Of a DNA stretch of 64,000 nucleotides, positions 1 to 64,000 are shown piece after piece (position 1 is the first letter of the stretch; each line of letters opens with the position of its first letter). Source of the stretch: Marsupella aquatica (taxonomy: Eukaryota > Plantae > Marchantiophyta); contig OZ316892.1 in NCBI GenBank assembly GCA_973895155.1, positions 27,862,307 through 27,926,306 on the forward strand, in the 5' to 3' direction. The notes under the pieces were generated by a model that worked only from the letters and a program-made list of their open reading frames with translations, was not told the origin of the DNA and searched no databases. Made by a program: the position numbers and the translations under genes.

Positions 1-222
1 TGTTGGCGATGGTGCCGTGATGGTGATCAATTACGCTACTGCGTTCAGCGATGTCGCGGCGTCCTGCTTTGCTAAGAGGCCACACCTGTCCCGTCTTCTT
101 TGCGTTCTGGAAAAGAAGGAACTCCGTTTCTTCGGTTCGCTCAAGAAAACAACGTGGGCGATGAGCGAATGCTCCTTATCTCGAAAAGAGCTGACAAATG
201 CTCCCCTTCTGTTGGAGGACGC

Positions 223-640
223 TATCTGATGATCCAACGGCAGACATACGATACCCGTGCTATCTGATGATCCAACGGCAGGCATACGGTACCCGCGCTA
301 TCTGACGATCCAACGGCAGGCATACGATACCCAATAGGGGGTCTCAAACCTCAAAATTAGATAACCTTAACTCAGTTTTTTCTTATTATATATCAAAACG
401 GCAATGAACGAATGCTCCTTATCCTTTTATGAAACTGCTATATATGGAACAAGAATTGACAATCCAACGGCAGGCATACGATACCCAATAGGGGTCTCAA
501 ACCTCAAAATTAGATAACCTTAACTCAGTTAATATATATCAAAACCTTAACTCAGTATCTCATGATCCAACGGCAGGCATGGATACCCAGTAGGGGGTCT
601 CAAAGCTCAAAATTAGATAACCTCACAACCTTAACTCAGT
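223..640. repeat. Nested tandem repeats carrying five TCCAACGGC motifs
   Basis: A 38-bp unit (tctgatgatccaacggcaggcatacgatacccgtgcta) occurs about 3 times. A longer unit ending ggggtctcaaacctcaaaattagataacc recurs from ~309, ~463 and ~566. Confidence 0.85.
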
Positions 641-1027
641 TAGTATATATCAAACTCCCAAAACACAAAAGGGCACCCAACCAGGAGACATGGTTGCTAA
701 GGGCTAGGTTCCATGGGCCAGGGGGCAGGGAGTATTATCGAGGCTAGGCACAAAAAGTTACAATTTACTTAACCCTGTGAAAAAGCTATGACCATTGTTT
801 ATGGCCAAAGGGCATCATCCAGTGAGGATAGATTGAAACTTAGAGATGCCAACCGTGTGTGCTTCATTAAACTAATTAGAGTTAACTCTCTCCAAGTGCA
901 TACTCCTGGGAAGAAGCATTCTGGTGTGCACTAGACGGGCATGGGGGAGGCATTCTTTTCCGTACTAAAAAAGGCATGCACTTGTCAATAAATGCACTTT
1001 GATGAGATTTTTGCTCTTATCAATAAA

Positions 1028-1311
1028 TGTTAGGAGTTATTAGTAATTGTTGTTAGTCTAACCATAGTCAAGTGCTTGAATGTGCTAGTACTATATTAAC
1101 TAGCACAACTTTGTCTGTGAATTAGTTTAGAGATAAAGAGGCTTAGTCTGTGGAGAGTTAGTATGGCCAATGGGCTTAGAATTAATAAAGTTCTCTTCTA
1201 TGTTCCTGTGTGGGCGTAACCTCAATAGTGGTGAACCATGTATCTCTTGTGTGTTCGTTGGATGTTGCACATGTGCTAGCTATTTATGAGTAGGAGTTGT
1301 TTGCTTCACCA
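1028..1311 (+). mobile_element. Solo LTR (family also at 50917 and 63700)
   Basis: TGTT...ACCA ends with flanks ataaa/ataag (4/5 TSD match). Internal similarity to 50917-51260 (gtaacctca...ggtgaacca...cgttggatg). Confidence 0.6.
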
Positions 1312-1839
1312 ATAAGTGGACATGTACGCTTGTCAAATGTTTGCACTTATAAAATGTGCAAATATCAGGCCAGTTTGCACTTATAAAATGTCCAAAAAAG
1401 TGCAAACTACATGTAGAAAAAGGGGGAATCGTATGTCTTGCAGTCATTTTGCACTTATGTATTTTCACTTACAGAGAGCCAATTACACTAACCTCATTTT
1501 AGTAGAAGGGAACGCTATGACGGACTACTCACATGAACTTTGCAACCTGGATAGACCAGCTTACGCCTTGACCAGAAAATAATGGATTTGGTTACCAAAA
1601 AAAAGTGCTATTTATGGAGTCCTCTGGATTGCACTGGTTCATCAGTCCGCACAAATCATCAAACATTTAGGTCCATGCCGCCCTCACGGGTTTCTGGCAG
1701 TGAATTACCATAGGTGTAACTGGGTTCCCGCAAAACACATTTCGCGCCCAACACAAAAATGTGACTTTCCTCAAATGTGGGTTGTTTGGAGAAATGGGGA
1801 GTACATAAATCAAATTCCACGTACCACATCTTGAAAGGC

Positions 1840-2170
1840 TTTCTATGAACCAAACGCCCTGGACGACTGTGTCTTCATTGAAATAGGTTGCATACACATG
1901 TTTTGGCTTACTGTCAACTCAACACTAGACAAATAGAAAGAGAAAACTTTTTGGCTGGGAAAACTTTTAATGGCCACTGACCCATGTTTGTCTGGAAGCA
2001 ATAAAAATAACTTTTTTGCAATTGCGAATGGTGGAAAAGGGGCATGCCCCCAACGGGCCACTATCCATTTCCCTAGGTGAATAGTAGACCTGCCCTGGAT
2101 GCTGACCCACTCACTTAATAGTGGTGATTTGGCATGAAGATCAGCCTTCCACAATCATCCATAGATCTCC
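1840..2170 (-). pseudogene. Possible degenerate LINE (zf-RVT region) remnant
   Basis: Translation W-K-A-D-L-H-A-K...W...I-Q-G-R...L-G-K-W loosely resembles LINE zf-RVT leaders. Weak evidence. Confidence 0.25.
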
Positions 2171-2316
2171 CTCTATAATGAACAAATGAGGTGAGAAATA
2201 TGTTTGAAAGTTTTCCAAAATGTTTGCTTTTTTGTATGGGAGATTAATATATGTGAAATGAGTACTAAAGGTTACCAGAAGTACTTATACACTAAAGTGG
2301 CATCTGATTAATTACG

Positions 2317-2649
2317 ACAGCTTTTTACTAACCTGTCCCCTAATCTGCCCAATAATATTAGCATATTCTCCAAACAACATTAATTATCAATCTGTCCCCC
2401 ATTTTGTATTTGGGTTAACATAACTTGTATATGGGTTCCCGTAGCCAAGTGGGGCCAATGAAGGGGGGCCAAGGGGTGTTACGGTGGGCTCAGGCTATCC
2501 ACTAGCAACTTGCCACATGGCAATGGGTACCCGTATACATGTTAATATTAACCCAAATATGAAATGTGGGACATGTTGATAATTAATTTTGTTTTGGGGG
2601 CACTTTAGCAATATTGGGTAATTTGGGGGACAGGTTAGTAAAAAGCTGT
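2317..2649. mobile_element. Hairpin MITE with ~140-bp inverted arms
   Basis: acagctttttactaacctgtcccc at 2317 is the reverse complement of ggggacaggttagtaaaaagctgt ending 2649, and the arms keep pairing inward. Flanks taattacg/taattact (7/8 TSD match). Confidence 0.8.
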
Positions 2650-3088
2650 TAATTACTAGCCTTGTTAGTATCTGGCATTTAATTACAGTAGTGTAACACT
2701 AAGGACATGTTTCAATCTTCATAAAAACTTAGGGTGGTTTTTACAAGACATTGGCAAAACTTGTGACTTTTTTCACCATAGCAAACAAAGTTTGACTTCT
2801 TGCTCTAAACGATAGGCTCCAGACCAGATCTTTAGAAATGAAGCTAGATAAATGCAAATCCCTTGAAGAAGGGAGTCAAAGTTTGGATATGTTTGAACTG
2901 ATCTAAAAGTTTAGACAAAATTAACACTCCACATCAGCATTTCCTTGGGCCCATTCTTTTCCATTTAGGATTTGTACACACTCTACCTAGATGGGCCCCA
3001 AGTTATTCTAGAGCCAACTACAATCATTTCTACTCATTCTACAATCCATACTTAATTTCAAAGAGAATACAAATCAGCAATGGGCCCA

Positions 3089-3393
3089 TAGGGTGGGGCG
3101 GGCACTACAGGAGAGCCATACATCGCATATGGCGTTTCAGGGTTTGACCCCCCTAAGTTATAAGTGATTTGTTTTTGCAACACCCTTGCTTTCTTTAAAT
3201 GTTGCCATTTTTTACTGAAGAACCCCTAAAAGATTTGAAGGAAGTATTTTTTGTTTGTTCTTTAAAGTCGACCAATCAATAAGGCATGTCCTATTTGTTA
3301 TTCAAAAAAACTTCCACCACACCCATTTACATGGGCCTAGACTTTGTCGCACATGACACCCCCCCCCCCAAAGGGCCCCATGACCCACTCTAA
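3089..3393 (+). mobile_element. Degenerate MITE related to the P-like element ends
   Basis: gccatacatcgcat...gggtttgacccccctaa...actttgtcgcac is shared with 49640-49963 and 29198-29528. TIRs are eroded and there is no clear TSD. Confidence 0.7.
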
Positions 3394-3680
3394 GTCCACA
3401 CCAAGGATATGTATTTGGCAACAACAGTAACGAGGATTCTGCACAATTTCCAATGCAACCCTATGGGTATCATTCAAGTGAACAAGTTGGAGCAAGGAAT
3501 CACTCCTAGCATTTACACCAATCACTATATTTGTGACTTAGTAAAGTGGTGAATGGCAAGCTGAATAGCTGCAGCCAATTTAGGCTCTCGGAGAGTACCC
3601 TTGTACAAACCCACCAGTCTAGCTAGTGCAAGTGACAAGTGCAATAGTATGCAAATATCTAGTGCAGTCCACCATGTATG

Positions 3681-3945
3681 CGTAAGTAACCATTGAATCA
3701 GACTAGATAACAAATGCGAGATAACTCAATCATACACTACACTACACCGACGAAACATCACAAGTGGAGAAACTCCTTAAAGATCCATAGCATATAAGAG
3801 TACATGTTCTCCATCCAACCTATACCCCCCACGGGGGTTTTGATGTGCCAGCCTAAACTAAGTGGATCTTATCCTAATCTAACCAAGGGTTGACTATAGT
3901 AAGGCCAAACTGACTAAAGTTGGTAGCTTGAGTCAATTCCTAACA
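3681..3945 (-). mobile_element. LTR remnant, inverted copy of 14983-15279
   Basis: Minus strand starts TGTTAGGAATTGACT and shares ggccttacta, taggataagat, gggggtataggttgga and tgtttcgtcggtgtag with 14983-15279. No TSD seen. Confidence 0.7.
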
Positions 3946-4624
3946 ATCTGCTGCCAATTTGAAATGCACCGGGGCCATCAACAAGGATCAAGAGGCATCG
4001 ACACCATCTGTTGAGTTTGGCAAGGTGTGGAGCCAAACTTGCGGACCAAGGAAACATCTGGCACATGGGAGGCAACTTCTGGTTGGCAAGGAGGGCAGGT
4101 TTAGATACAGCACGACCTGATGGAGCTTTGGTGCCAAATTGTTTCAACCACACGTATAGCGCCTCGGGGGTCTCACTATATGGAGGACCCCCCCATCACC
4201 TGCGACATTTTCATGCCTAGACCCCCATACTTATTAAGTTGAAATTTTTTTTTCCTCTCCCTTTCTTTCTTCTAAGAGTCTAAAATCCAATTTGTATTGC
4301 CCCTATAATTTGTGAAGTAAAGTGTCACATATCAATAAAAAATGCCTAGAAAGAAAAGATAAGTCTGTGCCAGTACCTTGTGAAGTCGTATGTCAAACAT
4401 GGCAAGCCCTGCAACAGTTCTTGCACCTTTTTCGACCTCACACTTTCATCATTTCAATGCATCATTTATATTGTGTACCTAAAGGTCATCCCAATATTGT
4501 GTACATAAGTGGGATGGCCTTTAAGGTCACAACATGAATAATCCATTTCATCAACAATCAATTTGAAACCAATCACATACTCCATCCATACTCCATTGAA
4601 AACTTCTGCTGAGAGATGTAACAT

Positions 4625-4683
4625 GTGACGGAGGGGAATTGAACCCCTAATTGAGAAAGGATCTCAAGTTGCCAATCCGTCAC
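4625..4683 (-). ncRNA. 59-nt D-armless tRNA-like (mascRNA-like) structure
   Basis: Minus strand reads GTGACGG ATTGGCAAC TTGAGA TCCTT TCTCAA TT AGGGG TTCAATT CCCCT CCGTCAC A. This gives a 7-bp acceptor stem, a 6-bp hairpin and a 5-bp T stem with a TTCAATT loop, all Watson-Crick. Expression unknown. Confidence 0.6.
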
Positions 4684-4765
4684 CCCCTATCCTATCCCAC
4701 TACACCCACTAATATAAACAAAACATAATATATATACTCTCAAAAAGTAAACAGTAGCATAACAT

Positions 4766-7700
4766 TCATACCATTGTTTGAAGATACTGATCCAATGCAC
4801 GTCTATCTATTGGATCCAACACATAGATACGATCCATAACCCCTTCTTTCATGGTTAAGCTAACACTAGCAATGACCATTTCAATATCTATCCATTTCAA
4901 ATCAGTGGTATCATATCTGAATTCACTTTTGCTCTTACCAATAGGACTATACCAATTTAACAACAGTTCACAAATGCTACCTGATTGCCCTGCAAGTGGA
5001 GTGGGCCTATCCATCAAATCAATTGGTGTCCGACAATTGCTCCACCTACTACCATACTTTTGTCTCATTTGGACAATCCGACCCAACCAAAAATATTTAT
5101 TACCTGCTGAGATTGCCTCCACCGCAGCCTTATTCTTTCCTCCCTTTTTTTTCCAGATCTAGTACTTGGAGCAGGATTATCATCAGACTCAAATGCAATT
5201 GCACAATCAGTGCCAACATCAACAAAACATGAGTTAGGATTGGCTTCTTGCACTTTTCTCTTGCCAGTACTATAGTATAGCACTTGTTTCACCCTTGTCA
5301 GCCTATCTTTTGACAAATGTGGATTGCCTACCAGCTGGCTTACCAGAGTGGATTTGTAAATCACCTTGCCTTCATAAGTAACAGTAGGCACTACCTTGGT
5401 ATGATTCTGCACATTAGTTACAGCATGGACAACTGATCAACACATGCCGAACTTCATGGCCTAATGTCTCAAGCTCATCTGTGGGGTCTACATCAAACTG
5501 TATATCATCTCTATGTACATCATCTGAATGCATGTCAGGAATAACAATGGGATCTAGTTCTGTTAACCATGCATCTATTCTATTCAGATCATCCTCAGGA
5601 TCTTCCAATTCATGAAATCTCCAGTTGGGCGAGGCCCTATGTCTGGTGGTTGGTGCTCTACTTGCTCCTCAAAATCATTGCAAACAACTGCTTCCTTCAG
5701 AACCACCTCTAGTGGCCAGGTCTCACTTTCCACAACCCAAGGACATGTCCACCATCTCTTTCTAGCTGCTGGTAAGGAACTTCGTGGAGACATCTGCAAT
5801 TGATGCATAAGATCCTTAGCAGCAACAAAACCTTCTTTAAGGGCTGCAACCACTAATTCATTAGTCTCAATGAGAGAATAGTCAAGTAGATTTGGTGCTT
5901 CCTCCCCTTCCCCTATATGATGAATCTTCCCCCATACATGATCTTGCTTCTTATGTGAACGACCTATCTTCAAGCCTTCTGGTCCATATTCCAGGGCAGC
6001 AAGCCGGTTCAGTCCAACAACACTATCCAACAGAGAGCCAAAATCATAATTTCGCTCATGGCCACTCATGCCTCCTACCTTGCTGAAGAAAATCTCACAA
6101 CAATCCGAACCTAACAAGTGAAAGGGAACACCTAGATGTGGGAACTTATCTCGAAAGGCACAAATTAATAGCACAATGAAATGACATGACATGTTAACAT
6201 CATGAAAGGCCTTAATAGACATCATGTCTTTCTCAGTGTGTGCTCAAAGTTCCCACCCACTAAATGGTCACCAAACCTCAACCACAATCTCCACAAACGT
6301 AGAAAGAACGAAACCTTGGATGCTAACACAATACGGGACCTCAAGTCATGAACTGGAGAAAAGAAAATATCTAAGTAATCTGCACAAATCTCCAAGTACA
6401 ACTGAGTTCCTAAACTTCATTCATGTCGTACATCTCTCCTCTCATACATATCTTTCAGACATTGTTGCACTCTTCTTGCTGCTATTCGTTGTGGACCTGT
6501 CCAATTCTGCCGGTCAGTCCTATTCACATCATCCCAAGCCATGCCATGTTCATGAATTGGATAATGATTGTAGACATTAGCTACATAAGATAAAGATGCA
6601 TGTTGATCTCCTAGCACCAGTAAAGAAGACACTCTATCTAAGGGGTTTATCATCTTTTTCCCATTATGAGGTTGGTCTTGGTCACCAAAGCCATACAAAT
6701 CCCCATTTGGTAGAATTGAAACAGAGTAAGCCCACCCTTCCCACCCAACTCCGTACCTTGGGTATGATCCATTCTGCCCTCTGTAATCTTCCAACATCAA
6801 CTTTCGGCGACGTGCATCACCATCACTAGCATGTCCAAGCAAAGGGCCAACCATAGCTCTACAATGTTCATCCCAAAAAGCCTTTAACTGGACCCAATGC
6901 TCTCGTACCCAAGAAGTTGTGAACTTATTACAAGTTGGAAGTGCACACACAGCCAATTTAGGTAAGGACTCATGCAGAGGATTCACAATCACAACTCGAG
7001 CATACATGCACTTGGGGCATTGTTCAAATGTACTTACAATTTTATCATACCCCTCATCACCTTCACCAACTAGAATTTCCAAACCATAGGAGCATACATG
7101 CTGCTCTGAAGGTCCACAGAAACCAATGAGAGTATCATACTTTGCCTCCCACCTGAAACACAGACATGCAATTTTTCAATATCAGAGCAATTCCAGCCAA
7201 GTGCTACTTGTAAAGTCATTAAAAAAACGATTGGAAAAATGTCCAGTTCCAATTACCTAGGGCGTTCTTTGATCCTTGTTTCATCCTCAGCAAAGATAAC
7301 AGGCACATCCCCCTCAATGCCCAATGAGTGCTTTGCAGCAGACAACACTCTAGCAATCTCCTGAAAGGTTTCCTTCCGTAACCCAGTTCGAAAAGGTGTG
7401 AGTTTTGCTCTATCACGTTTTAGGGTCACAAGGCTAGGGGCTGTCAAGTTTCGTGCAAAACAATGAGCAACTTGACGGCCCCCAAATTGGAACATAGCCT
7501 GAGCAATAGCTCGAGTCCTATTACTGTAACGATTACCTTTTGGCTTCCTGCCTAAATTGCGAGCTACATCCTTCAAGAAATCCCACAAACCCTCCTTACC
7601 ACCAAATGCACCATTCTTGTGTCCATTCAAAATACTCCTAAGAAACAATCTCAAATCCTTCCTGTCTGCTGCAACTCCTAACAACTCCTCTAGTTTTCTT

Positions 7701-9330
7701 TTCCTGGTGCTCAAGGCACATACTTTCTGAGCCTGCAAAGCTAACAGCCAACGCTCTTTTCGTCGCACAGAGTTCAGCTCGTGCACTTGATCTCTTAACT
7801 CTAGGTTGGTCAAATAATCCAATCGTATACCACCAGCAGTGGTTCGGCTCCCTCTGTGGACTACTGCTTCCGCTTCCCTGTGCACCCGTCCACGAAAATC
7901 ATCTTCTAGTGTTATAGAATCACATTCACTACAAGTTAGATTTTCAAATCCTCCTCCATTTTGTGATAACCTCAAGCAATCCTTGTGTCTAAAACAGCCT
8001 GCTATACTCACAACACAGTCTCTTCTTGGATGGAAAACATCCAAGCAACAACTCGGCTCGCAATGCCATGTAATTCCCCCAGACTGATCATCCAAAATGC
8101 CGGAAATATCATAAGATATACCCTTCCATAACACTCGAGGCACACCTCTCTCTACCCATAATCCCCAGCAAAGCAAACTCAGACCAAGATCACAGATTCA
8201 CACACACCTGAACCTGAACTGCTGCCTGTTCGGGACCCATCATCTTTAAAGAACTTCAAAATCCCGCTCTGACCAGGATGTAGGTCCCTAGAATCAGTCC
8301 TCTTTGGCCTGCCCCTCTTCCCAGACCTCAAGGCAAGCATTTTTGTGTCATGCCTCGTCTCCAATGCATCCAAGTGATCTCGACTCACTAAGTGTGTCCT
8401 CAAATTGGGCTCCAAGGTAAGCTTCTTGGGGCACAAGTCAGTGTGAAGCATTCCACAAACAGTACAGCGAACCTTAAACAGGAAAGACATGTTTGCATAC
8501 TTAGGAGTACTGGGATCAGGAACAATAGAGAATAGTTTGCCATCATCCCCAAGCTCCGCATTCAATCGCTGAACTATCTCAACGCCTACTTTGATGGCGT
8601 CTGCATGATCATATTCTGGCTTCTCAGAGATGTCTGCTACCTGAACCAAAGTAGAAGGAATGCCCCTTCTCTGACAATAGTTATCCTTGTGCTTATTGAA
8701 GACCAAGTGTTTGGTTTTAAAATTACTAAAGCAATTGGAGATGGATTTAGGGTTCTGAGAGTTGCCTGCATTGCCATAAGTTTCCCTACATTCAAGACAC
8801 TCCAGATGCCCTCGAACATCTGTCCCCTCATCCCAGGTACGAATTCTCCAATTGTGATCACCATAACCCTTCTTATGTGCCCATTTCTCTAACCTCATCC
8901 ACTCATCTTTCCATAGCTTTGATGGAACATCTCCCATCAATTGTGACTCAAAAGAAGCCCTTACAGGGGAGGGTGCTGGTGCTGTTGGCCCCAGTTGTGG
9001 TGTCCCAGTATTCGGACCCAATGATGCAGGAGTGCAAGGATGACAGGGTACTGGTGGGATCCTCCCACCATCTCCAAGTTCTTGTTGTACAACAATAACT
9101 CTTCCATCCAGCTCAGACAGATCAATTAATTTCTCATGTACAGGTTTCACTCGACCAGGAAGTCTCTCATCCCAAAAATCAAAGTCAAAGTCTAGAGTAG
9201 AGCCAATACGAGCCCTAAAATCATGTAGGGTGTGTCCTTCTTTGAATGACAAAACACAGATTGGTAAATCAGCCTTGTCATCCCCAACTTTGCGTATTAA
9301 TTTCACAGAGTTGGGTTTAGGGGCTGCCAT
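4766..9330 (-). pseudogene. Decayed P-element/THAP9-like transposase
   Basis: Catalytic-type motifs in order: FAEDET (D1), ASDGD (D2), DQPHNGKK (D-x-x-H), DRQNW, SDCCEIFFS (E). N-terminus has two C2H2-like fingers (CLEC...H...H, CTVC...H...H) and a KRGRPKR AT-hook. GT-AG intron at 7256-7153. Disruptions: frame break at ~8180, TGA at 6417-6419, frame breaks near 6235, 5600, 5413 and 5120. Confidence 0.85.
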
Positions 9331-9825
9331 TGCAATACAAATCTAGAACATGCATAGCACAATTGCTTTTGGAGTCGATAACAAAAAGACCTGCACAAAT
9401 ACATTTGAAATACACACAATGCAAACACATTAGGATCTTCAAGAGATGCAATGACAACATACACATTCTCATGTAATATACATACTGTCAGCATACTTTT
9501 AACAAAAGAAGTGCTAATAGGCCAAAACACTTTATAATGCAATCCATCATACATGCAAATGTATTCAGTGAAAATCATGATATACCGTTAAAGTTGGATA
9601 AAATATCTTTGGACAAAATATCCTTTTCGCCTGGTTTTCTAATAGTTCCCGAGGTTTAGTGCTTCTGCTCATCAAAATGCAGCACTATTAGTGACCTTAA
9701 TTATGACAAAATGTCAACACTAATAAAATTGGGTACTACCACCCATGATGCAGCTTAAGTATTTGCCTTGCTCATACCCCACTACGACGTTGAAACCTAA
9801 GTAATAGGTTTGTTCATTATTCAGA

Positions 9826-10434
9826 TCACTGGAGCCATGAAATGTGGTCCCTGATTGGAGTCTTGAGGTGTGGATCAATAGGATGACGGGGGCAATAAAA
9901 CATCTGTCGCTGTTGTCCATGTGCTTCATGTTCCCAGATGTCCCTATCATGAGCAAACCCTTTGCTTTTGATCATCTGGAGACAATCTGTATGCCAGGCA
10001 TTTGGACATCGTAGACATTGTACCATGTTCTTGACCATCTGACCCTCAAGACTCTGATAACATGTCACACATGTATGCAGTGGGCAGGACTTTGCATCGG
10101 CTACCAAACACCCAAAGCAATAAAATCGTACACAAAAAATATCAGAGCATTTTTGCACAATTGTAGGTGACAGTCCCACAGTGCGGCACCCATAACACAT
10201 GGCCTGGTCCTGGTTACAATTTGGGCAAAACCATGGCTTCCCTCCATGATGGAGGGGAAGGACTACACAGGGGCAAGAGTCATTAGGGGCTTCATCTCCA
10301 ACCACATAATGAAATTGCCTGTGACATGGCCCATCACAAATTACCAACTTCCCACCGTGCTCACAAATTGCACAAACATGAGGGCTAGTTTGTAATCTCT
10401 TGCTCAGAGAACAACGGAATACGCAATACCTCTT
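9826..10434 (-). CDS. EDM2/NSD-type tandem PHD-finger cassette carried by the transposon (5' end possibly frameshifted)
   Basis: The frame is open from 10434: VCAICEHGGKLVICDGPCHRQFH...WFCPNC...CYGC...CPLHTCVTC...CLRCPNAWHTDCL...FYCPRHPIDPHLKTPIRDHI. This is co-linear with the EDM2 PHD region as recalled (VCAICDNGGEILCCEGSCLRSFH...CPLHKC...CRRCPKSYH...YCxxHEID...TPVRDHV). Confidence 0.75.
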   Translation of the reverse strand, partial: KRYCVFRCSLSKRLQTSPHVCAICEHGGKLVICDGPCHRQFHYVVGDEAPNDSCPCVVLPLHHGGKPWFCPNCNQDQAMCYGCRTVGLSPTIVQKCSDIFCVRFYCFGCLVADAKSCPLHTCVTCYQSLEGQMVKNMVQCLRCPNAWHTDCLQMIKSKGFAHDRDIWEHEAHGQQRQMFYCPRHPIDPHLKTPIRDHISWLQ

Positions 10435-10799
10435 CTAAAGAGGCTCCTTTGTTAGAGGACTGTGTTGCTTTCTTCATGTTTGAATTCCTTGTCGACATGG
10501 TTACAATTGCAATCATCACAAAGCACATCACATATGAGGGGGACATGTATGATAGTCGGCAATCCATAGACAAAGATAAGGTTAATCATAGCACCTACTC
10601 CAACGATCTGCAAACCTCCCTCCCAGATGAAGTCAACTACACAGTGCAACCTGAACACAGACCAACCAAGACATACATAAATACAATGCCAGCTTGCGAA
10701 ACTTGCCACATAACGGGAATGAAAAATATTCTCATATATCATGGATGGTACAATTGCAGCCTTGCAAACAAAGGCCTAGTCATATATGAACAACGCATC

Positions 10800-11040
10800 C
10801 ATGTACTATCAGGGACTACAATGTCAAGCATCCATGGGCTGTAACCTTAGCTTGATCTGGAATACTATCTGGGGCTACAATATCAAGCTCAGTTATATGT
10901 GGAATACTATCAGGGACTACAATGTCAAGCATCCATGGGTTGTAACCTTAATTTGATCTGGAATACTATCTGGGGCTACAATATCAAGCTCAGTTATATG
11001 TGGAATACTATCAGGGACTACAATGTCAAGCGTGTCTGGG
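10800..11040. repeat. Short tandem repeats (ggaatactatc...gctacaatRtcaagc) encoding IVxPDSIP units
   Basis: About five 39-nt-scale units within a ~117-bp higher-order duplication. They overlap the 3' part of ORF 10917-11315. Confidence 0.8.
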
Positions 11041-11315
11041 ATGACAATCTTGCGTAAAAGACACTCATTTTGAGGCCAAATGGTTGGCCTTATACAAGAG
11101 CACTTCCAGCGGCGTGTGACAACTTTGCCGTTCTTTGCCATGTATGTCCTAGTAACAAGTCTTACGCGCATTTTCAAGCAAAAGCAATGGAACCATTCAA
11201 AATTGCCATTGCCAACCCTGCACTTGACACAGGATTCACACCAGCAACATTCGTCTGGATGCTGCAAAAGGAGCTTCTCATAATTCTCCTCTAGGGTAAT
11301 CTTCAATATAGCCAT
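10917..11315 (-). CDS. Small ORF with a divergent PHD-like Cys/His finger
   Basis: CWC..CVKC...EWFHCFCL...WKCSC resembles the C4HC3 pattern and the ING-type EWFH motif. Spacing is atypical. Confidence 0.45.
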   Translation of the reverse strand: MAILKITLEENYEKLLLQHPDECCWCESCVKCRVGNGNFEWFHCFCLKMRVRLVTRTYMAKNGKVVTRRWKCSCIRPTIWPQNECLLRKIVIPDTLDIVVPDSIPHITELDIVAPDSIPDQIKVTTHGCLTL

Positions 11316-11899
11316 GACAGTGTTTTTTGTAATGATGAATTAACAATGTCTACAAGTAATCAGAATGGGGCAACACCTCAACTGCCTCTGCGTTCGACAG
11401 ACCTAAAGAATCTCACGTCTCCAGGCACCACACTTCAAAAAGAGTTTGATCCGCCCAGCAGCTCAACATCAACTCTGGTGAATAGAAGCAACATTGCCCA
11501 CATGTCAAAATTAACTTCATGGACTACATTAGAATTCCCCTACTACATTTGAAGCTAAATAAACTTCTGCACGACTAGAAATGGTTGAAGTCATGGATGG
11601 AAATGACACACCTAAAATTGAATACCAGCACAGGTCCCGTACTATACCTCAACTCAACATTTTAGCAGAGGTTGCAGCAGCATAAAGATAGCCAGGTGCT
11701 CCTCAACAGCCCCTTGCTTTGCCTGTACCCCTGCAACTACTTGAGGGTGAACTGAATCATTCAATAAGAACTATCCAGCAGCAAGTTCTGGTCAAAATTT
11801 CCCAACATGAACACACTTTCGCACAGAGATGTGTGACCTAGTCCTTACAAAATTGATAGCTAAGCAAAACAAGTTTCGATGTAGTGTCCAGAGCCTGGT

Positions 11900-14045
11900 C
11901 CAGACTAGTAAGCATGCAATTTTGGGACACAGTTGCCATAGAAACCCGCCCAGCTCAACCAAATTGTAGCACAACTCTGAACTCGATCGCAACCCACCTC
12001 GCAGCGCAAAGTACCAGGTCAAGTAATGTAGCTCAACGTAGCAACGTAGCTCAACAAGGGAAGCTCAGTCTCTCACCAATAGCTCTGAATCATAGCAGTT
12101 CAGCACCAGCCTCAATCGCAGCAACAATCCTCCAACAGCCTCAATCGCAACAGCAGTCCAAGAGCACTTGATTGCAGCAGCAGCGTAGCTCAGCTCCGGA
12201 CCAGATTGCAGGCAATGCAACTCACAGATTGCAACACAATGCAGCCCAGCTCAGGTCGCAGCCTAGTAACCAGATTGCAGCCCAACTCCCAACCCGATCG
12301 CAGCCCACCTTGTAGCCCACCTCGCAGCCCAACTGCAACTGATTGAAAGCACTTCATCTCAATCAGCAAAAAGTGAGAAGCACAAACAAAGCAAGAAACT
12401 TACTTCCTCTTGACTAAGCCTACGATTTGGAACATGACTTCAATCCATAGAAAGCCTGATTGTCAAAGCAAGAAATGAAGAGCACTCCCATACCAGAGTT
12501 GATAGAGCAACACTCCGTTTGAGCAAGCAGCGCAGCACTTGTAACCCTCACAGCGGAGCACTCTGACCCTAGCTTGCCTCCCTCACAGCGCAGCACTCAC
12601 CTCCTTCGTAGCGCAGCACTTCCCTTGATCATAGTGCAGCACTCACCTCTGTCGCCTCCCTCGTAGCGCCTCCCTCGCCTCCCTCACAACACAGCTTTGC
12701 CTCCCTTGTAGCGCCTCCCTTACAGCGTAGCTTTTGCCTCCCTCGTAGCGCCTCCCTTGTAGCGCCTCGCTCGCCTCCCTCACAGCACAACTTTCACCTC
12801 CCTCGCAATCCTCACAAAGCAATAGCTCTCGGCAGCAGTGCAGGAGTGGAACACTCAGCACTCACCATCCTCGGCTCCCTCGACTCCCTTGCAACAGCTC
12901 ATGGTGCTGCGCAACACTCGCTTTGGACCACACTCCCGTTAGCAGTGCAGGCAACACTCCCTTTGGAGTTTAAAAAAAATTACCGACATTGCTATATGGT
13001 CCACCAAGCTCCAGCCACCAAGCTCGGGAGCCTCTATCGATCGCTCCCAGCCTCCAGCTCGCGAGATCAGACAGCGAGCTTCCACCAAGCTCCAGCCACC
13101 AAGCTCCAGCCACCAAGCCAGCAGCCACCAAGCTCGTGAGCCTCTATCGATCGCTCCCAGCCTCCAGCTCCCAAGCCCAGCTCGCGAGATCAGACAGCGA
13201 GATCAAATTAGACGAGCAGCCCGATTCATAGCAGCCCACCTCGAAGCCCACCTCGCAGCCCCAACTCGCAACCACCTCGCAGCCCACCTTGCAGCCCATT
13301 ATCGATCAATAGAAACTATAGGTCAACATTGATCATAACCTACAACAGCCCGATTCATAGCACTTTGTCTGGATCAACACAAAGCAAGCAGTAAAAAACG
13401 AGCAGCACAAACCTGATCGCCAGCAACAGCTTTAGTAGCCCAAATCCATGCAGTAGCCCAGTGCTGCAAGCGCAGCTCAATGGAGCTCAGCGTAGTACGT
13501 GTAGCCCAGCTCAATGTGCACCTCAGCTCAATGCGCAGCCCAGCTCAATGCAGCCCAGCACAGCTCAGCTCTAGCTCGGATTGCAGCCCAGCTCAACCAG
13601 ATTGCAGCTCAACTCTAAACTCGATCGCAACCCACCTTGCAGCCCACTATCGATCAATAGAAATTGTAGCTCACATTGATCATAACCTACAGCAGCCCGA
13701 TTCATAGCACTTCGTCTTGATCAATACAAAGCAAGCAGCAAAAAGCAAGCAGCACAAACAAAAGAAAGGATGATTGTTGAAGCAAGCAAGATCGAGCACT
13801 CCCATACCTGAACTGAATAGAGCAGCAACTCTTTGAGCAAGCAGGCACGACTCCCGTTTGAGCAACCCTCACAGTGCAGCACCCCTGTGTGTGCAAGCAG
13901 CAATGGAGCACTTCGAGCGCACCTCCCGTTCAGGCCCCATTTCAGCAACCCTTGCAGCGCCGCGTACACTCCTATGTGTGCAAGCAGCAAGCACCAATGC
14001 AACACTCCCGTTAGCAGCGCAGCACTCCCGTTAGCAACTTAACAC
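11900..14045. repeat. Low-complexity gcagc/ctccc-rich repeat region inside the transposon
   Basis: Many internal duplications, e.g. cccagctcaacca...ctcgatcgcaacccacct at ~11950 and ~13586, and ccaccaagctccagccaccaagctc at ~13001 and ~13082. Confidence 0.8.
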
Positions 14046-14879
14046 TTCCCTTAGTTTGGACAAACAAGATGCTATGGAGGCATGCGAGGAACAAATTGGG
14101 CGCTAACCAGGGACATTCAAAATGGTCCCCCAAAAACCCTAAACATGGAGGCCGGGTACGAGTCGAAACCTGCCCCACTCTCGTACATACCCCATCCAAA
14201 ACTATTGCCATGTCTCAAATATGTAGACTACCCAATTGAGTACCCCCTAATTTGAAATGGGTGCCACATGTCCCAATCCGATGGTGACACGTGTATACCT
14301 TGTTTTCTCGTAAGATATTACCCTATCTTTCCTCAACCCATTCCGCGGACATTGAATCCCCCGCAAACAACCCTATCATTCTTTAAAGTGTATTTATGAT
14401 TATATTGACCCCTATTGTTCTTACACAAATCTTCTTAAGTCTTTCCTATAATCTAATAAAACGACCCTATACTTTCTCGCACGTGATGTGCCATTTTCGC
14501 GAAGTGAGACCCCTGAGTATAGCGCAACCGGTGGGAATTCTCTTAACTGCTCTTTGTTACTAATCTAGGTACAATAGGTTTGGTTTGGACAGGGTTAAAC
14601 CGGTGAGAGTGAGTTGAGATGCCCTGGGCTAGGTATGTTTGCACCCACACCAACAATCTATATTAAGGCATCTCAAACCTTGACGTTTGCGGAAAACTAC
14701 TTGGCCTGAAACTACCAGTTTCAGTCTCCCCTCCGAGCCTCTAACCTAATGGGTAGAGGCCCGAGGGCTTTGTCTGAATAAACGAAAAATAGATTAGCGA
14801 TACTAAGCTCGTGAGCAAATGACAGAGCTGCTCGGCAACTCTTCTTGTCAAGAGTGTCCGCCACTTACTTTCCGGGAAT

Positions 14880-15645
14880 CTACCTTTGACCACAACAGGA
14901 GGCAGAAAGAAGATATTTGAGTCTCTGTATTAGGCAACAAGGTGATGAGGCTGGGTATCACTGCCTTGTTTGGGCCACTAAGTGTTAGGAATTGACTTGA
15001 GTTCCCGACTTAGTTAGCTTGGCCTTACTAGGGTTAGTTAACCCTGGATTACATTAGGATAAGATATGCTTAGTTTAGGCCCACTCATCTTGGCCCCCTT
15101 GGGGGGTATAGGTTGGAGGGAGAGAACTCTCTCCCTCATTCTTCACATGTACTCTCATTTGTTATGGAGCTTTCAAGAGTTTCTCTACTCAGGGTGTTTC
15201 GTCGGTGTAGCGTCTGATTGAGTGAATCTCTCTCATGTTTCTGCATTGCTGTCTAGTCCGGAGCCGTCAGTATTTTACACTAAGACCATAGGTGTTTCCC
15301 ATTTGAAGGTTGCTTCTCACTTAGGTGGTAACCATTGAATGTTTATAGAATAGATCCATCTGGCATCAAGTGCAATCACTTCTTGAGATTTTGCTCCTTT
15401 GACTGCAACCCGAGGCAGAAAGAAGAGATTTGAGAGGCATCGTTTGGGTCACTGAGACCATAGGTGTTTCCCATCTGAAGGTTGCTTCTCACTTAGGTGG
15501 GTGTGGAGTGATAACCATAAACGCCTCGTTTGGGTCACTGAGACCATAGGTGTTTCTCACTTAGTGGGCCGTAGTGATAACCATAGACTGTTTAGAGAAA
15601 AAATTCCTCTGGCATCAAGTGTGAATCACTTTTGAGATTTTGCTC
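14880..15645. repeat. Locally duplicated unit gtttgggtcactgagaccataggtgtttc, interrupted by a solo LTR
   Basis: Unit at ~14968 (split by the LTR), ~15443 and ~15528. ggcagaaa.gaaga.atttgag also recurs. Confidence 0.7.
14983..15279 (+). mobile_element. Solo LTR, 297 bp
   Basis: TGTTAGG...TTTTACA ends with a perfect 5-bp TSD CTAAG (14978-14982 and 15280-15284). Confidence 0.85.
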
Positions 15646-16183
15646 CTAGACTTACCCATTGTGCTTGTGCTCTCACTGACCACGAAAATATTATCAACCA
15701 CTCGCCATAAATTGAAACCAAGACATCTTTTAGGTGTGACTTTACACTCCATCTAATGTCGAGTTCTACACAGATCCCTCTGCTTTTTCCACACTCGACA
15801 GCTGAAAGAGTGAATAACTTTGCACAAACTTGCATTCGATTAATGGGACTGAACTCGTCTTGAAGAAATCATACATTTAGAGCTGCTTCCGTCCACAGTT
15901 GTATTTGTTGGAAAAAAACGCACGACATTCGCTATGACGTTACAATAGTCGTTGCCTCTTGACAGCAAGATGCGACTATGATTGAAGATAAAGTTACAAA
16001 TGATTTCCGCAAAAGGGAAAGGGACCCCCCAACGAGATAAGAATAGTTGGGGCCAATAAATCTGTACAGATGACGTAACAGGTATCTCTCGGCAGTCAGC
16101 AGCTACCTGCAATAAATCGTAGGATGATGTCCTCCAAATCTACATCTACATCATGTTTCTGCCTGCTACACAACCAGTACTTG

Positions 16184-16302
16184 TCTCGGTTGATACTTCA
16201 GATCATTGTCGGAAAACAATGAAAAGTAGCAAAGCTTAAAGTCTCTCGGTTGATACTTCAGATCATTGTAGGAAAACAATGAAAAGTAGCAAAGCTTAAA
16301 GT
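16184..16302. repeat. 60-bp tandem duplication
   Basis: tctcggttgatacttcagatcattgt.ggaaaacaatgaaaagtagcaaagcttaaagt occurs twice with one mismatch. Confidence 0.9.
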
Positions 16303-17013
16303 GACTAACGGTGTCAATTGGCTACGATGCCAATTAGTGAAAGCCAACACATGATTAGATGGCTTTTGCAGGAGAGCCGCATTCTCCTCCCCAATCGGTC
16401 TAGACGGCGCTACCATCGCTCTACAACATTCCACAGCTGTGTTGACAATGAGCCCACAGTCGATAGCCCTGTCGCTTTGTAGAATAACAGATTATCCTCC
16501 TCATTCATATCATTCACCTAAAACTTCCACTGGGGACTGACCAAATGCAGCTCACGTGAATGCTGGTCACAGGTGGTAGGCGAAAGGCTACCACCTGGCT
16601 GATGCTCGTTCTCGTCAAACCCTTTGTATTGCCGAAAGATTCGTGAGGTGAAAGGGAGTTCACAGAACAAGGCCTGCCTGACGTGGCTGATCCCAATTTG
16701 TAGTATGTGTCCTCATGCGGTTTGGAGTCTGGGTCCGTACCCAGTCCCTCGCTTTCTTCAGGAATGACGCTCCTGCAATGCAATGTCATTTAAGCCTGTT
16801 AGCCATTTGCATTTAACCTGGATGGAAGTCAGAAATTTGACTGCAAATCGATTTCCTGCCCGTTACACACTAATCAAGCTATCGACTTCCCATTTACTTC
16901 AACCATTCGACAAACCTGTGGTGCTTGAATTAGAAAGAGAAATAAGAGGGACGACTCAGCATATGATGATGGAGATTAGAATTTCATAATTCTCTGAGCT
17001 TGCAGGTTAACAT

Positions 17014-20000
17014 TCAAATGCTAATTGTTCTATTCCTGTGTTGATTAAAGTTTTCCACATCCTTGCCAATTAACTTCTGAATTAAAGTCCCTCGTGAGAC
17101 GACGGATGAGGGAATGGAGAGGAGAGGTTGGAGTATTTGCTGACCTGTACGAATTCTTCCCGTGCTGAATGAGCGACGAACTCCAGAGGAACGGCTCTTC
17201 AAGTCTCCAGGGGTGGTAAAACTACCACCACCAGAAGGCCGAACATTGTCTTCTTCAACCTTCCTGCTTCTGCTTGTAGACAAGATAGGAGGGCCAACAA
17301 GTTCGTCGTCCCAGCCTGTGGCTACTACGTTCTCGTTTATCACAATTTTCTGAGGGGCAGGTTCCACGTTCTCCTTCTCATATCTGCAATACCCACCAGG
17401 AAGCGGAGGTGCACTCTCCTCAACCCACTTTCGGCATGACGACAACACCCCGATGATTCCCATTTCCTTCTCCCAGTCCAAACTCGTGTGGCACTTCAGT
17501 TGGCTGGCATTGCTACTTCTTGAGATGCTTCCCCTTGGAGCAATGTCTGGCGTCGTCCCCTTCGAGCCCTTGGAGTGCTTGAATGGGAACTGCTGTGCAT
17601 TACTATTTAGATCCTTCAACATTCTTAAAGAAAAATACGACGAAGATTCGGTTGAGGCAGCTGCAGGGCTACCTGAAGCGTGGCCGGTTGTTCTCTCTTT
17701 CGCCAGGGGTGCCACTACCTCTCGCTGATGAGATTTCCGCCCTGGTGGTAAGGGGAGCTCTTTTGATTGGGGAGCAGGTCTAGCACAAGAATTAGATTTA
17801 ATGACGGTCGATCGAGGCATCGGTGATGGCTTCCTCTTCCCTCTCGAGGGCAACCTTGAGATGAGAGATGGTAGAGACTTCCCGGGTGACAAATACGCCA
17901 ACTTCTGTCGAGTGGCATTCAGCCGTCTTGTGATGTCAGGCGAGATGGAGCGGCGACCCGCACTAACTGCCCGTCCAATTCGGTCCATGACCCTTCGAGT
18001 TGCTGATATTGAGCGAGGGGGTGACTTTGGCGGAGTACCAGCAACTGGCCGTTGCTGTTTCTCTGACGCAGGCCGTGCTCCACTAGGCGATGCTGGAGCG
18101 AATGCGGCATTGGAGAACAACACCGCCTTGCCTGATCTGGATCTAGTCAATTGCCAGGGCTTGTTGGGACCCTTGATCTCCGTGGCCTCCATGACGAATT
18201 TATGCCTCAGACTACCAATTAGAGGATGTGACCGGGCAGGTCGACAAGAATCCTTCACTGGTGTCTTCACCTGAGGAGTCGTGGGACCACTACAAGTTCT
18301 GGATTCTGGAATTGAGGAACTGAGGATGTTGAATCCTTCAAGGGCGGGTTCAAATAACTCATCCGGGGATGGATTGAACCTCTTAATTTCTGGACTTGCT
18401 GCCAAGGTAGCGCTCACTTGCTTGACATGTACTGGGCCTTCGGGTCGAGGGGATAGGACCAAAATCTCCACTGGCAATGCGGATGGGCAGGGATTGCACA
18501 TCTTAATTTCCGAAGTTGTTGCTGAGGAGGAGGGAGATCCTGGGGCACTTTCTACCTTGACATCAACCAACTCCTTGGCTCTGGATGAGAGGATCGAAGT
18601 GTCAGCTGGCAATGATGGTTGGCAAGTGCGCTTGACTGTCGATGTGGGAGCATCAGCTCTGGCGATTTCAGTGGAGTAGGTGGCCACCCTTGGTTCCATG
18701 CTCATATGGTGTAGTCCTTTGCTGCCCTGCATAATCGTGAAAGAAGGCTTGAGAGACCTACTGGATGTGCTGCTTAACTGAGGCTTCGCCACTAGCGTCC
18801 TAGGTGGAGATTTGGAGCTCCGAACTCGTCTCACTGTGTATGGCGCTTGCTTCTGAATGACTGGAACGACGACCTTCTTCGTTTCCGGACCTGGTGGTAC
18901 ACGAGGTTGAGACCTGCTATTAGTGACATCTTTGGCAGCCCAGCTGGCTACTTGGGGTTGATTTGACTTGCTGTTGGTGATCTCCTTGGCGGCCCACATA
19001 TCTACTTGAGGTTGCTCACGCTTGCTGTGGTTGATCTTCTCTTTGGCGGCCGTCAAATCTGCGAAACTTTGATTTGAATTGCTCTTCGTAGTATCTTTGG
19101 CTGCCCTCATGTTTGTTTGAAAATCATGAGACTTGACGTCGGTGATGTCTTTGGCTGCCCCAACATCTGCTAGAAATTGATGATGCTTTAAATTGGTGGT
19201 ATCCTGAGCGGCCCTCAGATCTGCTTGATTTTGGTGGGACTTGCTGTTGGTGATATCCTTAGCCACCCGAACATCTACTTGAGCTTGTCGAGACTTGCGG
19301 TTCGTGATATCTCTGGCTGACCACAAATCGTCCTGAGGTCTCGTTTCCTTCACTGCTGCACGAGGTGATCTGCGTGATTGCATTTTCTTCGCCGTGGATA
19401 ACGTCAATTCATTCTCATGTACCGGTCTTGAACGAACCGGGATCGGCTGTTTTGACTTGGGGTAGAGAACTTCCTTCCTGTTGCCAGCAGTAACGTGTTT
19501 CTTTGCAGGACCGTCGGACGATACTGCCAATCTGAACTTATGGAGGGGATCACCCTTCCTGATCTTTTGTTGCATTGCAGGATTCGTCATTGGGTTCGGC
19601 GATGTTGCGGTATCCTTGGTAGCCCTGCGACCCTTCTTCCCTTCATCCGAGCTGACATCGGATTGGATGATTGCTGCATTCACCATAGTTGTGATCTGCT
19701 TCGCAATCTGACTTGCCATGAGGATTTCTGAGATGACTTTGTGCACATCTCCTGCTGGAGATGACCAATGCTTCCATTCGCCTGAGCATCACAAGATCAG
19801 CAAGCAAGGTGTTACTTGTCCTGTCTCCACCTCAATCAACTAATTTCCCAATAGGAATCCCCGTGATCCAACTGACGAAGTGGTCCCTCAAAGCAAAAAG
19901 CGAAGGATGGGCGAAAACAGACAACACAAAACTCGTGCCAACAAAGTTCCTTCTTCCGAGACTCGTGATCCAACTGTCGGACTGCCACTCAAACACTACA

Positions 20001-20623
20001 CTAGTATCAACAAAGTTCCTCGTTCAGAGACACCTACCGTGAGGATCTAAAGGGTCCTTCTTGTCGTCGAAGACTTCAGTCCTGGAACGAGACAACCTCT
20101 TCATGTATCTTTCTGTAAGGACAACATTTTCAGATATTTAACTTCTCTACAATTTACCATCTGTGCATTATTTAGGAAATTCAAACCGCACAACGAGTAC
20201 AGAGAGATGTATCAATCACCTCGACGCTCCTGCTTGTATTTCCCAGAAAAGTCATCGGACCATCGTAGTACATCATGAATCCTGTGATTCAAGTGAAGAT
20301 TATCAGCACCCGCGAGAAAGTAGGAACGATGCAAAGCGCAACGCTTGATTATTTTACGTTCGGTACTTGCAGCTTGCAATTAGTACGAGAACATTCGTAA
20401 ATGTTCCAAGACGAGAGACATCGTTCACCAGTAGTGCGTACTGTCGAAATTTCGTCGAATACCTGATTTTGTCGCTTTCTTGGACCTTCGGGCTTCCATG
20501 AAGACAGCTCCTTGATCTACCAAAAGTCGGGCTGAGGCTAGCTGATGCTGTCGCCGATACATGTAGTTTGGGGACAGTCACCGTTCCTTGCAGGCTCTGC
20601 AATCGTGCTAGACACTTGTCAAT
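17014..20623 (-). CDS. TAN1: TANGLED1-like microtubule-binding division-plane protein (first coding exon upstream, unresolved)
   Basis: GT-AG exons 20623-20463, 20281-20220, 20112-20038 and 19781-17014 join in frame. IDKCLARLQSLQGTVT...LSP...KVQES and GEWKHWSSPAGDVHKVISEILMASQIAKQI match the TAN1 motifs VDKCMERLQELQYTI and [25 protein letters not shown]. Candidate ATGs at 21177 or 22433. Confidence 0.75.
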
Positions 20624-20657
20624 CTGCATCACATGGGAAGAGAATAATGTCACGAAA

Positions 20658-20903
20658 ACCCGGGGAAGGACCGTTGTCCGTTATAGTGGAAGAACATCTG
20701 CTAAAGCGGTTCTCCCTCTTGTGCATCCCTGGAGACCAGAGAACTTTAAAATCAATTCACTCAGTTAATCTCTCCCTGGAACCCGGGGAAGGTCCGTTGT
20801 CCGTTATAGTGGAAGAACATCTGCTAAAGCGGTTCTCCCTCTTGTGCATCCCTGGAGACCAGAGAACTTTAAAATCAATTCACTCAGTTAATCTCTCCCT
20901 GGA
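20658..20903. repeat. Recent 123-bp tandem duplication in a TAN1-like intron
   Basis: Two near-identical copies starting at 20658 and 20781. Confidence 0.95.
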
Positions 20904-22384
20904 TTTCCGGATCGTCGTTAATACTACTCAGAATAGCCTTGTGTGTACAGTCAAAAGACCCCATATATTCGCTCACTCCATTTCTCAAGCCGGTGACTTC
21001 GGAACAAACTTCCACGAAAGTAAAGGATGTTATCCCAGACCAGAGGAACCATACGGCTCTACTTATCCCCGAGCTAGTGAGTGAGGGGCTCTGCTGTAGA
21101 GAGACGATAGTTCCTTCTTTCCTTCTTTCTGTCCGCACGGACAATACCGGGTGACCCAGGGAGACAGAGGGTGCCATGATTATGGTGCCAAGACTAATAC
21201 GGCATACGCGAAAAAAAGCATTGCATTCCCTCCGGTACACCTAGGAGTAATTTTACGAGGCAGACATAAAATTCTTCTTGCTACAATTGTAGCTCTATAG
21301 ATCCTGTTAGGGAACTTCTTCGCAGAACTATATGACAACGCCCGATCATCAGTAGCTTTCACATTGTCTTTCAGAGACTTATAGGCCATGCTGGCAGGTC
21401 TGTCTGACATTTCTGTCCGTACTGTTTTGCTGAATCGATTGAAGCATTACGCTTTCACATATCTTTCAGCCAACACAAGGAGTTTGATCAAATATTTCAT
21501 AATATCAGGAGAAAAGTCCACAACAAATCCCATATCTTCTATAAGTGCTTGCAAATGTTACAGAGAATTCATTGATAGCTTTGATTGAAGAGATAAGCAG
21601 CACAGCACCGATATGGCATGAAGTTGACCCAAAGGCCACATTACGATTAGAGCGACCCACCCCACATACGTTGCATTCACTTCTTGGGACGGAAACCACG
21701 GCAAAAACAGTAACATGGTAAAAGCACCCATTTGCGTCATCAACTCTCAAGTGAGGCAGTCCTCGTTCTACTTGGACACCTCCACCAAAATCTCCAGAGA
21801 AATACACACGACCCGAAATCTACCTCTGAAGTTGCCACGGCGTGTCATAGTTTCTATGTCGAGGAAACTGTGTTATAGTCTTACAGAAACCAGTCGGGAA
21901 AACCATTTCTATGATGCAGTACGCACGACCCAACACACATTGCAGAGAGGTTGCAATAAATATATCTTTATGTCAGAAAAACCCTAGACTCCAACAGATG
22001 AAAACGCCACACATTCTAAATCAAGAATTATTGTCCCGCAGACAACAGGAAAGTTTCTCTTCTATGATCACTTCTAGTACAGTGGATACGAACACCGGAA
22101 ACCAGCTGAAATGGAAAAACAAGTCGGGGAACAGCACCCGACAGTCCTCGAATCTCTCAACGAGCACTCGCTCACCTGGGTTGAAGCGGCCCCGACGATC
22201 GTAGCTGAAACCGCGGCCATCTCCAACACCAGCTCCAACGAAATGATAACTGAGCCGCAACCCCTGCCCTGCTCCGCTCCGCTCTTCTTGGCCGAATGCA
22301 AGGCTTCCAGGCTCGGCTGATTCTCTTGCTACGACTGTGGCGTCCGCTAAACCTCAGCCCCAGCCAGTACATTACGCCGCTTAC

Positions 22385-22955
22385 CTCTCGTGCAGCTAAG
22401 CTCTTCTTTGAGTCCTCCTCTGTCGGTTTCCATCGTAAAAGGAACGGTGACAATTGCACAGGAACCTTGCTGCTAATTCTTACCGTTAGCCACAATTGCT
22501 GCTACCTCAGCGGTACATTGTATCGTATGTGCCTCTCCATGTTCGTGCCACCCTTCCTTCGAAATTTCCCACCGGAAGAGCCCGTGGAAAGCGCCTCTCC
22601 AGCAGCTTAGGGCTCCCCACAAACCTCTGTCCACAAGAGCACCATCAAATCAAGTCCATCGATAGCCCACCCAGCAGTGGGAGGAGCATCCAATTGACCC
22701 CGTTTTCGCAGCTCCAGGGCTCAACTCATACTGCTCCAACTTCGAAACCCGAGCTCCCCACTACAAAACGGAGCTCTCTACAGCTCGCTCCAGGTCTCAC
22801 AGTGCTCTAAACGTAACCCGAGCTCCACACTACAGAACTCAGCTCTAGAGCGAGCAGCACGAATCAATTCGGGAGTTTAACGGTCCACAACGGGAAGGTC
22901 GATGAGGATGCCGAAACGAAATCCCCGTACCGAGACACCGTGTGACAATTAAAGA
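22385..22955 (-). other. Inverted duplicate of the MED31 5' region and first codons, upstream of the TAN1-like gene
   Basis: The minus strand shares co-linear blocks with 51645-52105: taattgtcac...gtgtctcggtac, gggtcaattggatgct, atcgatggacttgat, gagccctaagctgctggag, ggcacgaac, attgtcaccgt and ttttacgATG..A..CGACAGAGGAGGACTCAA. Confidence 0.85.
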
Positions 22956-23244
22956 CTCGAGGGAAGCAGGAGAAGCTTGCGCTAATGCGCTCGCCTTGGG
23001 AATCGAGAATTATAAACGTAAACGGGGACAGCATCAGCATCCAGAGAGCGAGGAAGAGGGAGCCCCACCACCTACCGGTAGTTTTCCCAACGGGCAAAGG
23101 AGAGCAGAGCAGCAGCAGAGGAGAGGAGAGGAGCTGAGGAGAGGAGAGGAGAGGAGAGTTCAGACATGACTGTGTTTCGGTTTCGCTTCGGGAAAAGGCG
23201 ATTCGAGGGATTTTAGCGACACGAGTGCTGCGAAGGCGGGAATC

Positions 23245-24550
23245 GCGCTCAGATGGGCCCCGTCTTTTCTTGTCGGCCCTGTGCCTACAGTCCCTACCTA
23301 AGGGACGATCAGGTTAATAATTAAATAATGGAAACTACAGGAGCCTGACTGCCAGAGTAAACCCTTTAAGGTTTTTTCATTATTAGCCAGAGTGGCGAAT
23401 GTCAAGTCATCAAGTGTGTGAATTAGGATACGTTAGGAATATTCTTAATATAGAACTCACAAATTATGTTTTGATGGTTCCATGTGCCTAGAGTTAAAAA
23501 TGGCCATTAGATTTTGACTAATGGGGCCTACGATCTTGCTCAGATGGGGCCCGTCTATTCTTGTCGGCCCTGTGCCTAGGTTTAGTAAGTTACCTAACTA
23601 AAGGACTATCAGGTTAATAATTAAATATAAAGAAAGTAGCCTGACTGCCAGTGTAATCTTTCTCTAATAAGGTTTCCTATGGAGTATGGACGATCAGGTT
23701 AATAATTAAATAATGGAAAATAGGCTGACTGCCAGTGTAATCTTTAAGGTTTTTCATTATTGGCAAGAGTGGCTAATGACAAGAATGTCAAGTGTGTGAA
23801 CCTTCTACGTAAGAAATATTATTTATATGGAATTCACAAGGGTTTCATTATTAGCCAGAGTGGCTAATGTCAGTTGTGTGTGGACCTTATACGTTAGGAA
23901 CATTCTTTACATAGAATTCTGGTTTGATGGTTAGATTTGCCTAGAGTTAAAGATGACCATTAGATGCTGACTACTGGGTCTGTGAAAAGGTGGGAAACTG
24001 GCTAATGAGACGTAGAAAAACGCGAAAGTAATGATGATATGGATTATGGACTACTCTCATGAACCTTGCACACCTGGATGGACCAGGTTACTGTTGAGCA
24101 CATAAGTATGGAACTTTCTAAGCGGAAACTGTTATCTGAGGACCAAAAAGGTTATTTGGCAGTATATCTGAGTCAGATCGGCTCTCTGCCTATAGTAGTC
24201 AGCCCGGGCCTACAGTACCTTAACGATCAGATTGATAATTAAATACTAGTCTGACTCCCCATCAGAGTAATGCTTGTGTGAGCCATATAACACAGATCGA
24301 CCCAGTTACTGTTGAGAAGACAGTTCTTGACACAGAAAAAGTGTTATCTGAGTCCACAAAAGGTTGTTTTGTTGAGCAGACAGGTAGCAATTTGTTTTAG
24401 AGAGAAAGAGTTATCTGAGTCCCAAAAAGGTTCTTTAGTCCATCTGGGTCAAATTGGCCCTCTGCCCACTGTATTGTAGTGACAATCAGGTTGCTCAAAA
24501 ACTAATTAGTTATTGAAAATTAGCCTGACTGCCCATGAGAGTAATGCTGA
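23245..24550. repeat. Patchwork of direct repeats upstream of TAN1-like, with TGGGCC/GGGCCC site-II-like motifs
   Basis: gctcagatggg.cccgtct.ttcttgtcggccctgtgccta occurs twice. atcaggttaataattaaata and gcctgactgcc recur 3-5 times. 24048-24087 matches 1522-1560. Confidence 0.7.
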
Positions 24551-24999
24551 TCACATGGACATTCCTTGTTTGTGGTCCAAGTTCACGAACTCATGTTCAA
24601 TTGTTTTCCAGTGAGTTGCCCCAAAATCCCAGCCTCCCACCAGCACCCCCACCTTCATTGATACCCCAGAGACACCATGTATAGAGGCTTCATTTTAGAC
24701 CTGGGGCCCTGAGTGTATATAGCTAGATGCCCATCCTTTTGGAAGTCAATAATGAGAAAGAAAAGAAGCTGATTTAACCCCCACCTCCACCCAAAATGGA
24801 TGATACGGTTCTGTCTCTAGCTAGCTAAACTTTGTTTCTAGAGGTTTCACTTTAGACCACAGCCCTTATTCCAGCTTCTCTTCCTCATTATATAGTTAGA
24901 TTTTAGTTGCAGGACAGCATTTTAGGCCAGAGTTTTTGGGTTTTATTAGACTATCACCTTTTTTTGTCAAATTTCACCACTTGTCATTGTTTTTAGAAT

Positions 25000-25620
25000 A
25001 ATTACTGAATGCCATTTTTTCATACTAACATAGGTTGGATGTTATTCTCAATGTTGAGTTCATTCTGCTGTTATTGTTTATGTTGATTGTATATTACCCG
25101 ATGGGCAAGAGCTAGAGTGTGATTGATAAAATCAACCCAAGACACATTATATCCAACAAATAATACTTTCTATGTGTCAAATGTGTAATAGTCTCTCTAA
25201 GACACATTTTCACTAGAGCAGTCCATGCAAACTGTTTTTCACAGCTCACTATTGCCAACTCTAGGGCATAAAATACATTGATGAGAGTGTAGGGACAAAA
25301 CAACAGTCCTACATTCTATTTTAGTTTTAAAGTAAGCAATGGTGCACCAAATCTACTAGCTCCTACCCCATGCTTGGCATGAGTTTGTAATCTTACACTT
25401 GCCTCCAACTCATGGAGATTTTTCTGTCAAACAATGTTTCTTGCCTGTGCCCTTGCCCAATTGAAATCCATCTTTTGGTATCGCACAATTACCAGTGTTT
25501 TGCATCAAATTTGTTGGGACAAAACAGCATGTTGGCAAAAATTGTAACCAAATATGGACCCACTCCGAACTTTGTGAGCATCAATGCATGCTAAAATGCT
25601 AAATTTGGTGGAGGATGTGT
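25000..25620 (-). pseudogene. Possible highly decayed LINE reverse-transcriptase remnant
   Basis: Scattered peptides FGVGP, ISIGQGHRQ and QFA occur in the order expected for LINE RT, in broken frames. Confidence 0.3.
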
Positions 25621-25644
25621 CAAATAAAGGTTGTGGTACCCATA

Positions 25645-25767
25645 GAGGCATGACTTTGTGGTAGCTCACTTGAATAGAGACTGACAGATCTTGGGTTCAA
25701 CTATTGTGGCTGACTCCTTGCTGTGGGGTTTCACAGATTTTTTTTAAAATTTAAAATAAAAAATAAT
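25645..25767 (+). mobile_element. tRNA-derived SINE-like element
   Basis: A-box-like TGACTTTGTGG, B-box-like GGGTTCAAC and an AT-rich tail. A second copy lies at 63570-63697 (-). Confidence 0.55.
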
Positions 25768-26265
25768 GGTTGTGGTGTTTCCCAAATTGCTCAATGCTAT
25801 TCCTTAAATTTCAACTATTGTATTGTAAGTCTAATGTATGGACAAGGATATGTTGGGAAAATTGCATAGCTTAATTCCACTACTCAACCTTTGTTTTGGC
25901 AACCATTTATGCAAAGTGATTTGAGATAGTGAGGTGGCTAAATCTTTTTTATCGGATGTCCCCGAAGGGACAAGGTGGCTAAATCTTACTCCCCTTATTG
26001 TATAAGTCTTAATTATCTGTCTTTCAAAAAACAATCTACTAAAATATGGTTATTATAGTCATTTCCTAGTGGGTATCTATCCACACTATTATATAATGGG
26101 AATCTATATTTGGAATGTGGTCATACGATATGTTAAGATCCTAGCATTTTATTCATAGGAAATAAATCTCAAACAAGGGCATCCTTGTCTTCTTCAGCCT
26201 AAGATTCTTAAAGTACTAACAAATAAAAATATAAGACAAGTTCATTATGGAAAAAAACTTCTTCC

Positions 26266-26546
26266 ATCGGGGGCCTCAATCCAAAGGGGTGTCCCATATC
26301 ATGCGTAAAGTTTTGGGGGCATAAATACCCTAAAAGTTAAGCCAATAAAGGTTTTTTTACAAATTTTTTACCCCTAACTTAATGCAATATTTCAAGAATA
26401 TTTCCAATTTCGATTTTTAAAAACCCTATGATTCTTATAATTCTCAAAATTAGATTAAAATAACCGTAGTGTTCACTAAACCCAATAAAAAAACCTATAC
26501 TTATTTGTGCGTGATGGGTCGAAAGAAAAGAACTGAGGACCCCTAG
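26266..26546 (+). mobile_element. MITE related to the P-like element
   Basis: TIRs atcgggggcctcaat and actgaggacccctag, with 8-bp TSD CTTCTTCC (26258-26265 and 26547-26554). Subterminal sequence resembles 14370-14517. Confidence 0.75.
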
Positions 26547-29197
26547 CTTCTTCCATTCAGATGTCAAGGTTAAGGGCGTTCACTAGATGGACACTTATAT
26601 CTTTGAGCAAAATCTTGTAGTTCCTCATATTATGTTTTCCAACAATTAAAGTGCCCCTTGTTATCTGAAAAATAATTTCAAACTTCTTTAAGGGGGTTGG
26701 GATGTACTAGTTGCCATGTTTTTGCATAATTGGTACCTTGCCACCACCACTCCCATCTAGATGTCAGGTTTGGCTTGGCAGTTTGAAGGGTCAACTTAAC
26801 ATGATTTTTAGAAATACCTTGTGCATTAATATTTGCTAGAGAATCTATTAAAAGAAAATGTTTTTTAATCTAAGACTATAAAAAAAATGTATAATGAGAA
26901 ATATTCATATTATTTTCTATCAATGTATAATTTTGGTCAAAGTATATAAAAAACAATTATACATTTTGAATCTCACGCAGTGCCTGTGGTTTTCTGTAAG
27001 GGACCTTTCAAGTCTGGCAAACTTTGAGCAATTTAAAAACTATGATGCTACAAGATATATTAAGGTTGACACAAAGACGATTCTAGCTTAGATTTATGAC
27101 TATAATTGAGAGATAAAGTTTTACAGAGACTTGAGTAAAAACTAATAGCAAAATTTAAGACGGCTTTTAACTTGGGACAAATGACCCTAAATTGAGTGCA
27201 ATCCAAGTACATAAATAATTGACTTAAAATTTGATAGTGACTTATATAACGCACCGGATTAAATTGAAATAAACATCAATAGATGGAAGGTCAGATTAAA
27301 TGCAAACTTACAATATATAGGATACAATAGCAATGTCTTACTTTATAGAATACCCAGCAAGATTGTAGTAGTTATTCATGAGGTAAGAAAGAAGTTTCAT
27401 ATAAACAATGCAAATATTTCATTTAAATCTTGAAGATTAGATTGTTGTACATATCTAACGGTTCACAATAAACCAAAGATTATGATTGATCCCATCCATC
27501 AAGTTGACAACTTTCTTGTATGGTAGTGCTCCTGGGTTTTTTGGGTCCATGAGATTTGAGCTGATGGGTAAGTAAATTCATGGACGACTACCATATACTT
27601 TTATTCTTTCTCCCCTCAATAAACATATGCACCACCATCTTTTCAATCAAGAGTATAATAAGTTACCTTACTCGCCTTTCTCCTCTATCGCAAGGATGAT
27701 GAAAAATAGTCATATTCTTTCTATTGAAGCATATAACAAGTTACCTTGCTCACTTTGTCTCCATGGCAATGATGATGAAAAAGTTGTATTCACTACATTA
27801 AGATTGAATAAAAAACTCTTACTAAATCTTTCATCATCTCTTTCAGTGTTGATAATTAAACACTTGAGGGCAATTTTGAAGGGAAAAAAGACCTTAATAT
27901 TATTTCTTTGAATAATACAATTGGGAATTCAATATTATGGCAAGGTAACCATAGCTATGCAATTTAGGCTATCAAATGTTAACTATAAAAATATAATGTC
28001 ACATCCAACATATAGCAATAGATTGATGCATCTATGTCTTTTGACATTTCAATTTTCATTCCAAGTGTAAATGTCTCTCAATGGAGCATCCAATTTTTTT
28101 TCTTGTCCAATGAAAAGGTTTTTAAACGGTTCATTTTTAAAAATGTTAACATCTCACATAATCTTGTAAGTTAGGCCTAAACTTCAACCCTCTTGCTCTC
28201 AATTGTGATGGAGTATAGTGTTAATCTTAACATATTCAATAAAAAATTGTGTATTGCAGATGTGATTAAGGATATACAGACAATTTCAAAATAAATTAAA
28301 ATAGTTATTTGCATAATAGGGACCAAAAACACTCACATAACACCTACATAGAACAGTATTTGGGTGTCATATACATTATTCTTGTTCATGTTTGAGAATC
28401 CAATTAAACATTTCCATTAATTTATCTTCAAGTCATCATTGTGATATTTTTTCTTTTATATATCAAGTTGCATATATTGAAGGTCAGTTGAACAAAATGT
28501 CTTGTATGCAAAGTATTATGTTTCAAAGCTTCTTGACATGGCTTGCTGGAGTTGAGAAGCTCCACAGTGCGCCCCCACAAAATAATGTTTTTTGTGTCTA
28601 GCTCGATCATAGTCCATCCTCAAACCCAATCTTCTAAGGAGAAACATTGCTCTTGGAAAAACAAAATAAACTTCATTAGAAACTTACACTCGTAATTCTT
28701 AGGATAAAATTGTTGACTGAAGTCAAAAGCTATTGTCACCCTCGTCGTCACTTGTGTGGCACTTTATGATAGATGTGGAAGTATGAAAGTGTGAGATAAG
28801 CATTGAACTCATTTAAATATTTATTCAAACAAAAAAGTGTAGCCACAGTTGTAAAAAAAACCTTACAGTAAATAGATTGGATTTGTGTAAATATAGAAAA
28901 AAATAATTTATAATTTGCAAGTTTTCTGATAATCAAAATAGATTTCATATTTTATCTCAGTAACACATAAATTCCATAAAATCCCTAGAATTTTTGTAAA
29001 ATAGTAATATCTAGATTTAACTTTGTCAAATGATAAGCTTCTATAACTTTTAGTATTTATCATAATCAAAAATAATTTTTAAGTTTTTTCACAAGAGCCT
29101 CTAATTTTAGTTAAAACTTTGGAGATAGTCATGCAAAGAACCTAGTGTGGCCTGGCCCTAACTATAAATTCAAATCATTCATTTGATTATGAGAACT

Positions 29198-29528
29198 CTA
29201 GGGGGGTCACTTACACGGAAGTGGCACATCACGTGTGACCAAGTATAGAGCCATTTAAATAGGTGTGACATAAGACTTCCAAAATTTTGTGTAAGAACAC
29301 ATGGGGTATATTTTATTGACTGGTCAACTCTAAAAGAAACACATAGACCTATTTAATTAAAATATATATATATGTTCTTTAAAGTTTTAAGGGATTTTTT
29401 AGTAAAAAATGATAAAATATAAAGAAATAAAGGGTTGTGCAAAAAATTATTTTTCACAATAAGTTAGGGGGGTCAAACACTAAAACATTGCACTCAATAT
29501 ATGGCCCTCCATATAGTGACCCCGCGAG
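29198..29528 (-). mobile_element. MITE related to the P-like element
   Basis: TIRs ctaggggggtcact and agtgaccccgcgag. Contains cactatatggagg and cacgtgatgtgcca as in the large element ends. Flanks tgagaact/tgacaatg (5/8 match). Confidence 0.8.
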
Positions 29529-30939
29529 TGACAATGGCTAGGGGTGAAAATAAATAAAGGTTATTTTTATCACATTACGCTAATTTAAAAGAAAAACTAA
29601 TTATAACCAAAGACTTATACTAAGATATTAAGAAATCCAAGTTTGAGCAAAAACCTTATTTTCCATATTCAGCAGGGCATTTGAAAATTTGTCAACATAG
29701 CATAATATATGGTGGAGGGTGTTTTTCTTCAATTTCATTTAAATATAATAGAATTTATTATGTCATTCTTATGAATTATATGGGTTTCATACTAAGTGAT
29801 TTTCCAAGGTCCATGACCATCTAGTTTTTAGCATATCAAGCTTTTGAGAATGAGTATGTGAGAGACATTGTGCATTGCATAGAGTGGATGACTATGTGTG
29901 ATATGATTTGCATAGGGAAAAATGCTTAAGATTGGTCCTTGGCTTACCCAACACATAAAATTCGTGCCTTTTTAGAACCATAGTTTTGGAAATGGAGTGC
30001 TTGTTTTTAGTTGACCCTTTGAGGGTTATGAATTGCAACCGACTGGGGGCTACGTACACATTTCCAGAGCACGGGTAAGTGGTGGTAAAGGGGGAAAATG
30101 GTAACCAAACTTTCCCTTTTCCCCTCTCCAAAAAAAGCTGTGGGAAGAAATGACTCCCAAACCCACCCCTACCAACTTTCGCTCCACGCTTATTATCAGT
30201 GTTTCAACCCCAACCCTCCAAAATTCCTCATGGGTGGTAAAGGGGGCAAATGGAACCCAAACCTTTCCCTTTCCTCTTTCCCAAAAAAGTTGTGCGAAGG
30301 AGCATGTTTTTTAAAGTTTTTTGGTTTTAACCAATGTGGTGAATGCTAGCTAGAGGAGATGCTAGGAATATTCTTTATTATTTTTTCCTGGATTATATCT
30401 TGACTGTCAAATATCCCTATATTAACGGACAACCGTTAGATTCTGGGAAATGGGGTCCATGATTTGGTGGGAAAGTGTAGAATGGCACACAGAGAATCTA
30501 GCCAATTTTAGCCAAAAGTGGCAAGCACTTTTTGGGGAGGTGAAATTGGCAAAAAGTCTCACCTAAAAAATATGCTGGTGGGAAGAAACTACTCTCAAAC
30601 CCACCCCCACCAAATTTAGCTCCAGTCTTACGAGGGCTCTCATAACCAAAAAAAACTGGCTCCTCACGGGTGCCTGCAAGGCAGTCAAGAGCACCGCAAT
30701 AGGGTACAAAAGGGCAATTATTTTTGGGGGTATGGAAAATTGAGTGGCCTAAAGACCCATTGAATGCTATTGTGTTTAGTGTGAAATAGGGGCTTTCTAC
30801 AGTCCCGAGCGTGACTAGTCGGTTCTCACAATTGGTGCTACCAATCATGATTGTTGTCCTGAACCACAACATGCCAAGGCACTGTCAAAGCAGAAAAATG
30901 TACCTATTTGAGACAAACTATATCCTAAATCCTAAACTC

Positions 30940-31450
30940 CTCACCTGCAAGCCAAATTCAGCGGTTCGGCGAACAGACTAAAAATTGCTAATGTAGCCAG
31001 CTTTAGCTCCACTCTTAGGAGTGGAGTTTCAACCCCAAACCCCCTAATTCCCTCACCCGCAAGCCAAATTCAGCGGGTTTCACAAATGGACGGAAAATTG
31101 ATAAATCTCCTCTGCCAACTTTAGCTCCACTCTTATTAGCAGCGTTTCAACCCCAACCCTCCATATTCAGCGGACCGAAAATTGATAAATCTCCCCCGCC
31201 AACTTTAGCTCCACTCTTATTAGCCGCGTTTCAACCCCAACCCTCCAAATTCAGGGGGACCGAAAATTGATTAATCTCCCCCGCCAACTTTAGCTCCACT
31301 CTTATTAGCGGCGTTTCAAGTCACTTAGGTACTCGAGATATTGTGTTTGGAGAGGTACATATATAAGACTACCCCCAACCCTCCAAACTCCGTCACCCCG
31401 CAAGCCAAATTCAGCGGTTCCGCGAACGGCCCGAAAATTGATAAATGTTC
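30940..31450. repeat. ~85-bp tandem repeats upstream of the At5g66230-like gene
   Basis: ccaactttagctccactcttattag...gtttcaaccccaaccctcc...cgaaaattgataaat occurs 4-5 times, with related copies at ~30130-30250 and ~30570-30630. Confidence 0.85.
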
Positions 31451-31454
31451 CCCC

Positions 31455-31492
31455 GCAACGGTCGCTGTCTCTCCAACGGTCGACTTTTCAAA
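31455..31492 (+). promoter_or_regulatory. Two MSA (MYB3R) elements plus a CHR-like TTTGAA
   Basis: gcAACGGtcg at 31455, tccAACGGtcg at 31472 and ttttcaaa at 31485. A TATA-like cttatatga lies at ~31561. Confidence 0.55.
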
Positions 31493-31734
31493 GTGCTGAC
31501 CGCCGGGCCCGGTCACTGGGCCGACCTGCCACCGTCTACCACGTCTCCCGGTTCTCCAGCCTTATATGAAGAACTGAGGAATGCGGCATTTGGGATTTCT
31601 GCTGTCTGTCGATAGACTGAAGGTTGGTGTGAACTGAGGAGTGCAAAATTCGGAATTACTGCTGTCTGTCGAGATAAGAGTGTTGGACCGTCTCCTCCTC
31701 GTCGCGGAGCTGCGTAGATTGCAGTAAGTGCCTA

Positions 31735-32400
31735 AGATCTGAAGATAGCCTGTTTTTTCGGTTCACTGTGCATGGCTTGAACTTTCATCAGGCTTCAGTA
31801 CTGAGGAATGCACGCGTTTGGAACGATTGCTGTGTGTCGGTAATTTGTATGGTTCACTGCATGACTTGAACGTTCAGGCTTCGAAACTGAGGAATGCACG
31901 CATTTGGAAGGCTCGCTGTCTTTCGGGAGTTTGTATGGGAATGTCTGAAGATAGCCTGTCTTTTCGGTTCACTGCATGACTTGAACGTCCACTCAGGGTT
32001 CAGCACTGAGGAGTGAATGGAACGATTGCTATCTGTCGGTAGTTTGTATAGGTTGCAGTAAGTGGGTCTGAAGATAGCCAGTCTTTTGGGTTCATGACTT
32101 GAACGTTCAGGCTTCATAACTAAGGAATGCACGCATTTGGAACGATTGCTGTCTGTCGGCAGTTTGTATAGGTTTTAGTAAGTGGGTCTGAAGATAGCCA
32201 GTCCTTTCGGTTCATGACTTTAACGTTCAGGCTTCAGAACTGAGGAATGCACGCATTTGGAACGATTGCTATCTGTCGGTAGTTCATATTGGTTGCAGTA
32301 AGTGGGTCTAAAGATAGCCTGTCTTTTCGGTTCACTGCATGACCTGAACGTTCAGGCTTCGGAACTGAGGAACGCACGCATTTCGAACGATTGGTGTCTG
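31735..32400 (+). repeat. ~120-bp tandem repeats in the putative 5' UTR/intron
   Basis: ctgaagatagcc...catgacttgaacgttcaggcttc...actgaggaatgcacgcatttggaacgattgct...gtaagtgggt occurs about 5 times. Confidence 0.9.
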
Positions 32401-32842
32401 TTTGTATGGGAATGGTTGTCGCCAGTATCTGCGGTATGGTTTCAGTGTCTATACTTTCTTGTTCTCCGTCCGAGATGGTTGTTGACAAGTAATGCGAAGC
32501 TGCCTCGTGCTCGAGTTCGCTCCAAAGTTCTTTGGCGTCTCTGACTGGGGTTTTGTGCTGATTGAATTGCAGTAGATCAACGAGACAGTTCGAGTAAAGA
32601 GTCTTTTCCCATGGATACGCCATCAAGAAGAGTTACGAGGAGCCAGATGTCGACTTTGAACCCGTCTTCAGCGGGTGAGTTGTCATCTCTATAATGGACA
32701 TGCACGTAGAAGCACTGTCGACCTGTGAAGTTGTTCTCTGCTGAAAATGTCTTGTTTGGATCTCTCTCTCGTGTTCCCGTTAGGGAGAATACACATTGGT
32801 CAAGTCCGGTCGAGCAAGAATTTGGGACCAATATTTCATGGG

Positions 32843-34687
32843 ATGTCTGCAGGAAAACCTCAGAGCAGAGGAGTAAGAAGTGCCAAGAAGAAAGAATTGC
32901 CTAGACCCCCATTCACAGATCTCACCAACGATTCGCCGATATCAGGCCTCATTCCTGCGAAACTCGTAGCCAGTGCTGGTGTGGTTTACGAATCCACCCC
33001 ACGCTCAAAGCTGAGGCCAGCTGAGAGACCGATTGGGGAGGACCTGCTCCGAATGCAGGTGACAAACCTGCTGAAGAACGTGGAGACTGAAGCCCATGGC
33101 TATCTCAATGCGAAGGCTCCCCCAGCTACTAAAGACTTGTTCGAGTCCCCCATGAGACTGGCAGCCCCGACGCCAGCCAACACACCTGCGTCATCAGGTA
33201 CAGCTACTGCCCAGGAGATAAAGGCAGCAATTCTACCACCGATTGTCATTGCTTCTCCGATTTGTCCCCTTGATGACGCATCAAGCAACTTGGGGAGGAT
33301 ATCACCTACATTCGTGTCTACTGCCGAGCTTCTTTCCTCGATTGAAGAGGTGAGCATCTAGCTGCACAGCTTTCCGAGTTCTGAAGGTTTGACACTATAT
33401 ATATTTGCATATTTGCATCGATAAGTGGACACTTCCATCAGGTTTAGTTGAATGTAGTAAATCCCTTGCAGTCCATCGTGAATACCATACCGGACTCAAG
33501 TTCTGCCTATGTCCCTCTGGGTAACGAATCCAGTTTCTTGGATTGCATCTGATTCAGTCGGTTGAGATCGAAGAGTCAGTCTGCCCTGAGACAGGGCTAC
33601 ACCATCGTTACAGTGCTCATAATAATTTACTGCTGTGCAGCCGTCCACTGTTGTTCAAGAACAGTCAACGACACGGACTCTGAAGTTCGATTCTCCCGAG
33701 AGACAAGCTAAAGGTATTGAAGGGGAATTTGCAACTGAGGTTCCTGCTCCAGGATCCGTATCTACCTTGGAAATCTTAGCCTCCATTGATCAGGTGACCA
33801 CCATTCCCAAGCTTATATTCCTGCTATTCGATTTTAAATGACTGATCACATAGTTGCCAGTTGGCTCAATCCAGGTGTAACTTCTCCGTAAAGTACGAGA
33901 TGAACGCACGAATTTTGTTTGCGAGGAGCATAGGTCCACAGTTTTGCTCTACATGGGTTAAATTTGGCTGAAGATCTTTTATGTTTGTCTCCAGAGTGAA
34001 ACCGAACTCGGCAATCGGACACTAAAGTTTGACTCGCCCCAAAAGGCTATACCAGACGCTGAAACTTTCAGTCAGCTCTTCTCGCCCAGTGCCCATCCTC
34101 ATCCAAGGACGCCTGCAGCCGACGACGAGGACTCATGGTCTGTCAGTGTCAACATCAATTCACCGGAGAAGGTAGAGGTAGCAGAGGATCTTCATCTTAT
34201 GGACGTACCCACAACCTCCGAGGTAGATGCCGAGACGATGGAATTCATCCATAGCGTTCTCGTTGATCCGGAGACCAAACCCCGTATCGAAATCCCAGCT
34301 CTTTGGCAACGGCGAGACACTCCTGCTTGCAACGATGGACTGAAGGACGACGATGACTACGAGGACTGTGAGGAGGAGGAGTATGACGAAGAGGAGGAAG
34401 CCTACGAGGACGGGACGGAGACATTTGATGAGGTTTGCGAGGAGCTGTGCAAGGGGATCAGCACTATCAACATGGGTGGTGAGGGTGCTTCGAAGGGATT
34501 GCCAGCTTTTCAGGGCAAGCACACTCGTTTCATTTACCACAGTGATGACGACGAGATTGAGGAAGAGATTGTATCTGACAAGACTCTGGACTCTCCGAAC
34601 AAGACCAAGTTGATGGGACTGCCAACTCCGAAGGGGAAGCACATCCGGTTTGATAACGAGGGAGAATCGGACCAGGGAGATTGCTGA
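32843..34687 (+). CDS. At5g66230-like disordered protein (family loosely annotated as 'chalcone-flavanone isomerase family')
   Basis: GT-AG exons 32843-33349, 33641-33793 and 33995-34687 join in frame. Family motifs: DLTNDSPISGL, GEDLLRMQVTNLLKNVE, APTPANTP, DDEDSWSVSVN, acidic tract-EELCKGIS, FQGKHTRFIYHSDD and GLPTPKGKHIRF. Confidence 0.8.
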
Positions 34688-36941
34688 TGATTTTTCAATA
34701 CGTGAAACAGGGAAGAGGTTCAATTTTCGGATAGCCTTCGAGTTTCTTGTAGGCAAGGTAGGGTACCTGTCGTTTGGAAACAGAGCAGATTCCTGTAATC
34801 CATGGGCGTTTATCGGTAGTGGGTGCGGCTAGCCTTTGGCTATCTGTGAGGTAACTCGAGGTTTTATCAGGACAGTAGTTGGTCGACTTCTAATCCGGCA
34901 AGATTTTCCCATAAGCTAGTGGGGACAATAGACTGTAAAGATGGTATAGCCATGGCGATGGAGTGAAGAAAACTACTCACACATTTTCATATGTATTGCA
35001 CCTTTCTCAATTGCACGTTCTTCGTACAGAACGTTGTTACATTTGCAACGTCACAGTACTGCGTTGGTCCTAGCTCGATAATTTTAATGACCGCTACCAC
35101 ACCGGACCGTTTCCGATAACACAAGCAGAGTTGAATTTATCATAACTGGGGTGCCCATGCAATTGAAATGAATGACAGCGACCGGAGTCGATACCTTACG
35201 CATGATTCGAATCGGAATTAAAGCCAGCTACACGAACATGCAAGACGAAACTAGCAACACTAACATGTAAACCAGCTGCTGTAAAGAAATATTGAAGAGA
35301 TCTGGCGTCCACGGGAGGGACACAGTTAATAAAATGTGAAGGGCAGAGCTTGCAATGTGAAGGGCAGAGCTGGGTCTAAAATACACGAAGAAACAAAATC
35401 GAGAGTATCGGAAGCTGTCTAGGGTAAGATTGCCTTGCGGGGGAGGTAGACGGCAAGTGCATGTGGCCTCGTACGGGCTTCTTGGTCCGGTGGAAATTGT
35501 TGTTGGCTGAACTTAAAGTTCAGCTTTGTGGTGGGAGCCCAAATTGGCTGCAAACTTTTTTTCTGCGCATACGTTTTCTCCACATACGTTTTCTCCACAT
35601 ATGCTTTCTCCACATACTTATAGAGGCACACAAATATACTTTAGTCACAATATATTCATTCTAACACTCTTTAGTTTGTATGGAGTATTCAAGATCAGGA
35701 CAAATTGGAGTACACAGAGTATATTGTATTCAACACAAATGAAAATACATTAAATGCTCCCCCTCAATGTACGTGTGTACTTGATTCTCTCACCACTTAA
35801 TGTCTTTGTCTTTTAGTTATCAGAATTTCTTAATGCCTTTATATATTTCCCTTTGGCACCAAAGTCACCTTGAAAAGGTACGACTCTTATAGGGGCTTCC
35901 TTTTTGTTTTTGGGTGAAATTGGTCACCTCGAAAAGATTTTTCAAGGGGCTTTTTTTTTTAGAAAAAACGATGAGTAAGGAGCATGCCCTATGGTTGATC
36001 TCATTATTTTATTTTATTTGAGAATTAAAACAGATAGAGAATCAAGGGTATTTTAAACAATGGGAAAATCAAAAAGACAAAAAGAGACATTTTTATTTTT
36101 TGGCCGGGATGGAGGATTACTTAAGGGGAGAAATAATAAGGGTTTAAAGAATTTTTTCTTTAATTGCTGAGAGGTTTAAGGGTATTTAAGGGAGAGATTT
36201 TCAAAATGGTATTTGTTTATATTTTTTTCTTGCTAGAGGGGGCAGACACTAGTTGAGTGTATCGAACAAGCTAACCCCTATTCTATCTTAGAAGTGGGGA
36301 GCGATGAATGGTTTAAGGGTCTTTTAAGGGGAGGAACAATAAAGACAAAGAATGGAGAGATTTCAGGTTTTATAAATCTTTCCTTTTTCTTGCAAGAGGG
36401 GGGTCAACATCAAAACAAAAAATGTGTTTGTATTCCTTTTGTGGACTTCTCACTCATTTTTCAACATAGATATAGATTTTTATTTGAGTAATTCTAGAAG
36501 AATGGGTGGGTGTGCTTTTAATTAGATTAGGTATGACATTAATTAGGAACTTAGAGATGATTAGCATAAAAGGGAGAGTCTCTCAGTTCATTCTCCTCAT
36601 TCTCTTCTCTTCTCTTCTCCTTTCATTGCTTATTCTTTTGTCTTTTTTTGGCCAAAGCGACCTCATAGGCACTGGCGCCATAAGCGTTGCTTGCAACCTA
36701 CCATTTGCCTAGGTGGTCGTGGAGGGACGCTCTCGATCATTAGGGCCGTTCATAGGTAGTTTTCTATCATATTCTCTTGGACTAGTGCGAGTTTGCTCTA
36801 GCCGGTGGTAGCAATGACCTAGTCATTTGCTACAGACCTGCCTATAGTCACTTAATCTAGTACATTTGGCCTGACATTTGGATGCAACTCTTTTTTGTTG
36901 GAGATATACTTTGGCTTTGTGTTGTCATCGATGGAGTGTTC

Positions 36942-37080
36942 TCGATGCATACAATGCTTGTTGCTTGAGAAATATTTTGCCTACGAGCATGTTCATCCTT
37001 TAGATGTTGGTCGATGCATACAATGCTTGTTGCTTGAGAAATATTTTGCCAACGAGCGTGTTCATCCTTCAGATGCTGGT
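36942..37080. repeat. 69-bp tandem duplication
   Basis: tcgatgcatacaatgcttgttgcttgagaaatattttgcc... occurs at 36942 and 37011. Confidence 0.9.
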
Positions 37081-38113
37081 TTGTATATACATCAACGAAA
37101 GGTTGACGATGAGAGGAGAAAAAGATTAAATTCTTTATGATTTATTTCAGATTAGGTGGTGGACAATTTAGGTTAGGCATTTAGATACATTTAGGGTTTG
37201 GTACTTTTTTTTCTCTTATCGAATAAAAATTATATGTATGAATTCTATTTCAAACTTATATTATTTTGAGGTATCATATTATAATGAATTATCTTTTCCT
37301 TGTATTTATTAATTTTTTTTCTCAAATTTAAATGCAACCCCAACTTATCATGTTTTTGTACTATTGCGAGTCAAATTTGGGTCAAAGCATTTCAGGACCC
37401 GAGTTTTGGATCTGAGACCTCCCCTTCACGAGAGTGATCACTATACTAATGAAACATTCATGTATTGGTGACAATAACTAATCAGTCACAAATTATAAAA
37501 AGTAGTTCAGCTTTTGTGACCAAACCCCTTTGGTCACGGGCATTTTTTGTTTGGTACCTGGTGGTCGCCAGAAAACGCATCCAAGAAGTTGCACTACTGG
37601 TGAGCAGATCCAAGGTAGGAAATTTGAACTCATGAGAAGGAACCACGATAAATGAACTGACGGTTCAAAAACGAATTTTGAACATTAAAATAGGAGATTC
37701 GCGCGTACTATAAACCTTCCCAGTTCAAGATTACCATTATTCCCACCTGTCATCATGTCCGTTTTCGGTCGTCCTTAATCATGAATGAGCCATAGTTTAG
37801 GAAGTTGAGAAAGTCGAGACTTGATAAGAAGTCCTGAAAAGATATCATGATAAGGGAACTAAAGGATGTGACTCTGGTGAATAGGGACTCCTTGAAATGG
37901 CTCATGCATTTGTTGTATGAAAAACTCGACAAGAATAATGATGTTACCGATTTATTAATGAAAACATCGGAAACTGAAAGAATTTTCATCATCAAACTGA
38001 GGACGAGGGGAGCTTTACACATCCATGAGTAAGACTTCGTCCACTCTACGTCGACAAAAAATTCCCAAGTTGAAGACTAGTTTACAGGACACCAACGATG
38101 AAGAATCCATATC

Positions 38114-41100
38114 TCATGGTTTTCGCTTTATATATGACAGATATGGGTCAAGAGCAGCAGTCAAAACATCGGGTCTCTCTGCTTGAGAGTATGTGAGACA
38201 TCTCCTGATGAAATCCTGTACACACAAATGGCATGCTAAGACGATTGAAAAATAAATTCAAAATGAATCAGAACTCAGTAACAAACCAGTGCCAGATGCA
38301 AGAGAACTATGACCCCCCACAAGGTACTTGCTAAGCTGGCTTGTACAATGCGACACATCTCAGAAAGTAGGGCCGAAATTTACCTTTGCTTCCGAAGAAA
38401 CTGATGGCCGGGCAGGGAATTCCACCTTGTTTGCCTTCACTATCGTATCTTCACGAAGTATTCTTTCTTGGGATTGCTCATGCCCGAAGGGACGTCTACC
38501 AAAGAGCATCTGGTAGAAGAGTACTCCAGCCGACCACACATCCACCTGGCAAATTACAAAGTTTTCTCATAAAATCATCAGCAGCATGAAGGGTTCACTT
38601 TTCACGAATATGAGAAGCGCTACGAAAACCTGCTCATGCTACATACATCTGATCTGTGCTTATATCAACTTCAATTAATACTACAGACATCGCGGAAGGA
38701 CGAGACACACCACAAGTTGATCTGCGGTTTGACACACCATTTAAGGAAAACAAAGGTTCTTATCAGTTATTGCTTGTTGAGTTATCTGGTATCATGTTAC
38801 ACAGGTCTACAAGTGAAGCGGTTTCTCTGTAAGGGGGAAACAAGGAACTACCTTAGAAGATATTAAAGGCGTTCTGTTCACTTCAAAGCACTCTGGAGGA
38901 AGATACCTGGAACACATTCAAGCGCTGTCAGAAATGCATATTCATGATCTTACATTATGTCATATGGGATGCCCATAATATTGAATGAAAGTCTGAACAT
39001 GCATGAATCCTTTCCCTAGCCCAGAACTCAACAATACAGGTTCTAAACAGCACATCCTTTGGCAGCTGAAACGACAGCTTGGATTCCACAGAATAGTAAG
39101 AAGCTTGTGTCCCAACATATAAATCGTCCATAGATAGTCAGAAATGAACATATTGGATAAAAACATGACTTACCAGTAAGTTCCAGCACCTTGAGATGTC
39201 AGTTCCATGCCTTGAGAACCAACTTCGTCCTCCACAATCTTGCTGAGCCCGAAGTCGGTCATCTTTGCAACTCCAACCTCATCAAACAGGACATTGCCTG
39301 GCTTAAGATCATAGTGTATAATTCGCTGTGTTCTTCTGTTCAGGTAAACCAGGCCTGAAAAAATCTGGATCAAAATGCTCCGGGCGTCCCTTTCAGATAA
39401 GCAGGGGCTTGCTTTCAGTACCACATCGAGGTCTTTTCCTGTGAGATGGCCGATTCATGATCACGATGTCAATCACAATGTCGCCATAAAGACCTGCAGG
39501 TCATCTGTGAGCTCTAACTGCGGATACCGTAGCTGCCAATAGATGATTTGCAGAATTTATATTGAAAACCGAAAAAGGAACATGAAAAGGTAGACCTTGA
39601 AAAGAGAATTCATTTCTTAATTACACTTTCAAAAAAATGTGGATAATGAAGAAGGCCAAATTAACGTAAAAACAAGAATTAAGGACCACTAGACATACCA
39701 CTGCAGTATTCGAGCACTGTACAGAACGTGTTGTGATCAATCTCAAAAATATCCCAAAGGCGTACGATGTGACTATGTACAAGGCTCTTGTGAATATTGT
39801 ATTCTCGAATAGCATGTCTTACATAGCTCCTCTTTTTCTCTTCACTCCATTGTGCATTAAGGCCATGTAACTTACAGGCCACATACTTGTAATCCACCAA
39901 ATCATAAGCCTGCTCACATTCTTCCCACATACACCTTTTAGCTTTGTAAAAGAAATCTAGCGATCAAACAAACAACATAAAATATATTGAGACAATTCTC
40001 GGTATAAAAAAGGAAGTAAATGTCCACTAAGCGCATTCATAAGCTGACAGGACATTTGTAAGCTAGCAGTTCAGTGAAATCTCAAAGCAAATGCTATTAG
40101 GAGATTACCTTATAGACCTCACTGAACCCGCCCTTTCCGAGTAGATTCAATAATGCATATCGATTATGCAATATTGGGAAGTGATTAAAACGTGACCCAT
40201 CTTCATCTCTAATTCTCTTCATCTCCCGTATATGACCTGCTTTCTCATGCTCATATCTGTCCTTGTCTCTTAACGTCGCTTCGTCTTCCTGACCCACAGT
40301 GAAGGACAAACAGCAGCGAATGAAACACAATCCGTCTGCGTCCAAGGACATCTTGATAGTCTAACCGGGCACAATGAAGTCCAAGGATCACATTGGCATT
40401 TGTTGCATTCGTGGAATCACCATCAAGTACGTTGTCAGTTGGAGAAACCATTGACATCCAGCACGCAAACAACCAATAATGTCTTGGGATGTTCTTGACT
40501 GGTATTCTGACCCGGTTTTCTTGATGTGTCAATAATGCTAAAGCCTCAGAAGAAATCTCACCCTTTTGACAGCGAGGAGACGGGTGCGAAACACTTCCTC
40601 CATGGCTAAAAACTCTTCTTCGGACATACCAGGCTCGCCACCATTTCCGTCCAGTTTATCTGCATACTCCACCAGTCCATTGCTATTAAGCACAAGACAT
40701 AAACTTTGAAACCTGTCATGAAAAACAAGCACGATGAATTCCAGAAGGGATTCGGGCACTGTCTGGCTGTGCTCGTGAATGGGACGTTTTTTTAACTCAT
40801 CCGAAAGACAAATCATCCGGCCAGGTTTCCGTTTCCAACAAGAAGTTAAGACGCATACTACCAAAGTTCCACGAGGACGATTTGAACCTGGGATGCATCC
40901 TTGGTTTTGGAAGGAATCAAACACTAGCTTCAAGTCTCACTTGCATACGAGGTGCAGAAAACCATACCATTCTGCCGTCTCTTCAGCAATTTCCGATGCT
41001 TATCAATAGATGCCCTTTGCTCCATTAACGCTCTCTGAGACAAAAAAACGGTCCGGGCATGTGGTTAGTGCACAGCTTCTAACAGAAACGGGTCACGGGT

Positions 41101-44100
41101 TAGGCACGCCTTTTATATACAAACGAGGCTATCACAACAACACATTTGCAACCTTCCAAGGCTCTATGTCTTGGAACCCTCCACAAACAGAATGAGAGGT
41201 CGACATGGCAAGTGTTAACGTACAAGCCGAGCTTGTATGTCCTTCAGTGCTTGGCCATCCTCCCAGACTTCTGATATCACTGTCCCTGCCCTGGCATAAG
41301 ATAAGCGATAAGCACGCCTCCACAAATCAGGAAGCGCATAGAATTCACTGCATTTCAGAAAGTTGAAACGAGGACAGCTGGATGTATTACTACATTGATG
41401 CACGTTCTCACAGACCTTAAAAACAAAAGTAGCACAAGGAACGAACCTCATTACACCGACACCACCAAGCCGACTTATATCTTGTTGAATCTTCAGTCTT
41501 GATTCTTGCCTCTCACTCCTAGCTACTGAGATTAATAAGTCAGATACCACCTTCAACCTCTGAAATAGAAGCACGGAACGAAAATAGTATCTTAGTACCT
41601 CGGGTCAAATAGTAGGGTATCTTAGTCCCTCGGGTCAAATAGGAACCACGATCGAGAGGCAGGTATAGCAGAAGCAACCGCTGGCCCTAGGAATGGGTTT
41701 ATATGACACTGTTGAACGAGCGAGTGTCTGCAAGGCTAATCTGGAGGCGATACAGAATTGATAATTAAGCCTTTCATAGTCTACGACGTCATCCAATTAC
41801 TTGAAACACACCAATACAGCGCCGAGAAATCTGTACGTTTTAATTGTGAGATAAAAGAAGAATTGATTATTAAAAGGTGCAGAGCGAGCAACCTGCTGTT
41901 CTCGTAGCTTTTCCTGCTCTCTTACATCTTTCAACTCCTGCATCCAGATTGAAGAGGAGATCCGATTTTGTGTAAGTTGTACACGTGAAAACGCTAACTT
42001 AACACGCCTTGCTTGGCAATGTATGCATCGATTCTATTAACTTGAACGAAGTCAAGAGCTTAACAGGTCCTATGCCCAAAACTTTGGAAACGAGCTTAAT
42101 CTTCGTTTCATGATAGAATGATGCAGAATAAGTACGAAGACACGTGAACACCTAGAACTGTTGAAAACTCAGTTAAGTACGGAAGGTTTTCCAGAGCTGA
42201 AATGCATATAGAGTTTTTTAAAAGGCTTCTCGAGATGGCTTCTGTCAAATTCTTATCATGGAAGGAAATCAAAAGGCAACGAAGATCACACTTTCTCAAG
42301 CTGCTGACAGCTCTGTTGAGCCTCAACAGTTTCTTGGCGTACTCTTGCTACTTCTTCTTCATAAGTGGCAGTGCTCATCCTCAATGCAGCAATCTCTTCC
42401 TGAAAGAATATTCATCACAGAACGAGAGAGCTACTTAACCCCTGGTAGACGAGCGATTACGAAGGATGATAAATAACATTTAAGAAGAGAAGAAACTAAT
42501 GACTTGGATAAGGAGTACACTCAAACAGACCTGCAATTGTGCTCTTTGCTCCTCGTCCAGTCCCTTCTTGGAGGCCACTGGTTCCTGAGACGCTAACAAC
42601 AAACAATGGCTGTCAATTTCAACTCAAATTTGCATTCTGACGCAAGGTCAATTACGTCCCCTGAAAACCTTACCACACAAGGAATGATCGTCGATGTACA
42701 ACAACTCAGAATGGGTGTTAGACTTCGGTGTGCACTACTTATTGACCTTGGTCACGTGGCAGAGTGTTGCCTGCTTTTCAATCAAACATTCCGTAAACTC
42801 TGGCGGTGTGCAGCAAGTTAAACGTGCCCTTTTTTAATTTATGAGAACTGTAGTAAAGTAGAAACTGCTGTATCCATCCCAAAGACGAAGATTTGTAGAG
42901 TCAATGGCTCTAGAGGCTGGTCATTAGGTGATCTAATTAAAGTATTTTTTAACTGATAGTCTCAGATCCTTTCACCTGTCTAGGATTTCTCACCTCTGTC
43001 ATTCGGCCGTCATCACAAGTTGAGGGCACATCACTCCCAAGTCCTAGGTCAGCATCCGCCTTCAAGATAAACCAATAAGGAGAACAAGTCTGAACAGAAA
43101 GCCCCAAGAGCTCCTGACTCACAGAGATGGTCCTTAGATGCACACTATGATTGGTGAAGGTATAACAGTAGCCTAATGAGGAAGTAAATACCCATGGCCC
43201 CAAAAGAAACGATTGTTTGGGAAGATATCCGGCTACGAAGAAGAATTTATGGAAGTCCTTTGCTTTAGTTCTTCCCAGAAGGTCTCTTAAGATTAGTCGA
43301 CGTTAAAAATAATTCATTCGACTCGCTGATCATCAATCCAGGCTTTTGCTCTTTACAAAATATCTTCTGTAACGTTCCTTTTGCAATAGCTCATTGTAAA
43401 CTGCTCCCAACTCTAGGAAATCTGAATCCATCTAGTATAGTCCCTCAATTGACATACTGTGTGATCTAAAGTATGAGTCTTGAGATTGTAATGCAAGCTT
43501 TTGCATTGCAAGTACAGCATTCGCCCAGGAGGTTCTGATTTCGTGCTCAGGAAGGAATCGTAGTCACACGTGGTGACTCTAACATCTTAGAGTGAACTTC
43601 GGTACGCAATATATGCCTTTGCCAGTCTTGAAGTAGTCAAGCGACAAAATGCCATCTTGATACACTAGATCACCCTTAAGTTCCTCAGAGTTTATTTGGT
43701 TGAATCATAGTTTCTTAGAGATGAGCCCTTCACATGGTAACAGCAGCTCAGGAACAGCAAACGAACGCTAGTTTCTCAAACATCCGCGTGCTTGAACTCT
43801 GTACGTCTGTCGTCAAATTGGTTTTCAAGTAAACACGCAGATATTCCAACACAACAACGTAGTCGATACGACATCGTACAATATCAGGAGTTGAGATTTA
43901 AGCTTAAGGCACCTAATAAGAGAACAGACCTTGACTTTGGGGGCCCGAGCTTTGGTTTGCCCACCACCACGACCGCGGCCTCTCCCATTCCTCTTCCCAC
44001 GACTGTCATCTCGGTCCCCGATATCAGGTGGGTCGCCAACCTCGTCACCGCTTCGCCTCCCATTTAAAACCTCCTGAATAAGTAGCAAATTTAGTATGTG

Positions 44101-45381
44101 ACGGATTAAATGCCAAGGAAATTTCTCCCAGGGTAGTATCTAAAGAAGCTTACTCTTGCCTGGAATTTCGAGATCTGGAACTTGTACCACACAAGTCCAA
44201 TTAATAAAGCGTGAGTCAACACTCCAATCCCAACTTTCTGCCCTTGCACGACAAGATCGTCAAGATCCGAATGCAAGAGGAAAACCAGCTATTGGAATGA
44301 TCTCTACGCAATGGGAGCAGCTCAGTTTTGTCAAGGAGATTGTACAAAAGCCACGTTACATTTCAAACCCCCTGATAGGAAATTAAATTCCTGGGGTTTA
44401 AGAGAAACGTCAACTCAAAATTCTACGGTTCACTCTGCTACATTCCACTCCTTTGGCTTCCAGTGTACCATCCGGAAACTCTGCATGCTTGAGAGTGCCC
44501 AAAGACTGTGAAGACAACGATAAAAGCGCAAGGTGCTCGTGCACAAGTAAATAAGCGCTTCAAATTTAGGAGAATGTGACTGCACTGTTTTCGCTTTGAA
44601 GAAGGGTTGGTGGCCGGTAGTTTCTCTGCTTTCTAGGATCCCATGGTTCTTGAGGTTTAATCGCACCAACAAACGTTATAATAAGAGTATATCTCTAAGA
44701 CCATAACGGGGGGCCGAAACTGACCTCAGATAGGAATGTGGAGTTGTCTGCTCCGTCTACTGTAAGCTTCCGCTTCTTGAGATTCGGTTGCAAAAGGAAC
44801 CCACCACACTCCTGCGAAGTGGATTTTGTTCAGAAACTTCATGAGATCAACACTGCGAGGTTAATCATTCCAAGACGCGAATATAATCTGCTTTGCCCAG
44901 AAGCTAAAGGAGATAAGTTAATCATTCCAAACGACCGACAACTAGCGTAATGTGCTTTGTCCAGAAGATCACTGAGACAAGGTCGGTGAGGTACATTATC
45001 CTAAAAGGTCAAACAGGAACATAATCCAATACAATTGCGTACATTTAAAACTGCTGCCTATAGCGAGAAAAAGCTTGCAATTAGGAGACGCGTCAGTGAA
45101 AATTTTGACGGCAAGCATTCTACTCAAACGAGAGAGATGACGCAACATACCTCATCCTCCGAGTCTGTCGATGATGAACTTTGCAATGCTTGGTTAGCTG
45201 AGGGAGTGACAGAGGACGTAGGGAATCCACCTTGCCGAAACGACTCGGACGCAGGCTGTTGCTGAGAGGATGATTTTCCCACCATTCGGGCTTCCAGCTT
45301 GGCTAACTTGAGCGGCAACCCCGGATCGGATGGATTGGAATTTGATTTGGTGGAAAGGTGGAGAAGAACATCGTCATGCAT
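38114..45381 (-). CDS. TSL: TOUSLED-like serine/threonine kinase (multi-exon)
   Basis: N-terminus [10 protein letters not shown]...[15 protein letters not shown]. Kinase exons [69 protein letters not shown] and [29 protein letters not shown]. Stop TGA at 38114-38116. Confidence 0.95.
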
Positions 45382-47399
45382 ATTTGATGAATCCAGTTTT
45401 GTAGCGTTTCCAGTTCCCCACCCCAACCTTGCCAGGGTGAATAATCTTCACAAATTGTAAAGCACTTTCAGTGTCCCGATTGAAACCTAATCACTGCTGG
45501 TACGAAACATAACCATAATGTCTCAACTCATTTCCATGCGCCAGGTAATCCTCCAAACCCAGCTGATCATGCACAACTCCTGGACACTGGAAAACCATCA
45601 TCCATGCCTCAATTGTGGCGCATTGTCACGGCGGCAGTCAGAGACGACCAAACCCCTACATTGGTCACAAAATGAGCCGAATAGGAGAAAGGCGGGTTAG
45701 GTCTTCACCACACATCTGTTGAAACAGACACAAAAACCCCAGCAAGGACCTTATCGATGCCGGACCCTCTCCCTTAAGTAGATGCGGCCACCGCCACCAT
45801 CACCACCCCAAGTCCAGATTTCTTGCTGGTAATCCACTGCAATCGTTGTAGATATTCAAAGCCTAGAGCGATTTTCCCTCCTCCGGAAGTCCTCCCCTCC
45901 TGCATTTTAGTAGCCCTACACGAGCAGTTCCTCCGCATCAGACGAAGAGGAGAGACAAAAAGGCTCAACACAAAGAGAAAACGTCGAAATCTCCGAATGC
46001 CTACAACGGAAGGTTCCGTCCAACGACAACAACAACAGTAGTTGCCGGAATTCGGAGTACAAAAACCATATGATCGACAATTTTTGGAAGGCGATTGCCA
46101 CAACAGATTGCCACTTTCCGAAAGAAACTCGAATCAATCTCGCATTGCTCTACTCTTGGGAATGGCTACACTGTTCTACGTGGCCTCGATCTCAGACCAA
46201 AAACCAATTTACAAACACGCATCACAACAAGATCTTCCTCCACAGGCGATGAAAAGGAGAGCTAACAAAATTAGAAAAACGACTGAACGCAGAACAAGAA
46301 CTGGAGGTCGATGTGGACTGTGAAATACCTGAGGAGTGGCGTGTACATAGATTCTCCGAGTAGACGATTTCGACTTGGAGCAGGACTCTCTCTCTCTCCC
46401 CGTTTCGCTCAATCCTCTCAATCCTCCAGAGCCACCCTAAACCTCTGAAGTTGAGCAGCCATGGAAACCATTCCTTTCAACAGAAGGTGATCAAACCACT
46501 ATTTCTTTGTATTTTTCAAAAAGAGGGCGAATCACTATATTCCTCTCTATTTGAAAAGCAAATTGTCATACTGGGGTTGGGGATTTTGAGAGCAACTGAA
46601 AATTAAAATGATGGTCCCAAAACAACTAAAGGGTGGAAGGAGGCTTGAAGGAGGGCCATTGCCTTCTTTATGTTCCGTCGGCGAGTGATGGCCATCCATG
46701 TGTCTGAGATCGGTGAATCGCAGCTGTCCAAAGAGAATGGCCATTTTTAATAGTACGGCCCGCGGATGGGGATAGGAATCTCCCATTTGCAAGGGTCTTT
46801 TGCTAAAAGGGTCTCAGGCCTGGCATTCCCATGGGAATCCTCTAAAAATAAAGGTTTAGCTCTACTGAGGGGGGCTTTACAAGATGTCAGGGCCGTTGTA
46901 TTAATTATTTATTCTAAGATGAAATGTGGACCCTATAATGAATGGAAACGTATGTAGTTGGCTTTACACTAACTCCAGGGCCCATCCTAGCCATACTGCA
47001 GAGCATTTCTATTTAGTCTAGAATTTTAGACCACCACCATAGGTGGTGCAAACATCTCCAAACTATGGCTACTTCATTCAAGGGATTTGCATGTATTGAA
47101 CTTCACTGAAAAGATATTTGCTCTGGAGTTTAAACAAGAAGTGATGCTCCAGTTTGCTAGGTGGAAAACAAAATCACATTTGCCCATGATACATTGTAAA
47201 GCCACCCTAAGGTTGTCCAGCACAACCCTATACAATCACATAGTCATAATTGACAGAAGCAAGTTCTAGTATGACCTGTCTGCATATATATAGTGTGTAT
47301 CCAAGGGCAGGGTTGTTCAGAATATTTGAGGTATGCAATAAAGACCAGGGTGAAATGAAGGATGATCATTGCTATCAAGCTCCCCAAACAAGTAACTGT

Positions 47400-47700
47400 A
47401 AATTCTTTTCGCGGACACACATTCTGTCATGAAACTCTGGTTGAGGTTGGGGGCAAAGTTGTCTCATTTTGCTCGAGTAGAACTGCCTGTGACTTGACAG
47501 ACGATGAGATATGGCAGCTCCAAATGCAGCGCCTCAGGTACTCCTGGTTAAGGTTGCAGCGAGTGCACCAGGTGAGGGGATCAGTGGGTGGTGATTTTGG
47601 GAGACTCCAGTGCTGGGTCGCAGGAATCCTTGAAAGTTCTGACTTCGAGCAAAGCACATCCCGAAGCACAACTGGCAGTCTCTGCTCCTAATTTGATTCT
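47400..47700 (-). pseudogene. Degenerate LINE C-terminal zinc-knuckle remnant
   Basis: WCTRCNLNQEYLRRCIWSCHISSSV fits the zf-RVT pattern CxxC...E..(H)..W.C..S..V. Confidence 0.45.
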
Positions 47701-49639
47701 CAGTAATTCAACTGAGAAACTCTAAACTCACCCTGTATTTGTGCCTAAATAGTCATTTAGGCACATTATGGAAACTCTATCATTGCTAGATTTTTGGGAA
47801 TTTAAGCCCTCCTGGTATCCTGTTTGTATCTTGGATTATCAGAACCTCATTAAATGCATGGTGAACAACCTGGACAGGCTGTTGAGGGCATTCACAGTTC
47901 CAGAATGCCTTCTAGGTTAGTTTTAACAAAAACCAAAAACTCAATTTAAAAAGTCTGTCTTGTGCTTAAAACCACACAGTGCCTGAGGTATCTCCCCAAA
48001 TAAACGTGAGTTGCATGGTAAGCACAATCATGAAAACACAATAATTACAAACTTTGATGAATCAATAATTAGACCAGTAAAATTAGAAACATTTTCTATC
48101 CAGTGGTCTGTAATCCTCATGAAGGTCTCCAGTTCTAACACTAGACTAACAATTTTTTAGGCTTAATTTAGTAAAATGAGCATACAGAACCGCACTATAA
48201 TGTGGGCCTGACTCCATGTAAAGGCACTCTTACTCACTTGAGCTGATCAATGTGTAATTTTCTTCCCCTTGTTGAGAACACCTTACCTGCACAAAATGTT
48301 GAGTTAAAAAAACAATTATTTATTTTTGGATTTGTTCTGTGAAGGTTTTATCTTTTCTTTGTAAAAGATGGAGAGAGTGAAGCTTCCTATTACTATCATG
48401 GGCAGGTATCAAACTACAGGCCTCTTCCACCCGGCCAGGTTTCTTAGCATTACTCTATGTTGTCAACTCTCTCACAATTACTCAATATGATCTCATTTTG
48501 TGATACTTGCTTTGTGCCAGCTTCTTTTCTCTTTGTCATGTGTGATGAGCCCAGCCATTATGTATCCCCTAAAACCCACATAATGTCCACAACAAATATA
48601 GTCACAAAAAGAAAATACTCATTCAATTTGCTATAGGATGAACTAAAGCTCCACGAGTCCATTTGCAGAAGCATACAATGACTCAAAAATTTGACTTAAC
48701 TCACTCAATTTTGTTACAATTATGCCACGGCTGCTGAGTAAAATATTTGAATATTGAGTGCATGATTGGAGAATCACAAGGCAGCATAGGGTATACAACT
48801 AAGAATCAGAGTGTCAATAGCCACCCTTGAATGTTGTATGCTGACTTTTTGGATGTAATTCAATGAGTTTTTTCAAGGCAAAAAGAGTGTTAATAGCACA
48901 TCCGGGAGGCCCAGGGATGGGATATGGCCAGACAATCGATGCAAGCCTCAAGACAATTTTAGGATAGAGCGCCCCAATTGGAAAGCATTATAAGACAGTA
49001 GCCGAATAAAGATGTGTCAGTCAATGTATGTCCAATTCTGTAAATAAAGCCTGATTTGTTTTCAGAAATTAATTTGACATTGTCGTCATCTAATGTTTCA
49101 GTGCCCTTGTGGTCAACTATTTTGAATATTGCAATCATGCTTTTGTGTGGTACTTTTCTACTCAGATTGTTCTATTTCATAACTTTCATAGGCCTCTAAA
49201 TAGTGCTTTCATAAGCCCATATATAGTGTGACGCAACATGTGCCTGTGTAACTACTATAGTGTGATTCGTGATACAAAATGTTTTGCACGCAAATTAGTG
49301 TGAATCAGAGCAATTCTTCACTCACATTAATTGCTAGCTGTAGACAGTGTCATACTTCTAGGCTGAAAGAACTACAATGAAGTTTAGAGGTGCACACTCT
49401 GGGAAAAGCATCTGGGGTGCACTAAACAGGGGTTTGCACTTATCAATAAAAGTGCACCTTCCCTCAGTGAGCAATCTCTTGAATTGGGACCTAAATTGTA
49501 CATCTCTGCCTTGACATTGTCATATATAGTTCATGAATTTTCGACCATTTGTGCTCAATGTAGAATAGTTTAGGGTCAAAAAACTCAAACACAATTCCAA
49601 TATTCACACACAACGCTTGGATGTTGTGTTAAACTCGGG

Positions 49640-49963
49640 CCGGGGGGGGTCACTATATGGAGGGCCATACATCGCATGCAATGTTTTAGGGTTTGACCCC
49701 CTAACTTATAAGTGGATTTTCCTTGCAAACCCTATTTTTGTTGAAAATTTGGCATTTTTTACTAAAAAAAAAACCCTACAAACTTTAAAGAAAATATTTT
49801 TTACAATTAAAATAGGCCTACTTTAAAGTTGACCAGTCAATAAAACATGTCGTGTGTATTTTTCCACAAAACTTTGGAAGTTTTTTGTCACACCCATTTA
49901 AATAAATAGGTCTATACTTTGTCGCACGTGATGTGCCACTTCTGTGGAAGTGACCCCTCCAAG
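49640..49963 (+). mobile_element. MITE related to the P-like element
   Basis: ggggggtcactatatggaggg...gtcgcacgtgatgtgccact...gaagtgacccc, similar throughout to 29198-29528. No TSD recognised. Confidence 0.8.
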
Positions 49964-50916
49964 GTGCTAGAAAGACATTGTTTGAGTTCAAATGTGCTTT
50001 TTGTCTTGGGACCCCCAAAAATCTATTTTTGAACACAACTCGCGGGCGCTGTGTTCGAGGGAAGGCGGGTAATGGCGGTTTAAACCACAACTATCTCTTC
50101 AAGAGCTACATGTTACCTAGAAACAAGAAATTTTCCCTGCAATCCTGGAATGTGGAAAAAGGGAGTCAGGAGACTTGGACACTTCCCCTTATATGGAAAC
50201 TAAAGCCCATATGGACATCACTTTGTCTATGAAGCCCAGATGGATTGGCAAAGCTTGGATGTACTTGCTCAGAACATTTAAACTGACTCAGATAACATTG
50301 TCTACACTTTTGACTGAAATGTGACCTGTAAACAATCTCCTTACCATTTACAGCCGGTAATTTCCTTGGTAGCTTGACAACTTGACTACCTTGAACCTGA
50401 AAGACCACAAGACATCATGCCATTACTCAAGATTACCATGGCGTCTTGACTACTTTCTCCCCCGAGGTAGTCAAAGTTGTCAACAATGATCCACGACTGG
50501 TTCTTTTTTCTTTTTGGTGTAAAAATGATGTTCACTTTACTTTATGCATTCCATGGGTATGGGAAGGGACAATGTCTTGGTCCATCCGGGCTTTTGTTTC
50601 CCTTATATATGGGTAGTTGTGTTTTAAGAAAAAGGGGAAAACATGACTCCTTGCAATTATACAGGAATTACACTAATGGAGTTTGCACTAACAGATTTTG
50701 CACTTAGAGAGCTACTTCACTCAAACTAAGGGGCACTCACTTACCCGCAGGTACTGACAAAAAAGCTAGTGAGGCTCTGGCTTTGGCTAGCAGGCTCTGG
50801 CCAGGACTCTGCAACCTAGCCACCGGGCATCCTAGGAGACAATGAACTGCCCTAGCTTTGGCTTTTCTGCCTTTTATATGGCTAGTGGACGTTTAAACCA
50901 CACCTACCCCTATAAA

Positions 50917-51260
50917 TGTTAGATATTGCTCTAGTCTTGTGACTCATGAGCTAACTACAGTTAGGCTAACTCGGGTTAGGACTTAGTTAATGTTAGCGGT
51001 AGTGCTGTTGTGTATATAGCCAAGGCTGATGCCAGACCCTGGTGGAACTTAGGCTCATTGTTACGGAGCTAGTTGAGAGATAGGGAGAGCTTGTGCTGTG
51101 GATGCTTGGTATGGCCGGTCGGCCTAGAGTGCAGTAAAGCTCTTGTGTGTTCCCGTGGATGTAACCTCATGTGGAGGTGAACCAAGTATCTTTCTATGTC
51201 GACTATTGTGCGTTGGATGGTTCATGGACTTGCCGTTACGAATGTCGTCTATGTTCAACA
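50917..51260 (+). mobile_element. Solo LTR, 344 bp
   Basis: TGTT...AACA ends with a perfect 5-bp TSD ATAAA (50912-50916 and 51261-51265). Confidence 0.8.
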
Positions 51261-52074
51261 ATAAAGGGCTACAGGTAACCCATAACTCTCATTGTAAAGA
51301 GCACAGGTTCAAAAATGGGCTTTGAGCTCCACAAAAGGTGCTGACTGCAAAACCATTATTTGACAAGTATTACACAAAAGGTGCTAATGTTCCACCTTTT
51401 ATGGTGAGTAGTGAGACATGAAATGAGGCTTTTATAGTGCCAGGTGTGGTTTAAGAAAAAAGGGTTTACACTCATGGAGTTTGCACTTAGAGAGCTACTT
51501 CACTCGAGAACGAACAAAGGGGCAACAATTGCTTCGGTACACTTCTCCAATTGCTTTTGACAAACACAAATCATTCTCCTTCCTTACACTGCACTGCAGT
51601 CGTTGTAATTGTCACTCCGTGTCTCGGTACTGCACTGTTAGTCGCTGTAATTGTCACTCCGTGTCTCGGTACAGTACAGCAATTTGGTTTTGGGCTGTTG
51701 GCATTCTCATTCTCATTCTCATAGCTCGTTCTGGACCCCTGAACATGCGGAATTGAATTGTGCTCCTCGTTCTAGAGCTCACTGCTGTAGAGCTCGGAAT
51801 TTCCTTTCGAGCTCTTTAAGCACTTCGAGCACTGTGGCTGCTCAACTGGGTCAATTGGATGCTGCGAAGCTTTGCTGCTGCTGGGTGTGCAATCGATGGA
51901 CTTGATGCTGCTCTTGCTCTTGTGTCATCACGTTGATGAGCCCTAAGCTGCTGGAGGCCCCTTGCGAGGGCTCGTTGGGTGAGAAATTTATCAGGAAGGG
52001 GAGGGGAAGGCACGAACGTAGAGAGGGATACGATTTCTGTTGCTGGGTAGCTCATTGTCACCGTGACTTTTACG

Positions 52075-54084
52075 ATGCAAAGCGACAGAGGAGGACTCAA
52101 GGAGACTGACGGAGGTCGCCAGCGATTCGAGCTGGAGCTGGAATTTGTTCAGTGCCTGGCTAATCCGACTTACATCCACTGTGAGCTCTCTGCCTCAAAT
52201 CCCACTTTGAACCATAGGGTTTAATGTCCCTGGATTGTGTTTCGTGGGTTTAGTGTCCCAAGCAGTGAAGGACCATTTCGTGCACCTTGTCGTACAGAGA
52301 ATGCAGCTTGGAGCCCTCCCCCAGTCCCCATTGACGTCAGGAATTTTATACGTAAATTTGAAGTATTGAACTGGAGAAAAGGGAGGCTTGACGCGACAAG
52401 TCATTTATTCGTTCTATTCCTGTCGGTGTGACTCTCCCTTTCTTACTTTCGAGAGAAGTAAGTGAGGTTCATCGGTCTGGTAGCTCTTTCAATTACCGGA
52501 TGCAGAGGAGATGTAGTTTTACGGAGGCTATTGGGAAGGAGTTTTGATTTTATTGTTTTAGAGATACCTCCCGTTTGTATGAACTGCACAGAGATCTTGT
52601 GGCTAGAATATGCTCTGCACCTCAAATTTTGTGGGAATAACATGTAGCTTCTCATGACCTAAATTTGAAATTGTGGGGGCCGAATTTCGTGGAAACTACA
52701 TGTAGCATCCCCATGATTAGGTGCTATGAGGTTCTTCATGACTTGTGAAAGAGCATCAGTAGCCCTGAAAAAGCTTGCAACTAACAGATGTTATCCTCCG
52801 CTCTTATTTTCGCATGTGAGGTTGGCGGGAAAGCATTGCTTCTCTGATTATATGAACACCATACTGATAAGCCTGCTAATTGCTTGGTGTTCCTGAAATC
52901 GGAGTGTTAGTCCCCTGAATAAGTCTACTAGGAAACTGGTCTCGGCATATTATGGTTTAACATTTAGCCAGAGGCGATTAGGTTGTTATTCGGAAAGTTT
53001 ACTGACTAGTGGTTTTTTCCCTGCTCGGTGAGAAACTGCAGATTTGGCTCAGAATCGGTACTTCGACGATGAAGCATTCGTCGGCTATCTAAAGTATCTT
53101 CAGTATTGGCAACGGCCGGAATATGCCAAATTTATTGTGTAAGTTCTCAATCCCCTAGCCAAGCTCTTCAATTTCTTTACCCAGCTGAGGAAGCCGATTT
53201 CTCTTCTGTCATAACCCGAATATTTGGCTGTGGCCAGCATCCTTGGTAATGTTGGAGGCAAGGATATCTTGTGTTAAATGTGGACGTCGAAGGTCCCCCA
53301 TTTCATGACAGATAACCAATCAATCGCATTGATTCAATCAATAACCTGTTGGCCTCTAGCAGGGTTCCGTTCCTCTCGTTATCTCGTAAGAGTGGATGGT
53401 AGTCTGTTTTAATTGGTCTCCCTTCTGACATTCTGTCATTTATGCTTCCCAGGTATCCGCACACGTTGTTCTTTATTGAACTTCTACAAAGTCCACACTT
53501 CCGCAGTGCCATGGCACACCCAGCAAATAAGGTAATTCACGCGTGTATACATTTCGAACATGTTTTCTAGTGCCATCATGAAGACCACAATTGAAGGGTA
53601 GTCTATTTGACCCTGGAATAACCAAGCCCAGCATAAACTGTAGTCTACATGAACACGAGTGGGTGTGAACTTACCGTACGTTGGATGTCTTCTAGATTCG
53701 AAATGAATCCATGTGACAAGTTTAGAGTTGGAGAAGTTTTTATGAGTACAGGATTGCATGTTGGGAATGTTATTTGGAAGATTTTGCTCCTTACCACGTA
53801 AGCCTATCCTGAACACCCTTCACTGAGCTGAAGTTGGCACCCTGCTAATGTTACATCTGATGTGTTCACAGGAGGTGGCTCATAGACAACAATTCTACTT
53901 TTGGAAGCATCATCGAAACAATCGATTGAAGCATATTTTACCACGGCCCCTTCCAGAGGAGCCAGCACCACTACCACCGCCACCTGTTGTGCAACCAGCT
54001 CCCCCTCCTCCAGTCCCTGTTAAGCCTGAAGGCACGACTAGAGCTGGGGCTGGAGAGCGCAGAAAGCGCAAATATACAAGTTAG
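52075..54084 (+). CDS. MED31: Mediator of RNA polymerase II subunit 31 (SOH1)
   Basis: Exons 52075-52180, 53042-53138, 53453-53531 and 53872-54084 give [71 protein letters not shown]...HPANKEVAHRQQFYFWK. Confidence 0.97.
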
Positions 54085-55339
54085 TGACCAGAACATTTAA
54101 TGTACAGATTCTTACACTCTTGGGAGTGTCACCGATACATGTCGTGGCTGTGAGAAGTTCAAGATTGAATAGACCTTCAGGACTGCACCTTGTACAATCT
54201 TGGAGTTGGTGCTTCTTCGGGTCTTCTTGGTTCAAAGATTCGTCAATCAAATTTGTGTCCAGTAGGTTTCCTCTGATCAGTTTGTGCCTGGCAAATCCTT
54301 GGACCTGACTGCTATATCCGTGCATCTCAAGTTCCTTTCTCGTACGACATCTCGTCAGCACCTAATGCTGTTAGTGAGATTTGTTTCCAAGTAGCCATGA
54401 ATTTCTAGAAACCCGTGTCAACCAGTGCACAAGGCGGTTAAATTGGATCCCCCTCAGATTGTACCATGTATGGTTAGAAGAGCAAACATCAACACTGGAA
54501 GTTTGCGGTTGCATCAGATTTCTTTGGCCAAAGACCTCCCTGGACCCTAGCAAGATGGGTTAGGTTGCATCTAAAACCAAAAGCCTTCTAAATGGACTAC
54601 CGTTCAAGTACGATACCTGAGTTGAACACAGTAAGAATATGTCCCTGAGCATGTGCAGATCGAGGTGCCTGTCTATAGCTCGACCATGATCAAGCTCTGC
54701 TTGAAGAAAACAAAGAGGCGAGGATAGTTGGAATATATTGCAAGAAGGTTTTCTACTTGGTGAGGGGAAGCGCCTGGTCCACCTGAAGACCATTCTGCCA
54801 TTTCAGGTCAATCTATATGCTTAAGCTATGCAAATTTGTAAAGTACTACATATTTATAAAATGTTTGGAAGACGGGACGCTTTCATCTGTCTTCTATAAA
54901 CACATCGAGGTCGTTAGGACTGCATTTCCCCACAATTTATTCCTTTGAAGCGACCATCTCATTGATTAGAAATGTCTTTTCGGGCATTGTTTAGTCAAAA
55001 TTTTAAAAATCTTTGCTGGAAGCATATCTACAACTGAATTGCATGTGTAAAGGAATGGAATCTACCACAGTAAGGCATTACACCAACTCCTCAAGTTGTG
55101 CAAGTTCAGTCTGTGGTTGGTTTGTGAGTCACTAAAGAGGGCGTTCTTGCTTAGTTCAGATCTAATGAAGGACTGTCCTTCAGCTATCCATTATTTTGTA
55201 GCAAGCCAATTCCTATTTTGAAGCTATGTACTATACCTCCATCTTTACTTATAATCAAGGGCCATCTTGGTTTGTGTTGGACCGGCACAAAATTCAACTA
55301 TTTTCTAATTCCATGATAAAATGCGGACCTAAATATCAT

Positions 55340-55563
55340 TTATTTTGTATTCCAGGAAGTAATTGATGCCAATGTATTAGTCTCGTACCCAAGTTTATTT
55401 TGTTTTCCAGGATGTAATCTGATGCCAATGTATTATTCTCGTACCCAAGTTTATTTTGTTTTCCAGGATGTAATCTGATGCCAATGTATTATTCTCGTAC
55501 CCAAGTTTATTTTGTATTCCAGGATGTAATCTGATGCCAATGTATTATTCTTGTACCCAAGTT
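55340..55563. repeat. 58-bp tandem repeat, 4 copies
   Basis: Unit tttattttgttttccaggatgtaatctgatgccaatgtattattctcgtacccaag. Confidence 0.9.
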
Positions 55564-55956
55564 TTGAATGACTTATTCTCACAATTCCCACAACTAGATC
55601 ATTAACATAAGCAAAAGTTGAGTGATATTTTAGGAATACAGAAAAAGTAAAATAATGAAATGGATGGAAAATTAAAAGCCATCCAACAATTTATTGGCAT
55701 GCAATTTTTCTTACATTTAGGGGGTTCGAGCCATGCAATATATTAGATTCCGTATACAATTTCCATTCTATAAGACAATCTTTTACTTTGTTTTACAATT
55801 TCCATTTCATAAGACAGTTTTTAATCTATTTTTATACGTGAAAACCATTTTCTCTCTTTAAGAGTTTCCTAGATTTTTGGTATTTCCCATAATCCCCCCT
55901 CCCCCCCCCCCATGGTATTAATTTTTATTTAAGGAAAATACATTTCAAGGAAAATG

Positions 55957-56251
55957 CTGGGGGTTTCACTTCCACAAAATGGAACATCACATGCAACGAA
56001 ACATAAAGTGATTTTATTGGTTCTAAGAAAAAACTTAAGAATTTTCTCAAAAGAACAATACGATATTTTTAATATAATTTTGAGACTTATAAGAGCATTA
56101 GGGTATTTTTAATGAGAATTTTAGAATATTCCAAGAATATTCCAACTTTATAGGGATTTAAAAATAATACATTTTTCTTACATTTAGGGGGTTCGAGGCC
56201 TAAAAATGTTGTAGGTGAAGGGGGAGGCCTCCACATAGTGAGACCCCAGAG
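55957..56251 (-). mobile_element. MITE: internal-deletion derivative of the 4163-14517 element family
   Basis: Minus strand starts ctctggggtctcactatgtggagg...tcacct.c.acattt like 4163 onward, and ends like 14370-14517. TSD ggaaaatg/gggaaatg (7/8 match). Confidence 0.85.
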
Positions 56252-56687
56252 GGGAAATGATTTCATGAATGATCATTTTGTCAATCATTTCTATTAATAC
56301 TAGCCCAATTACTTGTTCCTTGAACATATAAAGCAAAACATTCTTGCACAAAAACAATTCTATGTTATTTAGGTTCTAACTTTGCTCCATCCTTGTTTTT
56401 TGTCCACCTTCATTTCAGTTTTGTCTTTATGTAGAGTCAATGTCACTTTTGTTATCTTTGCCCCATCCTTGTGTTTTGTTCACCCTCATTTTAAGTTAAG
56501 TGATTTTAAGAGATGTATACCAGAGACTCATGATCAGTTTTGTATGTATTGAGAGTGATGGTATAGAGGCTTCACTCTAGACCATAAACCTTAAAAGTGG
56601 TTTCCCTTTCCCTTCACAAATTATTATTAGTAAGATTCAAAGAACAGGCATTTAGGCTCATGTTGGTTAAAGTTCCGGCATGCACGT

Positions 56688-56930
56688 ACACCAGAATTTG
56701 AAGAATAGGCATTTATTGAAAGTTCTAGCATGGACACCAGAATATGAAGAATGGGTGTTTAGTAAAAGGTTTAGCACGGACACCAGAATTTGAAGAATGA
56801 GCATTTATTGAAAGTTCTAACATGGACATGAGAATCAAAGAATGGGCATTTATTAAAAGTTCTACCATGGACAACAGAATTCGAAGAATGGGCATTTATT
56901 GAAAGTTCTAGCATGGACACCAGAATTCAC
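56688..56930. repeat. ~46-bp tandem repeat, 5-6 copies
   Basis: Unit caccagaatttgaagaatgggcatttattgaaagttctagcatgga. Confidence 0.9.
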
Positions 56931-57409
56931 ATTCAGGCTAGTGTTATTGAAGTGACAACATGGACATGGACACCAGATGCCAAGAATGTTCACCAATGAA
57001 CACTGTCTCAGATGCATCAAAAGCCTCCTATTTGGCCATCAATCTCATTTAATTTGCACTGTACCGTAGTTGTCTCTCTCATAGGACAAGGCCTCACTGC
57101 AGAAATCACAAAAGTCACTCGAAGCTGTGTATGATGAAACCAAATCTGAGCTTGAAGTCACTATACAACACTGTCTGAATTTAACGGTTGGTCACTCAAC
57201 AGTTTCTCTGTTCACTACTCAAATTTACGGTTAGTGACATTGCCTCCCAACCTTTACGATCATCTCTGGTATACAAAGCCAAACTAAGGCTAGTTGCAGT
57301 AGTTGATGGCACTCATGCCGCTCTTTTGATTGAGCTCCTCTGTATCTAGAAGTCTCTTGTGCATCTTTAATAGTCCCTCATTACTCCCACTGCGAAACAT
57401 CCCGAAGCG

Positions 57410-60400
57410 ATGTGGTCAGCCGTGATGGTGAATTTAGGAGGCGGTGACGGCACCGGCCCAGAAACCATGACTCCTGCCGTGATAAATAATGGCGATGATG
57501 ATTTGTACGAGGGATACAATGACTTTGATCCCCAACTTCTTGTCTACGGAGATGCAAGCCCTTTTCCTCAGGTGTGAGAGAGAGATGAAAAATACTCTAG
57601 ACACAGAATTTCCACCTCGCATTCGAGGTGTAGAGCTAAATTTGCGTTGAGATTTACCAATAGTTTTGATAGTTTCACTCTGGACTGTCAATGAATGTAG
57701 TTTCAAGCCGCAAGCATACCAATTTTGATTTGACTCGGGCACTTAGCTCCTATAGTGGCAATTTGGTACCCTTCATGTTCAGCTTCTCGGTTGAAATCGT
57801 GAAATTGTGAAGGGGTGCCAATTCCTGAAAATTGACACTTTTTACTTTGCTGTCTGTGAAAATTGGACGATAAAAATTGAGAGCCCAATTTTGATTTAAT
57901 TTGCAATTTTAGGGTTGTTTTGGTAGTCACTGAGCACGTTTAGGGACGTTACTGCTTGCGTGGCGAATCCAATGGCACCAACGGATTGACATTGAGCTGG
58001 GGGCTTCGACGTGTATCCCTAGGATTTTCCTGCTAACCCATCTTAAATTGTTTGCAATCATCACTGAACGTTATTTCTCATTGGAGTAGTTAACTAGTCT
58101 GCTAGCAGAAAAATCTTTTGCTAGGTGATGTTGCAAGGGAATGATAACGATATACAAAGAAGTCAGTAGTATAATATTGCAATTCTTCAGCAAACGGCAG
58201 AACATGACAGTCAGCAGAGTTTGAAAGACGATTTTTCCTGTCTCGCACGAGAAGCAACCCGTAACTTCTCTGCTTCAAACAGCTCGTCTCTTCAAAGTTT
58301 GAAGCACAAAAGTTTTGAGGAGCTTTTTGTGCAAAATCTCAGCATTCTAGTGGTTCTGGCTGACTTTGGAGATTGGATAATATTGGGTCCTACAATTGCT
58401 AACATTAAATTTCCTTACGAGATTGGTGTCAGCCCATGCTCGGATGAAGCTCCAATTAGTTGTTATCTAAAATCAAGGTTTGGTATTCGAGTTGTGGTTT
58501 AGACAAAGACAGATTTCAGGCAGATTTTTTACTACTCGACCAAGAAGGCCCCCTCCATTTTTGATAGTATCTACATGGAAGGAGTACCACCAAGGGCTGG
58601 TAGGAAGGATGAGAAATTAGAATGAGCATGACTTCTAGAAGGATGAAATATTAGAAAGAGGAAAGTTTGCTTGTTATGTGAAAATAAACGTCCTGCATGA
58701 ACGCAGGCTGCTAGAGAGAGAAAAATGGAGCAATATTTGGCTGGAGGAAAGCCCGATGTCTTTCCCCCGTTTGACCCGATGGTAGCTCACAGCCAAACTT
58801 CCTCCATGTCAGAGAATCAGGTTCATTTCTCAACTGTAAGCGACGTCGAGAATGGTCACAAATAGCTCTCTTTGTGCTGTTGTGTATATTATCGTTTGCT
58901 TGTTAGATGGGTATATTAGAATGCCTTGTGATCAAATCATATGATGCCTTTTGTCTTTGGGGACGGACAAAGCACTCTGTAAGTGCTCTTTGTGTGATCT
59001 GCCCTGTAGGGGGCGAAGTCAGATGTGTTCACAGTGAGGACACCAACTCCTATGATAACTTCGATGTGGAGGCCTTCAACCACAGGCAGGACCACGCGGG
59101 CACAATCCATGACATCAGCTCCTCAGAATGAGATAGCTCGTCCCATGACTGCAGTAAGAGCAGCAGGTTACTCGTCAAGGGTAATTTCTTATCACTCTAT
59201 TCTCTTTCATTTGTTGTTCTCATTGTCTTCTTCTGATCTCAGTCATTATGGTCTAGCTACATTTGTGTGCAGACATTTCAGTCAATTGTTCCTCTATGAT
59301 TTATATACAAGACCGCCACATGATCCCGGGTAAGATATTAAATTGCCTCAACTTCTGATCTCTCAAAATATGAATTGAAATTTGTGTCTGTATGGCACAT
59401 TGACAATCCATACAAGCGATGGCAAAATACTTCAAGGAGCGCAATTGGCTGAATAAATTGATAGTCTGGTTGTAGACCATTTTTTACAATTTGGACACTT
59501 TTAGTACTATAGTACCACCTAAGCAATAATGCTGGTTCTCTTTCAACACATGATATCTCCAACTGAATTTGGATTTAATCCCATTCCTTGACCGTCTTGA
59601 GTTTGATACCAGTCTACCTAAGAGTCTTCTCATGCACTAATACAGCTGTTTCAAGAAATTGCATTGTTATTCAGATTGTGTGAGTTTTCTCCAAATTATG
59701 AGCCAGGGGTTTTGTGCTGTAAGCAACTCACACTTGGCTAGTGGATTGGAGCACAGGGCAACAGGTTTGATCCGCTAAATCAAGGAGCACGAGCTATGAC
59801 TCCTGCACATCCCAAGAAGGAGGAGAACAATCCTGAGTACCAGAGCCGTAATATGGAGAGATTAGTCAATCAATTGCTTGAAGAAAGTGCCACCGCTGGT
59901 GTAGCTGTATGTAGGATCCTTACCTTATATTCATCCTCCCGCTCATCCTTTCACAAGTGAAATGCATTACTAGGCTGAAGTCTGCATACCAGCAGCACAT
60001 CGCCATTTGCCAACTGAAGTTCATGTGGAGCACTTTCTAAAAAATGGCCATGTAAGTATTGAAGATGCAGCATCCTCCTTAACAACCATTACTATGAACA
60101 AAGTATCAAGCTACATCCAGTAGGTGTGCCATGAACTTAAATTAATTTGAACAATTACCATTAAATCCCTATTTATTGGTATTGCTTTCATGAAATCATG
60201 ATATCCTGAACGGATGAAGGGTGGCGTTTGTGAGATACAGGGAGACCACCAGATTGCATTGGAGAAAGCCAAGGAGGCTGGGAAGAAAGAAAGACTCTTA
60301 TGCAAGCATAGGGAACAGACTGGTTTGGTAAGGAGATTTCATTGTTGCCTTCCTCAAATTTTATGAGTGTGGGCAATTTATGAGGTCCCATCTGATGTAT

Positions 60401-63165
60401 TTAGTGGTTCTATTGGTAGTGCGCAGGGAGATCAAATGAACCTTGAGCTCACATTTGCTGTATGCTTCAACTTGGGTTGCCAGTATCACAACAGCGGCCA
60501 GCAAGCTGAAGCCTTGAGCACCTACTCCCAGATTGTTAGAAATAAGCAGGTTTGAAAATGCTTTCTCTGTCATAGCTGTCCCCTTACTTTGGCTTCTTAA
60601 CAAAAAAATTCTTCATGTTTGAATGTTATCTTCTGTAAAGGAGTTGTCCCGCTAAGAACTCTGGAGGATGTCTGTCTTTGTAGTTTACTCACGATGGACG
60701 GTTGAGAATCAACATGGGGAACATTTACTATGAGCAGCAGAAATACACTCTGGCAGTGAAAATGTACCGCATTGCTTTGGATGAGACTTCCAACATGTAC
60801 AAAGGAGTCCGGTACAGAATCATGCGCAATATTGGAAACACTCTCATGAAGCTTGGCCGGTATCAGGTTACTTCAACTATCTGCTACTGAATTTGGAGCA
60901 CAGTCAAATTTAAGTAATATTGGAACTTGCCATATCAGAGTGCCCCATTTTGCAACTCTTGTCCATAGTACTTTTGTAAGCTTTAAATTAAAGTCCTAAA
61001 CTTTCCAGATAAGATTTAGGTAGAGACAATGATCTACTTGAGGTCGGTGGCTGGGATACAGGATGCAGCTCAATCCTATGAAGATGTCATTGAAATAAAG
61101 GTGGACCATCAAACTTGTTACAATTTGATTGTATGTTATTACATACTGGGCCATTGTGAGAAGATGAAGAGTGTGTTCACAAAAATGTTGCTTGTGAAGC
61201 ACTATAACTCCGACTCAGATGATGACATTGATGGGGACCATACTGCTGTTCTTAAGGTCTGTGTTTGAACTTCATTTCTATTGATTTAGAAGCATGTTCT
61301 CTATTAGATAGGATTAAAGTTGAAAATCCTGGGTGAAGTAAATGTATTAGTTCAAATGTATCCAACAAGTGACAATCACCGATGTCCAACCAAATGTGGA
61401 ACCAAACAGAATGATGTGCTTCGAGAGGAACTCCGCAGTAGACAAAACAGGGCAAACAAATACATCTTCACTGCTGCTAGACTCATAGCTCCTGTTCTTG
61501 GCGAGACTTTCTTTGAGGGATACGACTCCTTGATCGAAATGTTGAAAGATCAAGAATACCTTGCTCTTGCAATTGAGATGGAAATGGAAAAGGCCATGCA
61601 ACATCTTCGTAGACAGGACTTTGGACAGGTTTGACCAAATTTGGTTGTGTTCAGTTTGGATAGAAAGCTATTTTCAATCTCAAGTTTCTGTCAACATTTA
61701 CCAGCTTGCCACCACTAGTAGGTCTCTCATAAGCATCCTGAAGACACCTATTAAACAATCTGCAACTTTGGAAGGGAAGACAAACGGAGCTAATATATGT
61801 TGTATCTATTGTTGAGACTTATTGTAATGAGGATAACACACCGGTGACCATGTAGGCAGTCTCATTATTAAAGAACTTTGAGAAGAAGGAGAAGGACCTC
61901 AAAGCTCGTGCTGCAACAAATCTGTCTTTCATCTACTTTCTTGAGGGTGACGTTGCCAATGCAGAAAAACATGCGGAGCTTGCTGTGAAGACAAATCGAT
62001 ATAACTCATCTGCTCTAGTTAACCATGGGAATTGCTTTTTCTCACGGGGAGATATGGAGGGTGCCATTTCAGTGTACAGAGAGGCAGTGGAAGTTGAGGC
62101 AGACTTTGTCGAAGCAATCTACAACATTGGGCTCTCCTATAAAAGGCTTGGTTCATTGGTAGAGGCATTGTGCACATTCAAGAAGCTTAGCAATCTACTG
62201 CCTAACAATGTTGAGGTTTTGTTCCAAATTGGGCATGTGAATGAGATGATGGGCAATTATCAACAGGCCATTAAATGGCTTGAGATTGTCAATACACGGG
62301 TGCTGCATGATTCGGAAGTACTAGCCATGCTAGGAGGCTTGTACTACAAGTTAGATGATGAGCCGAAAGCCTTGCATTACTATATTGAGTCCCATAGAGC
62401 TTACCCCACAAACATGGACATCACTTCATGGCTCGGGGCGTTTTACGTCAAAAATGAGGTCTACGAAAAGGCTATGCCTTACTTTGTGCTAGCATCCAAA
62501 GTCCAGCCATCTGAGGTCCGATTCGATTACAACATGCCACTCCAAGTTCTACATGCAAATGATTACTGTTTCCTCTGACAAATGCTCAGACAAAGATTGC
62601 TTCACTTTCACTTGAATTGTGTGAGCCTTGAATACCAGAAAGGTTTTCCTGATAAATCTCTCCTCCCGTGCCCTCAATTAATCACTCATTAGTTTGATGT
62701 GCTGAACAGGTCAAATGGCAGCTGATGGTGGCATCTTGCTTCCGGAGAACAGGACAGTACAAGTTGGCCCTTGCCAAGTACAAAGCCATACTTGCAAAGA
62801 ACCCAGAGAATGTGGAGTGTCTGAGATACTTGGTACACATGTGCACTAGCCTTGGGAGAAAGGAGGAGCTAACACACTACATGTCCAGGCTTCGAACTGC
62901 AGAGAGTCAAGCCCAACAACACTCCAGGGCTGACAAACAGGACGGTGGATCAGGGAAAATTTCCACCACACAGCACAAAGGAAACTTAGCTAGAAAGAAT
63001 CATGACAACAGAGGGGGGAGCACACAAGATAACCTGGAGCCAGCCTCTTCATCTGGGCCCCTAGTGTCTCTCCAAAGACCTGGTCAAAGAATGATTTCTG
63101 TTAGAAAATACAGCTCTGCTGAGGTAGAGTGGCCAGAACTGGGTGACGACCTTTTGCCCATGTAG
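57410..63165 (+). CDS. IFT88: Intraflagellar transport protein 88 (TPR protein), multi-exon; start could be 57410, 57425 or 57467
   Basis: Motifs GDDDLYEGYNDFD, ARPMTAVRAAGYSS, RFDPLNQG, ALEKAKEAGKKER, GRLRINMGNIYYEQQKY, KARAATNLSFIYFLEG, NRYNSSALVNHGN and VKWQLMVASCFRRTG, ending WPELGDDLLPM*. Confidence 0.95.
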
Positions 63166-63569
63166 GTGAATGATTTACACACCCCCGAGGGGATATTATG
63201 CCCGGATGGACCTAGGGGTTTGCTCTGCCTATCCCCATGGAATGCTTCAAGCCATCAGTTAATTAACATTGGGGGAAAAAGTGACCAACTGCTTTTGGAA
63301 GGACTCTTCAGTTTTGCTAAGGGGGCCTCGAGTAGTTTTTCCAGGCACCCTGACCAAGTGTAAAATGTTGGTTTTTGGCAAGCTTGTGCATTTATTAATT
63401 TGGACAACTTACAGATCTTTGTTTAATCTCAAAATTTCCAACTTATCCTTATAACTGCTTGCTGGCATAAATCAATGGTTGGTGGTTACTAGGGATACAT
63501 CCTTATCTTGAATCTTGGTCTTGCCATTTTTTATGGTCTTATGTCTCTCAACCTCTAGGAGAGTAAGTT

Positions 63570-63697
63570 GTTTTTAAAAATAAAAAATAAAGAGGAAATA
63601 AAGTGAAAACCCCACAAAAAGGGGAGGGTCGGTCACAACATTTGAACCCAAGACCTTTGAGTCACTACTCAAGTGAGTTACCGCAGAGCCATGCCTC
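63570..63697 (-). mobile_element. tRNA-derived SINE-like element (second copy)
   Basis: GAGGCATGGCTCTGCGGTAACTCACTTGA...TCTTGGGTTCAAAT...GTGGGGTTTTCAC, with A- and B-box-like motifs. Matches 25645-25767. Confidence 0.55.
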
Positions 63698-63699
63698 AT

Positions 63700-63880
63700 T
63701 GTTATGAGACATTTAAGAGATACGGAGTGCTTGTGCTGCCAAGACTTGGTAGCCTAGAGTGCAGTAAACTATTCATGTGTTTCTGAGTATGTAAGCTCAT
63801 CAGCGGTGAACCAAAATCTGCCGATCACCTTGTTTGTTGGATGTTCATGGACATGTAGTTGTGAATATAGTTTTTCGACA
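63700..63880 (+). mobile_element. Truncated LTR of the 50917 family
   Basis: Shares gcttgtgctg, gcctagagtgcagtaaa, ggtgaacca and gttggatg.ttcatggac with 51070-51230. Confidence 0.6.
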
Positions 63881-64000
63881 AAGAGATGCTTCAGCTTTTG
63901 GCTTGTGTGAAAGGCAAGACAGGTGGGAAAGCTCGTCAAGCCCTTCACGGGCCTGGACAAACGGTTGCTAAACTCCCCTGACGACCGGGCGATTTGGCGA

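Follow-up and report, generated by a model that had tools for sequence, protein, structure and literature searches.

A triple-PHD gene of EDM2 origin in a P-type DNA transposon family of the liverwort Marsupella aquatica

Why would a DNA transposon carry a gene that resembles a plant chromatin reader, and is such a gene kept by the element or picked up as a passenger? The question is raised by a 202-codon stop-to-stop frame on the minus strand at 9826–10434, found in the open reading frame list of the 64-kb window (the whole stretch of DNA that was analysed). The first-pass annotation described it as a stop-free cassette of about 200 codons, rich in Cys and His, that reproduces the PHD region of EDM2. 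The cassette is real: it matches PHDvar_NSD in Pfam above the cut-off (E = 4.9e-08), with PHD-1st_NSD, PHD and PHD_NSD matching below their cut-offs, and it matches NSD2 in the PDB (E = 2.7e-05; profile search, E = 1.4e-09). Its 202 codons are indeed open, but the first 14 or so are not part of the real protein: the gene begins upstream and is disrupted in the window copy by a 2-base deletion near 10393. Since the family contigs of public runs lack the ATG at 10477, the ATG at 10498 is the likely start of a single-exon gene (9826–10498, minus strand) of about 224 residues in intact copies, a length within the size range of the homologs (213–245 residues for most). The copy in the window is a pseudogene.

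The gene encodes three PHD fingers, of the C4HC3, C7H and C4HC2H types, and all 24 zinc ligands are present in the window copy, where nearly all had been claimed. Finger 1 (C4HC3; 10216–10374) lacks the acidic residues found ahead of it in host EDM2-like proteins, finger 2 (10075–10197) has a Cys rather than a His as its fifth ligand and a spacer cut to 7 residues, and finger 3 (C4HC2H; 9883–10071) is followed by an EDM2-type IDxxLxTPxRDHI motif and then by the stop (all on the minus strand). The C-terminus reads HPIDPHLKTPIRDHISWLQ-stop, with the counterpart HEIDEDMGTPIRDHISF in P0128, a protein named EDM2-like. This closing motif is also the end of the PHD module in EDM2 and EDM2-like proteins of Selaginella, pea and mango, and the description of an EDM2 PHD region running through to its terminal motif and stopping there was therefore accurate. 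The closest homolog, P0001 (80% identical), extends upstream in a different frame. An AlphaFold model of the PHD protein has a mean pLDDT of 37, which is too low for use in a check for the aromatic cage that marks H3K4me3-reading PHD fingers of the ING and RAG2 type.

The gene lies in a P-type DNA transposon of 10,355 bp (about 10.4 kb; 4163–14517, minus strand), a disabled copy of a multicopy family, as seen from its terminal inverted repeats (TIRs), its target-site duplication (TSD), contig depth and differences shared in public runs. The 8 bp sequence TATAGCGC occurs in the 64-kb window only at 4155 and 14518. These two perfect copies (4155–4162 and 14518–14525) stand directly outside 14 bp inverted repeats (4163–4176, plus strand; 14504–14517, minus strand; 13 of 14 positions matching) and thus define the bounds of the element. 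The TIRs start with CTC(A/G)GGGG. We read the TSD as a perfect 8 bp repeat with symmetric ends, the alternative being one of 9–10 bp with shifted ends. The cassette had rightly been placed inside TIRs, but only the 14 bp repeats are those of its transposon; the conspicuous repeats of about 200 bp belong to an outer, non-autonomous element of approximately 1.1 kb (about 1110 bp). The insertion of the P-type element has split this outer element into a left part (3740–4154), with an inverted repeat of about 200 bp beginning CACTAC, and a right part (14526–15212), and the PHD ORF is enclosed by both elements. We rejected the CACTA-like repeats (3740, 15212) as the ends of the P-type element because they show no 2–3 bp TSD, are about 72% identical, have a much higher depth and hold the 8 bp TSD inside them. 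They begin CACTAC/CGCTAC and are very abundant in the public runs X2, X3 and X5, in which the summed depth is very high at 14642–15575.

Compared with the main family contigs, the window copy has 31 differences over 2207 bases in X3 and 82 over 3515 in X5 and is therefore fairly young. The observed/expected CpG ratio is 0.28–0.31 in the element, compared with 0.66–0.72 in two neighbouring genes, and this depletion indicates that copies have been methylated for long. Within the element, a 101 bp tandem duplication at 10804–11005 is missing from the X3 and X5 contigs. The interior at 11900–14100 is GC-richer and repeat-rich, and its depth in the public runs is low and patchy, so this region appears to be variable between subfamilies. 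Four MITE-like elements of about 300 bp (3095–3356, 29200–29523, 49643–49957 and 55960–56252) have both ends resembling those of the P-type element; by eye, the repeat flanking the copy near 55950–56250 matches at 7 of 8 positions.

The transposase gene occupies 4766–9330 on the minus strand. Its ATG at 9330 is 496 bp downstream of the PHD stop on the same strand, in agreement with the co-oriented cassette about 500 bp upstream of a transposase that had been proposed. The transposase of the window copy is broken by a stop at 6417 and by frameshifts near 8191, 6244, 5614, 5438 and 5144; many other family members are free of these frameshifts, while the stop falls outside the sites listed. An intron of 104 nt (7153–7256, minus strand) is predicted from GT–AG splice sites read from the sequence, and homologs are continuous across it. 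Homologous transposases measure 1423–1529 residues. The matches are to proteins annotated as hypothetical in Riccia, Calypogeia and Adiantum, to numerous metagenome proteins, the longest of 1529 residues, and to distant animal proteins, one of which has PF21787. In alignment A3 the SDGD motif is present in 36 of 36 rows and DxxH in 34, together with EDET and CExFF, and the window transposase has these motifs too.

Sequence-profile searches of the PDB with the transposase returned nothing, and its placement comes only from a fold search, made on a model of the homolog P0037 (45% identical to the core of the window transposase) and not on the window's own broken protein. The AlphaFold model of P0037 (mean pLDDT 78) best matches the Drosophila P-element transposase (PDB entries 6P5A and 6PE2; Foldseek E = 1e-9, target TM 0.69), and these two entries are the only matches below 0.001; RAG1 (E = 3e-3) and Transib come next. 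Language-model look-alike clusters of the transposase contain PF21787 and PF21788 at low shares, PF21788 (GBD) being found in only 15% of the cluster members. P-element superfamily members transpose in a GTP-dependent manner with staggered cuts and have an RNase H transposase with insertion domains, a DDE triad with DxxH, a TSD of 7–8 bp and short TIRs starting 5′-CA; an N-terminal THAP DNA-binding domain is typical of them, albeit not universal. From the P0037 fold match, the DxxH motif and the 8 bp TSD, the transposase is assigned to the P type, although the ends of the element begin CTC and no THAP domain is detected: Pfam gives no THAP match in the transposase, in the N-terminal part of which two C2H2-like motifs can be seen by eye. 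The likeness to the Drosophila P transposase and THAP9 thus lies in the fold of P0037, the PF21787/PF21788 look-alikes, DxxH, the 8 bp TSD and the short TIRs. On the other hand, identity to Drosophila P is only 11–12%, the transposases are about 1420–1530 residues long, the ends of the liverwort element begin CTC and not CA, the hosts are liverworts and a fern, and a separate PHD gene is carried. A C-terminal domain of the transposase (4769–5100, minus strand) is conserved in 14 of 50 homologs and looks BAH-like by eye; this identity was dropped, having no PDB or Pfam support.

As the window copy is a pseudogene, we may ask whether the PHD gene is intact elsewhere in the family. Copies were judged from the contigs of public runs, six of which contain the family; they come from four studies and three organisms, and one is possibly the window's own source. 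In all six, contigs free of the 2-base deletion near 10393 account for most of the depth or for the whole of it (2169 of 2422 in X2, 6789 of 11007 in X4, and all of it in X1, X3, X5 and X6). That other copies keep the ORF was a check named beforehand, and with the gene intact in six of six such runs a frame present in this copy only is excluded. The PHD contigs are also roughly as deep as the transposase contigs, about 20–45 times the unique flank, where summed contig depth gives rough ratios and not copy number. In X3 the depths are 1636 for the PHD contig, 1999–2162 for the transposase contigs and 36.5 for a near-identical flank contig, and in X5 they are 81–99 (plus a subfamily at 41), 115–130 and 5, respectively; in X6, high depth at 10294–10347 reflects short partial matches and was excluded. 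One X5 contig of 3525 bases extends between 6245, within the transposase, and 9761, in the spacer, beyond which overlapping contigs take in the PHD stop and the body of the gene; no single contig in the public runs spans both the PHD gene and the transposase. It should be noted that the linkage of the two genes is seen in the window's family only.

A second subfamily, diverged by about 12% over part of the ORF, keeps the PHD frame, as does the first, and both keep the ligands at the listed sites. Among 11 listed of its 16 own sites there are 4 synonymous and 7 non-synonymous changes, a ratio in which silent changes are not clearly in excess among close subfamilies, and none of the changes at listed sites falls at a ligand. 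The public-run contigs support a PHD gene that is a stable part of a multicopy family and intact in other copies, and the view of the PHD ORF as a maintained gene of the window's transposon family is well supported.

We then looked at where the gene comes from. A word search gave 8 relatives, and a profile search gave 546 proteins at E ≤ 0.001, with short standalone proteins (190–245 residues) ranking best and EDM2-like host proteins following. A careful tree places all 13 standalone rows on one branch (100/100), and in a quick tree of 138 rows 15 standalone rows group together (98); 26 of 164 profile hits, in which the whole module was not covered, were left out of the trees, and the careful trees were built from 46 and 29 chosen rows. 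A phylogeny against the PHDs of host EDM2 thus sets the standalone proteins apart as a separate clade. The window PHD protein is 40–82% identical to members of this clade and 30–39% identical to 33 host-type modules, which excludes near-identity to a host EDM2 gene. All 24 zinc ligands are found in 10 of 14 homologs and 21–23 in the rest, and the stop comes 0–10 residues past the last motif in all 14. At the fifth ligand position of PHD2, all 15 standalone proteins have Cys where 113 of 123 hosts have His, and the PHD2 spacer is 7 residues long in the clade compared with a host median of 27.

The module shares with those of Arabidopsis EDM2, plant EDM2-like proteins and PHD1–3 of NSD1/NSD2 its three-finger build, a C4HC2H last finger, as described for EDM2 (PMC3776765), and the terminal IDxxLxTPxRDHI motif. 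Unlike EDM2, the transposon gene is standalone, of about 224 residues and a single exon, is 30–39% identical, has lost the acidic patch before PHD1 and shows the His-to-Cys change and short spacer in PHD2. It ends right after the module and has none of the RFD, acidic, PGR and ELP methyltransferase-like domains described around the PHD module of EDM2 (PMC7529245); the host EDM2-like proteins carry DNMT1-RFD. An EDM2 origin of the PHD gene is supported by these comparisons, as is the reading of the standalone proteins as one old clade and not as a recent capture of host EDM2. When the 16 residues upstream are added to the tree, the clade joins liverwort EDM2-like paralogs which likewise terminate shortly past the module (93/91, not starred); a grouping with canonical liverwort EDM2 is not rejected by the AU test (p = 0.093). 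The short EDM2-like paralog clade is a possible donor of the transposon gene. Its members P0067, P0068, P0070, P0071, P0095 and P0098 are without the long C-terminal part of EDM2, and five of them are named from Marchantia, Riccia and Calypogeia.

Between the window PHD gene and the loci L001 (1.9 kb) and L002 (1.5 kb), pN is 0.34–0.37 and pS is 0.66–0.88, a pN well below pS that indicates long-term constraint. Both loci are damaged, and neither has a transposase within its short flanks. The first-pass annotation had argued for selection inside the element as opposed to recent capture. Age is borne out by the separate clade and the 30–39% identity to hosts, and constraint over long distances by the pN below pS; selection is less evident nearby, with a pseudogene in the window and a 4:7 ratio among close subfamilies. 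As expected of repeat-masked genes, no plant gene name is attached to any of the standalone proteins looked up, and their sources are only metagenome and raw-read assemblies, whereas host EDM2-like relatives are named in the proteomes of Marchantia, Riccia, Calypogeia, Selaginella and angiosperms. In viral contigs, 29 pattern matches yielded no relative.

The binding surface bears on whether the mark reading of EDM2 carries over to the clade. EDM2 is reported to bind H3K9me2-marked chromatin (PMC7529245), and PHD fingers that read unmodified H3K4, those of the AIRE, BHC80 and CHD4 type serving as our comparison class, carry acidic residues immediately ahead of the first Cys (PMC3241642). An acidic residue before PHD1 is found in none of the 19 members of the standalone clade, compared with 107 of the 112 matched host rows (11 of the 123 host rows were not matched by the pattern). 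SPH or AAH occupies this position in the clade, and the 16 residues upstream of PHD1 contain a median of 2 acidic residues compared with 8 in hosts. With these residues lost, the mark specificity of EDM2 cannot be transferred to the PHD protein, and judging from the residues the clade may have lost canonical H3-tail reading altogether. The standalone proteins have basic N-termini; in 11 of 19 homologs an ARxK close to the first residue resembles the beginning of the histone H3 tail, but it is missing from the window's family. This N-terminus could be a histone mimic or merely a nuclear signal. Among those that have it are P0006 (with ARPK), P0074 (with ARTK), P0008, P0064 and P0066.

What might such a gene do for the transposon? 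We favour, with a probability of about 0.4, a reading in which a plant P-type family has the PHD ORF as its second gene, encoding a chromatin-binding helper that would bring the transposase onto chromatin in a RAG2-like manner. A spliced or intron-poor copy of the EDM2 PHD module, probably from a bryophyte EDM2-like paralog, would have been captured long ago, and the flanking RFD and methyltransferase-like domains would have been dropped. The basic N-terminus likely takes the protein to the nucleus, the remodelled histone-binding surface of PHD1 likely reads something other than the mark of EDM2, and the protein would bring the transposase onto chromatin much as RAG2 does for RAG1. This role as an adaptor is drawn from analogy with RAG2 and with PHD-bearing transposases. 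In RAG1–RAG2 and ProtoRAG, too, a transposase of related fold is paired with a PHD finger encoded by a distinct gene next to it. RAG2, which is oriented convergently with RAG1, combines a Kelch domain with a single PHD that reads H3K4me3, whereas the window element has three EDM2-type fingers on the same strand as the transposase. The reading of H3K4me3 by the RAG2 PHD is reported in PMC3241642. A fuller history, which we put forward tentatively and consider doubtful as a whole, would have an old P-type lineage of early land plants taking the EDM2 reader module, remodelling its surface and using it as a transposase adaptor or as a decoy for the EDM2 complex, the RAG2-like partnership having arisen independently and some members having gained an H3-tail-like N-terminus.

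The retained module can also be read as directed against silencing. The PHD protein could mimic the EDM2 module, occupying the heterochromatin of the element or competing for ASI1 and AIPP1/EDM3, and thereby favour full-length transposase transcripts or weaken silencing, as an anti-silencing factor or decoy like VANC. A PHD module retained with all other domains gone is the usual dominant-negative build, and the H3-tail-like ARxK in 11 of the 19 standalone homologs would fit. VANC offers a precedent (PMC13317346; PMC6446971), and EDM2 is described as suppressing premature polyadenylation, binding H3K9me2-marked chromatin and controlling transposon silencing (PMC7529245). However, at 30–39% identity to host modules, with a short PHD2 and a remodelled PHD1, the protein would be a poor mimic, the CpG depletion of the element (0.28–0.31) indicates long-methylated copies and the window's family has no ARxK start; we regard an anti-silencing or decoy role as only slightly less probable than the adaptor role. 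VANC (Vandal/Hiun Mutator), MudrB and the Myb/SANT partners of Harbinger are alike in being second genes kept in a DNA transposon for its own benefit, but they belong to other superfamilies and have no sequence relation to the PHD gene, and VANC is reported to recognize DNA motifs (PMC13317346).

The adaptor reading has also to be set against two others, in which the gene is not a helper of its own. A member of a family of small, free-standing PHD genes of early land plants could have been picked up by the window's transposon family and amplified with it, the long-range conservation then coming from selection on host genes. No transposase lies beside L001 or L002, close subfamilies show no silent-change excess, and the likely sister group comprises liverwort host paralogs whose sequence, too, stops directly behind the module (93/91, not starred). 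Yet two subfamilies about 12% apart both keep the frame and the ligands at listed sites, the standalone proteins come only from metagenome or raw-read assemblies while their host relatives are named in plant proteomes, and damaged copies (in the window, L001 and L002) are common, as for transposon genes. Such a passenger seems improbable to us. It is still harder to see the ORF as an exon spliced onto the transposase to give a PHD–transposase fusion, although both lie on the same strand 496 bp apart, the transposase ATG is preceded at 12 bases by an in-frame AG, the ORF contains GT sites and PHD-bearing transposases exist (Rehavkus). The stop falls at a conserved position in all 14 standalone homologs, and none of 50 transposase homologs, including a 1529-residue protein of an annotated Calypogeia genome, has a PHD module. 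A search for longer homologs from the PHD alignment drew a blank among 1126 candidates; this is weak evidence and uninformative, the profile search having found full-length EDM2-like proteins. We consider a fusion very improbable.

DNA transposons with helper genes, and transposons with PHD fingers, are already known. AcademHP is a PHD-bearing transposon; there and in Rehavkus one finger forms a fusion with the transposase or helicase, whereas the module here is free, triple and of plant EDM2 origin. Rehavkus transposases are reported to carry a PHD (PMC6446971). In the literature, covered mostly at the level of listings and with Repbase and closed journals outside its scope, we found neither a P-type transposon nor a plant DNA transposon described as carrying a PHD helper gene, and no bryophyte P elements. 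The same coverage gave no description of a free EDM2-derived triple-PHD gene in a transposon, or of a P-type element with TIRs, an 8 bp TSD and the P fold in land plants. Pfam misses these P-type transposases, so annotations likely leave them as unknown repeats. Target choice and escape from silencing are known for very few plant DNA transposons, with VANC as the main case, and here a small standalone reader derived from EDM2, carried by a young multicopy family, offers a direct test. If the PHD protein directs where the element inserts, it might serve as a component for targeted integration in bryophyte models.

Other frames in the window may be mentioned. Between the PHD gene and the upstream end of the element, a third co-oriented Cys-rich open frame (10917–11318, minus strand) has EWFHCFC and WKCSC motifs and is PHD-like by eye; it has no Pfam match, the best, YNG1, being non-significant (E = 0.53), and the depth over it is similar to that of the remainder of the element. 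Outside the element, TPR-rich exons at 61856–63165 (plus strand) presumably belong to an IFT88-like gene, which they resemble, and point to a plant with flagellate sperm; together with the liverwort homologs, this gene suggests that the host is a spore plant. A 924-codon low-complexity frame at 17014–19788 (minus strand) contains eight 54-nt repeats and has no Pfam match.
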